A stretch of 64,000 bases of DNA from a candidate division WOR-3 bacterium (lineage in GTDB: Bacteria > Hydrothermota > Tepidihabitantia > SM23-42 > JAOAFX01). The stretch spans positions 1,385 through 65,384 of the forward strand of contig JBDRVV010000013.1 in assembly GCA_039802005.1 (NCBI GenBank), given 5' to 3'. A model generated the notes under the pieces. That model saw only the letters and a list, made by a program, of their open reading frames with translations, was not told the origin of the DNA and searched no databases. The first letter of the stretch is position 1; every line of letters begins with the position of its first letter. A program made the translations under genes and the position numbers. Positions 1 through 64,000 of this stretch are shown here, piece by piece.

Positions 1-117
1 GCGGTCTGTGCAAGGATTCGTATTGACCAGGTTGTATCATTCTCCTGGCGCTATCTTGCCCCGCTTGCGGTTTTGCAGTTATTGATTGTGATAATCGTTA
101 AATATTTTGTTTTATGA
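1..117 (+). CDS. 3' end of a NuoH-like (complex I subunit H / MbhM-type) membrane subunit gene, truncated at window start
   Basis: Frame 1 translates to ...RIRIDQVVSFSWRYLAPLAVLQLLIVIIVKYFVL* (TGA at 115-117). This is a hydrophobic C-terminus of the kind seen in NuoH-family proteins, and it is followed by a NuoI-like gene. Confidence 0.4.
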   Translation, partial: AVCARIRIDQVVSFSWRYLAPLAVLQLLIVIIVKYFVL

Positions 118-364
118 ATGGAGAAATGAGAATGCCCGTATTTATTAGAAAGTCAAAATCCGAAATGCGGAATTTAGAAAAATGGTTAAACGTTTTGCGG
201 TTGCGAAATGCGATTCGGTTTCAAAAAACAGCTTCGTTTAACGAACAACGACAAACGATACGCTTTTCGCAACCAACTAACGATAGAGTGTCAGTTGAAT
301 TATTGAAATTTGGAATTTGTTTCGGATTTCGTGCTTCGAATTTCGGATTTGGAGGAGTGGTATT

Positions 365-757
365 ATGAAAATTGCAGCATTCTTACCTGAGTTAGTTCGC
401 CATATTTTCAAAAAACCTGCAACGGTAAAATATCCCTTTGAAAAACTTGAGGTGCCTAAGGGATTCAGGGGGACGCCGATTTTAACACCGGAAAAATGTA
501 TTGTCTGTTATGCCTGCCAGCGCGACTGTCCGGCAGAGGCGATTGAGATAACAACGGTCAATGAGGCAGAAAAGAAATTCAAAATGGTGATTCACAATGA
601 CCGATGTGTCCATTGTGAGCAGTGTGCAGAGAGTTGCCCGGTGGATGCGATAAAATTAAATACCGAGTTTGAACTCGCAGCCTTGAGTCGGTGGGACTTA
701 AAGGAAGAATATATCTACACAAAGGCAAGCCCCAAGGCAAAGACCGAAACGAAATAA
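365..757 (+). CDS. NuoI-like 2x[4Fe-4S] ferredoxin subunit (complex I subunit I / group-4 hydrogenase MbhN-like)
   Basis: Two CxxCxxCxxxCP motifs (CIVCYACQRDCP, CVHCEQCAESCP). GGAGGAG RBS 8 nt upstream of ATG 365. The listed ORF start at 317 is probably too far 5'. Confidence 0.7.
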   Translation: MKIAAFLPELVRHIFKKPATVKYPFEKLEVPKGFRGTPILTPEKCIVCYACQRDCPAEAIEITTVNEAEKKFKMVIHNDRCVHCEQCAESCPVDAIKLNTEFELAALSRWDLKEEYIYTKASPKAKTETK

Positions 758-926
758 TCCTGTAAAAATCTCGTTTTTTTCGTTATACAGTTTAACTGCC
801 CGTATCGGCAATCGTTTTTGTTATACGAAAATAATGCAGGACAAGTCTCTAAAGATTTGCCCTACATTTATGGGATTATAGTATGGTAGGAGCGGTTTCC
901 AACCGCGATAAAATATAGTGGAATCT

Positions 927-3437
927 TTATCTTTTTCTCAACATGTCAATCAAAAATCTTGATGGTAATTGCTGTCGGCCCGAACGGTATTTGGGATATA
1001 AAAGATAGAGCCTTTTCTGGGCACGGGTGACTGCCACATAGCAGAGTCTTCTTTCTTCTTCAAGGTCTCTTGGCTCAGATAAACTCTTGGTCATTGGAAA
1101 TATCTCTTCTACAAGGTCCACGACAAAGACCACAGGAAATTCCATTCCCTTGGCACTGTGCACGGTCATCAATTTCACGGTATCCTTTGCCCAGTCAGCA
1201 AGGTCCATTTCTTGATACAATTTCAAATCACTCAAGAATTTTCCAATCCCTGTTTCAGTATAATTCTGGGCGAAATTTAAAAATTCTTCAAGATTCTCGG
1301 ATTTTAATTTCAATATTCCGACCAATTCATTGATAATGGTGTAGGGTGATAATACATTTAGATTCTGGATATGGTGCTCGACAATCTTTTCCAATTTATT
1401 TTGCACGCTCTTTGTGACTCTGAAAATAGAAACCCCCTGGGTGATAGATTCTTGAGATATTTCAGCAGATTTGCAGATATTTAAAAATTCAAGGTATTCT
1501 ATGATTGACTTGAATTCTTCTTTCTCATAAAATGTTGTGCCACGAATAGTTGTAAAAGGAATACCTGCCTTTGATAAACCTTCTTCATAACTTTTACCGA
1601 GATAATTCATGCGATAGAGAATGACAATATCGCGATAAGCAAAATCCAGTTCTGCAAGGTCTTTTATTTCTTTAACAATATAATCAATTTCGTCGTTTAT
1701 TGAGTCCGCTGCATAGAAAATTACATCACCGGTCTCTAAGTTGGGAATGGCGGTCGTTTCTCGCTGCATCAGGTTATTGGCAATTTCAAGGATTGATTGG
1801 GGAAGGCGGAAACTTCGATTGAGATGGAATATTTTGACATCTTTGAAATCCCGGGCGACCCGATAAATGATTTCTTTGCTTGCGCCCCGCCAGCCATATA
1901 TTGCTTGATCTTCATCACCAGTAAAGAAAAAGTTATCTCTCAATAGCAGGGAGATAAATTTATACTGGGCGGGATTTATATCCTGGAGTTCGTCAACAAA
2001 GATATATTCAAACATACTTTGATAATGTTCCCGTAGATCTTGATATTCTTCTAATAACTTTGTGGCATAAATAATCAGGTCGTCATAATCAAGAATATTG
2101 TTATCTTTCAGGTACTGCTGATATTCTTTATAAATTTTGAGACAGACCTTCTGCCATTCATTTGCCGGTGCAAATTTTTCCGGGGTAATTCCTTTTGCCT
2201 TGAGTATTTCGATCGTTCTGATTATCGCATTCATTTTATACTTTCCGGTTTCAGTCTTCAATAATGGAAATATTTTTCTTGGTTCTTCAATAATGAAATC
2301 TTCACAGATATCAAGCCGTTCGCAATCGCGACGAAGAATTCTCAGGGCAACGGTGTGGAATGTGCCAATCCAAAAGTCATACTGGGGCGACGGAACAAAC
2401 TGGCTCAGTCGTGTCTTTATATCATTTGCTGCTTTATTGGTAAATGCACAGACAAGGATACGCGATGGTGGAATACCTTTCTCAATGAGTTTTAAAATTC
2501 CATAGACAAGGCTTGTAGTCTTACCGCAACCCGCCTGTCCCAGAACAAGTATTTTGCCATCAAGGTTGTTTATTATCTGCTCCTGGTCCGGGGTCAATTT
2601 TAATTCACCTTTCTTCTTTTCAGGGACACCTATCGTTGACTCAATTTTTATACCTTTTGTTTGTTTCTTTAAAATTTTCGTTATTGCTTCTGAATCAGGT
2701 CTTAATTCAGGATTTGTATTAAGGCATTTTATGATAATATCTTCAAGGTATCCAGGTAGATTTGGTCTTACCATACTCGGAATTAACAACTTACTCTTTT
2801 CAATCTTCTTTTTTAAACCATCAAGGTTGTCATCAAGAAAAGGCGGGATGCCAGTGAGTAGTTCATAAAAGATAACACCGATACTCCAGATATCAGACTT
2901 CTCGCTGAATTTTCCCGACCATACCTCGGGTGCCATATAGATTGGCGTGCCGGCAGTTGATGCCGCAATTGAGCCGGTCTTTAAAAAACGGGCAAGTCCG
3001 AAATCAGTAATCTTGATTGTGTTATTTTCGGTTATTAAGATGTTCTCAGGTTTTAAATCACGATGGAGCACACCAGTTTTATGCGCATAACTTATTCCAT
3101 CAAGTATCTGCTGGGCAATATTTAAGAATTCATTTATCTCAATGCCCCCTTCTTTTATGATTTCTCTTAAAGTTTTGCCTTTTATGTATTCCATCACAAG
3201 GACAAACTTATTTTCAATGAAATCTATATTATAAAAACGGACGATATTGGGATGATTTAAAGAGGCAAGGAGTTTTGCCTCATCCTTGAGCATTACGATT
3301 TCTTCTTTGCGCATCCGGGAAATCTTTAAGGCAAATTGAGTTTCAAGGATTGTGTCATAAGCCAGAAAGACATCGCCGAATCGGCCGCCGCCGAGCCATT
3401 CAATGATTTCGTATTTACCGAGTTTTTTTAGAAGCAT
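927..3437 (-). CDS. Fusion protein: N-terminal Hanks-type Ser/Thr protein kinase domain + C-terminal UvrD/Rep-family SF1 DNA helicase
   Basis: Kinase motifs: GxGxxG (LGGGRFGDV), VAIK-like (ALK), HRDLKPEN, DFG, APE. Helicase motifs: GQAGCGKT (I), TGDEDQAIYGWRGA (IV), HSAKGMEFPVVFVVD (V), EEERRLCYVAVTRAQKRLYL (VI). Confidence 0.8.
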   Translation of the reverse strand: MLLKKLGKYEIIEWLGGGRFGDVFLAYDTILETQFALKISRMRKEEIVMLKDEAKLLASLNHPNIVRFYNIDFIENKFVLVMEYIKGKTLREIIKEGGIEINEFLNIAQQILDGISYAHKTGVLHRDLKPENILITENNTIKITDFGLARFLKTGSIAASTAGTPIYMAPEVWSGKFSEKSDIWSIGVIFYELLTGIPPFLDDNLDGLKKKIEKSKLLIPSMVRPNLPGYLEDIIIKCLNTNPELRPDSEAITKILKKQTKGIKIESTIGVPEKKKGELKLTPDQEQIINNLDGKILVLGQAGCGKTTSLVYGILKLIEKGIPPSRILVCAFTNKAANDIKTRLSQFVPSPQYDFWIGTFHTVALRILRRDCERLDICEDFIIEEPRKIFPLLKTETGKYKMNAIIRTIEILKAKGITPEKFAPANEWQKVCLKIYKEYQQYLKDNNILDYDDLIIYATKLLEEYQDLREHYQSMFEYIFVDELQDINPAQYKFISLLLRDNFFFTGDEDQAIYGWRGASKEIIYRVARDFKDVKIFHLNRSFRLPQSILEIANNLMQRETTAIPNLETGDVIFYAADSINDEIDYIVKEIKDLAELDFAYRDIVILYRMNYLGKSYEEGLSKAGIPFTTIRGTTFYEKEEFKSIIEYLEFLNICKSAEISQESITQGVSIFRVTKSVQNKLEKIVEHHIQNLNVLSPYTIINELVGILKLKSENLEEFLNFAQNYTETGIGKFLSDLKLYQEMDLADWAKDTVKLMTVHSAKGMEFPVVFVVDLVEEIFPMTKSLSEPRDLEEERRLCYVAVTRAQKRLYLLYPKYRSGRQQLPSRFLIDMLRKR

Positions 3438-3446
3438 TGGATTTTT

Positions 3447-3619
3447 GCATCAGCAAGCTGATGCACTCCGGGGAAAGGAGCATCAGCAAGCTGATGCACT
3501 CCATAACTAAAATAATACCTGGAGTGCAGTAGCTTGCTACTGCGTTGTAGAAGAATGGAGTGCAGTAGCTTGCTATTGCGTTGCAGAAGAATGGAGTGCA
3601 GTAGCTTGCTACTGCGTGG
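3447..3619. repeat. Tandem array of two different 18-bp palindromes: 2x GCATCAGCAAGCTGATGC (period 33) then 3x GCAGTAGCTTGCTACTGC (period 36)
   Basis: Read directly from the sequence. Each unit is a near-perfect inverted repeat. The array sits 10 nt upstream of the kinase-helicase start codon and abuts the stop of the upstream gene. Confidence 0.9.
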
Positions 3620-3620
3620 T

Positions 3621-4487
3621 TTAACCCGGAAATGCAGAGATATGCACAGGGGCATTTTTATAAAAAACCATCTGACCGACTAACTTTCTACCTTTAAATC
3701 CTTTATGCCCGGATTTACTATCAAAACCAGTCTCAATTATAGTTTGTTTTAGATTTTTAAAAAAGTTTTCCACATGAGGTTTGGTCCCTGTACTCCGCTG
3801 GTATTCAATCGCATCCAGTGCATAACTGCGCAGCAATTTCTTTTCAAATTTATGATATATCTCAGAAGAAGCAAATATATCACAACCAAGTATAGTATGT
3901 CCAGCAACACCCAAAAATCCGACCGTATTATGATTTAACCCATCAAATCCCTCAACATAACGTTCAATCTCATCGTTAAGATTATCAAATATTTCATGCA
4001 TAGATGAAGTTTTTGATTTTGTCCTGGTGACCGTCAATTTCCTATCAATTTCTTTCCATACTTGATGCTGAGTATCAGTTTTTTTACTATCCGAAGATGC
4101 AAGAATGGAGCGAATTCTCGGATACGAACAATAGCCCGTTCTGAATCCACCAATCTCTTCCCATCTTTTCTCTTCGGCACATATCACCGGTATTTGACTG
4201 CGCGAATGTGGTTGAGCAACGAATGATTGCGCAATTATACGGTTCTGCATAGAACCGGTTATTTCTTCACCATCAATCATCAGCACGGGAGAATCACCCT
4301 TGTTGTCAAATATTATTTTGTTTACATCAGGTGTGGCAAGTTCACAAAAACTTGCTATACCCGTAGCGATAAGATTATCAATGGTATCAATTTGTGCGTT
4401 TCCATTATTTCCATCATTTTTTACTGGATAGAGCATCAAATTTCTTAAAAATATTGGTTCACCGAGATTTAATTTCGTGAAATCCAT
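3621..4487 (-). CDS. Hypothetical protein (possibly ARPP-1/DUF6569-like; contains a PVLMIDGEEITGSMQNR motif)
   Basis: ORF with a GGAGG RBS 7 nt upstream of the ATG (MDFTKL...). Family assignment is from memory only. Confidence 0.55.
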   Translation of the reverse strand: MDFTKLNLGEPIFLRNLMLYPVKNDGNNGNAQIDTIDNLIATGIASFCELATPDVNKIIFDNKGDSPVLMIDGEEITGSMQNRIIAQSFVAQPHSRSQIPVICAEEKRWEEIGGFRTGYCSYPRIRSILASSDSKKTDTQHQVWKEIDRKLTVTRTKSKTSSMHEIFDNLNDEIERYVEGFDGLNHNTVGFLGVAGHTILGCDIFASSEIYHKFEKKLLRSYALDAIEYQRSTGTKPHVENFFKNLKQTIIETGFDSKSGHKGFKGRKLVGQMVFYKNAPVHISAFPG

Positions 4488-4495
4488 AAGACCTC

Positions 4496-4948
4496 CTATG
4501 GAGCATAAAAAACCCCAAAATGCCAGGTGGTGGACCAATCTGTATACCAGGTCCACTTATGATTATAGGCGCGGACGCGCCAGAAATAAAAGCCATTTCT
4601 TGAAACTGTATATGCTGTGGAACATACTTCCGCATTTACCAGTGGAGCATAGGGTAAAGCGGTTGTATCATTCGCAACTTGCAATTGGTAGTATTCTACA
4701 TCTTCAACAACGCTCCACTTTAATTTAACATCATGAGGATATGGTGTTGCAAACCAGATGGAAGTATCATTTCTTGGACTAATCAACTGTGGAGCAGAAG
4801 GTGGTGGATAAAGAGAATCAAAGGGCGGCTCGTATTCATTGGGATTTTTGCAACTGATATTAAAATTAAGGCAAATTATCATAATGGGAAGCAAAATACA
4901 ACCCCCCATAATGATTTTAATTGCGGGAAATTTGTTTTTAATACCCAT
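4496..4948 (-). CDS. Small secreted/lipoprotein, hypothetical
   Basis: N-terminal hydrophobic signal ending in a Cys lipobox (ICLNFNISC). Confidence 0.5.
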   Translation of the reverse strand: MGIKNKFPAIKIIMGGCILLPIMIICLNFNISCKNPNEYEPPFDSLYPPPSAPQLISPRNDTSIWFATPYPHDVKLKWSVVEDVEYYQLQVANDTTALPYAPLVNAEVCSTAYTVSRNGFYFWRVRAYNHKWTWYTDWSTTWHFGVFYAP

Positions 4949-4957
4949 ATTTTTCTC

Positions 4958-6358
4958 CTATCTTTTTATTTTTAGCACATAAAGATTATTTCTCATTAGA
5001 TTATTCAATCTATAACCCCCAATCACTGCTGTTGAACCATCTACCAACAAAAAACGGCCATATTCATAAAGGTAATCTCCATAAGTTTTTTCTTTAATCA
5101 GATTACCTGTTTCATCAATACATAGAAAGTACAAGTCACTACCATTTATTCCTGCAGTGCCTACAATTAAATATTTACCGTCAGGACATTGCTCAACGGC
5201 ATAACCGTTGTCGGTATAATTGGTGCCATAAGTTTTTTCCCAGACTTTATTGCCGTTGTTGTCTAACTTTAAGATATAAACATTGCCGTTGCCACCGACA
5301 ACCATAAAACCATTATCACTGGTTTGTATCACCCTATTACCCACATCACTCCCTGCTCCACCATAATTTTTTATCCATTGTGCTACTCCGTTAGCATCAG
5401 TTTTAATTACATAGATATCACCATTACTTGCAAAAGAATAGGTATATCCGGCAATGATAAAGCCGTTATCATTACATTTTTTAACAGAATTCCCGCAATC
5501 TATATCCAGCCCGCCATATGTTCTTGTCCAGAGCGTATCTCCGTTAATATTAGTTCTGATTAACAACACATCATTATTCTGATAAGAGCCTGCCATACCT
5601 GTTATTATATATCCATCTTGCAATATATCTACATCATACCCGTTATCAGTTAGTGAAAATGTAAAAACTTTTTGCCACATAGAGTTGCCCTGATTATCAG
5701 TCTTTATTAAATAAACATCTCCATTGTCATCACCGAAGGATTTAGTTGTTCCTGTTATTATGAAACCTCCGTCAGTCGTGGTTTTAACTGAATATCCATA
5801 ATCATCTAAACCACCGCCATATGTTTTTTCCCAGACAATTCCGCCAGTGGTATCAATCTTTATTAAATACACATCATATCCACCTGCACCGTAAGACTTT
5901 GTTGCGCCAACAATCACATAACAATTATCCAGGGATTTAGTAATTGAATAACCATAGTCATCATCATAACCACCGTATTCTTTGGTCCAGAACAGGTCGG
6001 TTCCGATGGTCAGAATATGTGGTTCAGACCATTCTGATTCAAGATTTTTTGTATCCTTTGCCTTTGCCCTTATTGCGTAACTGCCTTGCTCTCCATAAAA
6101 ATGTATCATTGATACTGTATCACCAGAACCAACCAATGGACTCCAGTTTGATTCATTTCCATCACCCCAATCAAATTTTATTGCAATACTATCTCCATCA
6201 GGGTCCGAACTCCAGGTAAAGAAAGTATAATTATCAACAACACCAGAATCAGGGCCACTTGGAATTGATGGGGTCTCAGGCGGTCTGTTGGATTTACAGG
6301 TGGTTAACATTAAAGACTCTATTAGAAATAAAATTGCTAATAACCTAAAAAACTTCAT
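4958..6358 (-). CDS. Lipoprotein with PKD domain and a repeated beta-propeller-like module
   Basis: Signal peptide plus Cys (LMLTTC). WGDG PKD motif. About six repeats of the form YGxS..T.DGG.I.G.T.S.G....D.YLIKTD.NG..W.KTYGG. Confidence 0.6.
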   Translation of the reverse strand: MKFFRLLAILFLIESLMLTTCKSNRPPETPSIPSGPDSGVVDNYTFFTWSSDPDGDSIAIKFDWGDGNESNWSPLVGSGDTVSMIHFYGEQGSYAIRAKAKDTKNLESEWSEPHILTIGTDLFWTKEYGGYDDDYGYSITKSLDNCYVIVGATKSYGAGGYDVYLIKIDTTGGIVWEKTYGGGLDDYGYSVKTTTDGGFIITGTTKSFGDDNGDVYLIKTDNQGNSMWQKVFTFSLTDNGYDVDILQDGYIITGMAGSYQNNDVLLIRTNINGDTLWTRTYGGLDIDCGNSVKKCNDNGFIIAGYTYSFASNGDIYVIKTDANGVAQWIKNYGGAGSDVGNRVIQTSDNGFMVVGGNGNVYILKLDNNGNKVWEKTYGTNYTDNGYAVEQCPDGKYLIVGTAGINGSDLYFLCIDETGNLIKEKTYGDYLYEYGRFLLVDGSTAVIGGYRLNNLMRNNLYVLKIKR

Positions 6359-6370
6359 TTTTACCTCCAC

Positions 6371-7282
6371 TTATTGAGGAATTTTAAGGTAAATATCGTC
6401 AAAATCAACTTTCACGGATGTTCCCGCCTCGTGGCTAAACACATACAATCCCCAGTAACCATTTTCAAAGGCAGTATTTATTAAAGAGACAGGGAATAAA
6501 TATATATCATCCAGATAAATAGGTAATGCATCACCCGCCTGAACTGCTTTGAGCGTATGGAATACGCCTTCTGTTGTTTCTCGTATCTTTGTATAAAAAA
6601 CTGTTAACGAACCATTTTTCATTAGGCGATATTGCACCGAAGTTTTTGTAATTTTTATGGAATAAAAATTTAAACTATCCTGGTACCATAATAGAATTCC
6701 TGTTTCCCAATTTTGGCCGGAAACCGGGGATACCATGAATTTAAAACTAAATTTAAATGCATGCGTGCGGTTTCTAAAAAAAGTTATTGCAGGATTGGTA
6801 TTATCAGTATCAGTTCCAGTATAAATATGATTGCCATTTGAATCCTCTGATATACGCCAATCCCCACTGACAGTAATAAACCCGTATGGTACAGAATTTA
6901 TTTCATCGTCTTCAAAGTGGAAGGTGTTAAAAAAAATTCTATAATTCGTAAGTTTTTTTCCAGCCCAAAGACTTTCATTTTCAATTATAATATTGGCAAA
7001 GTATTTTGTTTGCGCAGTTATTTTATATATTCCTGGGTCTATCCTCGTAAAAGAAAAGCATCCATCAGCATCGCTCGTCTCCGCTTGGACGATGTTGTTA
7101 TTGTAATTTAAAAGGTTTATTATTGCACCGGTGATAGTAAGAGAATCTGGTTCATAGACATAACCCTGCACTTCTGCCTTATCAGGATTTTTGGGGTCGT
7201 ATTTGTTGCTGCGCGGTGCATTTATACAATGGGAGAATAATGAAATAAATATAACCAAAGGGATAGTAAGTATTTTTCTCAT
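6371..7282 (-). CDS. Lipoprotein with an N-terminal carboxypeptidase-regulatory-like beta-sandwich, hypothetical
   Basis: Signal peptide (MRKILTIPLVIFISLFSHC) and a CarbopepD_reg-like segment (GYVYEPDSLTITGAIINLL...DADGCFSF). Confidence 0.5.
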   Translation of the reverse strand: MRKILTIPLVIFISLFSHCINAPRSNKYDPKNPDKAEVQGYVYEPDSLTITGAIINLLNYNNNIVQAETSDADGCFSFTRIDPGIYKITAQTKYFANIIIENESLWAGKKLTNYRIFFNTFHFEDDEINSVPYGFITVSGDWRISEDSNGNHIYTGTDTDNTNPAITFFRNRTHAFKFSFKFMVSPVSGQNWETGILLWYQDSLNFYSIKITKTSVQYRLMKNGSLTVFYTKIRETTEGVFHTLKAVQAGDALPIYLDDIYLFPVSLINTAFENGYWGLYVFSHEAGTSVKVDFDDIYLKIPQ

Positions 7283-7283
7283 A

Positions 7284-8024
7284 TCAAAATTTAATTTTGT
7301 ATTCAATTTTTATGGATTTTTGTTCAGGAACAAAATATATGGAATTGCTGCCATCATTTGAAATATCAACTTTCAAATCAGCGAAGAGTGCATCCAGAAT
7401 ACTATAAAGGTAGAATCCTGCAAAGACCGAAGAACTTAAAAGAAATATATGATACGACCTGTTATAAGTATTATAGAATTCATCCATATATTCAACACTA
7501 TCAGGTCCAAGTTCGAGATATTCGTTTTTTTTATTTTCTGTCTCCATCCACAAATATATTGATGAGGCAAGGCTCAAGGATGCACCGAGCATTATTAATT
7601 TTCCTTTTTTATCTTCACCTTTTATCAATTGTCCAGTCCCAGGTATAAAGCAGGAACACATTGCAGATTCTTGGGCAATCTCTTTTTTTGCATCATTTAT
7701 AATTGCTATTACCGATGAATCGGCATCGTCTTTATTCAATTTAAATTTAGGATTGAGTTTTAGCAAAATTTTGAAATGCTCCTTAGCGGAAATTTTATCA
7801 TTTATCTTAGCATAACTTAGTGCTAAGTATTTATGGGCATCAAGCTTTTCTATTTTGCTTAAATTTGGTAATACGACTTCAAGTGTTTTTATTGTGCCAA
7901 CATAATTTTCTTTCTGGTAGCAATCCTTTGCAGTATCTATATAGTTATCTACTTTCTCGGTATCATTTTTCTGAGAGAATAACATGCCCAAAATTAAAAA
8001 TACTGCACAAAAAACTCTGCTCAT
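7284..8024 (-). CDS. Hypothetical TPR-like / membrane protein
   Basis: ORF with a signal/TM segment, helical repeats, then a C-terminal hydrophobic region. Confidence 0.45.
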   Translation of the reverse strand: MSRVFCAVFLILGMLFSQKNDTEKVDNYIDTAKDCYQKENYVGTIKTLEVVLPNLSKIEKLDAHKYLALSYAKINDKISAKEHFKILLKLNPKFKLNKDDADSSVIAIINDAKKEIAQESAMCSCFIPGTGQLIKGEDKKGKLIMLGASLSLASSIYLWMETENKKNEYLELGPDSVEYMDEFYNTYNRSYHIFLLSSSVFAGFYLYSILDALFADLKVDISNDGSNSIYFVPEQKSIKIEYKIKF

Positions 8025-10555
8025 AGATTTATTTTTATACCAATCCTTGCCCGTCTTGGGGCAGTATATGCCGCAACCCAGTCATCGGTTGCAATGATTA
8101 ATGCTCTAAAGGAATGGAATGTTTCGTAAGGAGTCATAATACCGTCATGATTGAAATCTGCAGCCGGGCTATAATATGGATTGGTCAGTGAAAGAAAGTC
8201 ATTAAAATCTTCAGCCCTGATTTTTTCCAGAGACATTAAAGGATAATGAGGTGCAACTTCATAACGCTGATCAAGAAGATTGATTACTTCTAATTGTAGA
8301 TTGAAAGATATTCTATTGATATTGAATCCTTTTGCTATTACACAATCAATCTGACGCTGGAAGGGTAGATGGAAAATATTGCGCTCTTCGTATTTACCCA
8401 AATATCCGGGCGGGGTGTAAGGAAAACCATTGCCAAAATAGGCAAGAAGATAGATATTTGTCCCTAAGGGACCTTTTAATCCACCTTGAATGAAAATACG
8501 GTGACGTTGGTCAAAGTTCAAATAGTAATCTTGTGTTGGTTTGCTCACAGAAGTATCTGCATACTCACCCGCATAAGAACTCGTACCTTTTGCCCAGGAA
8601 AGGGTGTATGAGATTTTTCCTGAGAAGAAATTGTTGCTATATTCTAAGATGGTTTCCATTCCTTTGATATTGGCATATTCAACATTATAATACTGAAAAT
8701 ACCCAAGGGGCAATTGCATAACATAGCGTGTGCCCGTCAAGTCTGAAACATCTTTGTAAAAAAGATTTGTTGTTGCAGTGAGATTTTCTTTGACCAATCC
8801 CTGAAATCCGATTTCATAACTCAATGTCTTCTCAGGTCTTAACTCAGGATTTCCCACAATTGATATGAAATTGTAGTATTGTGGTGCAAGAGGCAGAAGC
8901 TCATAAAAAGAATAGACATAATCATATAGGGGCGGCTGGACATATCTGCCGATATTCGCACGGAAAAGGAAATTTTCGGTTACCAGAAATGAGCAGCCTA
9001 TTCTGGGTGAGATATTTATCTGGGGTTTCGCACCTTCAATATCCACCGCATAGTAGTCATAGCGTGCGCCAAGTTTCGCATAGAAACCTTTAATATCAAC
9101 ATTGTCCTGGACATAAACAGAATATTCCTTTGGTTGATGATTGTAAACATCCGCAATTGGATTCAAGGTATCAGTGCAGACAAAATATGTAAAATTATCA
9201 AGGTTCTGATAGATATATTCAACCCCGGCTTTTAATTCATGATACTGATGGAGTTGGAGGTTGGCTTTAAAGTTGATATTATACACTTCTGAATTCTTTT
9301 CCTGATACTGGGGATAATCACCTTCACTAATAACTTTATAATGAGCTACACCAAATGGATTCCTGTGGGTTCCCCGGGGCCATTTCAGTGTTCGGTAATC
9401 GCGAAATTTGAAATCATCAAATATCCCATAATTACCTGACTCACGCACACCATAAGTTTTTTGTGTATACAGTCTACTGACCGTGAGATTGAATAATTTT
9501 GTATTATCGGGCAGATAGTTTAAATTTATTGCGGCGAGTTCACCCTTGCGCATATCCGAACGATAATGGTCAAGATAGAATTTAAAAAATGGATCTGGAC
9601 CCGAATATCGGTCAAATTGACTTCTTGATTTTGCCCCACTCACACTAAACTTAATCTTGCCTGAAGGTGTAAAGAGCCATTTGCTGTAGATTGAATAATC
9701 TCCTCTTTGTTTATGGGGCAATATATATAATCTTGGGTCCCAATCCTGGGTTTGCATAATATCTATTGAGGCAAGCCCCTGCAAGTTTCTTGTGGCAGGT
9801 AAATGAATTGTGGATTGATAATTCTCATAACCAAAGTCATAATAAAAAGGCATAATCTTTTCGGTCTTGGCATACAGATTTCCCTGTAACTTTTTCTGCG
9901 GTCTTTCTGAGATTAAATTCACCACCCCGGACATTGCCCGACCATATTCGGCATCAAAACCTCCAGGCAGAAATATCACTTCTTCAACAATCCCTTTTGA
10001 TATTTCAATTGCGACATCCCCGGTCTGGGGATCAATAATTGAAACATTATCAACCATATACTGGACTTCAGTTGCCCTACCACCACGGACATGTAAGGCA
10101 GTATCGGTCTTTGCCACGGCTGCCTGGAATGTGATTACAGCAGGTGTATAATCAACAGGCAATGTGGCAATCTCGGCTTTACGCACAATCTGGGTTGTAG
10201 CGACATAATCCTTTTTTATCGTTGGAGTTTCTCCATAAACCGTAACCGGTGCAATCTCAATGGCAGTCTGTTTCAATGTGACATTGAGTCTTGTGGTTCG
10301 GTCAACTTCAACCAGGACATTTTCAATCCTCTTTGTCTGATAGCCCAGGCACGAGACTTCAATTGTGTACCTCCCTGAAGGCACATTTAAGATAAAAAAA
10401 TTGCCATTGTCATCAGTTGCTGCACCCATTTCAGTATTTAAAATAATTACATCGGCAAAGGTAATCGGTTCTTTGGTATCTTCATCCTTTACTACACCCT
10501 GAATCTTGCCAGTAATGCCGGTAAAAAGAATTGTAATCAAGATAAAATTGACCAT
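8021..10555 (-). CDS. TonB-dependent receptor-family outer membrane protein with N-terminal CarbopepD_reg domain
   Basis: N-terminal signal, CarbopepD_reg-like segment (GKIQGVVKDEDTKEPITFADVIILN...NGNFFILNVPSGRYTIEV), plug-like region, and a long beta-strand-rich C-terminus ending in an aromatic residue. Confidence 0.65.
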   Translation of the reverse strand: MVNFILITILFTGITGKIQGVVKDEDTKEPITFADVIILNTEMGAATDDNGNFFILNVPSGRYTIEVSCLGYQTKRIENVLVEVDRTTRLNVTLKQTAIEIAPVTVYGETPTIKKDYVATTQIVRKAEIATLPVDYTPAVITFQAAVAKTDTALHVRGGRATEVQYMVDNVSIIDPQTGDVAIEISKGIVEEVIFLPGGFDAEYGRAMSGVVNLISERPQKKLQGNLYAKTEKIMPFYYDFGYENYQSTIHLPATRNLQGLASIDIMQTQDWDPRLYILPHKQRGDYSIYSKWLFTPSGKIKFSVSGAKSRSQFDRYSGPDPFFKFYLDHYRSDMRKGELAAINLNYLPDNTKLFNLTVSRLYTQKTYGVRESGNYGIFDDFKFRDYRTLKWPRGTHRNPFGVAHYKVISEGDYPQYQEKNSEVYNINFKANLQLHQYHELKAGVEYIYQNLDNFTYFVCTDTLNPIADVYNHQPKEYSVYVQDNVDIKGFYAKLGARYDYYAVDIEGAKPQINISPRIGCSFLVTENFLFRANIGRYVQPPLYDYVYSFYELLPLAPQYYNFISIVGNPELRPEKTLSYEIGFQGLVKENLTATTNLFYKDVSDLTGTRYVMQLPLGYFQYYNVEYANIKGMETILEYSNNFFSGKISYTLSWAKGTSSYAGEYADTSVSKPTQDYYLNFDQRHRIFIQGGLKGPLGTNIYLLAYFGNGFPYTPPGYLGKYEERNIFHLPFQRQIDCVIAKGFNINRISFNLQLEVINLLDQRYEVAPHYPLMSLEKIRAEDFNDFLSLTNPYYSPAADFNHDGIMTPYETFHSFRALIIATDDWVAAYTAPRRARIGIKINL

Positions 10556-10631
10556 TTTTCCTCCACGATGTTCTAATTATAACTATGATTTTTTAAAAAT
10601 CAAGTTGTTTGTAAGTCATTTACGCAATAAT

Positions 10632-12272
10632 TTAATTGCTTACAATAACAATTGTAGTATTCAAACTATAGTTTCCTTTTTCCAACAGTACCAGATATAC
10701 GCCTGAATTCAAATCCCTAAATGAGTAGTTTAATGCATATCTTCCTGCATTCTTAAACCCATTTTCAATTATCCTTACCAGCCTGCCATCAATGGAATAG
10801 ACTTTTAAAGAAATATGCCCTGCTTCAGGAATAGTATAAGTAATCACCGCATTATCCCGCACCGGATTGGGGGAAATATTTAAAGAAAATTTTTGTGGTT
10901 TTTCCTGTTTCTGCTCTTGGATACCCGTAATCGCCTGCCTGCCCCAGTACCACCTTGCCGGATGAGAATACTGCCAGCCCTTCCAGCACATCCATATCGG
11001 GTCTAAATCCGCAACCATATCCTGACCAAAGACATAAAAGAATTGATTATTCTGGGTATCAATCCGCTTGGCAATTTGCGCCAGCCCATGCCGATAACCA
11101 AAACTGCCTGTAATATTACGCGGTGTATGCCAGTTCAACCCACCATCCGTTGAATAATTATAATACAGATTCCAAAACGCCAGTGAATCCTGTCCCGCTC
11201 CTGCCTGGGAATGCCAGAGACCAATGAGATAATCTCCACCCGTAGCAATCGTGGGATAGAAGTTCCTATTTAAGCCAGTAGATATTTCTCTACATACCTG
11301 CCCTGAACCCGGTGAGACATAGATTTTCCCAGTCGTTGGATAATTGCCAGCAATATAATCCTGATAATCAATATTATCAAATATCAATTTGGGCTCACCA
11401 TTGTCCATAACCACGGCCTGGGTCCAGAAGACCAAATTGGAATCAAAGGGCTCAGGCCAGACCATATTGTAAACCTGTTCTGATGACCAGTTTATGCCAT
11501 CGGTTGTCGTGCGGTAGTAGATATTCAAGAGTGTATCATAGTAAAAGATATAGGCAATACCATTATTAATATCAAATCCCCAGTATCTACGATAATCAGG
11601 ATTGATATAACCACCCGCCAGATGGGTCGTGAGATTACAATTGTAGGTGCGATAGATAAGACGGATGCGCCCTGAAAGATCATTTTCAACCATTCCAATA
11701 AAGATAAGATTACCGTTGGGTAGTTGTTTGCCAACATTCCGCATTGTGTTTACAATACCTGGTCCTAAATCAGTTGGCGCATCCCAGTATGAGGACCACC
11801 AGCCACCGGTTTCAAATTGCGCAACCAATCTTGAAGAAGCTACATATCCGCAATTATAAGAGATATGTGGTCCACTTCCCGCGGTATTAAATCCCGAGGC
11901 AATTGAATTGGGATAATGACACGCACCAAATTGTCCAGTATATACGCCAAAGTCAGTTAGTGATAGAGTAAAGAAATTATCGGTCTGTGAAACACTTAAA
12001 TTTAATCCCGATAGGTAACTTCTACACACAAACTGTAGTCCGGCAACCATTGGATTATATGACAAACATTCTTGTATTTGAGTCCACATTGACCAGGCTG
12101 TACCCGAGTCTATTACAAAAAAATCATTTGACATAATCACAGGTGTATGTGGTTGATTGTATAATCCTGGTGCTTCTGAAGACATCGGCTCATGACTCAC
12201 AATATCTATCGGCAAGGTTATTGCTATAATTATATTAAACACAATCAGAAGCAAGAAGACAAGTCTCATCAT
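10632..12272 (-). CDS. BNR-repeat (sialidase-like beta-propeller) surface protein with T9SS C-terminal domain, paralog A
   Basis: Signal peptide. BNR motifs (STDGGLNWH, TTDGINWS). T9SS CTD-like tail. AAGGAGG RBS. The central ~0.9 kb of DNA is nearly identical to paralog B. Confidence 0.7.
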   Translation of the reverse strand: MMRLVFLLLIVFNIIIAITLPIDIVSHEPMSSEAPGLYNQPHTPVIMSNDFFVIDSGTAWSMWTQIQECLSYNPMVAGLQFVCRSYLSGLNLSVSQTDNFFTLSLTDFGVYTGQFGACHYPNSIASGFNTAGSGPHISYNCGYVASSRLVAQFETGGWWSSYWDAPTDLGPGIVNTMRNVGKQLPNGNLIFIGMVENDLSGRIRLIYRTYNCNLTTHLAGGYINPDYRRYWGFDINNGIAYIFYYDTLLNIYYRTTTDGINWSSEQVYNMVWPEPFDSNLVFWTQAVVMDNGEPKLIFDNIDYQDYIAGNYPTTGKIYVSPGSGQVCREISTGLNRNFYPTIATGGDYLIGLWHSQAGAGQDSLAFWNLYYNYSTDGGLNWHTPRNITGSFGYRHGLAQIAKRIDTQNNQFFYVFGQDMVADLDPIWMCWKGWQYSHPARWYWGRQAITGIQEQKQEKPQKFSLNISPNPVRDNAVITYTIPEAGHISLKVYSIDGRLVRIIENGFKNAGRYALNYSFRDLNSGVYLVLLEKGNYSLNTTIVIVSN

Positions 12273-12294
12273 TCCTCCTTAATTACACAATAAT

Positions 12295-12322
12295 ATTATA
12301 CTCAAAAAAAAAAAATAGTCAA
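12295..12322 (-). promoter_or_regulatory. Sigma70-like promoter of paralog A: TTGACT-16 nt-TATAAT, with a 12-nt poly-T (A12 on + strand, 12304-12315) filling the spacer
   Basis: Read directly: the reverse complement gives TTGACTaTTTTTTTTTTTTgagTATAAT, followed by AAGGAGG and ATG. Confidence 0.6.
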
Positions 12323-12388
12323 GGGTATAATGCAATAGGGTGGGAATTCTTCCCACCCTTGCAATGAAACCCGCACAGAAGATTATAA

Positions 12389-12502
12389 AATCGGGAAGCA
12401 AGCGCTTCCACAACAACCCGGATAGCATATCATGCTAATTTCAACTTCGGTTTCTCTATTTTTATCTTCCATACAGGTTATCGGTTGGATCAGGATTTCC
12501 AT
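12389..12502 (-). CDS. Unannotated 37-aa Cys-rich peptide MEILIQPITCMEDKNRETEVEISMICYPGCCGSACFPIL; candidate RiPP precursor
   Basis: The ATG lies 1 nt after the TAA stop of the radical SAM gene, with an AGGAGGTG RBS inside that gene's 3' end. Five Cys residues cluster toward the C-terminus. A hairpin (GGGTGGGAAgaaTTCCCACCC, 12346-12366) lies downstream. Confidence 0.5.
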
Positions 12503-12503
12503 C

Positions 12504-13880
12504 TTAATCACCTCCTTTCATCACTTGCCCTTTATCCAGGGCAGTCTTTTCAAGATATTTATTTAATAATCCCCAGAAATGGTCGCATATTGCAGATTTC
12601 AACTCACTTTCAGTTTTGCATTTCTTTCTTATAACCTGGCATCCCCCCATACATAATGGCAATAGTTTACAGGATTTGCAGGGTTCTGTATCACAGGGAT
12701 GCTTTTCAAAAAAGTAGTTTATATACTGCTGATTGGGGATGAATTTACCTTCTTTTATATAACCAACTTCATCTCCGATGTCTAAATGAGAGGTACATTT
12801 ATAAACGCGGCTGTTTGGACCGACTGTGTATATACCAAAGACTTGTGCTCCACAATAAAAACTTCTTACCGGCAGCGCATTGGGAAATACTGTGTCAATA
12901 TCTTCTTCTTTGTCACTTGTTATCTTTCTAATTGCTTCATATATTGCGTTATACTCGTGGGCAGAAAATCCTTTTTCTTGAGGTGCGAAATCTGCACATT
13001 TTTGAGTATAATCTCTTAATTTCCCGGGGCGTACTACAGTATTCTTACCATATAACCAATCTGTTTTTCTTAAGAATTCAAGTACAGCATTTGCGTTATC
13101 TCGGTCAATATTTAATCTAATATCAACATGGTCAAAATATTTTTTTGCGATGATTATTGCCTCTTTTATTCTTCCAAATGTTGGTTTACGGTTTTTAAGT
13201 GGCCGGCGTCGGTTATGAACTTCCTCGGGTCCATCAAGGGTTATCTGAATCAATTTTACATTGGAATTTATTAATTCTCGGGCTATTTCTTCGGTTAAAA
13301 GATATCCATTAGTAACAATATTCGCCTCATATCTAATTTTATTAGCAGAAGCAATATTTATTAATTCAGAGCTCAATTGTTTGATTCTATCATATGCCAG
13401 TAATGGTTCGCCACCATACCAAGAAATTGATATTCCTTCTGGTTTTACCCGTTGTATCTCCGAATTTATGAACTTTAATACATTGTTGCAGTCTTGGATA
13501 GTCATTGTTTCATTAATTTCGCTCTCAAAGCAATAAATACAACGAAAATTACATGCCCGAGTAGGGAGCATCGTGATAGAAAGATTTCGCCGTTCAAATG
13601 CACCTCTGAAGGCACGGAATTTTACAAATTCAATTTCATTTACATTATCTTCTACAATAAAACCACATTCAAACATTTTTGAAAAAAGATCGTCCCTGTT
13701 AGTTCTAAGAGTAAGGTTATTAGGATTTTCTAATAAGTTTGAGACATCACTCAGATCGCAGTTTCGCACAAAAGCCAGTGCTCCAGTATAAGTGTTGTAT
13801 AAAAGATTAACCTTGCCGTCTGTACTTTTGTACCAATAATTATAGATTGATTGTTTATAATTTTTACTTGTCTTCATTGT
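12504..13880 (-). CDS. Radical SAM / SPASM-domain peptide-modifying enzyme with an N-terminal RRE(PqqD)-like domain
   Basis: CNFRCIYC (CxxxCxxC) radical SAM motif. C-terminal Cys-rich SPASM region (CGAQ...CTSH...CDTEPCKSCKLLPLCMGGCQ). An N-terminal ~100-aa region precedes the core. The ATG at 13880 is preferred over the GTG at 13994. Confidence 0.75.
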   Translation of the reverse strand, partial: TMKTSKNYKQSIYNYWYKSTDGKVNLLYNTYTGALAFVRNCDLSDVSNLLENPNNLTLRTNRDDLFSKMFECGFIVEDNVNEIEFVKFRAFRGAFERRNLSITMLPTRACNFRCIYCFESEINETMTIQDCNNVLKFINSEIQRVKPEGISISWYGGEPLLAYDRIKQLSSELINIASANKIRYEANIVTNGYLLTEEIARELINSNVKLIQITLDGPEEVHNRRRPLKNRKPTFGRIKEAIIIAKKYFDHVDIRLNIDRDNANAVLEFLRKTDWLYGKNTVVRPGKLRDYTQKCADFAPQEKGFSAHEYNAIYEAIRKITSDKEEDIDTVFPNALPVRSFYCGAQVFGIYTVGPNSRVYKCTSHLDIGDEVGYIKEGKFIPNQQYINYFFEKHPCDTEPCKSCKLLPLCMGGCQVIRKKCKTESELKSAICDHFWGLLNKYLEKTALDKGQVMKGGD

Positions 13881-14161
13881 TCGTCCCTGTTGCTTACATA
13901 AGTTTTTAATGCAAATTTCGTGCCCAGACAAAAATGTTGAAATTTCAGAAGTTTTAATTTTAACTTTTGGGAAAAAGTGTGAAAATTTATACACTATTTA
14001 TGGACACCATCAAAAACTCACGAAATTTGATAGATTTGTGAAATACAAAAGTGTATACTATTTAAACTCATTTTACACTATTTTTACACCTTTGATTTAT
14101 TTCTATACCCAGGCAATCATAATTGATCATTGCTGGAACACTTAATTCGTTCCGGGTTATG

Positions 14162-15802
14162 CTATTTTAAAAATGCAAAGAGACTGCTGGTGTTCCACTT
14201 TCCATTTTCAAGCATAAGCACATATATCCCGGCATTTAAATCATTGAATGAGCAGTCTAATTTATATCTTCCTGCATTCTTAAACCCATTTTCAATTATC
14301 CTTACCAGCCTGCCATCAATGGAATAGACTTTTAAAGAAATATGCCCTGCTTCAGGAATAGTATAAGTAATCACCGCATTATCCCGCACCGGATTGGGGG
14401 AAATATTTAAAGAAAATTTTTGTGGTTTTTCCTGTTTCTGCTCTTGGATACCCGTAATCGCCTGCCTGCCCCAGTACCACCTTGCCGGATGAGAATACTG
14501 CCAGCCCTTCCAGCACATCCATATCGGGTCTAAATCCGCAACCATATCCTGACCAAAGACATAAAAGAATTGATTATTCTGGGTATCAATCCGCTTGGCA
14601 ATTTGCGCCAGCCCATGCCGATAACCAAAACTGCCTGTAATATTACGCGGTGTATGCCAGGTCAATCCTCCATCCGTTGAATAATTATAATACAGATTCC
14701 AAAACGCCAGTGAATCCTGTCCCGCTCCTGCCTGGGAATGCCAGAGACCAATGAGATAATCTCCACCCGTAGCAATCGTGGGATAGAAGTTCCTATTTAA
14801 GCCAGTAGATATTTCTCTACATACCTGCCCTGAACCCGGTGAGACATAGATTTTCCCAGTCATTGGATAATTGCCAGCAATATAATCCTGATAATCAATA
14901 TTATCAAATATCAATTTGGGCTCACCATTGTCCATTACCACTGCTTGGGTCCAGAAGACTAAATTGGAATCAAAGGGCTCGGGCCAGACCATATTGTAAA
15001 CCTGTTCTGATGACCAGTTTATCCCATCAGTGGTAGTGCGATAGTAGATATTCAAGAGTGTATCGTAGTAAAAGACATAGGCAATACCATTATTAATATC
15101 AAATCCCCAGTATCTACGATAATCAGGATTGATATAGCCACCAGCAAGCTGGGTCGTGAGATTGCAATTATAGGTGCGATAGATAATTTTTCTATCATCA
15201 GAATAGTTTTCTATAGTAACCGCAATAAATAATATGTTTCCATTCGGAAATTGCTTACCGATATTCCACCAGGCTTTATTTATTCCTGGTCCGAGGTCAA
15301 CCGGTGGATCCCAATATGAAGACCACCAACCACCAGTTTCAAATATTCCTACCATTCTGGAATATGTTAGATAACCACAAGAAAGAGAGACATGAGGTCC
15401 AGAACCTGCAATATCAAAACCTGAGGCAATGGCAGATGGATATATAAACCCACCAAATTGACCTGTGTATACGCCGATATCAGTTAATGAAAAAGAAAAG
15501 AGGTTATCTGTTTGGGAAACATTCAAATATAAGCCGGTTCCAAATTCATGGCAAACAAATAATAGACTACCGACTAAAGCATTGTATGCCAGACATTCAT
15601 GACTTTGTGTCCAAAGAGAGTAGGCGTAAACAGAGGAGTCAACAGGTGAAAAGGAATTTGAGTTAACTATCGGAGTGTGTGATAGATTGTAAGTTTTATG
15701 CTCTTGATTTAATAGCACTAGCTCAGGTGGATTAATAGGGATACTAATCGTCACTGCCCTACTAATTTGAATGAGAATAAGAAAGAAACAAATATTTCTC
15801 AT
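14162..15802 (-). CDS. BNR-repeat surface protein with T9SS C-terminal domain, paralog B
   Basis: Same architecture as paralog A. The N-terminal ~170 aa and the last ~35 aa are diverged; the core is near-identical at the DNA level. Confidence 0.7.
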   Translation of the reverse strand: MRNICFFLILIQISRAVTISIPINPPELVLLNQEHKTYNLSHTPIVNSNSFSPVDSSVYAYSLWTQSHECLAYNALVGSLLFVCHEFGTGLYLNVSQTDNLFSFSLTDIGVYTGQFGGFIYPSAIASGFDIAGSGPHVSLSCGYLTYSRMVGIFETGGWWSSYWDPPVDLGPGINKAWWNIGKQFPNGNILFIAVTIENYSDDRKIIYRTYNCNLTTQLAGGYINPDYRRYWGFDINNGIAYVFYYDTLLNIYYRTTTDGINWSSEQVYNMVWPEPFDSNLVFWTQAVVMDNGEPKLIFDNIDYQDYIAGNYPMTGKIYVSPGSGQVCREISTGLNRNFYPTIATGGDYLIGLWHSQAGAGQDSLAFWNLYYNYSTDGGLTWHTPRNITGSFGYRHGLAQIAKRIDTQNNQFFYVFGQDMVADLDPIWMCWKGWQYSHPARWYWGRQAITGIQEQKQEKPQKFSLNISPNPVRDNAVITYTIPEAGHISLKVYSIDGRLVRIIENGFKNAGRYKLDCSFNDLNAGIYVLMLENGKWNTSSLFAFLK

Positions 15803-15826
15803 AACTCCTCCTTATTACACAATAAT

Positions 15827-15852
15827 ATTATACCCCCCCAAAAAAAAGTCAA
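15827..15852 (-). promoter_or_regulatory. Promoter of paralog B: TTGACT-14 nt-TATAAT, with the spacer made of T7G7 (C7A7 on + strand)
   Basis: Read directly: the reverse complement gives TTGACTtttttttgggggggTATAAT, followed by AAGGAGG and ATG. Confidence 0.5.
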
Positions 15853-15923
15853 GTGGTTGGATAATCTTTTTGAAATTAGCAGAAGCATATTGACTTAAAG
15901 GTAAATATCAGTAATCTTAAAAA

Positions 15924-17003
15924 ATGACAAAGAAAATTAGATTGATGAATGATAAACGTAAATCTGTAAAAGTGCCAGAGTTCATTATTCAGGGACATAA
16001 TATCATTGACAGGATTTATGAAATCTTGCAAGAGCAGCATGTTCGTTTCAAAAAGATTCTTGTTTTATGTGACGAAAAAACATTTAAGATTGGCGGCAGA
16101 AGAATTGTCAAACTATTTAAGGAAAAAAATGTTTCAATTTCAAACAAGTTCATCAAAAAGAGCGATGAGAAGACTGTAAGATTGGTTGCAAATTTGATTA
16201 AAGAGCAAAAATTTGATTTAGTTATCGGTTTCGGAGGTGGTCGGGTTCTTGATGTTGCAAAAATTGCCGCAGGAAAGAACAGAATAAAATTTATAAGTAT
16301 ACCGACAATTCTATCTAATGATGGCATTGCCTCACCGGTTTCAGTGATCCTAAATAAAAAAGGAATACCAGTGAGCCATCTGACCAATCCCCCTTACGGA
16401 ATAATCATAGATTTTAACATAATAAAAAAAGCACCAATAAGGCATCTGCGGTCAGGAGTAGGCGATCTGATCTCCAATCTTTCCGCCGTATTTGATTGTC
16501 GGCTGGCGAAAAGAAAAAAGAGAGAAAAAATCGATAATAAAATCCTGAGACTGGCGGAAATCGGTGCGAAGAAATTGTTAAAACTAAAAACGAAAAATAT
16601 TAAGAGTCAGAAATTTCTTGAAGCGCTTTGTGATGGTCTGCTCAAAAGCGGTCTGGCAATGTGCCTTGTTGGTTCATCAAGGCCCGCAAGCGGGAGTGAG
16701 CATAAGATAAGCCATGCAATGGATTATTTATTCCCGGGGCGTGATGCCCTTCATGGTGAGCAGGTGGGGATTGCTACAATCTTTACAATGATGCTCCAGA
16801 AAAATCCATATTTAAAGGCGGTAGAACGGCTGTATAGAAATATCAACTTTCCCTGTGATATATCTTATTTAAAAATTAAATCTGACGATTTTATAAAAGT
16901 TGTTATATATGCAAAAAAAATTCGTCCCTTACGTTATACGATTTTAGAAGATAAAAAACCATCAAAAGAAGAAATCAAAAAAATTTTAATTCAAGACTTT
17001 TAG
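15924..17003 (+). CDS. DHQS-like superfamily NAD(P)-dependent dehydrogenase; glycerol-1-phosphate dehydrogenase (EgsA/AraM)-like or glycerol dehydrogenase-like
   Basis: GFGGGRVLDVAKIAA nucleotide-binding motif, paired His metal ligands (SEHKISHAMD...HGEQVG), ~359 aa. Confidence 0.55.
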   Translation: MTKKIRLMNDKRKSVKVPEFIIQGHNIIDRIYEILQEQHVRFKKILVLCDEKTFKIGGRRIVKLFKEKNVSISNKFIKKSDEKTVRLVANLIKEQKFDLVIGFGGGRVLDVAKIAAGKNRIKFISIPTILSNDGIASPVSVILNKKGIPVSHLTNPPYGIIIDFNIIKKAPIRHLRSGVGDLISNLSAVFDCRLAKRKKREKIDNKILRLAEIGAKKLLKLKTKNIKSQKFLEALCDGLLKSGLAMCLVGSSRPASGSEHKISHAMDYLFPGRDALHGEQVGIATIFTMMLQKNPYLKAVERLYRNINFPCDISYLKIKSDDFIKVVIYAKKIRPLRYTILEDKKPSKEEIKKILIQDF

Positions 17004-17084
17004 CAATATTATAGAACAAATTTTTTCCTCCAACATGTATTCATTCAATATCGCATTTTTGATAATTTGACTTTATTTTTATAA

Positions 17085-17118
17085 TTCCGGCATTCTGGTA
17101 ATTACCAGAATGCCGGAA
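17085..17118. promoter_or_regulatory. 34-bp perfect palindrome TTCCGGCATTCTGGTAATTACCAGAATGCCGGAA (candidate operator) just upstream of a TTGACA-16-TATAAT promoter
   Basis: Read directly. Related copies lie at 17474-17493 and 42635-42668. Confidence 0.6.
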
Positions 17119-17158
17119 TGCTTATTGACAGAGCAGATAATTTTTATATAATGATACA

Positions 17159-17467
17159 ATGAGAAGAAAAATGGCAGAGACCTATTATCGCGCTTCAAGA
17201 TTCTGTAGGGTTTTGGGTAATCCCACCGCATATCAAATTTTGAAAATGCTGACAAAAGGAAAAATGACCCCGACCGACCTCAGTAACGAAATTGGCCTTT
17301 CTATTAAAACTATTTCAGATGTTCTTCGTAATCTGCGCCAGGTTGACCTGGTGAGGTATGATACATTTAGTAATCGTAAGGTGTATTATCTTAAGGACCG
17401 GGCGATTAAAAAAGTTCTCAGAAATTTAGAAACTTACGCTGATAAAATGAGGTTTAAAAAATGGTAG
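17159..17467 (+). CDS. ArsR/SmtB-like winged-helix transcriptional regulator
   Basis: Small HTH protein (ILKMLTKGKMTPTDLSNEIGLSIKTISDVLRNLRQVDLV) flanked by the palindromic sites. Confidence 0.55.
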   Translation: MRRKMAETYYRASRFCRVLGNPTAYQILKMLTKGKMTPTDLSNEIGLSIKTISDVLRNLRQVDLVRYDTFSNRKVYYLKDRAIKKVLRNLETYADKMRFKKW

Positions 17468-17532
17468 TCCGCATTCCGGTAATTACCAGAATACCAGAAT
17501 TGGCAATTAAAATTAGGAATTAAATAATTAAT

Positions 17533-18261
17533 ATGAATGATTTGAATCATAATATGGAAAAATGGCAGCCAAATGAGGGGAAAAAACTCATAATTAATGT
17601 TGATGGGATTGATTATGCGCGATTGCCGGTAAAGACTCATATTATAACTGCTCAGGATGATATTTTTAAGATTGTTGAACAATATGTTCTTGGGCATTTA
17701 AAGGAAGGTGATGTGGTATTTTTAAGTGAACGAATAGTTGCAATCACACAGGGCAGGGCATTTCCAATTAAAGATATTAAACCATCGTGGCTTGCAAGGT
17801 TTCTTGTAAAATTTGTTCATAAATCACCTTATGGGATTGGTCTGGGTAGCCCCTGGACTATGGAACTGGCAATAAGGGAAGCAGGGATATTACGGATTCT
17901 TCTGGCGGCATTTGTTTCAGCTATTACCAAGCCTTTGGGTATAAAAGGTCTGTTTTATATTGTTGCGGGCAAATCAGTGGCTGCGATTGATGGACCCTGC
18001 CATTATACATTGCCACCATATAATGAATATGCAAAATTGGGACCGAAAAATCCGAATAAAGTTGCAGGACAATTAAAAGGAAGATTTAGATACGATTTTG
18101 TGATAATTGATGCCAATGATTTGGGTGTATCGGTGCTTGGTAAATCAGAGCCTAAAATAAGCGATGATTTCTGTAAAAAAGTATTTCGCGACAATCCTTT
18201 AGGACAATCAAGCCAGCAAACGCCGATTGCAATTGTACGAAGAGTTAAAAAATCTGATTAA
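17533..18261 (+). CDS. CofE-like (F420-0:gamma-glutamyl ligase family) protein
   Basis: GDVVFLSERIVAITQGRA and IIDANDLG segments resemble the CofE family. Assigned from memory. Confidence 0.4.
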   Translation: MNDLNHNMEKWQPNEGKKLIINVDGIDYARLPVKTHIITAQDDIFKIVEQYVLGHLKEGDVVFLSERIVAITQGRAFPIKDIKPSWLARFLVKFVHKSPYGIGLGSPWTMELAIREAGILRILLAAFVSAITKPLGIKGLFYIVAGKSVAAIDGPCHYTLPPYNEYAKLGPKNPNKVAGQLKGRFRYDFVIIDANDLGVSVLGKSEPKISDDFCKKVFRDNPLGQSSQQTPIAIVRRVKKSD

Positions 18262-20363
18262 TATCCCTGTAATGCAGAGCGGTCAAGTTTTTCAAATTCA
18301 TCTTCCCCATGTAATTTGGTTTCAAGTGTATGGACATCACAAGATTCTTTTGGCTCGGTACCTTTAATAAAAGGTTCTTCACGGGGTGTGGGACAGTATT
18401 CATTTGCAAGTAATCCAGATTTTGGACATATTTTACACCAAACAATTCCTTCAGGAACAGGAAAATCATCTGTTATAAGGGTGTCAATCCTTGATATTAT
18501 CTCACCCCAGATCGGTGCTGAAACCACGCCACCGGTTGCACCCCGGAAAATTGTTTTGTTATCATCAAATCCGACCCAGACCCCTGCAGTATAATGGGGT
18601 GTAAAACCAATAAACCAGGCATCAGAATAATTATCAGTAGTCCCTGTTTTACCTGCAGCAGGACCTTTGTAGTATTTTCTTATTTCATACCCCGTTCCAC
18701 CATCTACAACTGAACGCATCAAATTGACCATAAGATAACATGTTTGTTCAGAAAGTTTTTTCTCAGTGGCGGGTTTATTCATTTCAATGATGGTGCCATC
18801 TTTATTAACAATCTTCCTGATCATTATTAAAGACTTCTCTTCACCAAGATTGGCAATCGTGCTGAATGCTTGTGTTAGTTCAGCAAGGCTTACTTCACAG
18901 GAACCAAGTGCGAGTGACACCACCGGTAAAAGTTTTGATTTTATGCCTAAGCCATAGGCATACTTTACTACGAGATCCGGACCAACGATACGAATCAATC
19001 TTACCGCAACAAGATTTCGTGACAAAGCAAGTGCCTTTCGCATTGTTATGGGACCCAAAAACTTATGGTCATAATTCGCTGGACGATAGATACTGTCAGG
19101 TCCTGCGACTTCAAGGACAATCGGTAAATCAAGGACGAGATCCGCAGGTGTAAAGCCGTTATCAAGTGCTGCAAGGAATACAAAGACCTTGAATGAACTA
19201 CCAGTCTGGCGTTTTGCCTGCGTTGCCCGGTTGAATTTGCTCTGGCTAAAATCTCTGCCGCCAATCATTGCTTTTATTTCCCCTTTTCTATGGTCAGCAA
19301 TTATCAATGCACCCTGTAGATAGGGTGTGTTGTTTAATGTGTCAGGGATACCTGTGGAATCAATCTTGGCCTTTGTTATTTTAAATTTATAATCTTTTTC
19401 AATCGTCTTTAAATGTTTTTCCAGAACTTCTTCTGCAACCTCCTGGATATTTCTATTGATTGTAGTATAGATACTTGCACCACTACGATAAAGAAATTCC
19501 GCACCATACTTTAATTCAAGATGTCTTCTTAGTTCCTCAATGAAATATTCACCTACTGAATGTCCCTTTTTACGTTCCGCTACATTTAATGGTTCGTTTA
19601 TTGCCTTGTTGTATTCTTCCTCAGTTATAATATGGTCCTTAAACATCTGTTTTAATACAAGGTCTCTTCTTGCCTTTGCCCTTTCGGGATAACGATAAGG
19701 AGATAAGTATTCCGGTGACTTAGGAAGGGCAACAAGCAGTGCCGATTCACTCAAAGTTAAATCCGAGATATTTTTATTGAAATAATAACGCGCGGCAGTT
19801 GCCACACCGTATCGCCCCTGACCAAAATTTACCTGATTTAAATATCGTTCAAGAATTTCATCCTTGGTATATGCCCTTTCAATCCTTAGTGCTAAGGCAA
19901 TTTCTTTTAATTTACGGAGAATAGTTTTTTCCTGGGTAAGAAACATATTTCGTGCAAGTTGCATCGTTATTGTACTAAATCCCTGGGCAGCCCGAAGATG
20001 GAGTATATTCTGAATAACCGCTCGGAATATTGCCTTAACATCAACACCCCAGTGTTTATAAAATGTTTTATCTTCAATACATATAAAACCTTTTTTAAGA
20101 TAATCAGGTACATCGCTTAAATTTGCTAACTCTCTTCTTTCAATAAAAAATTCAGTAAAAAGGCTGTCCTGGTCGTCATATACTTTTGTTGATACTGGTG
20201 GTGCATAAAAAGATATTGCTTCGGCAGGTGGAAGGTCATGGATAATCTGAATGTATAGTCCAAGGGCGAAACCAGCAATTACGGATAAAATTATAATTAT
20301 CGCCCAGCGCAGACGGTGAGTTTTTTTCTTTTTATCTGAGGGCATCTTCGGTTTTGGCATCAA
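18258..20363 (-). CDS. mrcA: Class A penicillin-binding protein (GT51 transglycosylase + transpeptidase)
   Basis: N-terminal TM. GT51 motifs (EDKTFYKHWGVD, QGFSTITMQLARN). Transpeptidase motifs (SSFK, KTG). Confidence 0.85.
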   Translation of the reverse strand: MMPKPKMPSDKKKKTHRLRWAIIIILSVIAGFALGLYIQIIHDLPPAEAISFYAPPVSTKVYDDQDSLFTEFFIERRELANLSDVPDYLKKGFICIEDKTFYKHWGVDVKAIFRAVIQNILHLRAAQGFSTITMQLARNMFLTQEKTILRKLKEIALALRIERAYTKDEILERYLNQVNFGQGRYGVATAARYYFNKNISDLTLSESALLVALPKSPEYLSPYRYPERAKARRDLVLKQMFKDHIITEEEYNKAINEPLNVAERKKGHSVGEYFIEELRRHLELKYGAEFLYRSGASIYTTINRNIQEVAEEVLEKHLKTIEKDYKFKITKAKIDSTGIPDTLNNTPYLQGALIIADHRKGEIKAMIGGRDFSQSKFNRATQAKRQTGSSFKVFVFLAALDNGFTPADLVLDLPIVLEVAGPDSIYRPANYDHKFLGPITMRKALALSRNLVAVRLIRIVGPDLVVKYAYGLGIKSKLLPVVSLALGSCEVSLAELTQAFSTIANLGEEKSLIMIRKIVNKDGTIIEMNKPATEKKLSEQTCYLMVNLMRSVVDGGTGYEIRKYYKGPAAGKTGTTDNYSDAWFIGFTPHYTAGVWVGFDDNKTIFRGATGGVVSAPIWGEIISRIDTLITDDFPVPEGIVWCKICPKSGLLANEYCPTPREEPFIKGTEPKESCDVHTLETKLHGEDEFEKLDRSALQGY

Positions 20364-21402
20364 ACAAGTATAATTTTTCCGGAGAAACTTTCAAGATTAA
20401 CGATTCGTCAATTCTTGGTTTATATGTTTCGGGCACCTTTGCATGGACAGTAGTATTGTTAATTTTGCCATAGATATATGTATCTTCACCTATCGGTTCA
20501 ATGATTTCCACCATGATTTTGAATTCAATACCGGATGCATCTGTAAAATCGCTTGGTCTAATACCCATTACGACATCACGATTTGCAAATTTTTCAAATT
20601 CAGAACTGAGTTTAATTGTAATATCCGAGTTTATAAATTTTATTTCATTTAAATCTTTTTTAATAACACCACTGATGAAATTCATTGGCGGAGAGCCAAT
20701 AAATCCCGCAACAAATTTATTCGCGGGTTTTTTATAAAGGGTGATCGGGTCACTTATCTGTTGAATTTTGCCATTATTCATTACAACCACTTTTTCGCCA
20801 AGCGTCATTGCTTCAATCTGGTCATGGGTGACATAGACAATTGTGGCATTTAAAGTTTTATGTAGTCGTGATAATTCTCCACGCATTTGCACCCTTAATT
20901 TAGCATCAAGATTAGAAAGGGGCTCATCAAAGAGGAACAACTTTGGATTCCTGACAATTGCCCTTCCGAGTGCAACACGCTGACGCTGACCACCAGATAA
21001 TTGTCTCGGTTTTCTATTTAAAAATTCTTTTAATCCAAGAGTATCGGCTGCCTTTAAAACCCTTTGTTCAATCTCTGATTTAGGTATTTTCCTGACACGC
21101 AATCCAAAAGCCATATTTTCAAAGACTGTCATATGGGGGTAGAGTGCATAGTTTTGAAATACCATTGCGATATCCCTTTTATCCGGGCTAATACCATTTA
21201 CGCAAATATTATCAATGAATATCTTACCTTCTGATACTTCTTCCAATCCCGCAATCAATCTCAATATAGTTGTTTTGCCACAGCCTGAGGGTCCCAGTAA
21301 TACAACAAATTCCTTATCATTGACCTTGAAATTTATATCCCGAACAGCAATTATGTTTTTATCATATATTTTAGAAACATTTTCCAATCTTAATTCAGCC
21401 AT
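20332..21402 (-). CDS. ABC transporter ATP-binding protein, MalK/UgpC-like with C-terminal TOBE domain
   Basis: Walker A GPSGCGKTT, LSGGQRQR signature, Walker B LFLFDEPLSNLD. Confidence 0.85.
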   Translation of the reverse strand: MAELRLENVSKIYDKNIIAVRDINFKVNDKEFVVLLGPSGCGKTTILRLIAGLEEVSEGKIFIDNICVNGISPDKRDIAMVFQNYALYPHMTVFENMAFGLRVRKIPKSEIEQRVLKAADTLGLKEFLNRKPRQLSGGQRQRVALGRAIVRNPKLFLFDEPLSNLDAKLRVQMRGELSRLHKTLNATIVYVTHDQIEAMTLGEKVVVMNNGKIQQISDPITLYKKPANKFVAGFIGSPPMNFISGVIKKDLNEIKFINSDITIKLSSEFEKFANRDVVMGIRPSDFTDASGIEFKIMVEIIEPIGEDTYIYGKINNTTVHAKVPETYKPRIDESLILKVSPEKLYLFDAKTEDALR

Positions 21403-21437
21403 TTATGTTAAATGTGATTGTCAAACTGAAATTTTTC

Positions 21438-22268
21438 TCACTGAACTTTACAAATTATCTTCAGCAACCTTATCAGCGTATTGCGTAAATCGGTTCTGGA
21501 TACAAGGAGGTCAATCATTCCGTGTTCCAGCATAAATTCAGAACGCTGGAATCCCGGAGGCAGTTTTTCCCCAATTGTTTGTTCAATAACCCTGGGACCT
21601 GTGAATCCTATGAGTGCACCAGGCTCGGCAATAATTATATCGCCCAGTGATGCATAGGATGCCATAACCCCAGCCATTGTTGGATGGGTAAGGATTGAGA
21701 TATAAGGCATTCCTTCTTTTGCCAGAAGTGCAAGTTCGGCAGATGTCTTGGATAATTGCATCAAGGAAAATATTCCTTCCTGCATTCGTGCCCCACCGGA
21801 TGTGGAGAGAATTATTAAAGGTTTTTTCTCGGTCCGTGCGAGTCTTATTGCCCTCGCTACCTTTTCACCTACCACCGAACCCATACTGCCACCCATAAAG
21901 GCAAAGTCCATTGTTGCAAAAATAACCGGTATTCCACCAATCTTAGCCCTTCCATATACTAATCCATCTTTTAATTTTGTAGATTGTTGAGCCGATTTCA
22001 ATTTTTTCTTGTAATCAGGAAAATCAAGAGGATCGAGCGGTTCCATATCCGCATCAAGTTCTTCTATCATTCCTTCATCAAGCAAAAGGGCAATATAATC
22101 ACGCGAGCCTATCCGGAAATGGAAATTACATTTTGGGCATATCCATATGCGCTTTTCAAGTTCAGTTTTATAAAGAATTTCACCGCAACTTTCGCATTTT
22201 ACCCAGAGTCCTTCTGGCAATTCCAATTTTTCTTCGGGTTTTGCCTGGATTTTCTTTTTAAACCACAT
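21438..22268 (-). CDS. accD: Acetyl-CoA carboxylase carboxyltransferase beta subunit
   Basis: N-terminal Zn ribbon (CESCGE...CPKCNFH) plus a CT-beta domain. Confidence 0.85.
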   Translation of the reverse strand: MWFKKKIQAKPEEKLELPEGLWVKCESCGEILYKTELEKRIWICPKCNFHFRIGSRDYIALLLDEGMIEELDADMEPLDPLDFPDYKKKLKSAQQSTKLKDGLVYGRAKIGGIPVIFATMDFAFMGGSMGSVVGEKVARAIRLARTEKKPLIILSTSGGARMQEGIFSLMQLSKTSAELALLAKEGMPYISILTHPTMAGVMASYASLGDIIIAEPGALIGFTGPRVIEQTIGEKLPPGFQRSEFMLEHGMIDLLVSRTDLRNTLIRLLKIICKVQ

Positions 22269-22283
22269 TAAGTTCCCCTTTTA

Positions 22284-23273
22284 TCATAATAATTCAGCAA
22301 TCTGGACTACATTGAGTGCAGCCCCTTTCCTGATATTATCTGCAACTATCCACATTGTTAATCCGTTCTCAAAGGCAAAATCTTTGCGAATCCGGCCAAC
22401 AAAGACTTCATCTTTACCTGCAACTTGAATAGGTACTGGATAATCCTGGTCGTTTTCGCATAATATAACACCCGGTGCATTCCTTAAAATTTCTTTTGCC
22501 TCTGCTACTGAAATGGGATTTTCAAATTCTACACTCACTGCCTCACTATGTCCATAGAAAACTGGAATTCTGACACAGGTTGGACTTACAAGTATAGAAT
22601 CATCATCAAAGATTTTTCTTGTTTCGTTAAGCATTTTCATCTCTTCGCTTGTATAACCAAGTTCATTGAACCTACCAATTTGTGGTATTATATTCGCCCC
22701 AATTTGATGTGGAAATACACTGTCTTCGAACCCTGGTACAGCCTGGTCCGCGGCGATATATTCAAGTTCTAATTTTAATTGTTCAACTGCAGACTTACCA
22801 TATCCAGATACTGATTGATAGGTGGCGACAAATATGCGTTTAATTTTTGCCTTTTTATGCAGTGGGTATAAAGGTACGAGCATTTGAATTGTAGAGCAGT
22901 TTGGATTGGCAATGATTCCTTTATGCTCTTTGATTTTTTGGGGATTTATTTCAGGGATTACAAGCGGAACATCGGGGTCCATTCTAAATGCCGGAGAATT
23001 ATCAATGACTATGCTTTTATCTTTGAATTTAGGAATGATTTCTTTAGAAAGGGGTTCATCTAAACAACCGAACACGATATCAACCTTTCCGATAAAGTCT
23101 TCGTATGTAGAGAAAACCTCATACTCACGGTCGCGAAAATGTATGGTCGTTCCTTCGCTTCTCTCCGATGCAAAAAGAAACAACTCTCCTATCGGAAAGT
23201 TGCGCTGTTCTAATATCTTTAAAACTTCCTGCCCAACAAGGCCAGTCGCACCAAGAATCAAAACTTTTTTCAT
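22284..23273 (-). CDS. asd: Aspartate-semialdehyde dehydrogenase
   Basis: GATGLVGQ Rossmann motif and the catalytic NPNCSTI motif. Confidence 0.85.
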   Translation of the reverse strand: MKKVLILGATGLVGQEVLKILEQRNFPIGELFLFASERSEGTTIHFRDREYEVFSTYEDFIGKVDIVFGCLDEPLSKEIIPKFKDKSIVIDNSPAFRMDPDVPLVIPEINPQKIKEHKGIIANPNCSTIQMLVPLYPLHKKAKIKRIFVATYQSVSGYGKSAVEQLKLELEYIAADQAVPGFEDSVFPHQIGANIIPQIGRFNELGYTSEEMKMLNETRKIFDDDSILVSPTCVRIPVFYGHSEAVSVEFENPISVAEAKEILRNAPGVILCENDQDYPVPIQVAGKDEVFVGRIRKDFAFENGLTMWIVADNIRKGAALNVVQIAELL

Positions 23274-23473
23274 AAACAATATTATATCCATAAAAATTGT
23301 CCAGTCAAGTGCCGCACATTTAATTCTTCACAAATTACGGGGTCTCTTGCCCAACGATAATGCAACAAGCATTATTTTTAAAATTTTTACGAATAAAAGC
23401 TGAGAACCGAATTTAGATAGATTGAAAACCTCTGTCTTGACATAAAGAAATATATGGTTATAATTATAATGTT

Positions 23474-24391
23474 ATGAGCCAGAGATTTACTATAATCATC
23501 CTGGGTCGCAATAATTTTTTAGGGAGCATCTCTGTCTCAGGGCGTCTTCTCATTTCAATTTTTATTTTTTTTGGTATAATTACGCTCAGTTCTATTATCC
23601 TTTTTATCCATAATACCAGAGTATCTATTTCTGAAATTAAACAGAATATTGCTGAAGAACAGCACAGAGACCTTTCAAAAAGAATTGAGGAACTGAAAAA
23701 TCGCATTACCGCATTAAGAAGGGCTTTGAGTGACCAGATTACAATTGATAATAAACAGCGTAATTTTCTTCAACTTGCCTCAATACACCCTGATATCTGG
23801 TCAATGGGTATTGGTGGCAGTAATCTTCCCAAAAGGTCAACAAATCTTTCTATCTACAATGCAAAACTCATTGAAAGTTTATATGAATCTATTGATGTTT
23901 TAAAAGGTCAAGCCAAATTGAGAGAAAAGAGTATTTGCGAACTTGAAAATAAAATATCTCAGAATTTTGATCTCTGGCGTCATATTCCTTCAATAAATCC
24001 TGTTCCTGGGGCAGAGATCAGTTCGGGTTTTGGTTATCGGGTTGATCCATTTGAGAAAGATGTGCGTATGCATGAGGGTGTGGATTTTAGTGCATCGCGG
24101 GGAACCCCGGTATATGCCACGGGTGATGGGATTGTGGTTTTTGCTGACTGGAATATGGGTTATGGTTATGTCGTTGATATTGATCATGGCTATGGATTTG
24201 TAACGAGGTATGCCCATCTCTCAAAAATTTTGGTTAAAGAAGGTGAAACAGTAAAGAGGGGGCAGATTATTGCAAGAGTTGGAGGAACAGGGAGGGCAAT
24301 CTGCCCTCATTTACATTATGAGGTCATTGTTGCCGGGATAAAAGTAAATCCGATAAATTATATAGATTTCAGAGATATAATTATTGATTGA
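23474..24391 (+). CDS. M23 family metallopeptidase (EnvC/NlpD-like), coiled-coil N-terminus
   Basis: HxxxD and HxH motifs (HEGVDF ... PHLHYEV). N-terminal TM plus coiled-coil. Confidence 0.8.
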   Translation: MSQRFTIIILGRNNFLGSISVSGRLLISIFIFFGIITLSSIILFIHNTRVSISEIKQNIAEEQHRDLSKRIEELKNRITALRRALSDQITIDNKQRNFLQLASIHPDIWSMGIGGSNLPKRSTNLSIYNAKLIESLYESIDVLKGQAKLREKSICELENKISQNFDLWRHIPSINPVPGAEISSGFGYRVDPFEKDVRMHEGVDFSASRGTPVYATGDGIVVFADWNMGYGYVVDIDHGYGFVTRYAHLSKILVKEGETVKRGQIIARVGGTGRAICPHLHYEVIVAGIKVNPINYIDFRDIIID

Positions 24392-24430
24392 AATAATTAT
24401 TTTAATTTTTAAATTCAATAAGAACTCCTA

Positions 24431-25669
24431 ATGAATAACATTGTTGGAATGATTCTCGCTGGTGGCAGGGTTGATGAACTGCTCACCCTCACTGAAAAGA
24501 GACCAAAGGCAGCGGTTCCGGTATTTGGAATTTATCGGTTTATTGATTTTGTTTTAAGCAATATGATGCATTCAAAGATTGATAATGTAGGCGTTTTGTC
24601 GCAATTCAGACCATACAGCCTTATGCGTCATATTGGCAATGGTGAACACTGGGATTATATAGGTAGGAAGCGAGGAATTAGGATGCTGCCACCGTATAAG
24701 GGACTTAAAGAATCAGATTGGTACCGGGGAACTGCAGATGCAGTATATCAAAATATCTCTTTTATTGAAGAATTCAACCCTGAACATGTGCTAATCGCCG
24801 CTGCGGACCATATCTATTCTATGGACTATAAAAAGGTCTTTGCCTTTCATAAAAAGAAGAGGGCAGATGTTACCGTTTGTTTTACAAAGATAAAAAATAG
24901 ATATCCCTGGTTCGGTTATGGTATTATGGAGAAGGATGGTAGACTCATTGAATATAAAGAGAAACCAAAGGAGCCAATGTCTGATTGGGTATCAATGACA
25001 GTCTATATTTTCCGAAAGGATATACTCTTTGATTTATTGAAAGAAAATTCCCATGCTGATTCTCATGAGTTTGGTAAAGATATAATTGCCTATTTACCCG
25101 GGCGCTGTGCAATTTATGGATATAAGTTCTATGATTACTGGTTTTATGCACGAACGATTGATATGTATTATAAAACAAATATGACATTACTTGAAGGCAA
25201 AATTAAATTACATAAATGGCAGGTATGTACTAATCTTATAGAAGGTTGTGCACTGAAAGATCGTCTGCCCGCGCGCATAGAGGGCAGGGTACTGAATTCT
25301 TATATTAGTGATGGCTGTGTGGTAAAGGGAACGGTTATAAACTCAATAATTTCACCGGGAGTAGTAGTTGAAGAGAATGCCGAAGTTATTGATTCTATTA
25401 TATTCCATAATAGTATTATAAAAAGTAATGCCCGATTAAAAAAAGTTATATGTGATAAATTTTGCGAAATTGGAAAAGATGTAGAGATTGGACTTTTTGG
25501 CGCAAATATTCCATCAAAAGAATACAGGGAATTGCTCAACACAGGTATTACGATAATAGGAAAGGGAGTTAAGATTGCCCCTGCGGTAAGAATTGGTGCA
25601 AATACTGTTATATATGCGGATAAAGATATAAAAGAAACACTAATTGAACCGGGAAGTACACTGCGATGA
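24431..25669 (+). CDS. glgC: Glucose-1-phosphate adenylyltransferase
   Basis: ILAGGRVDEL...YRGTADAV motifs. C-terminal left-handed beta-helix. Confidence 0.85.
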   Translation: MNNIVGMILAGGRVDELLTLTEKRPKAAVPVFGIYRFIDFVLSNMMHSKIDNVGVLSQFRPYSLMRHIGNGEHWDYIGRKRGIRMLPPYKGLKESDWYRGTADAVYQNISFIEEFNPEHVLIAAADHIYSMDYKKVFAFHKKKRADVTVCFTKIKNRYPWFGYGIMEKDGRLIEYKEKPKEPMSDWVSMTVYIFRKDILFDLLKENSHADSHEFGKDIIAYLPGRCAIYGYKFYDYWFYARTIDMYYKTNMTLLEGKIKLHKWQVCTNLIEGCALKDRLPARIEGRVLNSYISDGCVVKGTVINSIISPGVVVEENAEVIDSIIFHNSIIKSNARLKKVICDKFCEIGKDVEIGLFGANIPSKEYRELLNTGITIIGKGVKIAPAVRIGANTVIYADKDIKETLIEPGSTLR

Positions 25670-26928
25670 AAAAAGAACTTATTGCTTTAATCCTTGCCGG
25701 CGGCGTTGGTTCGCGTTTGAGCATACTTGCACGATTGCGTGCCAAACCTGCAATCCCCTTCGGTGGCATTTATAGAATAATTGATTTTACAATGAGCAGT
25801 GTCGCCAACTCTAACATTGATGTTGTTGGTGTTCTTACTCAGTATAAACCATTATCATTAATGGAGCATATTGACAACGGTAGGCCATGGGATCTATTTG
25901 GAAAGACGAGGTTGGTTGAGATTTTACCACCGAAGACCGGAGAGGAAGTATCCGATTGGTACAAGGGAACATCAGATGCAGTCTATCAAAATCTTGGCTT
26001 TATTGAAGATTTTTCTCCAGAGATGGTAATAATTCTCTCAGGTGACCATATATACTATATGGATTATAACGACATGAGAGACTACCATATGAGAAAAAAA
26101 GCAGATGTTACGATCAGTTTTATTCGCGTTCCTTTTGAGCAGGCACATCATTTTGGTATAGCGAGATTAGATAAAAATGGCAGGATAATTGAGTGGATGG
26201 AAAAACCTAAAAAACCAAAATCTAACCTTGCTTCAATGGGTATTTATATATTCAATACAAAAATATTAAAAAATGCCTTAATAGAATCTGCAGGGAAAGG
26301 GGGGGGTGATTTTGCAAAAGATGTTATCCCTTTGATATTAAAAAATAAACTAAGGGTCTTTGGTTACGAATTCAATGGTTATTGGCGTGATGTGGGAACC
26401 ATTGATGCATACTGGAATTGTAATATGGATTTATTAAGAAAAGGTTCGGGATTGGATATAGAATACTGGAATATAAGAACCAATCTTTTTGTGCGAGGTG
26501 AAATTGGTGCCAAACCATCAGCCTATATTGGTAGATGCTCAAGTGTATCCAATTCTCTAATTTCTTCGGGTTGTTTAATTGAAGGTATCGTTGAAAATTC
26601 AATCCTGTCGCCGGGGGTAGTTATTGAAGAGGGTGCGAGGGTGATTGATTCGGTTATTTTTCATAATACAATTGTGAAAAAGAATGCGGTGGTAATAAAG
26701 GCAATAATTGATAAGAATGTAAAGATTGGTAGAAAAGCATTCATCGGTTACGGAGAATCTTTGCCTAACACAGCCCTGGGTATGAATTTATCGACCGGGA
26801 TCTCTGTTATCGGCAAGAATGCGGTTATTCCTGAAGGAATAATTATTGGAAAAAATTGTATCATCTCATCTGGAATTGATTTAAGCAAATCCAAAATAAA
26901 AAAAATTAAATCCGGCTCAACATTGTGA
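25666..26928 (+). CDS. glgD: Second glucose-1-phosphate adenylyltransferase paralog (GlgD-like regulatory subunit)
   Basis: ILAGGVGSRL...YKGTSDAV motifs. Its start overlaps the glgC stop (ATGA). Confidence 0.7.
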   Translation: MKKELIALILAGGVGSRLSILARLRAKPAIPFGGIYRIIDFTMSSVANSNIDVVGVLTQYKPLSLMEHIDNGRPWDLFGKTRLVEILPPKTGEEVSDWYKGTSDAVYQNLGFIEDFSPEMVIILSGDHIYYMDYNDMRDYHMRKKADVTISFIRVPFEQAHHFGIARLDKNGRIIEWMEKPKKPKSNLASMGIYIFNTKILKNALIESAGKGGGDFAKDVIPLILKNKLRVFGYEFNGYWRDVGTIDAYWNCNMDLLRKGSGLDIEYWNIRTNLFVRGEIGAKPSAYIGRCSSVSNSLISSGCLIEGIVENSILSPGVVIEEGARVIDSVIFHNTIVKKNAVVIKAIIDKNVKIGRKAFIGYGESLPNTALGMNLSTGISVIGKNAVIPEGIIIGKNCIISSGIDLSKSKIKKIKSGSTL

Positions 26929-27306
26929 TATTCTTGTTTTATCATCAAAATCTAACTTATAATTTTTTACAAAAAGTTCTTCAAAATCATAGACATCTTT
27001 AAAATCTTCAATCTTATCTTCCTCAGTTTTACTTAATATCCCTTCGTTTACCATATTAAATACGATATTGCCGAAATCAATAGTTTTTTTGACACCCCAG
27101 TATTCAAATACCATTTTTGCCATAGGTCCAAATCTTTTTAACCCCAACTCTTTTATACCTTCAAGTAGCTGCCTTCCGGTGACATGTTTTTCAACTTTGA
27201 ATTTCTCACGTGCGTAATACAAAGCTTCAAGCACAAATATATACGCCTCAATCTTATAGCGGGGGTCTTTTTCAATAATTTTATCAAAATGTGAATTTTT
27301 AGCCAT
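26917..27306 (-). CDS. Hypothetical protein
   Basis: ORF only. Confidence 0.35.
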   Translation of the reverse strand: MAKNSHFDKIIEKDPRYKIEAYIFVLEALYYAREKFKVEKHVTGRQLLEGIKELGLKRFGPMAKMVFEYWGVKKTIDFGNIVFNMVNEGILSKTEEDKIEDFKDVYDFEELFVKNYKLDFDDKTRISQC

Positions 27307-27405
27307 TGATAAAAATATATATATATTTATAGCTCAGTCAAGGGCACAAAATCTACTACTATTGACAATCCATTTTATTTTTGTAATATCTTTATCGGGA
27401 ACAAA

Positions 27406-28291
27406 TATGAAATTAGGAATTGCGTTGGGTGGCGGTGGTGCCAAAGGGCTTGCCCATATTGGTGTGCTTGAAATGCTTGAGGAAAATAGAATAAGATTGA
27501 ATTATGTTGCAGGGACATCAATTGGCGCAATGGTGGGCGCAATATATTGCTTACAAGGGAGTGCAAAAAATCTAAGAGAAATTACCAAAAGTATCGTTGA
27601 ATCTGAAGAGTTTAAAAAACTTGAAATTGATAAATTTTATTCACGGGGTGCCAATAAATTTGAAACCTTTAAGAAAAAATTATTTGAGAAATATTATTAC
27701 GGTACACTGTTCTTCAAAAAATCAATTCTTAAAATAGAGGCAACCGAAAAATTATTGAAGCGAATTTTTGCGGACAAGACATTTAGTGATTTGAAAATTC
27801 CTTTTGTTTGCAATAGTCTTGATATCAATTCAGGAAACGAAGTCATATTTACTACAGGTCCGCTTTACAGGGCGGTATGGGCAAGTTGTGCCATTCCCGG
27901 TGTTTTTCCTGCATTATACAACGATGATAAGATTCTAATTGATGGAGGAACGATAAATAATATTCCAATAGAACCGTTGAAAGAGATTGGTGCGAAGATT
28001 ATTATTGCGGTGTATCTTGGTGATATTCCCAGGTTTGAAAAAGAACCCGACACCGGTTTTCTGATCACCCAGCGTGCCCTTTCTTTTATGAAATATCATC
28101 TTGATAAAAGAATTTTAAAACTTGCAGATTGTGTTATAAAACCAGAACTAAATGAACATCACTGGGCTGATTTTACTGCTCGTGAAGATTTGATTCAAAA
28201 AGGCAGAGAAGCAGTACTACAGAATATTGATAAGATAAAGGAAATCACAAGATTCTGGTATAGGTTAAGAAAGAGTTTTCTGCAAAAATAA
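27406..28291 (+). CDS. Patatin-like phospholipase (RssA-like)
   Basis: GGGAKG oxyanion motif, GTSIGA nucleophile motif, DGG motif. A TTGACA-17-TAATAT promoter precedes it. Confidence 0.8.
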
Positions 28292-28351
28292 AGTCTTTAA
28301 AAATAAAAAGGGGCTGATTTCCAGCCCCTTTTAAACCAGCGTCTCAACTCA

Positions 28352-29638
28352 TTAACCGCCAACTGCTTTCTTCTGATATTCATTCCAGCGATTTTCAAGA
28401 TTGGGATCAGCCATTGTTTCAAGAATGTAGTCACAGAATTCTCTACCTGTGGCACCAGTCGCCCTTCCGGTCATTATCAGTTTCTTTTCAAACTGTCCGC
28501 AGATATCAAGCGCCATCTCAAGCTTCCTGCCCAGTTCTACATAGCCAATGTGATTTAAAAGCATCGCGCCAGCACGAATTACACTGCTCGGGTCAGCGTA
28601 CTGTGTTCTTCCTTCAGTAACCATCCTTGGTGCACTTCCATGGATTGCCTCAAACATTGCATAGCGTTTTCCAATATTGGCGCTTCCTGCTGTGCCTACA
28701 CCACCCTGGAATTCTGCTGCCTCGTCGGTGAGAATATCACCATAGAGATTGGGCAACACGAGCACCTGGAATTCAGTCCGTCTTTTTGTATCAACAAGCT
28801 TTGCAGTCATAATATCAATGAACCAATCATCGGCATTAATTCCGGGATATTCCTTGGCAATCTCATAGAATGTTTTTAAGAATAATCCATCCGTTGTCTT
28901 TACAACATTTGCCTTTGTTACTGCGGTAACCCGCGTTTTATTATTTCTTTTCGCATGTTCAAATGCAAGCCTGATTATTCTGTCGCTTCCCGGCCTGGTT
29001 ATCATTTTGAAATCTATTGCCAAATCGGGTGTTACCTCAATGCCAAATGGTCCGAGTGCATATACATCCTCGGTATTTTCCCTAAAGAATATCCAGTCAA
29101 TACCCTGGGATGGAACACGCACTGGACGGACATTCGCAAAGAGGTCAAGTTCTTTTCTGATTGCAACATTAGCACTTTCAATATTGGGCCAGGGGTCGCC
29201 TTTCTTTGGAGTTGTTGTGGGTCCTTTAAGTAATACATGGCATTTTCTAATTTCTTCCAGAACTTCATCAGGGATTGCCTTCATAACTTCCGCACGGCGC
29301 TCAATTGTACATCCTTCAATCACCCTGAATTCAATCTTGCCTTTTTTTACTTCGTCTTTTAATAGATGCTCAAGCACGCGCTGTGCCTCACCTGTGATAT
29401 AGGGACCTATGCCATCGCCACCAATCACTCCTATTATTATTGGTTTTACTTTTGAATAATCAATCCAGTCTTCTGCCTTTTTTATTGTTTGAACTCTTTT
29501 TAGTTGTTTTACCAATATCCCACCGAAGTGTTCCATTGCCTTTACAACGGAACGGGGATATTCTACTTTCTCAGCTTTTTTTACAGCCTTTTTCTTGACC
29601 GCTGGTTTCTTCTTTAATTTTTTTGTCTTTTTTGCCAT
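28352..29638 (-). CDS. icd: Isocitrate dehydrogenase (E. coli-type NADP-IDH family) with a ~60-aa Lys-rich N-terminal extension
   Basis: GDGIGPYI, KGPTTTP...NVAIRKELDLFANVRPV and NLYGDILTDEAA motifs. Extension MAKKTKKLKKKPAVKKKAVKKAEK. Strong RBS AAAGGAG 6 nt before the ATG. Confidence 0.75.
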   Translation of the reverse strand: MAKKTKKLKKKPAVKKKAVKKAEKVEYPRSVVKAMEHFGGILVKQLKRVQTIKKAEDWIDYSKVKPIIIGVIGGDGIGPYITGEAQRVLEHLLKDEVKKGKIEFRVIEGCTIERRAEVMKAIPDEVLEEIRKCHVLLKGPTTTPKKGDPWPNIESANVAIRKELDLFANVRPVRVPSQGIDWIFFRENTEDVYALGPFGIEVTPDLAIDFKMITRPGSDRIIRLAFEHAKRNNKTRVTAVTKANVVKTTDGLFLKTFYEIAKEYPGINADDWFIDIMTAKLVDTKRRTEFQVLVLPNLYGDILTDEAAEFQGGVGTAGSANIGKRYAMFEAIHGSAPRMVTEGRTQYADPSSVIRAGAMLLNHIGYVELGRKLEMALDICGQFEKKLIMTGRATGATGREFCDYILETMADPNLENRWNEYQKKAVGG

Positions 29639-29650
29639 ATATAACTCCTT

Positions 29651-30151
29651 TTAATCTAATTTAAAATCTCCGTGTTTCTCAATGTGGGCTAATAGACCTC
29701 CATCATTGAGAATATTTATCATTGCCTTGGGTAGCGGATGGACCTTTAATTCAATATTTTTGGTTAGATTTTTAACCAACCCTTTTTGAAGATCTACTTC
29801 AAGTTCATCACCTGTATCAATCTTATCGGTATCACACTCAATAAGGGGCAGACCGATATTGATTGCATTCCTATAGAAGATACGTGCGAATGATTTTGCC
29901 AGCACCGCACTTACACCGGCAATCTTTATTATCGTTGGTGCATGTTCCCTTGAACTGCCTAGACCGAAGTTATTCCCAGCGACGACAAAATCTCCCTTGG
30001 ACATTTTTTGAACAAACTGCGGGTCGGCATCCTCAAGGACATGTTTTGCAAGTTCTTCAAGATTGGACCTGAGATGGAAATACCGGCCCGGACAGATTAA
30101 GTCCGTTGATATATCATCACCGAATTTCCACGCCTTTCCCTTTAGAACCAT
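29651..30151 (-). CDS. Aconitase-family small subunit (LeuD-like, archaeal-type)
   Basis: ~166 aa LeuD-like swivel domain. Confidence 0.75.
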   Translation of the reverse strand: MVLKGKAWKFGDDISTDLICPGRYFHLRSNLEELAKHVLEDADPQFVQKMSKGDFVVAGNNFGLGSSREHAPTIIKIAGVSAVLAKSFARIFYRNAINIGLPLIECDTDKIDTGDELEVDLQKGLVKNLTKNIELKVHPLPKAMINILNDGGLLAHIEKHGDFKLD

Positions 30152-30162
30152 TTATTCCTCCA

Positions 30163-31443
30163 CTATCCTTTCTTCACGGTCTCCTTTACCCATTTTGTGG
30201 TAACAGATTTCGGTCTTTCAATCGCTTCACCAAGCGCTCTACTGACAATCAACTGGGCACACATACCCATTGCCCTTGATACACCAAAGAGCACTGTATA
30301 ATACTCAAATTCTGTAAGTCCAAAATGGTAAAGAAGACATCCGGATGCCGCATCAACATTGGGCCAGGGGTCTTTTACCTTACCTTGCTCTTTCAAGACT
30401 TGAGGCACTACCTTGAATACCTTGGCAACAATCTGATAGAGCTCATCTTCTGGGCAGACCCTTGCACCAAACTCATGGAATGCATCAAATCTTGGGTCAG
30501 TAATTCTCAGTACTGCATGTCCATAACCAGGTATTACCTGTCCTGCATTAAGTGTATCCCAGGCAAATTGTCTTAAATCCTGATCACTCGGGACACCGCC
30601 GAATTTTTCCCTTACTTTTATAATCCAGGCAAGACATTCCTGGTTTGCAAGTCCATGGAGTGGACCGGCAAGTCCGTTTAAACCGGCAGATACTGCATAA
30701 TATGGGTCTGATAAGGCAGAACCAACACAATGGCAGGTATGGGCACTGACATTTCCACTTTCATGGTCTGAATGCAAAACCATATAGAGTCTCATTAAAT
30801 TCTTGAATTCACCGGTTGGATCTGGTATTCCCAGCATATGTGCATAATCACCTGCCCAATCAAGGTTAGGGTCAGAATCAATCAGGGGTCCTTTATTGAA
30901 TCTCATCCGGTATATTCCCGCAGCGATTGCCGGTAGTTTGGCAATCAGATTCAATGAATCCTCAAGCGTCCATTCCCAGTATTCTTCTTTTTTCATTCCT
31001 TCGGTATATTTTTTTCGGAATAGAGAGTCCCTTTCCATCGCCAGTATCGCAAGGCTGAACATCGCCATAGGATGCGAATCTTTTGGCATTGCCTTCAGGA
31101 CATCCCATACATAATCAGGTACTTTGGAGCGCCTCTTCAAATCTTTTTTCACTTCCTCGGTAGCCTCTTTGTCTGGAAGGTCACCAATGATAAGGAGATA
31201 AAGAACCTCTTCGGGTAGTTTATTTTTTAATTGTACGATTGGTATTTCCCGTATTATCAATCCCTTATCTGGCGGAACTTCGGATGTATCACATATCAAT
31301 GCCTTTACGCCCCGCATTCCACCATAAGCCTGGCTTACTGTGACTTCAGATATGACCTTGTCACCGTACTCCTTTACCAAATTTTTTATTTCATCTCGCC
31401 ATAAAGGAATCTTTTCTTTTAATTTTAATTTAATTATATCCAT
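30163..31443 (-). CDS. gltA: Citrate synthase
   Basis: Citrate synthase signature GYGHAVLRITDPR. GGMRG motif. Confidence 0.85.
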   Translation of the reverse strand: MDIIKLKLKEKIPLWRDEIKNLVKEYGDKVISEVTVSQAYGGMRGVKALICDTSEVPPDKGLIIREIPIVQLKNKLPEEVLYLLIIGDLPDKEATEEVKKDLKRRSKVPDYVWDVLKAMPKDSHPMAMFSLAILAMERDSLFRKKYTEGMKKEEYWEWTLEDSLNLIAKLPAIAAGIYRMRFNKGPLIDSDPNLDWAGDYAHMLGIPDPTGEFKNLMRLYMVLHSDHESGNVSAHTCHCVGSALSDPYYAVSAGLNGLAGPLHGLANQECLAWIIKVREKFGGVPSDQDLRQFAWDTLNAGQVIPGYGHAVLRITDPRFDAFHEFGARVCPEDELYQIVAKVFKVVPQVLKEQGKVKDPWPNVDAASGCLLYHFGLTEFEYYTVLFGVSRAMGMCAQLIVSRALGEAIERPKSVTTKWVKETVKKG

Positions 31444-31446
31444 AAA

Positions 31447-32724
31447 TTACTCCTTTCTTTTTGTTTTTTTCTTTTTTAAAATCTCTCTCGGGTCGCTGAT
31501 AACCCCTTTGATTGCTGAATATGCAGCAGTTGCTGGTGATGATAGATAAATAAAACCTTCGGGATTACCCATTCTTCCTTTAAAATTACGGTTGGCAGTT
31601 GAAAGGCATACTTCACCATCTCCAAGAATACCTTCATGGACACCAACACAGGGTCCACAGCCAGGACCGAGGATTATTCCGCCTGCTCGGACAAATACAT
31701 CCAGAAGGCCGAGTTTCATCGCTTCAAGGAATACCATTCTTGAGGCCGGAACGACGATCAACCTGACCCCAGGGGCAACCTTTTTGCCTTTCAAAATGCT
31801 CGCTGCAATCTTTAAATCCTCAATCCTTCCGTTTGTACAGGTGCCGATGAATACCTGATGAATCTTTGTTCCTTTTAATTCTTTAACCGGCTTGGTATTG
31901 TCAACTGTATGAGGACAGGCAACTTGTGGCTCAAGTTTACTGGCATCTATCTCAATAATCCGCTCGTATTTTGCATCTTTATCAGGTGCAAGTGGACGCC
32001 AATCCTTTAATCTCCCCATTCTTTTTAGATATTCACGGGTTATTTTATCAGAGGCGATTAGCCCAGTCTTTGCACCTGCTTCAACCGCCATATTGGATAA
32101 TGTAAAGCGTGATTCCATAGACATATTATCTATTGTCTCACCACCAAATTCTAATGCCTTATAGGTAGCACCATCAGCTCCAATCATACCAATGAGATAT
32201 AATATCAAATCCTTGGCACCGACCCCAGGCTGGAACTTGCCTTTAACTTCGATTCTGAATGTTTCAGGAACCTTGAACCATGTTCTACCCATTGCCATTC
32301 CAATCGCAACATCGGTTGACCCCATGCCTGTGGCAAAGGCACCCAGGGCGCCTGAGGTACAGGAATGGGAGTCTGCGCCAATAACAACATCACCGGGTTT
32401 GGCAAAAGATTCAACAAGCCTTTGATGTATAACACCATCACCCACTTCGGAGAGGATTGCGCCTGATTTGGCACAGAATTCACGCAATAACATATGGTCG
32501 TTGGATAGTTCCTTGCGCGGGGAAGGTGCAGCGTGGTCAATAAATACAATAGATTTTGGTGCACGGACTTTTTCAACTTTGAGTTTCTGGATCTGGCGCA
32601 CTCCAAGCGGACCGGTCCCATCCTGGAACGCCGCCACATCTACCTTGGCGATTACAATCTGACCTGCATAGGCATCCTGACCGCTTTTTTCGGATAAAAT
32701 CTTTTCAGCCAATGTTTTTCCCAT
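31447..32724 (-). CDS. Aconitase-family large subunit (LeuC/homoaconitase-like)
   Basis: Aconitase family Cys ligands and a C-terminal SxNRNFKGRMG motif. Confidence 0.8.
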   Translation of the reverse strand: MGKTLAEKILSEKSGQDAYAGQIVIAKVDVAAFQDGTGPLGVRQIQKLKVEKVRAPKSIVFIDHAAPSPRKELSNDHMLLREFCAKSGAILSEVGDGVIHQRLVESFAKPGDVVIGADSHSCTSGALGAFATGMGSTDVAIGMAMGRTWFKVPETFRIEVKGKFQPGVGAKDLILYLIGMIGADGATYKALEFGGETIDNMSMESRFTLSNMAVEAGAKTGLIASDKITREYLKRMGRLKDWRPLAPDKDAKYERIIEIDASKLEPQVACPHTVDNTKPVKELKGTKIHQVFIGTCTNGRIEDLKIAASILKGKKVAPGVRLIVVPASRMVFLEAMKLGLLDVFVRAGGIILGPGCGPCVGVHEGILGDGEVCLSTANRNFKGRMGNPEGFIYLSSPATAAYSAIKGVISDPREILKKKKTKRKE

Positions 32725-32930
32725 TATTCAACCTCCCGATTTATAATAACATTGCCAGGATAATGAATCCGGGCTACTATTATAAAAAATGTTAGACAAT
32801 TTTAATATAACTTGCTTTGTAATCCCAGAATGTAATTATATAAAAATTTTGTTCAGAGTCAAGAATGAAGTTAAAAAATATGGGGTAGCAATCATTTGCT
32901 ACCCCATCAATGTTCACCAAGATTCCATTA

Positions 32931-35900
32931 TTATTTTAGCATTATTGCCTTTTCCACGATTTTCTCATTGTCGGTCTCGAGTTGGACAAAATAGACACCC
33001 GCAGGTAGTTTACGACCTTCGTGGTCTTTTCCATTCCAGAGAATGAATGCGTTTTGACTGAGCTCGTTGTAAGTCCATTCTCTCACAAGCCTGCCTGTTG
33101 CGTCAAATATCTTGATTATTGCTGAAGACTGATTTTCTGGTACTACATAGTGTATGCGTAATTTCCCAGTAAATGGATTTTGGGAGAAAGTGAGTCGCGA
33201 TATATCTGTTTTATTGCCAGACTCAGAGATTCCGACATAACTTGAAAGATTTCCGACTTCCCAATCAAGCAATGCGGGATTGTTCGGCGATTTTGTCAGA
33301 CGATAGAAAAGCCCTTTTAATCTTATCGTGTTATATGTCACAGTGTCAGTCATCAGGTTCAATTTGACCGTATCAACCGCATTGTGGCTGAATTTTCCGG
33401 TTGAATTACCAGGAATGATGGAGTTAGGAACTAATTGCCAGGTAGAACCGGTGTAATATTCAACCTGAATACCTATGGAATCGCCACCTGTTGCCTTGCG
33501 CCAGATAATATCGCCCCAGCGTGAACGGGCATAGGTTTTTGAAAGCTCGGAATAGACGACTGGTGGGCTATATAGGACACCTGAATTGTTCTGGTAAGTG
33601 TAAGAATAGGAGAGAATCACATTATCGGTTCCGCATGCCCAGCCCCAGTGAGATGATGTGGTACTATCACTGAAGAACCACTCAAATTGGACCGAATCGC
33701 AAGGTAATTGGGAAGTTAGGTCTATGTCGGCAGTCCCGTTAACACTGGTGGTATATTCAGCAATATTTGTCCAGCTTGTCCAGGTGCCACCGGTTCTTTT
33801 GCGGAATTTTACACGGAGTTTTTCACCGGTCTCATAGACTCTAAATCCATATCCATAACGAATTCTTAAGTTTGCTGCAGTCGGAGGAACATAGACCTTC
33901 GGTGAAATCAGTTCCTCATTATAGTTGATCACACCGCTGCCCGCATCATCATCTGAATAGTATGCATAGGCAGTGCCATAGTTGGGTGGAGTGTAAGAAC
34001 CCAAATCGGTCGTTGTACCTGTTGTCCAACGGTATCCATCATTATTGCCATCAACCCAGGTCCAGCCTGCAGGCATTCCGGATTCAAAATTAGCAGTAAG
34101 GAGGGTATCTTCTACATAACCTACTGGCACAAGCACTACACTATCACCCTGAACCTGTGTGCCATTGAATGTACAACCTAAGAATTGTGCATAGGTTGTC
34201 TGGAACCAGGAACAAGTTCCAGATGGTATATCAGTCTTTATTGTGAAAGACCTTCGTGCAGTAGGTGCAGACCACATTCCACTTGTGGTTGAATCAGCGG
34301 CTTTAACTTTCCACCAATAAGTAGTGTTGTTGGTTAGAGAAACAGGCAGGGTATAGGTGATAGTTGCACCACTTGGATATAGTCCGGTTGTTATACTATC
34401 CTGGTTTGTAAATGCGGTATCAGTTGACCAGTAGATTCTGTATTTTACCATATCATTCTGTGGGTCAGTAGTTGTGAGTTTAAATATCGGGTTCAATGTT
34501 GCAAATTTTGCATAGTTGAATGGAGCGATGATTGTAGGTGTAAATGGTGTGCCGGGTAATGGTGTGGCATTGACGGCAGCGAGTGCATCAATTCTACCCG
34601 CACCAAAATCATTATCCTTTCCTGAAGGACCAAGGTCAACAGCAGTAACCTGGAGAATACTATCTATCTCACGGCGGGAAAGATATGGATTCTTCTGAAG
34701 CATCAATGCAACAGTTCCTGCAACATGTGGTGTTGCCATTGAAGTTCCATTCCAGCCGTCAAGATAGCCAGTATTATTATTATAGGCACAGGATTTGATA
34801 TTCACACCCGGTGCTGAAACATCGGGCTTGGTTAATCCTGGTGGGTAGGGATAGTCATTGTAACCAGTGACTGTATCCCACCTAACAGGCCCAGGTGAAG
34901 AGAATGAAGCTATAGCATCGTTTATATCAGTTGCACCAATACTTATTACATTTGATTGGGCACCTGTTGCTCCATTCTGTGGATGGCGCCAAGGTGAAGG
35001 AACACTTCCCGGGCATCTCAGGGCATAAGGTGGAAGGTCAAAACCTCTTTCATTACCGGCAGCAACGATCATCACGATCCCTGCGGCACCGACATTATTG
35101 CAGGCGGTGCGCCACATTGCAACCCTTGGTGACCAGGCATATCGCCAGCCGAGGGACATTGTTATCAAATCACCACCATGGGTTGGTGAAAGTGGTGGTG
35201 AGACAACAAACTGCATCGCCTGCCAGACTTGATTCTCGGCTGTACTATCAGCAACCGTCCTCACACGACAGCATAACATCTGGGCATCTGGTGCTACACC
35301 ACACTGGGAACCAGCAGTCCCATCGGATGCAACAGAGCCTGCACAATGGGTACCGTGTCCCTGGGCATCCATCGGGTCGTTATTATTCAACTCAAAATTC
35401 CATCCATGATTTGGGTAATTCGGGTCGGTCCAGATATGGTCAGCAAGGTCAACATGGTTGTAATTCACACCGGTATCAATGATACCGACAACAATACCTT
35501 GACCCGTATAGCCCAGTGCCCATACTGCTGGAGCATTGATTTTGCTCACACCCCAGGCAATCTCTCTTTCTTGTGATGTCTTGTCTGCAGGCGCAGGGAA
35601 TTGCTCTGGCTTTTCTATATCAATGGGCTTCAGGTCATAATCAATATAGAAAATATCCCGATTATTATCCAATTCTGCAATCACATCCTTTGTTGCTTCA
35701 CAATAGATCGCATTTACAATCCAGATTGACACAATATTTTTAACCTTATTCTGTTTTTCCATCCTTGCGAGATATTCAAGAACAGGTTTCTGGTTTTCCA
35801 GCGAATAAGCACGCAGTATCTCGGCAGTCCTTGCCCTTCTTTCAGGTTTTGGTAATCCTTCAACTGCCCTCGTTAGATCATTCACATCCATCTGTTTTTT

Positions 35901-36029
35901 GAAGACAATGTCTATAGGAATAAAATCCGATGAACGTGCATTGGTAGTAACATTTTTAAGTTCCGGGCTTATCAACGCAAAACCTGGGATTATCAAAACA
36001 AACAATAAAAGTATGTTAATGAGTTTCAT
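32931..36029 (-). CDS. Subtilisin-like S8 serine peptidase, large secreted, with T9SS C-terminal domain
   Basis: Asp/His/Ser triad motifs (GIIDTGVN, HGTHCAGS, GTSMATPHVAG), signal peptide, T9SS CTD tail. Confidence 0.85.
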   Translation of the reverse strand: MKLINILLLFVLIIPGFALISPELKNVTTNARSSDFIPIDIVFKKQMDVNDLTRAVEGLPKPERRARTAEILRAYSLENQKPVLEYLARMEKQNKVKNIVSIWIVNAIYCEATKDVIAELDNNRDIFYIDYDLKPIDIEKPEQFPAPADKTSQEREIAWGVSKINAPAVWALGYTGQGIVVGIIDTGVNYNHVDLADHIWTDPNYPNHGWNFELNNNDPMDAQGHGTHCAGSVASDGTAGSQCGVAPDAQMLCCRVRTVADSTAENQVWQAMQFVVSPPLSPTHGGDLITMSLGWRYAWSPRVAMWRTACNNVGAAGIVMIVAAGNERGFDLPPYALRCPGSVPSPWRHPQNGATGAQSNVISIGATDINDAIASFSSPGPVRWDTVTGYNDYPYPPGLTKPDVSAPGVNIKSCAYNNNTGYLDGWNGTSMATPHVAGTVALMLQKNPYLSRREIDSILQVTAVDLGPSGKDNDFGAGRIDALAAVNATPLPGTPFTPTIIAPFNYAKFATLNPIFKLTTTDPQNDMVKYRIYWSTDTAFTNQDSITTGLYPSGATITYTLPVSLTNNTTYWWKVKAADSTTSGMWSAPTARRSFTIKTDIPSGTCSWFQTTYAQFLGCTFNGTQVQGDSVVLVPVGYVEDTLLTANFESGMPAGWTWVDGNNDGYRWTTGTTTDLGSYTPPNYGTAYAYYSDDDAGSGVINYNEELISPKVYVPPTAANLRIRYGYGFRVYETGEKLRVKFRKRTGGTWTSWTNIAEYTTSVNGTADIDLTSQLPCDSVQFEWFFSDSTTSSHWGWACGTDNVILSYSYTYQNNSGVLYSPPVVYSELSKTYARSRWGDIIWRKATGGDSIGIQVEYYTGSTWQLVPNSIIPGNSTGKFSHNAVDTVKLNLMTDTVTYNTIRLKGLFYRLTKSPNNPALLDWEVGNLSSYVGISESGNKTDISRLTFSQNPFTGKLRIHYVVPENQSSAIIKIFDATGRLVREWTYNELSQNAFILWNGKDHEGRKLPAGVYFVQLETDNEKIVEKAIMLK

Positions 36030-36224
36030 AAAAACCTCCCCTTTTCACTTTTAGACAAAGAAAGAAACTTATTTATTTTTATTTTATTTCTACCACCCCC
36101 TTTCATATCTATATTATATTTTCTTTTTTAGTAATGTCAAGACTTAAGTTTAAAATAGATTGAATTATTATAATAAATATTTAATTGACTTTGGGTAAAC
36201 TTTGGCTAAAATTCTATAAATAAA

Positions 36225-37733
36225 ATGGCACGAAGAAAAGATACTTTCCTTTGGATATTTTTGGTGATTTATACCATTTTATCACTTCTTCTTTTTGACC
36301 CCAAATTATTCACCGGCGGTGATAATGCTGTTTATGTAAATCTTGCTGAATCTATTACTACGGGAAAAGGATATAAAAATATATATTTGCCAGATGAATT
36401 ACCACATACTCAATATCCACCAGGTTTCCCCCTGCTATTATCAATCCCGTTTATCATTTTTGGTAAGAATATTTTGATATTTAAAATAGTTATCTTTCTA
36501 ACTGGACTGGGTGCATTTGTATTCTTTTATCTGATCACCAGAAAAATCTTCAATGAAAATTTTATGATTCTAATTTTTTTCTACCTCTCAGTCCCGATAT
36601 TTATAATATACAACCACTGGATTCTTTCTGAAATTCCATTTCTGTTTTTCTCACTTGGTGCCTTATATTTTCTGTTGAAATTTTTTAATAAAAAAACTTT
36701 TTTAAATTTTTTGATTGCTTCATTATTTGCGATCTATGCCTTTTTCATAAGAACCGCAGGCATTTCATTGATTCTCGGTTTCTTGCTGTTTTTGATAATA
36801 AAAAAAGAATACAAATATTTTATAATATTTTTAGCATTATTTTTGCTTTTCTTTATTCCCTGGGAAGTTAGAAATGCAGGGATACCTGATAATACGGGTT
36901 ATTTAAGACAACTGCTTGCAAAAAATCCTTATCAAATGGAACTTGGCACGATAGGAACTTCTGATTTCATTATGCGGATATGGGATAATTTTATCCTATA
37001 CACCTTTACCATACTCCCTGCAACCCTTCTGCCAATACTACATTCTCAGGGATTGTCTTTCATTCTGGGGCTGATATTTATCGTGTTTTTGATAATTGGA
37101 TTTATTACAAGATTAAGAAATTTTAACATTATTGAGACATATTTTATCTTTGGTATAGGGGTATTACTTGCCTGGCCCAGGGTATGGTCATCAGATAGAT
37201 TTCTACTACCTTTGATGCCGGTGATATTAATCTACATATATTATGGTTTTATCTGGCTTCAGGATAAATTGAAAATTAAATATTTCGTATCTGTGGTATC
37301 TGGGTTGATAATTATTCTAAATATAATCTGGATGATTTCGCAGTCAAAGACATCAATTAATTACAATTTAGACTACATAAAAGGGAATAAATATGCAGGT
37401 TATCCTTTGGATTGGCGCCGTTATTTTGAGACACTTGAATACATAAGAAAAAACATTCCGGAAGAAAAAATAATAATGGCACGTAAGCCTGAGTTTGTCT
37501 ATCTGCTTTCAAAACATAAATCATTTTGTTATCCATTTACTACAAATAAAAATGAAATAAAAGAATCAATAAAGAAAGCGGATTATATAATTTTTGATAG
37601 TTTCCAGTGGACCGGCACCACCATGCGTTATTTATTGCCTTTTATACAGGAGCATCCTGAGAGTTTTGAAATTATCTACAAAACCAGTTATCCCGAATTT
37701 TTCCTGTTAAGGGTAAAGAAAGAAAATTTTTAA
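36225..37733 (+). CDS. GT-C fold polytopic membrane glycosyltransferase (ArnT/PMT-like)
   Basis: More than 10 predicted TM helices with an ArnT-like layout. Confidence 0.5.
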   Translation: MARRKDTFLWIFLVIYTILSLLLFDPKLFTGGDNAVYVNLAESITTGKGYKNIYLPDELPHTQYPPGFPLLLSIPFIIFGKNILIFKIVIFLTGLGAFVFFYLITRKIFNENFMILIFFYLSVPIFIIYNHWILSEIPFLFFSLGALYFLLKFFNKKTFLNFLIASLFAIYAFFIRTAGISLILGFLLFLIIKKEYKYFIIFLALFLLFFIPWEVRNAGIPDNTGYLRQLLAKNPYQMELGTIGTSDFIMRIWDNFILYTFTILPATLLPILHSQGLSFILGLIFIVFLIIGFITRLRNFNIIETYFIFGIGVLLAWPRVWSSDRFLLPLMPVILIYIYYGFIWLQDKLKIKYFVSVVSGLIIILNIIWMISQSKTSINYNLDYIKGNKYAGYPLDWRRYFETLEYIRKNIPEEKIIMARKPEFVYLLSKHKSFCYPFTTNKNEIKESIKKADYIIFDSFQWTGTTMRYLLPFIQEHPESFEIIYKTSYPEFFLLRVKKENF

Positions 37734-38116
37734 TGCAGGTTTTTAGTCTTTATTTCAACGATTGTTTTAATGCCACCCCTGGGATTGAATTCACCGCGCA
37801 CAATTGCCCAGCGTGGCTTTACCGCCTTAACAAAATCCTGGAAGATTCTGTTCACCGCATTCTCATAAAAAATCCCTAAATTTCTATAAGCAAGGATATA
37901 CATTTTTAGTGATTTTAATTCTACAAAATATTTATTCGGTTCATATTCTATTGTGATCGTTCCCGTATCAGGTAGTCCAGTTTTGGGGCAGACTGAAGAA
38001 TACTCAGGGATAATTATTGTTATCTTATAATTCTTAAATTGATTGGGGAGAATATCAAGTTTGGGCAATTCTGCCTTTAATCCAGCAATGGCATGTTTTT
38101 TTGTGTAATTTTGCAT
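37730..38116 (-). CDS. queF: NADPH-dependent 7-cyano-7-deazaguanine reductase
   Basis: Catalytic Cys motif SVCPKTGLPD and the QueF motif ELKSLKMY. Confidence 0.8.
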   Translation of the reverse strand: MQNYTKKHAIAGLKAELPKLDILPNQFKNYKITIIIPEYSSVCPKTGLPDTGTITIEYEPNKYFVELKSLKMYILAYRNLGIFYENAVNRIFQDFVKAVKPRWAIVRGEFNPRGGIKTIVEIKTKNLH

Positions 38117-38124
38117 TGTCTCTC

Positions 38125-38916
38125 CTATTCAAAAGAATGCTCTTTATCAGGATATATGCCAACTTTTACTTCATTTATATAGGTCAGCACGGCCTTTTTT
38201 ATCTCAAATCCAACATTTGCATATCGTTTAACGAACTTTGGTTTAAAATCTTCATAAAAACCAAGCATATCGTGCAATACAAGTATCTGCCCATCACAAT
38301 ATGGACCAGCGCCGATGCCGATCGTGGGAATCTTCAACATTTTAGTGATTCTCTTTGCAAGTTGCATAGGAACTTTTTCAAGGACTATTGCAAAACACCC
38401 TGCAGATTCAAGTTGTTTAGCATCCTTTATTATCTGTCCAGCCTCCTTTTTTGTTTTTCCGCGCAATTTATAACCACCGAATTTATGGATTGACTGGGGT
38501 GTCAGGCCAAGATGTCCCATTACTGGAATGCCGAGTTGCACAAGTCTTTCAATCGTCTTCAAAATTGGACCCGCACCTTCAATCTTAACACCTGCTGCAC
38601 CCATTTTCAAAAAACTTCCAGCATTCTTCACTGTCTCGTCTATGCTACACTGGTATGATAAAAATGGCATATCTGTAATCACCAGCGCATTTTTAACGGC
38701 ACGGGCAACGACCTTTGTATGATAGAGCATATCAGACATTGTTATCGGTAGGGTATTTTTTTCCCCGGCAACGACATTTGCTGCAGAATCGCCGACCAGA
38801 ATTATTTCAATCCCTGCCTCATCAAGTATTTTTGCAGTAGGATAATCATAGGCAGTTAGACAGGCAATCTTTTCTTTCTTCTTTTTCATCTGGATAATTG
38901 TTTCTGTAGTAATCAT
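38125..38916 (-). CDS. panB: 3-methyl-2-oxobutanoate hydroxymethyltransferase
   Basis: LTAYDYPTAKILDEAGIEIILVGDS ... DMPFLSYQ. Confidence 0.85.
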   Translation of the reverse strand: MITTETIIQMKKKKEKIACLTAYDYPTAKILDEAGIEIILVGDSAANVVAGEKNTLPITMSDMLYHTKVVARAVKNALVITDMPFLSYQCSIDETVKNAGSFLKMGAAGVKIEGAGPILKTIERLVQLGIPVMGHLGLTPQSIHKFGGYKLRGKTKKEAGQIIKDAKQLESAGCFAIVLEKVPMQLAKRITKMLKIPTIGIGAGPYCDGQILVLHDMLGFYEDFKPKFVKRYANVGFEIKKAVLTYINEVKVGIYPDKEHSFE

Positions 38917-39542
38917 TCTTTTGATATAATTTTTCGCGGTGTCTTCAATTGTATGATTTCGCGATAAATCAAATCAAGGTCCGTGCTCGTTAAAAAGTCA
39001 AAGCCCTTGATGTTGACAATCAAAAGAAGGCTCGTGTTGTAGTGTATAAAAAATGAATTATACGCCTCGCATAGTTTTACAAGATACTCATATTCAATAT
39101 TCCGTTCGTATGGGCGGTCACGCTGTTTTATCCTTTTATACAATAAATCAGGGGTAGACTGGAGATAGACCACCACATCCGGCCTGGGGATCTCTTTTTC
39201 AATGAGCGAATAGATTTTATCGTATAATGAGAATTCATCTTCGGTCAGATTGACTTCGGCAAAGATGCGATCCTTGGCAAATAGATAATCGCTGATCAGC
39301 CGTGAATGGAAGAGGTCCATCTGGTTGATTTTTCTCTGCTGACGGTATCTGGACATAAGAAAATATAACTGCGTATGGAATGCATAATAACTCGGGTTGG
39401 AATAGAATTTTGCCAAAAACGGATTATCATCAAATTCTTCAAGAATCAATCCGGCATGGAACTTATTTGCTAAACCTTTGGCAAGGGTAGTCTTGCCTGC
39501 CCCGATTACGCCTTCAATCGCAATATATCTCAATTCCCTCAT
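38913..39542 (-). CDS. Deoxynucleoside kinase (dAK/dGK family)
   Basis: IEGVIGAGKTT P-loop and the dNK family layout. Confidence 0.8.
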   Translation of the reverse strand: MRELRYIAIEGVIGAGKTTLAKGLANKFHAGLILEEFDDNPFLAKFYSNPSYYAFHTQLYFLMSRYRQQRKINQMDLFHSRLISDYLFAKDRIFAEVNLTEDEFSLYDKIYSLIEKEIPRPDVVVYLQSTPDLLYKRIKQRDRPYERNIEYEYLVKLCEAYNSFFIHYNTSLLLIVNIKGFDFLTSTDLDLIYREIIQLKTPRKIISKE

Positions 39543-39996
39543 TCTTTACTCCTGCTTTCATTTCTTTAATGCTTTTATTTTGGGCAGGGGGTATGAAATT
39601 CGGGGCAATATCTGCCATTGGAATGATTGCGAAATTACGTTCAAAAAAATATGGATGGGGAATTTTTAAATCAGGTTCGTTGACAATGCGATTTCCATAA
39701 AAGATAATATCAATATCAATTATTCGCGGTCCCCATTTTTCAGTTTTTTCTCTTTTCAATTTCTTTTCTATCTCTTTGATTTTTTGTAATAATTCTTCTG
39801 GAGTAAAATCGGTCTCTGCTTCAACTGCCATATTCAGAAAATCAGGCTGGTCTTTTTTTCCCCATGGTTTGGTTTTATAGATTTTTGATTTCTTTAGAAT
39901 TTTTATACCATTTTTTGATAATTCATCAACTGCATTCATTAAATTTTCTTTTAATTTGCCAAGATTTGTGCCTAAAAGGAGATAAACCCTTTCCAT
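39514..39996 (-). CDS. folK: 2-amino-4-hydroxy-6-hydroxymethyldihydropteridine pyrophosphokinase
   Basis: HPPK motifs (WGPRIIDIDII, PHPYFFERNF). Confidence 0.8.
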   Translation of the reverse strand: MERVYLLLGTNLGKLKENLMNAVDELSKNGIKILKKSKIYKTKPWGKKDQPDFLNMAVEAETDFTPEELLQKIKEIEKKLKREKTEKWGPRIIDIDIIFYGNRIVNEPDLKIPHPYFFERNFAIIPMADIAPNFIPPAQNKSIKEMKAGVKNEGIEIYCD

Positions 39997-40139
39997 CTTT
40001 TCAATTCTATCCGAAATATCTATTTTGTCAAGGTGAGAGGGGTTTGATATTTCTTATTGACATTTAGCTGGATTTTTGTATTTTTATACGAAAAATATGG
40101 TTTTTAGAAACAAAAATAAATATAAAAAAAGGGGGTAAT

Positions 40140-42536
40140 ATGATGAATCTATCGTTCTTTGCTTTTATCTTTTTTATAACATCCACTGGAGTTATGTCTG
40201 GTTTCAATTCTGTAATTCAGGAGCCAATTTATTTTATTGCCAATAAGGGACAATGGGATGAAAAGGTGAAATTTATAGCCACTATCAATGGTGCTAAATA
40301 CTGGTTTATGAATGATGGATTTATCTGTCAGACACTTGTGGTGAACAGTGATGAGAAAATAGATAATCCTAAAGAATTTTTTCCCAACAGACAAAATGCA
40401 TTGCGTCGCCCAGAGATTAAATCAATTAAATGGACGTTAGAGAATGTATCAAAAGAAGTTCAAATTATTGGTTTGGATACCATGCCTCATTATTCAAATT
40501 ATTTCATTGGTAATAAGCCGGAAAAATGGAGGACAGAAGTTCCTCATTTCAAAGCCATTTTTTATTCGGGTATTTATCCTGATATTGATCTAAAATTTTA
40601 TGCGTGCGCTGATAATATTAAATACGATTTTATAGTCAAACCCGGTGCCGACCCTTCCAGTATTAGCATTCGATATAGTGAAATTGGGGCATTGAATGTA
40701 TCAGAAGATGGGAAGTCAGTGATAGTCGCCAATGGAAATTTGCACAATGAGTTTGATTTACTTGTATATCAGGTTAGAGGTGGAAAAAAGATTGAGATAG
40801 ATGGGCGGTTTAAGATTTCAAATAAAAATTCGTTAGGATTTGAAATTGGCGAATATGACAAAAGCCTGCCGTTAATTATCGACCCCAGGGTTTCTATTAT
40901 CTACAGCACCTATCTCGGCGGTTCTTCTTATGAAAGTGGTAATGATGTGGTTGTAGATACCCTGGGCTGTGCTTATGTGACAGGCTATACCTTATCCACA
41001 AACTTTCCCCTGCAAAATCCATACCAGAATAATAATGCCGGTGGTTTTGATGTCTTTGTGAGTAAATTTTCTTACAATGGGAATCAATTGCTTTATAGCA
41101 CCTATTTGGGTGGGACGGATGAAGATGTAACTTATGGAATTGCTATTGATAGCCTCGGAAATATCTATATTGCTGGCCGAACATCTTCAACCAATTTTCC
41201 GGTGATAAATTATTATCAGCAGTATTATGGAGGTGGTTTATATGATGCTTTCGTCACGAAAATTAGCGCCAGTGGTACCCAGCTTTTATTCAGCACCTAT
41301 CTTGGTGGGTCAGGTGATGACCAGGCAATGGATATTGCTGTTGATCCGAATAGTCATTGTTATGTCGTAGGTAAAACTTCTTCTACCAATTTCCCTTTAC
41401 GAAATCCTCTACAACCCAACTATGGTGGAGGTTATTTTGACTGTTTTATAACAAAATTTTTACCTTCAGGAAATCAACTTGCCTTCAGCACCTATTTAGG
41501 GGGCTCGGTTCTGGATGAAGGTTGGGGTCTGGCATTGGACAGTGCTAATAATATTTATACGGTTGGTTATACTTCTTCGCCTGATTTCCCTGTTCAGGAT
41601 CCATTTCAGCCCAATCCGGCCGGTGCAAATGATGGCTTTGTAACCAAATTATCAGCGGCGGGGAATGCGCTCATTTATAGTACATATTTTGGGGGTGAAT
41701 TATACGACTATTGTCAGGCAGTATGTGTTGATAGATTTGGTCATGCCTATGTGACTGGCGGCACTGAATCTGACAATTTCCCCATTTATAATCCGTATCA
41801 AAATATTCACTATGGGGTTGACGCCTTTGTATCAAAATTCAGTGTTAATGGAACAAATTTAGTTTTCAGTACTTTTTTAGGTGGCACGAGTTATGAATAT
41901 GGACAGGACATCGCCGTGGACTCATATCAATGTGTTTATGTAACCGGATATACTGGTTCAGGAAATTTCCCCTTGAGAAATGCATTCCAGAATTTTTATG
42001 GTGGTGGTTATTATGATGGATTTATTACAAAATTTGTTTTTGCCGGTAATCAATTGAGTTATAGTTCCTATCTTGGTGGTAATAGCGATGATGTGCCGTA
42101 TGGACTAGCCATTGACCAGAGTGGTTGTGCGTATGTAACCGGTAATACTCTATCATCTAATTTCCCAGTTATGAATCCTTTTCAGGGAATCATAAATGGT
42201 CCGGCCGATGCATTTTTGACTAAATTGAGTATGGATAATACCGGTTATATGGAAATGCCCGCAGTAAAAATGCCGGTTTTATTTAATATCCAGCCCAGCA
42301 TTGTTTATGACATTATCAATATGGAGATAAAAATACCCCAATCCGATAAATTAGTAATTTCAGTATTGGATGTCAATGGCGGTAAAATTACCGAAATTTG
42401 TCCGCAAAATATTAATCCGGACAGGATGACAATATCCTGGAGTGCAAAAGACCTGCCAGCAGGCATATATTTCATTAAGATTGATATCGGAAGGGATTAT
42501 TCAGGGGTGCGTAAATTTGTTAAATTGAATAACTGA
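40140..42536 (+). CDS. Large secreted SBBP beta-propeller-repeat protein with T9SS C-terminal domain
   Basis: About 12 repeats of STYLGGS..D.G.GIA.D..GN.YV.G.T.S.NFP. Signal peptide and T9SS CTD. Confidence 0.7.
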   Translation: MMNLSFFAFIFFITSTGVMSGFNSVIQEPIYFIANKGQWDEKVKFIATINGAKYWFMNDGFICQTLVVNSDEKIDNPKEFFPNRQNALRRPEIKSIKWTLENVSKEVQIIGLDTMPHYSNYFIGNKPEKWRTEVPHFKAIFYSGIYPDIDLKFYACADNIKYDFIVKPGADPSSISIRYSEIGALNVSEDGKSVIVANGNLHNEFDLLVYQVRGGKKIEIDGRFKISNKNSLGFEIGEYDKSLPLIIDPRVSIIYSTYLGGSSYESGNDVVVDTLGCAYVTGYTLSTNFPLQNPYQNNNAGGFDVFVSKFSYNGNQLLYSTYLGGTDEDVTYGIAIDSLGNIYIAGRTSSTNFPVINYYQQYYGGGLYDAFVTKISASGTQLLFSTYLGGSGDDQAMDIAVDPNSHCYVVGKTSSTNFPLRNPLQPNYGGGYFDCFITKFLPSGNQLAFSTYLGGSVLDEGWGLALDSANNIYTVGYTSSPDFPVQDPFQPNPAGANDGFVTKLSAAGNALIYSTYFGGELYDYCQAVCVDRFGHAYVTGGTESDNFPIYNPYQNIHYGVDAFVSKFSVNGTNLVFSTFLGGTSYEYGQDIAVDSYQCVYVTGYTGSGNFPLRNAFQNFYGGGYYDGFITKFVFAGNQLSYSSYLGGNSDDVPYGLAIDQSGCAYVTGNTLSSNFPVMNPFQGIINGPADAFLTKLSMDNTGYMEMPAVKMPVLFNIQPSIVYDIINMEIKIPQSDKLVISVLDVNGGKITEICPQNINPDRMTISWSAKDLPAGIYFIKIDIGRDYSGVRKFVKLNN

Positions 42537-42634
42537 TAGACACTTGATCAAAATAATTAACATATCCAAATAATGTATTGTAGTATATTTGATTGTCTCT
42601 TATCTTTATTATTAATCAGTCGTTAAAAAGTATG

Positions 42635-42668
42635 TTCTGGAATTCCGGTAATTACCAGAATTCCAGAA
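42635..42668. promoter_or_regulatory. Third copy of the TGGTAATTACCA-core palindrome (TTCTGGAATTCCGGTAATTACCAGAATTCCAGAA), between convergent genes
   Basis: Read directly. Near-perfect 34-bp inverted repeat. Confidence 0.55.
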
Positions 42669-42700
42669 TAAATGAAGGCATTGCTAATGATGGTGAAAAT

Positions 42701-43765
42701 CTATCTAATTACAATTTTCCCTGAAGTGATTTTACTAAAAGTGGTGAATATATAAAAATAAATCCCGGGATTTACTTTCTTCCCAGCCTTGTCTTTTAAA
42801 TCCCATTCAACGATTTTGATCTCATTTTTTGCCGCAATTCCCTTGAATTCACGCAATTTTTTGCCGGTGATATCAAAGATTGAAATGCAGTAGGGTTCTC
42901 CTATGCCCTGGTTGAAAATGAATGTGGTATGATCAACGCACGGGTTAGGAATGGGAATAACTTCTGTGCTGGTTGGCTTTTGAGAAATCATCTCTCCTAT
43001 ACCCGTTAAATCTGTTACCTTGACGATCCCGGCCTGCCAGATCTCTTTTGTAGAATCAGGAAGCATTGTATCACACTGAATCCAGGTAACGATTTCGCAC
43101 TTATTTACATTCCAATCTGGTTGGATTGTAAAATTCCGGCTCACGATTACCGAATCACCAGGATTAATTGTGACTGCTGTTCCACCAGTATCCGGCAAAT
43201 AATCCCTTGCTACATGGTTATGCCAGTTATCGCCATTGGGTGCGGCAAAATAGACGCTGTCTTCAGTCAAAACAAAACGAATTCTGCCGCTGAAGGTTAT
43301 TGTTGAATCATTGCGAAATTTCGCATAGACAATCCCACTGCCAGTATTCTGATTGTAAATTCCCCACATTGAGCAGGTAAACGGAGCCGGCCGGGTCATG
43401 GCATTCAAAATTTTTGTGCGCCAGGTGGGATAAACATTCGTGCCATGTTTATTTCCGTCATACCATAGCCATGGGCTAATATACCACCAACCATTTGAAT
43501 ACCAGGGTGGCGTGTAAAAATTATAAAGGCGTGCCCTTGCTTCTGGCGAATAAAGGGGATATTCATTGTCATAATGCATCTCAACGACCACAACTCTTCC
43601 CGGATAATCTATTGCAATTTTTGCCAGTGTACAACTGGCAGGATAACAGGAGCCTCAGTCTTCCTGGTACATTTCTTCACACACTACCATTCGCTGGACG
43701 CTGAAACTGAAATTTATTAAAAAAGTTATAGTTATTACTAAACAAAGTAAATATTTTTTATTCAT
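42701..43765 (-). pseudogene. T9SS-CTD cargo protein gene interrupted by an in-frame TGA (43655-43657) between the signal peptide and the mature region
   Basis: The upstream frame encodes MNKKYLLCLVITITFLINFSFSVQRMVVCEEMYQED-TGA-GSCYPASCTLAKIAIDYPGRVVVVEMHYD..., continuous with the listed ORF 42701..43591. Confidence 0.45.
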
Positions 43766-43907
43766 ACGGCACCCCGCGTACACAATTATAAATTATATCT
43801 TAGTTTTTCTTTTTGTCAATTATAGTATAACGCCGTTAATGTAATTGTAGAGTAATCTCTGCCACTGTAATTTAATCCCCCTGTTTCCCCCCTTTAGAAA
43901 AGTGGAA

Positions 43908-45173
43908 TTAGTCCTTTCGCTTGCTCAAAATATTCTGCTCGTATTTTTTTATTGCGCCAAGCCAGTCCGGGTCAAGTGGGACATTGGAGATAAAACAGAA
44001 ATAATCCCAGACTGCACTGAAAGGCAGTGTCTTTAACGCTTCATAAATACCGAGCCTGGAGATATAATCTTTTCTTTCTTCAAATTTCTTTAACATCTTT
44101 ATCGGTTCAAGCATGGCGTATAATAGTGCCTTCTGGACTGAACGCGCACCCAGGACCCAGGCGCCGATACGGTTGAGGGTTGCATCAAAATAATCAAGCC
44201 CGATATAAATTCTTGAAAGTGCATCGCACCTTATGATTTCTGAAAATAACTCTCTGAGTGTATCATCAAATAGTGGTATATGGTCGCTGTCCCAGCGCAC
44301 ACCCCGGCTGATGTGAAGCAGAATGCCTTTGATAAATAAAAGCAGAGATGATATTTTATCCGCAATAGATTCAGTTGGATGAAAATGTCCGAGGTCAAGA
44401 CAGAGCATTAAATCATTCTTTAAGGCATAACTCAGATAAAATTCAAATGAACCCGTAACAAATGATTCGCTTCCGATTCCGAAGAGTTTTGGCTCCAGGG
44501 AATCTCTTAAAAATTTTTCTGGATATTTTTTTGAATATATTTTATCAAGGGAATCTTTGAGCAGACTCCGATAACCGATACGGTCAACACAGATGTCCTT
44601 CATTCCATCAGGTATCCAGAGATTATGGACCGAGGGCATTTTTAATTCCCTGCCAAAATAGGCTGCGATCTCCCGCGAGCGGCGGACATGCTCAATCCAA
44701 AAATCCCTTATCTTTTTATTTTTACTGCTCAAGGTAAATCCATCTTCAGACAAAGGATGAGAAAATAGTGTAGCATTGAAATCAAGCCCTAATTTTCTTT
44801 CTTTTGCCCAGTCAACCCAGGATTGAAAATGCTCAATGCCGATCTCATTCCGCTCAACCTTTTTGTTCCCAAAATCACCATATATCGCATGGAGATTGAT
44901 GCGGTGTCTGCCCGGGATTAAAGAGAGTGCCATTGCTAAATCCTGGCGCAATTCTAAAATATTCCTTGCCCTGCCTGGATAATTTCCCGTGACCTGTATC
45001 CCGCCCGAAAGTGGTGAACCCTGCATTTCAAATCCCTTTACATCATCACCCTGCCAGCAATGGATTGAAAGGCTTATCCGCGCAAGTTTTTTTATTACCT
45101 GCTCGGTATCAATCCCAAATTTTTGATACCTTTCCTGTGCATATCTATATTGTTCAATGATCTTATTCTTCAT
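43908..45173 (-). CDS. rhaA: L-rhamnose isomerase
   Basis: IHCWQGDDV motif, ~420 aa. Confidence 0.85.
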   Translation of the reverse strand: MKNKIIEQYRYAQERYQKFGIDTEQVIKKLARISLSIHCWQGDDVKGFEMQGSPLSGGIQVTGNYPGRARNILELRQDLAMALSLIPGRHRINLHAIYGDFGNKKVERNEIGIEHFQSWVDWAKERKLGLDFNATLFSHPLSEDGFTLSSKNKKIRDFWIEHVRRSREIAAYFGRELKMPSVHNLWIPDGMKDICVDRIGYRSLLKDSLDKIYSKKYPEKFLRDSLEPKLFGIGSESFVTGSFEFYLSYALKNDLMLCLDLGHFHPTESIADKISSLLLFIKGILLHISRGVRWDSDHIPLFDDTLRELFSEIIRCDALSRIYIGLDYFDATLNRIGAWVLGARSVQKALLYAMLEPIKMLKKFEERKDYISRLGIYEALKTLPFSAVWDYFCFISNVPLDPDWLGAIKKYEQNILSKRKD

Positions 45174-46664
45174 CTATTCTCCTTTGCGATTTTTTTCTGA
45201 GATCTTTTGATATTTTTCTTCATATCTATCCCATTTTTCTTTTTCCGCGGGATCATAAACTTTGATTGCAAACGAATCCCTGACAATCGCACGCAATTGC
45301 TCCAGAGATTTTATTCTACCTTTTGCCCTTGCCTGGACCAGAAGATTACCAATAGCAGTTGCCTCAACTGGACCCGCATATACGGTTAGTCCCGTAGCAT
45401 CTGCAGTGAACTGGCAGAGCAGAGAATTCAAGGCACCACCACCGATTATGTGCAGAGCAGGATAATCCGCATTATGTATTTCCTGGACTTGTTTCAACAC
45501 TCTCCGATATGCAAAGGCAAGACTCTCCAGAATACAACGCACAAACTCGCCGATATTTTCAGGAATTTTCTGACCGGTCTCTTTACAAAACGAGATTATC
45601 TCCTGGGTTAAATTATTACTATATAGAAATCTTGGATCATTGGTATCAATCAAGGAACGAAATCCTTCTGCGCTCTTTGCCAATGCAATCAGTTCTTCAT
45701 AAGAATAAATTTTATCCCTGTCCCATTCCTTTTTGCAATTATGCAATATCCCGAGCCCGAATATATTCTTTAAAAGGCATATCTTTCTTTCTACACCACC
45801 TTCATTGGTAAAATTATAATGATAGGCTGTATCATTTATTAATGGCTTTTCAACCTCTATTCCGAATAATGACCAGGTGCCAGAGCTGATGTAGATAAAA
45901 TCTTTATTTGTTGCCGGGACTGCGGCAATCGCAGAGGCAGTGTCATGTGAGGCAACGGCAATCACCAGGGTATCCTTCAATCCGGTCATTGATGATACAG
46001 CATTCTTTATACTGCCGATCTTGTTGCCGGGCTCAATGACCTCGGGAAATATTATAGAGTTCACTCCAATCGCCTCAATGATTTTTTCGTCCCATTCGTT
46101 TTTATTGATATTATAAATCTGGGAGGTCGTCGCAAAGGTGAATTCAGAAAATTTTTCTCCGGTTAAAAAATAATTTAATATATCGGGTATGAATAGAAGT
46201 GTTGATGCATTTTTGAGCAGGGGACTTTTGTTTACCTTCATTACATAGAGTTGATACAGGGTATTTATCTCCATAAACTGAATTCCGGTGCGTTGATAAA
46301 TCTCTTTTTTAGAGATCTTTTTTGTGAATTTTTCAATCATTCCTCTGGTGCGCGAGTCGCGATATGAGAATGGCGGTGCAAGCAGATTGCCATTTTTATC
46401 AAATAGCCCAAAATCAACACCCCAGGTATCAATCCCGATTGATGTCGGTCTTTCGGTTATCTCCCTCGCGCAGATGGACAGACCTTTTAAGATTTCACGA
46501 TAAAGATTTTCCATATCCCAGTGCAAGCCATCTGAGAGCTGAACAGGCTCATTGGGAAAGCGATACAGTTCTTTTATTGTTAATCGGTCTTTTTGGTCAA
46601 GTATCCCCGCAATTACCCTGCCACTACCGGCACCAAGGTCAATACCGAGATATGTATCAGGCAT
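45174..46664 (-). CDS. rhaB: Rhamnulokinase (FGGY family)
   Basis: FGGY N-terminus LGIDLGAGSGRV, placed between rhaA and rhaD. Confidence 0.8.
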   Translation of the reverse strand: MPDTYLGIDLGAGSGRVIAGILDQKDRLTIKELYRFPNEPVQLSDGLHWDMENLYREILKGLSICAREITERPTSIGIDTWGVDFGLFDKNGNLLAPPFSYRDSRTRGMIEKFTKKISKKEIYQRTGIQFMEINTLYQLYVMKVNKSPLLKNASTLLFIPDILNYFLTGEKFSEFTFATTSQIYNINKNEWDEKIIEAIGVNSIIFPEVIEPGNKIGSIKNAVSSMTGLKDTLVIAVASHDTASAIAAVPATNKDFIYISSGTWSLFGIEVEKPLINDTAYHYNFTNEGGVERKICLLKNIFGLGILHNCKKEWDRDKIYSYEELIALAKSAEGFRSLIDTNDPRFLYSNNLTQEIISFCKETGQKIPENIGEFVRCILESLAFAYRRVLKQVQEIHNADYPALHIIGGGALNSLLCQFTADATGLTVYAGPVEATAIGNLLVQARAKGRIKSLEQLRAIVRDSFAIKVYDPAEKEKWDRYEEKYQKISEKNRKGE

Positions 46665-47466
46665 AGTCTTTGAGATTGAATCTTTTTATCAATTCCTTTA
46701 TTTGTTTTTCAGAAAGTCCTTCGGGTTCAAATCCGGCATTTTTACAGATAAAAAATATCTCACAGGATTTGTTGACGGTATCAATCAAATCAAATGCCTC
46801 AAAAATATCTTTGCCAATTGCCACACAGCCATGCTTTTCCCAGACCACAATCCGGTGATTCTTCAATCTCTTTATTGTCTCTTTGCCAAGTTCTTCTGTG
46901 CCCGGGCATTTATAAGGCACAAACCCTACGCCTTCAGGAATGACCACCTTTACCTCAGGATGGATAGACCAGACAAGCTTGTTGAAATTTTTCTCATTTG
47001 CATATTCCTTTATATGGGTCAGGGCAATGATATGATTGGGATGGGTATGGAGAATTGCCTTTTTATCACTTTTGTTTTTTAATAAAAAGGCATAAATCAA
47101 AAGGTGGCTGATAAATTCGGATGTAGAAGGCCTATCGGTTTTATTTTCATTCAAGATATAGTAGCCATTAAGTTTCCTATCAATCATCACCAGTAGTATA
47201 TTATCAGATGGATATTTTTTTATATCGCGTAGCCGTGCACCGGTAGCAGTGACGAGATAAAAGCGGTTTCCTAAAATCGGGTCAGGAACAGGAAATGGGA
47301 GTTTTTTGCTTTTTTTTAAAGATTTGATTCTATTATGCAACAATTCAGTGACATCAACTGAGAGATTGCCGGCATTGCGCTCTGCCCAGCCCTTTTGCCA
47401 GAGAAATGTACCCACTTCGCCGAGTTGATAAATTATCTTTTTCAATTCAGGAACTTCCAAAAACAA
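46657..47466 (-). CDS. rhaD: Rhamnulose-1-phosphate aldolase (class II aldolase/adducin family)
   Basis: Class II aldolase His ligands (HTHPNH). Confidence 0.8.
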   Translation of the reverse strand: MFLEVPELKKIIYQLGEVGTFLWQKGWAERNAGNLSVDVTELLHNRIKSLKKSKKLPFPVPDPILGNRFYLVTATGARLRDIKKYPSDNILLVMIDRKLNGYYILNENKTDRPSTSEFISHLLIYAFLLKNKSDKKAILHTHPNHIIALTHIKEYANEKNFNKLVWSIHPEVKVVIPEGVGFVPYKCPGTEELGKETIKRLKNHRIVVWEKHGCVAIGKDIFEAFDLIDTVNKSCEIFFICKNAGFEPEGLSEKQIKELIKRFNLKDYA

Positions 47467-47467
47467 T

Positions 47468-49519
47468 TCATCCCTCCTGGGGCGCGATTTTTAGGACAAT
47501 CCCGTCTTTTCTATTGATATGCCAGTATATAAAATTCTGGTGTTGAAAATCGACCATCTCGGTCTTGTTTAATACCAAATCAGTTACCTGATAAATGCCT
47601 TCCAATCCCAATTTAATCGTGAATTTGACCCCTGATGGATTATTATTGTTATTCACCGCAAAGAGATAATAAGTATTATCGCGTTTAAATAATGCCGAAT
47701 GGATATTATTTTCTTCGGCACGGCAATAGACCTTTATTTCTAATCCTTCCAAAAGCGCAGTAATCAGTCCAGCCTCTGGTTTCAAACCAATGAATGTCAA
47801 TCTTCCCTTTCCTATATTCTGGGTATAGCCGACGATATATTCACTGCCCAAGGGTAAATTCGTAAACCAGAATGTAGTATTGAGACATTTCGCCATTATC
47901 GGCACTCCAGGAACTTCCTTAAAATAATAGATATAAGGTGATTGGGTATTGATTTCTCTATTGCCGAGTCTGAGCAGGAGTTTTCTGGGGCTCAATTCAT
48001 AGCCGATAATACCTTCAGGTGTCGGTATATTTAGTATGTTTGCTTCCTGGAAATTGTCATCAAATAAGAATGGTTTGCCAATTATTATAAAATGTCCACC
48101 ATTCTGGATGTATTTTAAAATCCTGTTTTGATAATCAGCTGACAACCATTCTTCACCTGCATAAAAAAGGACTGGTTTATCACATTCGTTATAATTCAGG
48201 TCAAAGAATTCAAAATCTATACCTGTATCATAAAAGGGTTTTAATAAATCTGCACCTGCATAAATGCCAGAGGTTATCTCATTCTGTTTATTACAAACTG
48301 CCTGCTGGAGAAAATCAACGGCTATTCCAATATCACAAAGTCGTTTTAAATCAGGTGGTTTTAGTTCATAATAGACCTCAACAATTTTTTTGAATACGGA
48401 AAATAGTTCTGGACGCTCTATGCCCCATTCATTTATCGGGCTCATATACCAGTTATCACGATTCACAAGCATATACCAGTTCCAGCCGACTGCACCAGCG
48501 AGTAATGCAGAAAGGCATAATAAACGATAATGATTGGCACTCAGGGCACCGGTTTGATAATGCCAGCCATGCCATATCCCGGATTCTAATTCCGCAATAA
48601 ATGGTAATCTTGAATAAGAAGCGACATAACGAATGGAAAAGAGAAAATGGCGGTGTTCATCCGGACGCCCTACAAATTCATTCGTTGGATAATAATCCGG
48701 GGCAGATATATCAGCGACCTTTTCCAGCAGGGACCAGGGCTGGACACCAATTGTATCAACATTGAAATAGAGCGGTATATCAACACCACATTTCTGATAG
48801 ATTTCTTTATTCCATCTGGCGACCTCTTTTGTATACCACAATAAAAATCTCACGACATCTATTCTTCTACAATCAACTTTTGATACATCATCAAATGCCC
48901 GGACATCAGAAAACCTTGAATAATCGCTTTTCCATAATTTGTTCAAATTTGTAATATCACGGTAGCGCTTCTCCAAGAATTCCTGAAACATACCCGGGGT
49001 ATTACCAAGCCCGAGTTGTTCACCATAAAAATTTATGAATGGATGGATTTCATTATCCGGCTGTAAAAGGATTATTCTTCCACCATTCGTGGCAAAGTAT
49101 GGTTTCAAAAATTCGGCTATTTCCCGAATCCAGCAGGCTGCCTCTTTCTTAAATTCTAAATGGAGCCGGTGATAAGGGACAAGGCGCTCGGGTACACCAA
49201 AATTTATCCATTCTGAATAGATATAAGGACCAGGTCTGATAATAATATAAAAATCCATTTCGCTAAGTAGTTCTAAGAAAGATTTTAAGTCTCTTCTCGG
49301 GTCGGTCTTACCAGTAAAATCATATTTATTGACTTCAAACTCATGGAACTGCCAGCAGATATATGTTGATACAATTTGAATTCCAAGTTCTTTGACCTTT
49401 TCAAGAATCACCTTCCAGGATTGGGGTGCGAGCCGCCAGTAATGGACCTCACCGCTGAGCAAAGGAATCGCCTTTTGGTCAAGATAGATTTTTTTGTCTT
49501 TTATAGAGAGACTAAACAA
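47468..49519 (-). CDS. Glycoside hydrolase family 35-like beta-galactosidase
   Basis: SGEVHYWRL...STYICWQFHE...IIIRPGPYIYSEW...QPDNEI resembles the GH35 catalytic region. Confidence 0.6.
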   Translation of the reverse strand: MFSLSIKDKKIYLDQKAIPLLSGEVHYWRLAPQSWKVILEKVKELGIQIVSTYICWQFHEFEVNKYDFTGKTDPRRDLKSFLELLSEMDFYIIIRPGPYIYSEWINFGVPERLVPYHRLHLEFKKEAACWIREIAEFLKPYFATNGGRIILLQPDNEIHPFINFYGEQLGLGNTPGMFQEFLEKRYRDITNLNKLWKSDYSRFSDVRAFDDVSKVDCRRIDVVRFLLWYTKEVARWNKEIYQKCGVDIPLYFNVDTIGVQPWSLLEKVADISAPDYYPTNEFVGRPDEHRHFLFSIRYVASYSRLPFIAELESGIWHGWHYQTGALSANHYRLLCLSALLAGAVGWNWYMLVNRDNWYMSPINEWGIERPELFSVFKKIVEVYYELKPPDLKRLCDIGIAVDFLQQAVCNKQNEITSGIYAGADLLKPFYDTGIDFEFFDLNYNECDKPVLFYAGEEWLSADYQNRILKYIQNGGHFIIIGKPFLFDDNFQEANILNIPTPEGIIGYELSPRKLLLRLGNREINTQSPYIYYFKEVPGVPIMAKCLNTTFWFTNLPLGSEYIVGYTQNIGKGRLTFIGLKPEAGLITALLEGLEIKVYCRAEENNIHSALFKRDNTYYLFAVNNNNNPSGVKFTIKLGLEGIYQVTDLVLNKTEMVDFQHQNFIYWHINRKDGIVLKIAPQEG

Positions 49520-49522
49520 TAT

Positions 49523-51052
49523 TTACTCCGCAATTTTGCTTAAATCCCTAAAATATTCCCTGACTGCCGGATAGAGTGCCCTGTATAATTTGTAGCATTT
49601 TTGATATATTTCCGCATTTTTATCCGGTTTTGTAATTCCTGTCTCATAGATTGTCTTTCTGCAACCTTCTTTTGCATCCTTATAGACCCCGGTTCCCACA
49701 CCGGCAAGGAGTGCGGCGCCGAATGCGGCGCCCTCGGTTGCATTCACAGTTACAATATCAAGGTTAAAGACATTCGCCATTATCTTACGCCATAACAAAG
49801 ATTTTGCACCACCACCTGATACCCGAACCCGTTTGAATCTTATTCCCATACCATTTAATAATTCAAGGCAGTCCTTTAAACCAAATGTTATACCTTCAAT
49901 CACCGCTCGTGTCAGATGGGGTCTGCTGTGTTTCAATGATAATCCAAAGAATACGCCACGGGCATAGGGGTCAGGATGGGGTGTCCTTTCACCGGAAAGA
50001 TAAGGGAGAAAGAGCAGCCCTTCAGCACCAGGTGGAATTGTGCCAGCCTCTTTAGTAATCAAATCATAGATATCAATCCTCACTTTTTCGGCATAGCGTT
50101 TCTCATTTTTGTATAATAAATCCCTGCACCATCTCAGGCTTCCTCCAGCAGAAAGCATCACACCCATCAAATGCCACATATCAAATGTAGCATGGCAATA
50201 GGTGTGTAATCTTCCGGTTGAATCATATTGATATCTATCAATCGCCGCAAATACAACACCGGATGTACCAATTGTTACGGATACAGTGCCGGGTTCATAG
50301 ATCCCGGTTCCGATTGCCTGCGCCGCCTGGTCACCAGCACCGGCAATGACCGGTGTACCTTGTTTTAAGCCGGTCAATTTTGCGGCTGATTTGCTAATAT
50401 ATCCGCATACCGCCGGTGATTCAAAAATAGGTGGCAACCAGTCTCTATTTATCTTCAGTCCGTTTATGATTTGTTCTGACCAGTCTCTCTTTGCGACATC
50501 AAATAGACAGGTTCCTGAGGCATCTGCAACATCCATACCAAGGTTTCCAGTGAGTTTGAATCGCACATAATCTTTGGGCAAAAGGATATGGGCAATTCTT
50601 TTATAGATTTCTAACTCATTATTCTTTACCCACAGGATTTTACCTGCAGTAAAACTTGGCAGGCAGGGTTTTCCAGCAATCTTAATCATCCTTTCTGGAC
50701 CAATAAGTGAATTTATTTCTTCACACTCTTTTACTGTGCGCTGGTCATTCCAGAGGATACAATTTCTTAAAACACTTTTTTTATTATCAAGGATGACCAA
50801 CCCGTGCATCTGTCCGGTCAGTCCGATTCCTGCGATATGGTTCGGATTGGTGCGGGATTTTTTTAATACCTGTGTTATTCCCTTTATTGTCGCCTTCCAC
50901 CAGTCTCCGGGATTCTGCTCAGACCAATTTGGTTTTGGTATGTATACAGGATATTCGTTTGTAGAAGTGGCTATAATTTTACCATCCGGAGCGAGCAAAA
51001 CAACCTTGGCTCCGGTCGTGCCAATATCAATCCCCAGCAATAACTCTTTCAT
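49523..51052 (-). CDS. xylB: FGGY carbohydrate kinase, xylulokinase-like
   Basis: LGIDIGTTGAKV with XylB-like length and motifs. Confidence 0.75.
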   Translation of the reverse strand: MKELLLGIDIGTTGAKVVLLAPDGKIIATSTNEYPVYIPKPNWSEQNPGDWWKATIKGITQVLKKSRTNPNHIAGIGLTGQMHGLVILDNKKSVLRNCILWNDQRTVKECEEINSLIGPERMIKIAGKPCLPSFTAGKILWVKNNELEIYKRIAHILLPKDYVRFKLTGNLGMDVADASGTCLFDVAKRDWSEQIINGLKINRDWLPPIFESPAVCGYISKSAAKLTGLKQGTPVIAGAGDQAAQAIGTGIYEPGTVSVTIGTSGVVFAAIDRYQYDSTGRLHTYCHATFDMWHLMGVMLSAGGSLRWCRDLLYKNEKRYAEKVRIDIYDLITKEAGTIPPGAEGLLFLPYLSGERTPHPDPYARGVFFGLSLKHSRPHLTRAVIEGITFGLKDCLELLNGMGIRFKRVRVSGGGAKSLLWRKIMANVFNLDIVTVNATEGAAFGAALLAGVGTGVYKDAKEGCRKTIYETGITKPDKNAEIYQKCYKLYRALYPAVREYFRDLSKIAE

Positions 51053-52200
51053 TTAATTTTGAGTCTGGGCAATTCTGGTAATATCTCCGGTCTCAATGCC
51101 CTCATTCGTATCAGGTATGCCTCAATCCAGCCACGTGCCTTATCAGGATTATTGATTGCATACACTATTGATTCATGGTCAAGTTCATTTATCCGGTCAT
51201 TTGCGGACCTTATTGCATCAATAGAAATCTTTATTGCGGTTTGGACATCCACCCTTTCTGGATTTATATCAATCCCGAACCATCCATTGTATGAATGCAT
51301 CTTTAAGACATATAAGAGTGCCTCAAATTGCTCGGGTGAGACGACCCCGATATTCAAATCCTGGTCAAAATTTCCAAGGGGCTGGCTATTGAGATGCATA
51401 TGGGCAAGTCGGGCTTCGCTCAAGGGTAGTGAATAGGCATAGGCGAGGTCTTCATAAGCCATAAGTGCATGTCCAACTTCCGGATTCATACAGCACAACT
51501 TATGCCCCTGTTTCAATAATACAAGGTTCTTTTTGTTCTTTAAAAGGGATTCCACTTTGTGGCACAAGAGCAAACCTTCTGCAGTGGTGCCAAAAAGTAT
51601 TCTGCCCCGTGGCTCATAAGGTTTTGGTTCAAATGCAATCCGCACACCCGGGACTGTATCCATTGCTTGTGCAAGCCCCTGGGCAAATCTATCCCACATT
51701 TGAAAGAAATCAATCCCGAATGGATTTTCATAACCATCAATACCGGGCCAGACAACCGCAAAATCCGTATCAAGTTCTTTATTCAAGCGTAGGGTTTCTA
51801 TGGTAAGTTCAATCGCCTTTTTCCGGTATTTTTCTATGGGATTTGACAGAGAGCCGAATTCAAAATCCTTATCCCGGAATAAAAGGGGGACGATTGTGAC
51901 GAGTTTCATTCCAGTTGACCTCAAAAATTTCTTCCACAATTCAAGATTTTTTTCGTTTATTTCATTGGGATAATGTGCCTCAATGCCGGTAAGTCCATAA
52001 TCCAAAAGCTTATCAGCGATATCAAGCCGTTTTTTTATACTTAACTCTTTTTTATATTTATCATGAAATCTTGAGTCCGGGGGAGAGAAATACCAGATAC
52101 CTGCGGAAAATTTTAAATTGAGTTTAAAATTTTTCAAATGTTGAATGAGTTCTTTTGGGCTCCGGCGTTTTGCCTGTTCCCGCAGATCAACAATTGCCAT
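51049..52200 (-). CDS. xylA: Xylose isomerase
   Basis: FEPKPYEPR signature. TIM-barrel sugar isomerase length. Confidence 0.75.
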   Translation of the reverse strand: MAIVDLREQAKRRSPKELIQHLKNFKLNLKFSAGIWYFSPPDSRFHDKYKKELSIKKRLDIADKLLDYGLTGIEAHYPNEINEKNLELWKKFLRSTGMKLVTIVPLLFRDKDFEFGSLSNPIEKYRKKAIELTIETLRLNKELDTDFAVVWPGIDGYENPFGIDFFQMWDRFAQGLAQAMDTVPGVRIAFEPKPYEPRGRILFGTTAEGLLLCHKVESLLKNKKNLVLLKQGHKLCCMNPEVGHALMAYEDLAYAYSLPLSEARLAHMHLNSQPLGNFDQDLNIGVVSPEQFEALLYVLKMHSYNGWFGIDINPERVDVQTAIKISIDAIRSANDRINELDHESIVYAINNPDKARGWIEAYLIRMRALRPEILPELPRLKIK

Positions 52201-52225
52201 TTAACCTCCTGGGTTTTTGAAAAAA

Positions 52226-53563
52226 TTAAATTTGCAAGAGCTCTTTTGCTTGATCTATCAATCCTTTTGCCTTTCTCTTATCATTTGCCTCAGCAATTAT
52301 ACGGACAATCGGTTCGGTATTTGATGGACGGATATGGATCCATTCATTCCTTGTGGTTATTCTGATACCATCGGTAAGGTCAACTTTACCCTTGAATTGT
52401 TTTAAAATCAATTCTTTCTTTTTCTCAAAATCTTTAGTTGAGATATCAACCTTGTCTTTGAGCATAAAATAATCAGGATAAGATTTTACTATTTCTGAAA
52501 TTTTTTTATTACTCTTTTTAAGCATTGCTAAAATTATACCGGCGCCGGTCAATGCATCACGGGTGCGATTTATCTTGGGATATATCACACCACCATTCCC
52601 TTCGCCACCAATCACTGCCTTTACTTCATTCATCTTTGATACTACATTTGCCTCACCGACCTTTGCGCGATATACTGGACATTTGTGCTTACGGGCAATG
52701 TATTCAATCAAACTTGATGTAGAAAGATTTGTAGCAACTGGTCCTTTTTCTTTGTTTAATATAAAATCCGCAGCAAGGGCAAGGGTTTTTTCTTCGCCAA
52801 TCGCATTTCCTTTTTCATCAACGATTGACAGCCTATCTCCATCCGGGTCAAGGGCAAGACCCAGATCAAGGTTATATCTTTTTACAAGTTCGCATAATTT
52901 GGTGATATGTTCAGGCGTTGGTTCCGGTGGTCTTGGAAAGCGTGGTTTGAAATTACAATGTATTTTATACACCTTACAACCCGCCATTTCAAGGAGCGAA
53001 GGCAGGGCTTTTGAACCCGCACCACAAACTGCATCAACGCCAATTTTCAATCCGAGTTTTTTTAATTTAAAATGATTGATTATTTCTTTTATGTGTTCTT
53101 CATAAGGATTTTTATAATCAGTGCATTCACCAAAATAGCCCATAAACTCAATTATCTTATCAGGGTAAAGGTCAAAAAAATCAATAAATACTGAAAATCT
53201 TCTGAATTCCTGTTCATTAATAAATTCACCCCTTGAGGTAATAAATTTTATCCCATTCCATTCCGGTGGGTTATGACTGGCAGTTGCGACCGCTCCACCA
53301 TCTGCCTTTAGTTTCTTGACCATAAAGACGACTGTTGGTGTGGGAACAATCCCGAGGTCTATTACATTACATCCCATCATATTAAATCCATCTATGACAC
53401 CACCACCTATCTGTGAATGTGAATCTCTTGCATCATATCCCACAACCAATTTTTTTGCATTTAAGAAGAATGCATATACCTGTGCATAGAAACCAGCGCT
53501 TGCATATCCTAAATCCTTAAACGCAATCCCTCTCAATCCTGAGACAGAAAAAATTCTTGGCAT
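52226..53563 (-). CDS. Phosphomannomutase/phosphoglucomutase
   Basis: TASHNPPEWNG active-site Ser motif. Confidence 0.8.
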   Translation of the reverse strand: MPRIFSVSGLRGIAFKDLGYASAGFYAQVYAFFLNAKKLVVGYDARDSHSQIGGGVIDGFNMMGCNVIDLGIVPTPTVVFMVKKLKADGGAVATASHNPPEWNGIKFITSRGEFINEQEFRRFSVFIDFFDLYPDKIIEFMGYFGECTDYKNPYEEHIKEIINHFKLKKLGLKIGVDAVCGAGSKALPSLLEMAGCKVYKIHCNFKPRFPRPPEPTPEHITKLCELVKRYNLDLGLALDPDGDRLSIVDEKGNAIGEEKTLALAADFILNKEKGPVATNLSTSSLIEYIARKHKCPVYRAKVGEANVVSKMNEVKAVIGGEGNGGVIYPKINRTRDALTGAGIILAMLKKSNKKISEIVKSYPDYFMLKDKVDISTKDFEKKKELILKQFKGKVDLTDGIRITTRNEWIHIRPSNTEPIVRIIAEANDKRKAKGLIDQAKELLQI

Positions 53564-53596
53564 GAATTATTATATAAAAAAAATAAAAAATGTCAA

Positions 53597-55471
53597 TTAA
53601 ACAGATTGAGAATCAGGAGGAAGGATGGTTGGCGGTGGTATTACAAGATTTATATCTTCCAATTTTACATTACCCTGTTTACTTACCCTCAGAATTATTG
53701 CCTGATACGGTTTGAATTGTAAATTTATTTCGTTTCGGTGCCCTGCATAATTTATTACAATTTTTATATTCATATCGGTTTCACAGAAAGATTGCCCGTA
53801 ACGCATTGGATAGGTTATTGACCTTGTCATTGGATGGCTGAAGAAAAGTATGAGTTCATCATCCACTTGCCGACACCAGAATTCAGGTATAAAAGATCCC
53901 TCAATCAATGGTGGTTTTTGTGCGGTCTTCTGTAATATCCCGCTCACACTTTTCTGAGAAAAGAGTTCTCTGAGAAGGTCGTCATATCTTTTATCTTTGT
54001 TAAAACCAGGCTGGCTCGGTTTTTTTATGATACATATCGGACAACCCATTTTTGCAAGTTTTATTAAATTTTGTAATGCCTTAATATCAAGCCAGTCAAG
54101 TTCAATATACAAAAAGTCAAAATCCATTCGTCCGATTTTCAGACGGCCATCAGTATATTCTGAATTTTCAAGGAAATGATTGGTCACCCATATTGGTCTG
54201 AATCCTCTTAAATCTTCAGGAAATTTTACATACTGCAATTCCCAGTGGTAACGGGCGCTCGGACGCTGTAGTTCCTCAGGCAGTTCATTCTGTATCCATG
54301 TATCTTCAAGGGGTAGGTAGACTGCAACCGGACCATAAGGCTTTCCTGAACGCATCAAATTACTCACCTTTTCAAGATATTGATTGAAATCAGGAAGTTC
54401 TTTTACAAAATTGCAATTCGGTCCGGTATGGACTGTAGCATAAAACCGATTTTTGCCACCAGGTGGGTTATAAGGCATCCCGTGCCAGACAATGAAATTT
54501 ATTCCGTTGGCAAAAAGCGCATCAGCAAGGAGTTTCAAATCCGCAATCTGCTCTTTTTCCTGATATGGACCGGGACCAGGATAAGGTAGCCAGCCATAGA
54601 TACAGGTAAATGCTTCAGCCGAGACTATATCTTTACCGCTCAATGCACCGGCTGAGGCAGGAATCTGGGAAAAGTGGGGGTCAAATAGCAATGACTCACT
54701 CTCGGGCACATCCACGACTGAATACGCTGCAAGTAGATCGGCCGGTGCACCATGACATTGGACACGGGAGACACAATCGAGTCTGTGGCATATTTCGGTA
54801 AATGGTAAGTAAAATTCATTGATAACCAATCGGGAAATGAGTTTGCGATAATCATAACGCACCGATTGTCTTTTGCTCAAATCCCTGATATACAATCTTA
54901 TATCGTAACCAAATTCATCCATAAACAAATTTTCAAATCCATCAGTCCATAACAATTCGGTATCCACTTCCCAGGAATCACAGAATAATGCCGAAGGGCT
55001 TATTTTTAATGCGGGCTCAAGTGCCCTGCCCATTTTTTCGGCGTACCTTTCAAGGGCATAGTGGTCAAGATGGTTCAAGATGAAACCCTGTTTTGAATGG
55101 GCAATCTCCCAGGATTTTTCCAGACGCTGGGGAGATAGTCCATAAAAATTCTTTGCCGCATCCTTTTCATCAATAAATGAACCACCAAAGGGCCATGAAG
55201 TTCCAAAGGTAAAATCGCAACCCAGACCAATATTTGTAGCATATTCTTTGGCAAAGGCGACGACCCTACTCCATTCTTCAGAGAGCCATTCTGGTCCGGG
55301 CTCAGAATTGGGCAGGGGATACATAAAAGCGATTTCCACACCACCGAAGTTATTTTTCTTACACCAGTCAAGTTGATATTTGACTACTTCTGGCTCAATC
55401 TTTCCAGAAAACCACCACCAGCGGACATAGGGTTTGGAATTTTTGTAAACTTCTTTTACCGCGCTCATCAA
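53597..55471 (-). CDS. Hypothetical glycoside-hydrolase-like protein (first gene of the sugar operon)
   Basis: ORF carrying a YVRWWWFSG segment. The hydrolase call rests on genomic context only. Confidence 0.4.
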   Translation of the reverse strand: MMSAVKEVYKNSKPYVRWWWFSGKIEPEVVKYQLDWCKKNNFGGVEIAFMYPLPNSEPGPEWLSEEWSRVVAFAKEYATNIGLGCDFTFGTSWPFGGSFIDEKDAAKNFYGLSPQRLEKSWEIAHSKQGFILNHLDHYALERYAEKMGRALEPALKISPSALFCDSWEVDTELLWTDGFENLFMDEFGYDIRLYIRDLSKRQSVRYDYRKLISRLVINEFYLPFTEICHRLDCVSRVQCHGAPADLLAAYSVVDVPESESLLFDPHFSQIPASAGALSGKDIVSAEAFTCIYGWLPYPGPGPYQEKEQIADLKLLADALFANGINFIVWHGMPYNPPGGKNRFYATVHTGPNCNFVKELPDFNQYLEKVSNLMRSGKPYGPVAVYLPLEDTWIQNELPEELQRPSARYHWELQYVKFPEDLRGFRPIWVTNHFLENSEYTDGRLKIGRMDFDFLYIELDWLDIKALQNLIKLAKMGCPICIIKKPSQPGFNKDKRYDDLLRELFSQKSVSGILQKTAQKPPLIEGSFIPEFWCRQVDDELILFFSHPMTRSITYPMRYGQSFCETDMNIKIVINYAGHRNEINLQFKPYQAIILRVSKQGNVKLEDINLVIPPPTILPPDSQSV

Positions 55472-55700
55472 AACTTATTATACACCTATTTATCCTGGTG
55501 TCAAGGAAAATACCTCTTACTTTTCCTCTCCTATATATTTTTATTATCTTCTAAACTGACTATTGATTTGTAATCAAAAATGATTACAATTGTTATCAAA
55601 AAAGGTGTCAAGATATGGATCCTGTAAAGAAGATTTTGGGTAATCTCAGTGTGTAAGATTTCTTAAATAATCAACATGGATAATCCAAAAATATTTTTGA

Positions 55701-56178
55701 TTGGAGACGATAATGACTTACGATGAATTTATTGCGGCTTATCTTGCCAAGGGCTTGATAAAGAAACAAAAAGCAGATTTAAAGGAAGTGGTGAAGGTTC
55801 TTAAAAGAGCCCGAATTGACTTGAAAATTGCAAAGGTTAATATCGAGATTGATGAAGGCATCGTCTATTCGGTTGCATATCTTGCTATGCTTAGAGCGGG
55901 GCGGGCATTGATGTTATTCAAAGGATTCCGTCCTGACGATGGCAATCAACATAAGACTGTAGTGGAGTTTACTGCATATTATTTTGGGTAATAAATTTAA
56001 GACGCTCGTTGCACATTTTGACCGAATGAGGCGCAAGCGTAATATATTTATGTACGATATTGAAGTATCCATATCTGGCTCAGAGGCGAATACAGTTTTT
56101 GAGACAGCGGTAGAATTCGTTAATCTGATAGAAAAAAAGATTAAAGAAGAACAACCACAAATAGAACTTGAATTTTAG
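55701..56178 (+). pseudogene. HEPN-domain protein gene split by a 1-nt frameshift at a T4G3 run (55984-55990)
   Basis: ORFs 55701..55991 and 55984..56178 are adjacent in frames +0/+1. Together they make ~155 aa with an HEPN-like helical hairpin and an R...RN...Y segment. Confidence 0.45.
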
Positions 56179-56615
56179 TTAAAATTATCAAATTGAGATA
56201 AACATCTCGCCCGTTTTGTCCGCAAGAAAGAGTGGCGGACTTTTCAGTTCAGGGCGGGACACCCTGCGGACTAACTACTTTTAAAATGGAGAATGCATAC
56301 ATCCCATTCACTTCAATAGTTTTTTTGATAAATCATTACGCCAATGGCATAATGACGGAATAGTGTATTCTGTAGAGACCGGTAAACCAAATTCCATTAT
56401 TCCAGAATTCTGGAATAATGGAATGGTAGAATAAGGCGTCGGGTGATAATAGATAATGATGCAGTTTTGAATTATCTCTTCAGAAAAGGATATTGGAATT
56501 CAGAATTGCACAATTGTGCAATTGTCAAATTGTCAAACGGCAATATCGTTGGGCAATTTTCACCGCCGGCAGGTTACTTTGGGGACTGGATAAATAAAGA
56601 AAGAAAATAAAAAAA

Positions 56616-56645
56616 ACGCCCACGCCTTCAGGCGTGGGCGTTAAA
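56616..56645. terminator. Bidirectional rho-independent terminator AACGCCCACGCCttcaGGCGTGGGCGTT, flanked by A8 and T-rich runs
   Basis: Perfect 12-bp stem and 4-nt loop between convergent genes. Confidence 0.75.
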
Positions 56646-56660
56646 TCAAGAAGTGACATG

Positions 56661-58067
56661 CTAAGATGGATTCAAAATCTTATCTTTATTGAATCCGATT
56701 TTAGATACAATGTTTTTAATCTTTCCTTTTTTCTCCAGTTCTTCTTCTGCAGACTTAACTAATAGCGTCATAGGCAATTCTGATAGTCTTCGCTCGGCAA
56801 ACTCTACCAGTGCCCTCAAAACAGCATTTTTTATCTCACCGCCAGTTAAATCAAATCTGTAACCCAGTTCTTCAAAATGCACATCTTTCGCAAGGGGAAT
56901 TTTAGCCGGTATCAATACTCTCCATATCTTACTCCGCTCTACGGGAGCTGGGTTTTCAAATTTTACTTTAAAGATTATTCTTCTCTCAAATGCCTCATCA
57001 ATTGCAAACTCGCGATTTGTGGTTAATATTACAACCCCTTCAAATCGTTCTAATTTTTGCATCAGAATGTTGGTCATAAAGTTATGCATCCGGTCAGTGG
57101 AAAATGTCTCCGTCATTCTTTGGCCAAATAAGGCATCGGCCTCATCAAATACAAGTACACAATTAAATATCTTGGCTTCTTCAAATACATAGTCAACCGC
57201 TTTTTCTGAATCACCCACCCAGCGGGAAAGAATACTGGAGTATTGCACGATGCCAATCTTTTTCTTTAGTTCATAAGCAATTGCCTCACAGGTTGCCGTC
57301 TTTCCTGTTCCTGGTGGTCCGTAAAAAAGCATGGACACACCTCTGCCGTATTTTATTGTTGAATCCAAGCCCCACTTCTTGGTTAACTCTTTTAATAAAT
57401 ATGCCTGTTTCAATGCCCTTTTTATTGCCTCCTTTTTTTCCAGAGGAAGGACGATTTTGTCAAAAGATAGTAGTGGTTTACGAATTGTTAGTAAGTTTGC
57501 TTCTAATTTTTTTTCTTCATTTTTTGGAACATTTTTCTTTTTTGCCACAACGAAGTATTCAAAAATTTTTTGTAAATATGTTGGTTCTAATTTCACATAA
57601 CAGTTTAAGGGAAATGCATACCTCTCATCCTGTTCAACAATTATAAGCTTTTTACTTTCAAGGTTTTGAAAAATTGTATATTTTTCCAGAAAATATTCTG
57701 GTTCAATGTCAAGTAAACTGAGAATATCATAAATGGTAGTTTCACAATATTTTTCACTAAACTGCCGGAAAAATAAAATTATCAGCACATATTTCTCCTC
57801 TTTTTTAAGAGAGAATTTTTGGGCAGTTTCCTCAAAGGGAATTTGCATATCAGATTTTTTGGCAATTTCAAAGATGCCTTCTAATTCTTCTTCTGCCCTT
57901 CTTATCTCAGAATTTATTTCGCAAACAGCAAGTTTGACTTCTTCATAATCTTCAGCACTCCAAGACAGATGATTTACTAAATCCATCTTTTTTCTTAACC
58001 TTTCGGTGCAGAGTCTGTAGTATTGTAATCCTGCTCTCAAAAATTCTACTTTTATATTTTTATCCAT
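56661..58067 (-). CDS. Classical AAA-family ATPase with a ~250-aa N-terminal helical domain
   Basis: Walker A GPPGTGKT, Walker B VLVFDEAD, second region of homology TTNR...RR. AGGAGG RBS before the internal ATG (MDKNIK). Confidence 0.75.
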   Translation of the reverse strand: MDKNIKVEFLRAGLQYYRLCTERLRKKMDLVNHLSWSAEDYEEVKLAVCEINSEIRRAEEELEGIFEIAKKSDMQIPFEETAQKFSLKKEEKYVLIILFFRQFSEKYCETTIYDILSLLDIEPEYFLEKYTIFQNLESKKLIIVEQDERYAFPLNCYVKLEPTYLQKIFEYFVVAKKKNVPKNEEKKLEANLLTIRKPLLSFDKIVLPLEKKEAIKRALKQAYLLKELTKKWGLDSTIKYGRGVSMLFYGPPGTGKTATCEAIAYELKKKIGIVQYSSILSRWVGDSEKAVDYVFEEAKIFNCVLVFDEADALFGQRMTETFSTDRMHNFMTNILMQKLERFEGVVILTTNREFAIDEAFERRIIFKVKFENPAPVERSKIWRVLIPAKIPLAKDVHFEELGYRFDLTGGEIKNAVLRALVEFAERRLSELPMTLLVKSAEEELEKKGKIKNIVSKIGFNKDKILNPS

Positions 58068-58089
58068 ATATTTTCCTCCTTTTTCAAAA

Positions 58090-59466
58090 TTATTCTGGAG
58101 ATTCAAGATATAAAATTTCACCAAAGGGTGGAGTATTGTTTTCTCCACGTTCGGTTATAATCCATAAAACTGGATAATCTGGTTCCTTACTTTTATCCGG
58201 ATAACAAGCACAACCATCCGTAAAGAATATCACACCATCTATCGGTTGTGATAAGGTGTTGAGGAAGTCAAAAAATCCTCGGAAATCAGTTCCGCCTCCA
58301 CCCCTGAGTACCTTATGTTCAACAACCTTGTCGTAGATATCCTCATATTCAGCGATTTCTATTGGTCCGTAGACACTTGTGTCAACACAAACCATTGTTA
58401 TTTTTGTTTTAGTCCCGCTGAGGGTTGATGCCTCGCTCAAGAACCTTTTAAGTTGGTCATCGTTTATCGATCCTGAGGTATCTATCGCAATCACAATATG
58501 TCTATTTATTCCAACAGTACCTGGCAGTATCAATTCTGCTTCGCGTTTATTTTTTTTGTAAAATGAATAATCATCCATACCTTTTCCTATTCGGTATGCG
58601 AACATATCCAAAACTTCTCTTAAATCAAGTTTTGGTTTAAGCAAGCCGTCTACATATCGCTCCATCTCTCCGGGTTTATTACCGCGTGAGATGGACTTCG
58701 CGAAAATAGCTGCGCGGATTATCATTGTTTTTACCATTTGCTCCATTTTCTTAATCTCTGTCGGATTTAAGCTCCGGGGATCGGGTAAACGGCCACAGAT
58801 CTTTGAAGAGTTTGGAATTTTCAAATGCTCATAGATTTTCTGAATTTCATCAGCCAGTTGACTCCAGATAAAATGGATAGTATCGCTGTGACCAGGGGAG
58901 GACCCTTTGTGGTCATCAATGACGGATTCTTTGCCAACATTAGGGGGAGACCCTTCATTACGAGATTCACCGAGCTTTTTTAATAAATCAATAATTGCTT
59001 TTTCCAACACAAGTTTGTCAACTAAATCTGGAGGCAACATTCGGATTATTTCGTCATATATCTTCTCCGCAGACTGCCCGGCAAATTTTTCATTATACAA
59101 AGTTGAGGGCGGTAACCTCAAGGATAATTTATCTTTGATAATCGAGTTAATAGCATAATCTATTGCCAACATCCATACACTCCAGATTTTATTTCTACCC
59201 CTTCGGATATGGTCGAGTTGATTATGCAGGACTTCGTGGATGAAAATAACCAGATAATAGTCTCGATAATCTTTATATTGGCTCTTTGAAAAATAGTAAT
59301 GTTTACCGTCGGTAATTGCTGGGCAGTTGAATGGTAATTTATCTTTGATGATTATATTGCCCTGGAGTGCCCAGTATCCAAAATATGGATATTCTTTAAT
59401 TAGTATTGACCTTGTTTTTATCAGGTAAGCATACATTTCCTTCTCATTTAAGTTTTTCTCTTCCAT
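58090..59466 (-). CDS. VWA-domain protein with an N-terminal putative HExxH metallopeptidase domain (DUF2201/COG3864-like)
   Basis: HEVLH motif near the N-terminus. MIDAS motif DTSGS in the C-terminal VWA domain. Confidence 0.7.
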   Translation of the reverse strand: MEEKNLNEKEMYAYLIKTRSILIKEYPYFGYWALQGNIIIKDKLPFNCPAITDGKHYYFSKSQYKDYRDYYLVIFIHEVLHNQLDHIRRGRNKIWSVWMLAIDYAINSIIKDKLSLRLPPSTLYNEKFAGQSAEKIYDEIIRMLPPDLVDKLVLEKAIIDLLKKLGESRNEGSPPNVGKESVIDDHKGSSPGHSDTIHFIWSQLADEIQKIYEHLKIPNSSKICGRLPDPRSLNPTEIKKMEQMVKTMIIRAAIFAKSISRGNKPGEMERYVDGLLKPKLDLREVLDMFAYRIGKGMDDYSFYKKNKREAELILPGTVGINRHIVIAIDTSGSINDDQLKRFLSEASTLSGTKTKITMVCVDTSVYGPIEIAEYEDIYDKVVEHKVLRGGGGTDFRGFFDFLNTLSQPIDGVIFFTDGCACYPDKSKEPDYPVLWIITERGENNTPPFGEILYLESPE

Positions 59467-59475
59467 TCTACCTCC

Positions 59476-60462
59476 TTAGAAAATAATGATTTTTCCAAAA
59501 GTGTTTCTCATTACCGGCCAATATTTAAGCTCCATAATTTTTTCCATCGGGAGCAAAGATTGCAAAATGTTGAATCCGAGGGTCGCCAATTCCATGTCTC
59601 CGTTTTCTTGCAGGGCGACAATCAATCTGCTCAATCCTGATGCCTTATCCGGAGAAGCTCCAAGGATTGAAATTAGAAAACACTTTTTATCAATTTCATG
59701 CGGTAGTGTTGGTTTTGCCGACTCATCAAACCAAATCTTCCAATCAATGTCACAGTTACAGAAGGTCATAAATTCAATACCGAATGAACTACCCAAACGA
59801 CCTGTCGCCAGATGTTCAAATACTGGATCATAACTGGGAATATCTTTAATTAGTATTGAAAGTTTCTCCCAGTTTCTTGGATTAGGAAAATTTTGATTTT
59901 TATTGTCTAATTCTACATAGATTGCATTGGGTCGGGCATAGAGATAGGCAATAATTCGTGGGTCAATTTTACGCGGAATTGCATATTCATTTATCCATTC
60001 CATTGCCGATGGTGTATTGAGTTCAACCACTGAAAAACGGGAGATTAGAGCAGAACGTATCTGGGAAATGTAACCTTCTTTTAAGGAAAGGTTCCCTGCC
60101 GCAACTATCATCCAGGAAGGTGGAAGTGTGTATTCACCAAGTTGTCTATCAAGAATAAGCTGGTATGCTGCATTCTGGACTGCGGGTGGTGCAAGATTTA
60201 TTTCGTCCAGCATTAATATACCACCGTTATCTTGATTAGGCAAAAATTCAGGTATTGCCCAGCGGGTGATATTTCTCTCTTTATCAATATAGGGAAAACC
60301 ACGCAGATCAGTTGGGTCAAGGAGGGATAGATCCTCTTTTGGATTGCCCGAAAGAATAATATAATTATTATCATCCATTGGCTTATAGATATAGGGGTAC
60401 TTTTGTAGTATTTCCTGCAGAAACTTATCGTGTAAGATTTTAATTACCAGCCTTTCCTGCAT
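59476..60462 (-). CDS. MoxR-like (AAA_5) ATPase homolog lacking a canonical Walker A P-loop
   Basis: Walker B/sensor region ILMLDEINLAPPAVQNAAYQLILDRQ...MIVAAGN is typical of the MoxR/AAA_5 family. The N-terminal 90 aa carry no GxxxxGK[ST]. Strong AAGGAGGT RBS at the annotated ATG. Confidence 0.6.
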   Translation of the reverse strand: MQERLVIKILHDKFLQEILQKYPYIYKPMDDNNYIILSGNPKEDLSLLDPTDLRGFPYIDKERNITRWAIPEFLPNQDNGGILMLDEINLAPPAVQNAAYQLILDRQLGEYTLPPSWMIVAAGNLSLKEGYISQIRSALISRFSVVELNTPSAMEWINEYAIPRKIDPRIIAYLYARPNAIYVELDNKNQNFPNPRNWEKLSILIKDIPSYDPVFEHLATGRLGSSFGIEFMTFCNCDIDWKIWFDESAKPTLPHEIDKKCFLISILGASPDKASGLSRLIVALQENGDMELATLGFNILQSLLPMEKIMELKYWPVMRNTFGKIIIF

Positions 60463-61528
60463 ATTTTTTACCTCCTTTTATGTCCACCGATGTCCAGGCA
60501 TATAATGGTTTTATTTTAATGCCTGAACACCGGTCATTAAAGTGGATAATGTAGCCGTGGATATGCTGTGGGAGAATGTCATTTATTGATTATTCTTTAT
60601 CATGGAAATCAATATGTTATGCAGCAATATTACATAATATATTGTATTTCCTTTAGGGTGGTCACAATGTTTATCTTTGTGAAGTAATTATTGCCTTCGT
60701 TAACTCCGCACAATTTATTGACTTTTTAAAGGCATTGATAATTTCCATTTGCTAATTTTTTGACCCTTTCCAAAATTCTGGATATGTTTTAATTTATCTG
60801 GCATAAAAAATTTTATTTCATCAGCTGGATATTGGCAGAAAGACTAAATTCCAGCTTTCTGCTTCTCGCTAACATAATTGAAATATATCAATTTGCCAAT
60901 GTTTCGAATATTTCCTACTTGGGATTGATATTGCATGCATAACATATTGATATTAAAAAACCTGTGCCGCAAGCGGTCAATATCACTAATCCTGGTCAAG
61001 CACCGGAAAGTGAGTTGTTAAAGACCAAATCCCCCAACAGGGGATACAAAACATAAGGACAGCTGCTACTGACGATGCAGTAAACGGCTGAGATATGGTA
61101 TCTGATAATAATTATAACCCGCAACGAAAGGGGTAGGAGAGGTAGAGCTCGACATTAATCTCTAAATCACTGTTACTACCCCCCCCATATATTTTTATGC
61201 ATTCAACCTTGAGAGCGTTTCTAACGGTAGTCTTGGTCTAAAAGCGGTCTCGGGCTTCAAACAGCAGACTTTTGGTCAGAAGACCCATCATATATTATAA
61301 TCAAAATTTTCAAATCGTCAAGGGGTAAAATGCACTTTCGGACTAACCCCATGCATTTTCCTCAGTATACAGTATAATAGTAGCTATATATTATATTAGT
61401 TACTACATCCCACCAAGTATGGGTCACAATTCTAAAGCCGATGGATGGAAAAAAACAGGCAGATTGTCTTCTCTATTGACTTTTGCGTATTATTAAATAA
61501 ACTTAAGTAATATAAAGGAGTACAATAT

Positions 61529-62854
61529 ATGGCAAATTACTGGTACGGTTTAGTGATAAGGAACGATGTGAAAAATTATTGTATCAATAACGGTATATTA
61601 GTAGATAGAAAGGATAGTAAAGATCTTTATAAAGATGTTAGACCGGGTGATACGATATTCATTATCAAAAAATGGTACAATAGTAATGACTGTGAGATTT
61701 ATGGTCCATTTATTGCAAAGTCTGGTTTAGAAGAAAAACCAATACAAATTAGTAAACTTACTTTTGACCTGCAAATCAAGATTGAACCATTGGGTGAAAT
61801 CAGTAAAATTGAAATACCAGATAATGCAGATATCACAAAGGCTATTTTTCAAACAAATAAAAGGCAAATTGATGAAAAAATTGGGAGAGATATAGAAGAG
61901 CAATTACAACAAATAAGATTAGAGGCTCAAGAGAAATTTGGGCATAAACCCAGTTTGAAGTTTGAGGATGTAATTGGATTTGAGTATTTGAAAAAGAGAA
62001 TGAAAAAATTAATTAAAGATTATGAGCGAAAAGAGGCGTATAACCTTCAAATCGCACGCGGTTTTTTTCTATTCGGACCACCTGGAACAGGCAAAACAAT
62101 ATTTATTGATGCGGTTGCTAATGAGTTGGGGTGCGATACTTATCCCGAAATTACCCCGGCGGTAATTGCTGGTTTCCCGGGCGAAGCTGAGAAAAATTTA
62201 GAAAATATGCTGGATAGTTATTTCAAGAAATTTGAAAACGAAGGTATTGGCGTTATGTTTATTGACGAATGTGAATCACTATTTCCAGCACGTGCACAAA
62301 ATTATTCTTCGGTTATGGCGAGAATTGTGCCAACCCTGTTAAGAAAAATAGATAGATTGTTAAAGTATTATCCTCATGAGAAGATATTTATCTTCGCAGT
62401 AAGCAATCATCCTGAAGATGTTGATCCGGCATTCCTTCGCCCTGGAAGGTTTGCAGAAATATATTATGTAGGTTTACCGAAAGAAGAAAATATAAGAAAA
62501 CTCTTTAATTTCTATATCAGACAAAAAATGAATAGTGATACTTTTGACCAGGAGATTTTTAAAGATGATTGTAAAGAATTGTTGAAATTTTTAGAAGACA
62601 AAAGAAAATCATTGTGCAACAGAGATAACATACATCCCGAATTCGGTAGATTTTCGCCTGCCGATATTGAAAAAATTATCAAAGATGCGGCATTAGAAGC
62701 CCATTATCAAAATAGAAAGATGACTCTTCAGGATTTAAAAGAGGAGATAGAAAAAACAATGCCATCAATTACCAACGAAACCCTTATTGCCATGGAAGAC
62801 TTCAAAAAATCGCATCCTAACTGGAAAGACGCCGATACTGGAAATCAAGACTGA
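61529..62854 (+). CDS. Fusion of an N-terminal PUA-like (EVE/ASCH-like) domain and a classical AAA ATPase
   Basis: N-terminus MANYWYGLV...RPGDTIFII...IYGPFIAKSG is EVE-like. Walker A GPPGTGKT, Walker B MFIDECE, Arg finger PAFLRPGRFAE. Confidence 0.65.
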   Translation: MANYWYGLVIRNDVKNYCINNGILVDRKDSKDLYKDVRPGDTIFIIKKWYNSNDCEIYGPFIAKSGLEEKPIQISKLTFDLQIKIEPLGEISKIEIPDNADITKAIFQTNKRQIDEKIGRDIEEQLQQIRLEAQEKFGHKPSLKFEDVIGFEYLKKRMKKLIKDYERKEAYNLQIARGFFLFGPPGTGKTIFIDAVANELGCDTYPEITPAVIAGFPGEAEKNLENMLDSYFKKFENEGIGVMFIDECESLFPARAQNYSSVMARIVPTLLRKIDRLLKYYPHEKIFIFAVSNHPEDVDPAFLRPGRFAEIYYVGLPKEENIRKLFNFYIRQKMNSDTFDQEIFKDDCKELLKFLEDKRKSLCNRDNIHPEFGRFSPADIEKIIKDAALEAHYQNRKMTLQDLKEEIEKTMPSITNETLIAMEDFKKSHPNWKDADTGNQD

Positions 62855-63537
62855 GAGGAAACCTTACTTGAAATAATCACTTCATACATCTCTTTCAATC
62901 TTCGTGCCTTGAAATTGGTTGGCTTTTCGTAATGGATGTTGCTATACGAGGGATGAAATAATACAATCACTTTGAAATTTCTATTATCAAAATGCATATT
63001 GAATCCCTCTTCGGGCATTGAGTTGGCAATAGTATATATATTTGCCTTCCTTAGATTCTGTGGGAGATAATCGTTTATCCTGCGCAGGGTTTTTAAGGCA
63101 TGCTTACCATAAACCACGATATATTCAAGTTTTGGTAAAAGCATTATTTCATTTTTAAGATAATCAACGCAATACCTGTCACAGGTATGATATTTAAAAT
63201 ATTTTCTTTCATAAGGAATACATTTAACCGCCATTGTCCAGTAGACAAATTTATCTTCAGTGGGATTAAAAGGTCTGCCAATCATACGACAAATATCTTT
63301 TGTTACTTTACCCTTTTGCGCTATAGCTTTCTTTGTCAAATGTTGGAAAATCTCATCATAACTCAAACTATGATAATTTGGTGGTATTTCTTCAGAAAGG
63401 AATAATACCGAAACACAATCAAGTGAACGCTCCAGACGCTTGAACAAAAAAGGCTTAAAATGCTTGAATCTCGGGCATTGATCATTCTGACAGTTCATCA
63501 CACTATTATGTAAATCATTATAAGTTTTTAAGTCCAT
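62845..63537 (-). CDS. Uracil-DNA glycosylase superfamily (family 4-like) protein with a divergent motif A
   Basis: VYWTMAVKCIP (cf. NVVKCRPP) and HPSYSN (HPSPL motif B). N-terminal Cys pairs are consistent with an Fe-S cluster. Motif A reads LSEEIPP instead of GEGPG. Confidence 0.45.
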   Translation of the reverse strand: MDLKTYNDLHNSVMNCQNDQCPRFKHFKPFLFKRLERSLDCVSVLFLSEEIPPNYHSLSYDEIFQHLTKKAIAQKGKVTKDICRMIGRPFNPTEDKFVYWTMAVKCIPYERKYFKYHTCDRYCVDYLKNEIMLLPKLEYIVVYGKHALKTLRRINDYLPQNLRKANIYTIANSMPEEGFNMHFDNRNFKVIVLFHPSYSNIHYEKPTNFKARRLKEMYEVIISSKVSSQS

Positions 63538-63637
63538 TATACCACCTTAAATCAAAAATATTACGCCACCCGCCTTCCGCCATCCGCTAACTTTTCTCTG
63601 GCGGTAAGCGGAAAGCGAATAGCGGAAAGCGGACTCG

Positions 63638-64000
63638 GTCGCAATCCTTTATTCATCAAGGTAAGTTTTCAGACGCACCCCCTCACCCTTCCCTCTCCCC
63701 CTTGGGGAGAGGATTAAGGTGAGGGGCATCAAGGTAAGTTTTCAGACGGGGAGATTGCTTGAATCCGTTTCCCCTCGTCGTCGAAGAGTCGCAATCCTTT
63801 ATTCATCAAGGTAAGTTTTCAGACTGCACCCCCTCACCCTTCCCTCTCCCCCTTGGGGAGAGGATTAAGGTGAGGGGCATCAAGGTAAGTTTTCAGACTA
63901 CAGAATACATCTAAAATTTTAAGACAAGAATTTGAAAGGGTCGCAATCCTTTATTCATCAAGGTAAGTTTTCAGACAAAAGAATACATTGCCCAGTGGGG
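63638..64000. CRISPR. CRISPR-like array running off the window end: 37-bp repeat GTCGCAATCCTTTATTCATCAAGGTAAGTTTTCAGAC x3, 40/41-bp unique spacers, plus two copies of a 53-bp GC-rich palindrome each followed by the 3' 20 nt of the repeat
   Basis: Repeats at 63638-63674, 63788-63824, 63940-63976. Half-repeats at 63728-63747 and 63879-63898. Palindromes at 63675-63727 and 63825-63878. Confidence 0.5.

Follow-up and report, generated by a model that had tools for sequence, protein, structure and literature searches.

The window, a stretch of 64,000 nucleotides from a candidate division WOR-3 bacterium, contains two convergent genes that lie beside a CRISPR array. ORF finding in the window confirmed the pair as originally predicted, with a 441-aa protein encoded at 61529-62854 on the plus strand and a 230-aa protein at 62845-63537 on the minus strand, the two overlapping by 10 bp at their 3' ends. 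Shine-Dalgarno-like sequences are found 5' of both starts (AAGGAG before 61529 and AAGGTGG before 63537), and each protein is 100% identical to a deposited candidate division WOR-3 MAG protein. The features of the locus are:

56661-60462, minus strand: flanking operon, a conserved flank
56661-58148, minus strand: IetA-like AAA gene of the flanking operon
58090-59466, minus strand: DUF2201 metallopeptidase-VWA gene of the flanking operon
59476-60462, minus strand: MoxR remnant of the flanking operon
61383-63637, no strand: strain-variable cassette (blastn against strain L002, gene content)
61529-62854, plus strand: DCD(PUA-like)-AAA ATPase gene, 441 aa (PF00004 E 2e-23; 100% identical WOR-3 MAG protein)
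61529-61858, plus strand: N-terminal DCD-like (PUA-like beta-barrel) domain, approximately residues 1-110 (PF10539 profiles, AF2, Foldseek)
62066-62473, plus strand: classic AAA ATPase core, residues 180-315 (PF00004 83.7 bits, E 2e-23)
62075-62098, plus strand: Walker A GPPGTGKT, residue 183 (motif inspection)
62252-62269, plus strand: Walker B VMFIDE, residue 242 (motif inspection)
62845-62854, no strand: 3'-end overlap of the convergent ATPase and UDG-like genes, 10 bp shared
62845-63537, minus strand: gene for a UDG-fold, probably Fe-S, glycosylase-like protein, 230 aa (PF03167, AF2, Foldseek)
62947-62955, minus strand: motif B H195-P-S197 (His in 21/22 clade members)
63214-63243, minus strand: YWTMAVKCIP, residues 99-108, with VKCIP at 104-108 (HMMER alignment to 4zbx)
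63379-63396, minus strand: motif A S48-E-E-I-P-P53 (S-Q-[E/D]-P-[G/S/A] in the clade consensus)
63475-63492, minus strand: N-terminal C16-x4-C21 pair (alignment column counts)
63634-64000 (window end), minus strand: type III CRISPR array, trailer end (37-nt repeat, the minus-strand form of which ends ATTGCGAC)

The 441-aa protein is a classic AAA ATPase as judged by its PF00004 score, its Walker A and B motifs and its second-region-of-homology arginines. The AAA core also contains a pore-loop-like GFPG at residue 215 and an RPGR at residue 304, and all four motifs are invariant across 16 homologs. The AAA_5 (McrB type) model scores the protein at E 0.07. Protein threading is the normal activity of classic AAA rings, and a McrB-like role as a DNA motor is therefore unlikely for this ATPase.

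When the whole 441-aa sequence was used as the query, no match to the N-terminal domain was found at E<0.1 in Pfam, NCBIfam, PHROGs or PADLOC, and the family was identified by querying the domain alone and via its relatives. The sole Pfam match of the isolated window domain is PF10539 (DCD), at a sub-threshold 12.9 bits versus a gathering cutoff of 27.8 (E 0.099). Relatives score 19.5-23.4 bits with the same model, and the P0061 clade 65.9 bits. An HMM built from the WOR-3 subgroup only matches 94/94 stand-alone PF10539 proteins (best 52 bits), and with a wider profile of the domain all of the 94 database matches carry PF10539. The AF2 model of the domain (pLDDT 85) was compared with the PDB using Foldseek, with the EVE protein PH1033 (TM 0.64), YTH domains and MJECL36 as the best matches; PH1033 is also the best PDB match by sequence profile. 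The domain has a PUA-like fold and belongs to the DCD family (PF10539), not to EVE or ASCH. Indeed, the window protein has no Pfam match to EVE (PF01878) or ASCH at E<=10, and EVE is matched in one relative only (P0005), where the hit is weak and sub-threshold (18.4 bits versus a cutoff of 23). The original prediction of a PUA-like (EVE/ASCH)-AAA fusion was thus correct in fold and in architecture, but not in family. It had also regarded such a reader as an unusual partner for an AAA ATPase, a view that does not hold, as McrB-type fusions with PUA-like readers (EVE/YTH/DCD-McrB) have already been described (PMC7641849, PMC11090510). Prokaryotic DCD domains have been tied to modified-DNA restriction, with the binding of modified bases by these domains being a prediction only (PMC7641849). 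A Trp residue that is nearly invariant in DCD is absent from the subgroup to which the window domain belongs; on the basis of this absence and the sub-threshold Pfam score, the ligand pocket may differ.

The 230-aa protein matches the UDG superfamily (PF03167) over residues 97-212 with 36.7 bits versus a gathering cutoff of 24.3 (E 5.6e-9). The top 30 Foldseek matches of its AF2 model (pLDDT 93.5, pTM 0.92) are UDGs of families 4 and 5 and UdgX, the best being the S. tokodaii family 4 UDG (E 3.6e-8, TM 0.61/0.71). The model thus places the protein in the UDG fold, nearest to the Fe-S families 4 and 5. The cutoffs of family 4 itself are missed (TIGR00758 21.3 bits versus 125.3; NF040953 21.1 versus 250) and, as anticipated, the protein does not cluster with the housekeeping family 4 enzymes. 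A word-indexed search yielded one relative only; the clade used below came from an exhaustive HMMER search and is rare, with 28 clusters among 1.84 billion representatives. Viral contigs scanned with the UDG pattern gave no match.

Motif A of family 4 UDGs reads GE(A/G)PG. This motif is absent from the 230-aa protein, which has S48-E-E-I-P-P instead; the SEEIPP (48-53), VKCIP (104-108) and HPS (195-197) motifs of the original prediction are all present. Its description of a UDG-superfamily protein with a divergent motif A is borne out by the PF03167 score, the fold and the S-E-E-I sequence. The motif is non-canonical but not unique to this protein, as the clade has S-Q-[E/D]-P, retaining a conserved acidic residue, and the closest relative shares both S-E-E-I and a Met in place of the clade His102. 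The YWTMAVKCIP segment aligns with the 'TNvvKCrP' strand of family 4, placing position 102 at an Asn of the family 4 structure 4zbx; this position is occupied by His in 20/22 clade members and by Met in the window protein. With two conserved clade positions changed in the window protein (Pro51 to Ile and His102 to Met), it could act by binding instead of catalysis. Four Cys residues are conserved across the clade (C16 in 18/18, C21 in 18/18, C106 in 22/22 and C123 in 21/22 members), in the order of the family 4 [4Fe-4S] ligands. These probably act as metal ligands, and the UDG-like protein probably contains an Fe-S cluster.

The DCD-AAA subfamily consists of six mutually divergent lineages, with 36-42% identity to the window protein. 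Gene-neighbourhood conservation, suggested earlier as a check on the pair, proved positive: a UDG-superfamily gene directly adjoins the DCD-AAA gene in 4/6 lineages (window/L001, L002-4, L007/8 and L014), on a base of only ~14 loci that are nearly all from WOR-3-type metagenomes. The partner UDGs belong to at least two sub-clades that are mutually related (hhalign 98.8%). As a control set, a metagenome locus scan with the DCD-AAA alignment, which settled on generic AAA patterns, provided 79 loci with ordinary AAA genes besides a single DCD-AAA locus, and a UDG-like ORF was found in 0/79 of the generic-AAA loci. In L002, directly upstream of the DCD-AAA gene, lies the gene for a 667-aa protein in which a UDG is fused to the DCD-like domain found in the ATPase (E 1e-25) and to an HD-CE 'conflict effector' domain. 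Additional DCD fusions occur in L014. Two DCD-AAA lineages have an unrelated 312-aa protein as partner (312/323 aa) and no UDG. The FLGEAEGG motif of this partner was considered as the sign of a hidden UDG, and this was rejected following searches with hhalign, Pfam, NCBIfam, PADLOC and PDB sequences that gave no match. The UDG ortholog of L001 has three 1-nt indels and a 115-bp insertion next to an intact AAA partner, so that the glycosylase may be dispensable or the assembly may be faulty.

A comparison with the sister strain L002 reveals that the flanks of the cassette are 96-97% identical, and that the interval between them holds a four-gene homologous cassette instead, the DCD-AAA of which is ~40% identical to the window protein. 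Such a swap between near-identical flanks is how a defence hotspot behaves. The cassette is positioned between the CRISPR array and other conflict-type genes, and a related DCD-AAA clade adjoins MNT/HEPN toxin-antitoxin pairs and RadC. Adjacency in 4/6 lineages, the UDG-DCD-HD fusion and the cassette swap in the sister strain together indicate, at the level of sequence and gene order, that the ATPase and UDG-like genes are functionally linked.

The array next door, previously described as CRISPR-like, is a genuine CRISPR array with a 37-nt repeat and, on the homologous contig L001, type III cas genes. It starts ~100 bp from the cassette genes and is interrupted by a GC-rich hairpin element; when 60300-64000 and 55000-64000 were scanned for Rfam families and tRNAs, there were just spurious sub-threshold matches on this hairpin. 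On L001 the repeat occurs in six exact copies, beyond which lie cas2, cas1, a Csm6-like gene, a RAMP gene and csm4. On the other side lies the MoxR/VWA operon, which the original prediction had included in the system. The operon proteins have 92-99% identity to those of strain L002, in which the cassette beside them is swapped. The operon is a conserved flank with no counterpart at the other DCD-AAA loci, and its MoxR has lost the Walker A in the window through a 334-bp deletion; membership of the operon in the system is not supported, and the idea was rejected.

The two genes together match no single catalogued system in PADLOC-DB v2.0.0, where nothing is hit by the UDG-like protein or its relatives and the ATPase matches generic IetA and TRIP13 AAA models only. 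A search of PADLOC and the literature found no description of a DCD-AAA/UDG-like module. Because the pairing of ATPase and UDG-like protein recurs and is fused elsewhere, the cassette is probably an undescribed anti-virus module, one that would sense or excise modified DNA bases. More specifically, we propose, with a probability of about 0.5, that the pair makes up a small module, swapped horizontally and directed against mobile elements, sensing DNA modification as a defence against phage. This proposal builds on the domain identities, conserved linkage, fusion and hotspot behaviour observed across the loci; from these we infer a ligand, a substrate, a role for the ATPase, a defence phenotype and a mechanism as follows. 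The DCD domain would recognise a non-canonical base, either in the DNA of the invader or once set free as a base or nucleotide. A modified base other than uracil would be excised by the UDG-fold enzyme, which would create abasic sites that block replication, as found following excision by Brig1 and Brig2 (PMC11078745; 10.1101/2025.10.29.685425). The AAA ring, of the classic hexamer type and tethered by the DCD domain, may spend ATP on loading, activating or recycling the glycosylase, or on remodelling protein at the site.

It is possible, if unlikely, that the products of excision are sensed and lead to abortive infection. In that case the glycosylase, as the sensor arm, would release a free modified base from invading DNA or expose an abasic site there, and the DCD domain would bind the product and switch on effectors (the AAA unfoldase in the window, HD-CE for the L002 variant) that shut down either the cell or the nucleotide pools. 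The DCD domain does sit on presumed effectors (AAA, HD-CE) as well as on the UDG fusion, PF24391 HD-CE is a conflict-effector family, and the GFPG pore-loop motif of the AAA suggests an effector directed at protein. There is also a demonstrated case of a PUA-like sensor that, on binding the free modified nucleotide m6-dAMP, triggers a conflict-effector enzyme (PMC12871103). However, besides the ATPase no obvious toxic effector is encoded in the window cassette, and the scheme is speculative, with one precedent and with free-base binding by DCD as an assumption. A rather unlikely variant likewise makes the glycosylase the infection sensor: a phage-specific modified base would be clipped and the free base or lesion read by DCD domains, which would then switch on the AAA unfoldase, or the HD 'conflict effector' in sister cassettes. 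The excised nucleobase would in this case be the immune signal, and the interchangeable 312-aa partner could be a second kind of signal generator.

The remaining readings appear improbable to varying degrees. If the UDG-like protein were a housekeeping glycosylase of an unusual family, acting in ordinary base-excision repair with the AAA as an unrelated neighbour, the fit of its fold and Cys pattern to repair families 4 and 5 would be expected. Indeed, the same UDG clade is common in the Methanomassiliicoccales, where it looks like a housekeeping gene, widespread, with partly conserved synteny and without a DCD neighbour. We nevertheless consider this improbable given the adjacency in 4/6 divergent lineages with different UDG sub-clades, the UDG-DCD-HD fusion, the strain variability of the cassette between near-identical flanks, and the His or Met that replaces the 4zbx Asn in the clade. 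A maintenance role in which the PUA-targeted AAA unfoldase extracts trapped or covalently bound UDG-like protein from abasic sites (cf. UdgX), recycling glycosylase or DNA-protein crosslinks, is quite improbable. It would suit a classic protein-threading AAA and the presence of UdgX structures among the Foldseek matches, but UdgX is one of many matches and ranks below the family 4/5 UDGs, the UdgX-specific motif was not identified, and hotspot swapping, the HD-CE fusion and toxin-antitoxin neighbourhoods are left unexplained. We give very little credence to the idea that the pair serves the neighbouring type III CRISPR-Cas system as an accessory, and rejected it. Although the cassette lies directly at the array trailer end, with the UDG gene co-directional with the array and cas genes, a CARF, SAVED or other cyclic-oligoadenylate-sensing domain was not found in the cassette proteins (Pfam, NCBIfam), and no CRISPR array lies near the homologous modules of L005, L007, L013 and L014, the array being confined to this locus type. 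Equally far-fetched is modification of self DNA, whereby the UDG fold would remove a base for replacement and the DCD would read the resulting mark. Such a mark could in principle be written and read by a reader together with an enzyme that removes bases, but none of the cassettes contains a gene for a transferase, a synthase or the biosynthesis of a modification.

A modification-sensing anti-phage module, the most likely function of the cassette, would resemble McrBC and the Brig glycosylases in its logic, as a member of neither family. With McrBC (type IV) it shares a PUA-like modified-base reader N-terminal to an AAA+ NTPase, a DNA-damaging enzyme partner encoded next door (predicted here) and a defence-island context. 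However, the window NTPase is a classic CDC48/Vps4-like AAA (PF00004), in contrast to the AAA_5 GTPase McrB, and its partner is a UDG-fold protein rather than the McrC nuclease; no McrC-like ORF occurs in the cassette. Brig1 and Brig2 are UDG-fold glycosylases that defend against phages with modified DNA (PMC11078745; 10.1101/2025.10.29.685425). The UDG fold in a defence context is common to both and to the window protein, with excision of modified bases from invader DNA as the predicted shared logic, and the S. tokodaii family 4 UDG is the best structural match of Brig1 (PMC11078745) as well as of the window protein. In contrast, no sequence relationship with Brig1 is detectable (hhalign probability 0.2%, clade profile versus the Brig1 sequence from the supplement of that paper). 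Brig1 has a GLNPG-type motif A, whereas the window clade has S-Q-[E/D]-P and four conserved Cys. Furthermore, Brig1 and Brig2 act as single genes, whereas the window UDG-like protein comes with a DCD reader and AAA ATPase, as a pair here and as a fusion elsewhere.

Family 4/5 UDGs and UdgX (PDB 4zbx, 1ui0, 2d3y and 6ioa) resemble the window protein in overall fold (TM 0.5-0.7), in the KC...P strand and the HPS motif and in having four Cys in the order of the family 4 Fe-S ligands, but the identity is 12-16% and motif A is S-E-E-I rather than GE(A/G)PG. The PUA-Calcineurin-CE-HAD system (PMC12871103) similarly couples a PUA-like sensor to a 'conflict effector', akin to the HD-CE-DCD fusion of the L002 cassette. 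However, its PUA family is a different one, and the window has an AAA ATPase and a UDG-fold protein in place of Calcineurin-CE or HAD. The AAA core further resembles the IetA models of IetAS (PADLOC E 3e-22), although the 59 bits for NCBIfam NF042959 compare with an equivalog cutoff of 510, IetA is without a DCD N-domain, and the cassette has no gene for IetS or another protease.

Glycosylase-based immunity (Brig1, Brig2, Dag enzymes) has been recognised only recently, and the cases found so far are single proteins. The cassette, if it is a defence module, would extend this immunity to several components, with a glycosylase fold coupled both to a reader of modified bases and to a machine driven by ATP. 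It would thereby connect base excision with PUA-sensor systems and with the logic of type IV restriction. The cassette also provides a concrete bacterial context for the DCD domain, which occurs in plants as well. The UDG clade, in which an S-Q-[E/D]-P motif and four Cys are combined with a His where 4zbx has Asn, is a candidate source of new base specificities, which would be useful for the detection or editing of modified DNA. The cassette family is rare, with nearly all examples so far coming from uncultured WOR-3-type bacteria.

The convergent gene pair of the original prediction was confirmed in the window, with its coordinates, the 10 bp shared by the two 3' ends and the quoted motifs all present:

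61529-62854, + strand: DCD-AAA gene, ORF of 441 aa
62845-63537, - strand: UDG-like gene, ORF of 230 aa
441-aa protein, residue 183: Walker A GPPGTGKT, invariant among homologs
441-aa protein, residue 215: pore-loop-like GFPG, invariant among homologs
441-aa protein, residue 242: Walker B VMFIDE, invariant among homologs
441-aa protein, residue 304: RPGR, invariant among homologs
230-aa protein, residues 48-53: SEEIPP, quoted in the original prediction
230-aa protein, residues 104-108: VKCIP, likewise quoted
230-aa protein, residues 195-197: HPS, likewise quoted

Shine-Dalgarno-like sequences lie upstream of both ORFs, and each protein is 100% identical to deposited candidate division WOR-3 MAG proteins. 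The 441-aa protein contains a classic AAA core at residues 180-315 (PF00004, E 2e-23), with the CDC48 D2 domain and CdvC/Vps4-type ATPases as the closest NCBIfam models, all far under their curated cutoffs. Judged by sequence, the ATPase is apparently competent.

None of the profile libraries searched with the full-length 441-aa query reported an N-terminal domain. When residues 1-129 were searched alone, the sole Pfam match was a sub-threshold one to Dev_Cell_Death (DCD, PF10539; E 0.099; 12.9 vs 27.8 bits). The same family was matched by the N-domains of the relatives P0005 (E 5.5e-5, with a weak EVE match) and P0008 (E 3e-4), by the DCD-like domain within a fusion protein of the sister strain L002 (E 9e-4) and by a sister clade of DCD-AAA proteins of ~425 aa (E 3.8e-18). 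A WOR-3-subgroup profile, built without any recognised DCD member, matched 94 of the 94 stand-alone PF10539 proteins recovered, at up to 52 bits. The AF2 model of the N-domain (55-sequence alignment) is confident (pLDDT 85, pTM 0.77), and in the PDB it most resembles the EVE protein PH1033 (TM 0.64; also the top PDB sequence-profile match), many YTH m6A-reader domains and MJECL36. The near-invariant DCD Trp is missing from the window protein's subgroup. The N-terminal domain is PUA-like, as predicted, and the PF10539 profile evidence assigns it to DCD, not to EVE/ASCH. Bell et al. placed DCD in the PUA-like superfamily beside EVE and described prokaryotic DCD as rare and tied to type I restriction systems, PD-(D/E)xK nucleases, McrB-like proteins and methyltransferases; neither a classic AAA nor a UDG partner is mentioned in their text (PMC7641849).

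The 230-aa protein scored above the Pfam UDG-superfamily threshold (36.7 vs 24.3 bits). Grouping with housekeeping family 4 was not observed, family-4 UDG models giving 21 bits vs cutoffs of 125 and 250. A word-indexed homolog search returned one relative, and HMMER, run exhaustively against 1.84 billion cluster representatives, placed 28 in the UDG-like clade, which is rare and distinct from housekeeping family 4. The closest solved relative of the clade profile is the S. tokodaii family 4 UDG 4zbx (E 2e-7), with T. thermophilus UDGA and UDGB as weak relatives. The AF2 model (pLDDT 93.5, pTM 0.92) matches the S. tokodaii UDG, T. thermophilus UDGs and UdgX at TM 0.5-0.7 and 12-16% identity. 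Column counts in a 22-sequence clade alignment show conserved cysteines (C16, C21, C106 and C123), in what we take to be the order of the family-4 Fe-S ligands, and the UDG-fold protein is probably an Fe-S protein.

The same alignment contains the H-P-S motif, an invariant strand YW-T-H-x-L-K-C-x-P and, for motif A, the consensus S-Q-[E/D]-P-[G/S/A]. In the HMMER alignment to 4zbx, clade His102 aligns with the Asn of the family-4 'TN' motif, which contacts uracil in family 4. The divergence of motif A was borne out: both the window protein and P0123, its closest relative at 43% identity, read S-E-E-I, with Pro51 replaced by Ile, and carry Met at 102. The two make up a sub-variant of an already non-canonical UDG clade. 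The window protein, which departs from the clade at two conserved positions, might only bind DNA. In L001, an 87%-identical strain, the UDG ortholog (1795-2600) is interrupted by three 1-nt indels and, at its 3' end, by a 115-bp insertion of the hairpin element, which reflect either pseudogenisation/decay or MAG assembly error; the adjoining DCD-AAA gene is intact (82% aa identity).

Six lineages with 36-42% identity to the window protein make up the DCD-AAA subfamily nearest to it, with the following neighbours:

Window and L001: UDG-like gene, convergent
L002-L004: directly upstream, a 667-aa UDG + DCD-like + HD-CE protein; in addition, another UDG gene and a WG-repeat protein
L007/L008: UDG gene directly upstream
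L014: UDG gene directly upstream, then a 452-aa protein with a C-terminal DCD-like domain, then another DCD-like protein
L005/L006 and L013: 312-323-aa protein in the same position
667-aa fusion, L002:7919-9922 (also L003, L004): UDG-like 19-213, DCD-like 247-354, HD-CE 425-576
312-323-aa family, L005:9034-9972, L013:60-1031, L014:2319-3677: conserved SPYxxGYGNITSPxWFxGEAEGG

The linkage of ATPase and UDG-like gene was thus recovered as adjacency in 4/6 lineages together with a fusion, in which the DCD-like domain matches the N-domain profile at E 1e-25 and the HD-CE 'conflict effector' domain is PF24391 (E 4e-22). The ATPase is repeatedly paired with different UDG-fold proteins, because the partners come from at least two sub-clades, related to the window clade (hhalign 98.8%, E 6e-17). 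In a control set of 79 metagenomic loci with ordinary classic AAA genes, no ORF matching two UDG-clade profiles was found within 7 kb. Given 1-2 UDG genes in a genome, immediate adjacency in four out of six independent lineages is very unlikely to be coincidence, by rough reasoning as opposed to a computed statistic. We conclude, from ~14 loci of related metagenomes, that the DCD-AAA and UDG-like genes are functionally linked.

In two lineages the UDG gene beside DCD-AAA is replaced by a member of the 312-323-aa family, a candidate alternative effector whose domain also occurs fused to DCD in L014. Searches of Pfam, NCBIfam, PADLOC and PDB sequences returned no match for this family, and hhalign gave no relation to UDG. 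The further DCD-like protein of L014 has a truncated C-terminal end resembling the AAA-region start. WG-repeat proteins (PF14903) adjoin a UDG-like gene at two separate loci (L002:6877-7674, with an N-terminal ankyrin-like region, and L012:817-1533), one of which lies beside P0123.

The locus behaves like a defence hotspot. In blastn comparison with L002, window 55989-61382 is 95-97% identical and the CRISPR side is common to both, with the interval 61383-63637 replaced: two genes in the window vs four in L002, whose DCD-AAA is ~40% identical to that of the window. The P0061-type sister clade of DCD-AAA proteins adjoins MNT/HEPN toxin-antitoxin pairs and RadC. No PADLOC model covers the UDG-like proteins, the ATPase matches generic AAA models only, and the system was not described in the literature searched. 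The ~1 kb at 60463-61528 is 96% identical to L002 4763-5799 up to the cassette boundary at 61382; no ORF of at least 60 aa, tRNA or Rfam match was found in it. It contains an 11/12 sigma-70-like site at 61321-61294 (- strand) and may serve as a regulatory region or as a hotspot recombination target.

Participation of the neighbouring MoxR/VWA operon in a modified-DNA system was not supported: the IetA-like AAA, DUF2201 metallopeptidase-VWA and MoxR genes form a conserved flank, 92-99% identical to L002, and are absent from L007 and L014. The MoxR-like gene (59476-60462) has a 334-bp deletion relative to L002:3574-4894 (junction 60330/60331), so that it starts with the initial ~44 codons of a 98-aa upstream ORF and continues from MoxR residue ~50. 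The deleted stretch includes the Walker A motif (L002: GHPGIGKS), and the ATPase is therefore probably inactive in this strain. The 495-aa IetA-like AAA (56661-58148) may have a link of its own to the module, separate from MoxR/VWA, because a 42%-identical homolog (L005:7505-8947) lies directly upstream of the 312-aa/DCD-AAA module at an unrelated locus.

We infer, with a probability of about one half, that the pair is a modification-sensing anti-mobile-element module. The DCD domain would recognise a non-canonical base, and the UDG-fold protein would excise it. The AAA ring would serve to load, activate or recycle the glycosylase or to remodel a protein at that site; since classic AAA rings thread proteins, it is less likely to act as a McrB-like DNA motor. 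In the UDG-fold protein, motif A contains a conserved acidic residue, and two active-site positions that are conserved in the clade are altered. Among anti-phage glycosylases, base excision was demonstrated for Brig1, whose best structural match is the S. tokodaii UDG also matched by the window clade (PMC11078745), although no sequence relationship to the clade is detectable (hhalign 0.2%); the UDG-like Brig2 guards against phages with modified thymidines (10.1101/2025.10.29.685425). The module is alike in logic to McrBC, Brig glycosylases and PUA-sensor systems, but membership tests failed for each of the three.

Alternatively, the glycosylase would make the signal, and DCD domains would sense the excised base or lesion and then switch on AAA or HD-CE effectors. 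This has a parallel in m6-dAMP sensing by PUA-Cal-HAD (PMC12871103) and is considered unlikely. Plain base-excision repair, recycling of glycosylase-DNA crosslinks and self-modification are likewise lower-probability readings. In species genomes, the UDG-like clade is found mainly in Methanomassiliicoccales, in more than 25 MAGs (L017-L044), with two copies in some; a peptidase-U32-like gene and a DedA-like membrane protein are often close by. Because synteny there is partly conserved and no DCD neighbour was found in the loci examined, the archaeal proteins may be repair enzymes, and they are possibly the housekeeping source lineage of the bacterial defence-linked copies.

A CRISPR accessory role also ranks low. 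The 37-nt repeat array starts ~100 bp beyond the start codon of the UDG-like gene and is a genuine type III CRISPR array, because six exact repeats on the L001 contig precede cas2, cas1, a Csm6-like gene, a RAMP gene and csm4. Relative to the cas genes, the cassette lies at the far end of the array, and no array was found with the module at the other loci compared. The domain calls and linkage of the original prediction stood; its EVE/ASCH family gave way to DCD, and links to MoxR/VWA and to CRISPR found no support.

An imperfect GC-rich hairpin of ~52 nt (core CCTCTCCCCCTTGGGGAGAGG) occurs at window 63675-63726 and 63826-63877, and at L001 ~1810-1915 and 2789-2883, with a related copy inserted in the 3' end of the L001 UDG ortholog. 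These are its only two occurrences in the window (chance expectation 0), and its Rfam matches were spurious. At the trailer end it stands in for the first half of every other CRISPR repeat, and it looks like a miniature mobile hairpin element.

Follow-up and report, generated by a model that had tools for sequence, protein, structure and literature searches.

The first two repeats of a CRISPR array at the end of the 64-kb stretch of DNA analysed here (the window) each carry a 48-nucleotide palindrome that belongs to the BoxC family of dispersed bacterial elements, followed by a second, partial copy of the repeat. The structure of these composite units, their position in the array, their reappearance in another strain and the family to which the palindrome belongs are direct observations. 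As for their origin, we give about an even chance to a history in which the palindrome entered the first repeat once, probably through the action of the adaptation integrase, and the resulting 111-nucleotide composite was then duplicated at the next spacer acquisition.

The array is read on the forward strand, and its full repeat, R (GTCGCAATCCTTTATTCATCAAGGTAAGTTTTCAGAC), is 37 nucleotides long and is present in three copies in the window. Repeat 1 (63638-63674) is followed by a 52-nucleotide insert (63675-63726) composed of the linker GCA and the four-arm palindrome of the BoxC/TM type (63679-63726), then by a 21-nucleotide partial repeat, R' (CATCAAGGTAAGTTTTCAGAC; 63727-63747), which is the 3' end of R (repeat positions 17-37), and finally by a unique 40-nucleotide spacer (spacer a, 63748-63787). 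Repeat 2 (63788-63824) begins a second series in the same order, with a 53-nucleotide insert (63825-63877) made up of the linker TGCA and an identical palindrome (63830-63877), a second 21-nucleotide R' from the end of the repeat (63878-63898) and a unique 41-nucleotide spacer (spacer b, 63899-63939). Repeat 3 (63940-63976) is plain, without an insert, and leads directly into spacer c, of which 24 nucleotides (63977-64000) are visible before the window ends. Each composite repeat (R, insert and R') spans about 111 nucleotides, and the two differ by a single base, located where R meets the insert (G versus TG). An earlier note on this DNA had described the full 37-bp repeats with their unique 40/41-bp spacers, and these are present as it said. 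The near-identical 53-bp insert that it reported does occur twice, but the copies measure 52 and 53 nucleotides and differ at the one junction base while their 48-nucleotide cores are identical; the partial repeat, given as 20 nucleotides, is 21 nucleotides in length.

Within the window, the 48-nucleotide palindrome is found twice and the 21-mer five times, and shuffled sequence is expected to yield neither. The 3' 21-mers are 73-78 nucleotides apart, and the three full and two partial repeats form the kind of series by which CRISPR repeats are recognized (at least three regular copies of 23-55 nucleotides). When folded as single-stranded DNA, R is almost devoid of structure (-1.1 kcal/mol). 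Spacer a begins with GGGGAGA and contains CCCCTC, two short stretches that are also present in the palindrome arms, possibly by chance.

Sister loci were retrieved by an exact-protein look-up of two genes adjoining the array, which yielded three other assemblies: L001, L002 (GCA_039802065.1) and L006 (GCA_965649275.1). Their flanks are 100%, 99.93% and 99.95% identical to that of the window, respectively, with six differences in 12.1 kb for L006. The contig of L001 stops within repeat 1. In L002, an upstream region of ~100 nucleotides as found in the window precedes five plain repeats; the spacers measure 34-42 nucleotides, and the palindrome is absent. The L006 array has eight repeat positions and unique spacers of 39-44 nucleotides; its positions 1 and 2 are R-TGCA-palindrome-R' composites, and the other six are plain repeats. 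The L006 48-mer is identical to that of the window and has the same orientation, such that all four copies of the palindrome (two in each array) are identical and point one way, and the spacers behind the composites are different. The third repeat of L006 (12415-12451), the first plain one past the composites, begins with GACGC rather than GTCGC.

Three spacers are visible in the window, five in L002 and eight in L006, and these 16 spacers (34-44 nucleotides) include no duplicates within an array and none common to two arrays. The spacers that lie beside the conserved flank all differ despite 99.93-100% flank identity, which is the pattern expected of polarised acquisition, and the first repeat is perfect in all sister arrays compared. 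New spacers enter a CRISPR array at its leader end. Therefore, the complete replacement of spacers beside a conserved flank, together with a perfect first repeat, points to a leader end with fast turnover. Judged by this comparison of strains, the locus is a genuine CRISPR array viewed from its leader-side, variable end. The 3' end of the repeat reads TTTCAGAC on the forward strand and ATTGCGAC on the reverse strand, a motif that leaves the direction of the array unsettled, and it is the strain comparison that favours a leader on the side of the neighbouring UDG-superfamily gene. The CRISPR reading proposed in the earlier note is thus borne out by the eight repeat positions of L006 and by the lack of any common spacer among strains whose flanks are 99.9-100% identical. 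That note had set two outcomes against its own reading. One was obtained, in that the motif belongs to a generic intergenic family (BoxC/TM_ECO), but the other, an absence of further repeats, is contradicted by L006.

A leader-like region (63541-63637, forward strand) extends from the UDG-superfamily gene to repeat 1 and contains two inverted heptad-repeat blocks, CGCCATC x3.4 at 63564-63587 and GCGGAAA x4.7 at 63601-63633 (Tandem Repeats Finder), which can pair with each other; the region folds at -16.3 kcal/mol (z = -2.0). It is kept in L001, L002 and L006 except for two SNPs in its last 12 nucleotides, where two of the six positions that distinguish L006 from the window across 12.1 kb are located. 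The allele carried by L006 is that of the palindrome-free L002 and not that of the window. Heptads similar to those of the leader-like region (GCGGAAT/GCGGATT) also flank copies of the palindrome family in L091 (1-230) and L104.

The UDG-superfamily gene itself (62845-63537, reverse strand; Pfam PF03167, E=5.6e-9) points away from the array and does not encode a Cas protein. An identical UDG-like protein adjoins the same array in the three other assemblies, and a search of 185,579 representative genomes with this protein gave distant, unrelated relatives only. None of the five genes nearest the array (UDG-like, AAA, an unknown protein, a DUF2201 VWA/metallopeptidase and AAA) is a cas gene, and a scan of 46 window ORFs returned housekeeping genes and no strong cas match among the top 25 families listed, in agreement with the earlier note, which saw no cas gene in the window.

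Several other features of the window deserve mention. The segment 55700-63537 resembles a defence island, with two AAA ATPases, the DUF2201 VWA/metallopeptidase, an unassigned 328-aa protein and the UDG-like protein; PADLOC IetA models were matched (best E = 4e-28), and these matches presumably correspond to the two AAA ATPases. Positions 60463-61528 (~1.07 kb) hold no ORF of at least 80 aa on either strand, no gene call in the sister assemblies and no Rfam match. The GC content of the window is 38%, its housekeeping genes include those for citrate synthase, aconitase and rhamnose isomerase, and three of its proteins carry a type IX secretion sorting domain (Por_Secre_tail), a hint that the host belongs to the Bacteroidota/FCB group; the 185,579 representative genomes contain no close relative of it. 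AT-rich intergenic stretches at 300-352 and 43872-43915 (e.g. GAAATTTGGAATTTGTTTCGGATTTCG...) are 82-92% similar to sequences in L044, L060 and L114, three metagenome contigs that carry the palindrome, and may represent a second dispersed repeat family.

With its weakly structured 37-nucleotide repeat, its unique spacers of 34-44 nucleotides and its one-ended turnover between near-identical strains, the locus is like ordinary CRISPR arrays, and it presumably resembles those of many class 1 systems (type I-A/B/D and type III), whose repeats are long and unstructured and whose spacers vary in length. It differs from ordinary arrays in that two 111-nucleotide composites carry a foreign palindrome and a half repeat, and in that no cas genes are apparent in the visible sequence. 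Furthermore, R matched no Rfam family, CRISPR-DR families included. BLAST searches of plasmids with R gave chance matches inside genes only, and neither IMG/VR nor the JGI metagenomes nor the 185,579 representative genomes contained a match to the repeat 21-mer. No protospacers were identified when 14 spacers were compared with 50,697 phage genomes or when three 25-mers were compared with IMG/VR, which is weak evidence given that the host is uncultured. A spurious ORF translated across the composite likewise had no match in a protein-collection search.

The palindrome, CCCCTCACC-cttc-CCTCTCCCC-ctt-GGGGAGAGG-attaa-GGTGAGGGG, forms two 9-bp stems without mismatches; its internal loop is asymmetric (CTTC versus ATTAA), its apical loop is CTT, and it is therefore not the 'perfect' palindrome of the earlier note. 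Watson-Crick folding as single-stranded DNA gives -19.1 kcal/mol (z = -4). On the basis of its sequence, it is a four-arm version of the BoxC/PIT/TM_ECO motif, with which it shares the blocks CCCTCTCCCC / GGGGAGAGG / GGTGAGGGG. It is identical at 37 of 39 positions to the BoxC copy between glnH and glnP of E. coli, and it fits the TM_ECO pattern, CCCTCNCCC-N3-6-GGGNGAGGG-N3-GGGNGAGGG, with two substitutions, as compared to one for the glnH-glnP copy; this pattern is known to tolerate a mismatched triplet (PMC4666352). Unlike established BoxC/PIT/TM_ECO elements, the window palindrome has an extra 5' arm (CCCCTCACC) that creates a fully paired four-arm hairpin, and it resides within a CRISPR repeat, with a 21-nucleotide flanking duplication, in a host with 38% GC. 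Its two copies, both within the array, are the only ones seen in 64 kb, an apparent departure from the multi-copy intergenic habit of the family.

Elements of the BoxC/PIT/TM_ECO family are G/C-rich, form an intrastrand triplex in vitro, and are found as multi-copy intergenic sequences in hundreds of genomes (Holder et al., 2015, PMC4666352, where earlier work on BoxC/PIT by Bachellier and by Maher is cited). They have no known function and have not been linked to a transposase or to mobility genes, and both their function and their mode of spread have been in question since the 1990s (PMC4666352). E. coli strains show unusual rearrangement at their TM_ECO loci, indicating local instability, and PIT/BoxC elements block DNA polymerase in vitro and lack promoter and terminator activity (PMC4666352).

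Close BLAST matches to the palindrome are present in replicons of Azospirillum, Rhizobium, Klebsiella, Enterobacter and E. coli. Of 5426 complete E. coli genomes, 5413 contain matches, with a median of five places per genome. A degenerate four-arm pattern was found in at least 120 metagenome contigs ranging from 38% to 73% GC, none of which has a CRISPR array at the palindrome relative. The closest metagenome relatives among the matches listed (46/48 and 45/48 identical) occupy ordinary intergenic sites in AT-rich contigs. We sought a pair of filled and empty BoxC sites in E. coli, and the glnH-glnP copy proved to be fixed in 5402 of 5426 genomes, making its footprint uninformative.

Some AT-rich metagenome contigs carry the palindrome in a unit of ~75 nucleotides with the AT-rich linker TAATTTATTGTWYGGAATTTCAAAG (L131 5500-5690; also L125 20-105, L110 and L072), and this unit is tandemly repeated in an intergenic region. 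Two subfamilies have strongly conserved flanks, ...TTCTAACCAAAAATATTTGAAATTT in one and CGCATTTATTTCTTTGACATGAGGC...CGATTCCGTTGAGCGTAATGAGAT in the other, and are spread over many unrelated metagenome contigs (L013, L018, L019, L047, L056, L063, L068; L014, L015, L046, L058, L083, L090, L111). In the organisms of these subfamilies, a larger repeated element seems to be built around the palindrome. Three other identities for the palindrome were considered and rejected: a terminator or promoter, as no such signal is linked to it; a known RNA, as Rfam gave only sub-threshold matches to generic hairpins; and a piece of a viral contig, as the three IMG/VR contigs that contain the inner 22-mer differ in the outer arms.

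The order R(1-37)-insert-R(17-37)-spacer is the geometry that results when 52/53 bp of DNA are inserted by strand transfer at nicks 21 bp apart and the gaps are then filled. The nick sites implied are between repeat positions 16 and 17 on the top strand and at the repeat/spacer boundary on the bottom strand, and on its right side the duplication ends precisely at this boundary. The insert and R' together measure 73/74 nucleotides, which is within the normal range for a spacer plus a repeat (71-81 nucleotides); this match is no more than suggestive, with a chance of coincidence that we estimate at ~30%. In both strains that have composites, these occupy only the two leader-proximal positions even though all repeats are identical targets, and for two random hits among the eight L006 repeats, the calculated probability of striking positions 1 and 2 is 1/28. 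This restriction to the leader end argues for an acquisition process rather than for a transposon that seeks out the repeat.

The earlier note favoured repeated insertion of an element with a 20-bp duplication. Its insertion geometry is retained here with a duplication of 21 bp, whereas repeated insertion seems less probable. In its most explicit form, this idea calls for a mobile palindrome of the MITE or REP type that recognizes the CRISPR repeat, with every affected repeat hit in its own event and a 21-bp target-site duplication created at each hit. We regard this as unlikely, although the palindrome family is multi-copy and dispersed across numerous genomes (other AT-rich contigs contain copies with 46/48 identity), a direct duplication of target does flank the insert, and the G/TG junction difference resembles what separate, slightly imprecise events would leave. 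Insertion sequences and MITEs are reportedly found inside CRISPR arrays or cas loci, and here too foreign repetitive DNA interrupts an array. However, the insert in this case is 48 nucleotides long, with no transposase and no family-typical target duplication, and it is confined to the newest repeats of an array that still appears to acquire spacers.

Data from the palindrome family bear directly on this possibility. Terminal inverted repeats, one hallmark of a MITE, are present in a trivial sense because the whole 48-nucleotide element is a hairpin. A target-site duplication at each copy, another hallmark, is not observed: direct repeats of 21-22 nucleotides flank the four CRISPR copies, but among the ~120 metagenomic family members listed there is none longer than 13 nucleotides, and most are at the chance level of 8 nucleotides or less. 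The family matches listed conserve only one base per side beyond the palindrome core. The 21-nucleotide duplication is therefore not a property of the palindrome family. When the palindrome was sought elsewhere in the window as a candidate MITE, as the earlier note had advised, no copy was found beyond the two in the array, and hence no donor; nor was a parent element encoding a transposase seen in the window. Independent insertion also fits poorly with the lack of transposase or mobility genes for BoxC/TM_ECO elements (PMC4666352), with hits at positions 1 and 2 alone in both strains, and with a duplication edge placed precisely at the repeat/spacer boundary.

We therefore return to a single insertion followed by duplication of the composite. 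Under this proposal, the leader-proximal repeat would have received 52/53 bp of DNA consisting of a short linker and the 48-nucleotide GC-rich BoxC/PIT/TM_ECO palindrome. Cas1-Cas2, whose presence in this genome is assumed, would have integrated the palindrome as an over-long, off-register 'spacer'; we infer this enzyme because one of the two nicks falls where integration on the spacer side normally takes place. The ordinary acquisition that came next would have made nicks at the leader/repeat and R'/spacer junctions, and gap repair would then copy the whole 111-nucleotide composite along with the new spacer, placing composites at the newest two positions. A hairpin between 21-nucleotide direct repeats should readily disappear through slippage or through recombination between the repeats, and such instability would account for the presence of composites in young units only and for their absence from one sister strain. 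The insert is most likely a tolerated by-product, with no benefit to the cell indicated.

Abnormal repeat lengths have reportedly been produced in molecular-ruler experiments with the E. coli type I-E system, in which changes to repeat motifs are said to alter the length of the repeat after spacer acquisition. The reasoning applied to those cases is the same as that used here, in that the integrase duplicates everything between its two nicks and a shifted nick gives an abnormal repeat. Those cases are engineered and involve changes of a few bases, whereas the present example is natural and includes a 21-nucleotide partial duplication followed by an apparent duplication of 111 nucleotides. Selection of the second nick by a ruler, as in E. 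coli type I-E, is at odds with a 111-bp 'repeat', and we know of no Cas1-Cas2 that nicks in the middle of a repeat. A still more specific version of the proposal, wherein the CRISPR integrase put in the BoxC palindrome off-register, at nicks 21 bp apart, and now copies the 111-nucleotide composite at each acquisition, is offered only as a tentative possibility.

Two details must be accommodated by a single insertion. Because the junctions differ (G versus TG), faithful duplication alone is insufficient and an extra slip would be needed. In addition, the window and L006 have no common spacer behind their composites, which means that the insertion arose twice or that older units have been deleted. 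An insertion that arose twice would have to have used the same nucleotide and the same orientation in both lineages; alternatively, an ancestral composite may have been followed by deletions, plus loss in L002. The proposal must also contend with the finding that the 64-kb window contains no palindrome outside the array that could have served as donor. Slow random decay after an ancestral insertion was rejected as not self-consistent, because the composite at the first position would have to outlast all older ones. The order of units across the 111-nucleotide repeat could also be partly mis-joined, as the window and L006 arrays are metagenome-type assemblies.

The same nick geometry and leader-proximal position would be produced if each composite were a separate aberrant acquisition. 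In such a scheme, the palindrome, present in a genomic or plasmid copy and perhaps stalling replication, would be a 'hot' structure-forming prespacer that Cas1-Cas2 integrates off-register into the first repeat in alternation with normal acquisitions, and the composite would never be duplicated. The inserts of 52 and 53 nucleotides recall the ±1-nucleotide variation of spacers acquired repeatedly, most scenarios already require an independent origin in two lineages, and the polymerase block caused by PIT/BoxC in vitro (PMC4666352) would suit a stalling prespacer. This explanation nevertheless seems improbable to us. It demands that palindrome and spacer alternated strictly through the last four events in both strains, and in L006 this alternation would have to set in after at least six normal acquisitions. 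The tandem Pal-R'-Pal-R' and R-spacer-composite arrangements that it would allow are not seen, and neither the 64-kb window nor the IMG/VR contigs yielded a donor copy of the palindrome.

Spread without Cas proteins can also be envisioned. Template switching is classically favoured by a hairpin that lies between 21-nucleotide direct repeats within a tandem array, and one chance insertion could have been followed by copy-choice or gene conversion that copied the palindrome and R' to the adjacent repeat, with slippage removing them later. The unusual rearrangement of TM_ECO loci between E. coli strains (PMC4666352) is in keeping with such events. We consider this route quite unlikely, as it offers no explanation for the exact landing of the first event on the repeat/spacer boundary, for the restriction to positions 1 and 2 in both strains, or for the presence of composites in two lineages with different spacers.

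Alternatively, the hairpin and half repeat might be a selected module, for example an RNA structure that changes how pre-crRNA is processed or how the newest spacers are expressed, or a source of a special guide, as it occupies the same place in two of the three informative strains. Precedent comes from type V-K CRISPR-associated transposons, in which a truncated repeat-spacer unit reportedly functions as a conserved homing guide outside the normal array (bioRxiv 10.1101/2021.02.06.429022). As in those units, a shortened repeat directly precedes the spacer here. Unlike them, the present units have strain-specific spacers, are located at the acquiring end and have a palindrome before each. Moreover, the module is missing from the sister strain L002, no promoter-like or terminator-like signal and no Rfam match above chance are associated with it, and PIT/BoxC elements lack promoter and terminator activity (PMC4666352). 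A selected role is thus very unlikely.

Finally, every source is a metagenome or draft assembly whose contig ends within the array or close to it, which raises the prospect of an assembly artefact or chimera. This is scarcely credible, since the same R-palindrome-R' junctions are found with different spacers in two independent assemblies, and a single read could span each junction. None of these explanations is as economical in accounting for both the confinement to leader-proximal positions and the exact boundary as a single insertion by the adaptation integrase followed by duplication of the composite, for which the order of events and the instability of the product are, like the enzyme, what we infer.

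A literature search produced no report linking BoxC or triplex motifs to CRISPR arrays, and the locus therefore joins two known things, a CRISPR array and a BoxC-type motif, in an unreported way. There is a practical consequence for genome annotation. Array-finding software would take the palindrome as a 52/53-nucleotide 'spacer' between a full and a truncated repeat, which would introduce false, self-similar entries into spacer databases.

The natural 111-nucleotide composite, seemingly duplicated with new spacers, also makes it possible to test directly what determines the choice of the second integration site, and whether working crRNAs are made from a half repeat preceded by a hairpin. If the integrase reading is true, the cut on the spacer side would be set by the 3' sequence of the repeat and not by a measured distance, and this locus would be a natural demonstration of such a rule. 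The units of a CRISPR array are ordered and time-stamped, and the array here reveals a recent BoxC insertion, its exact footprint and its apparently rapid loss, the last of which agrees with the instability reported for BoxC/TM_ECO motifs (PMC4666352). On the same reading, this would be the first dated footprint of a BoxC-type motif entering a new site, and a hint that integrase-type reactions help to spread the BoxC family.
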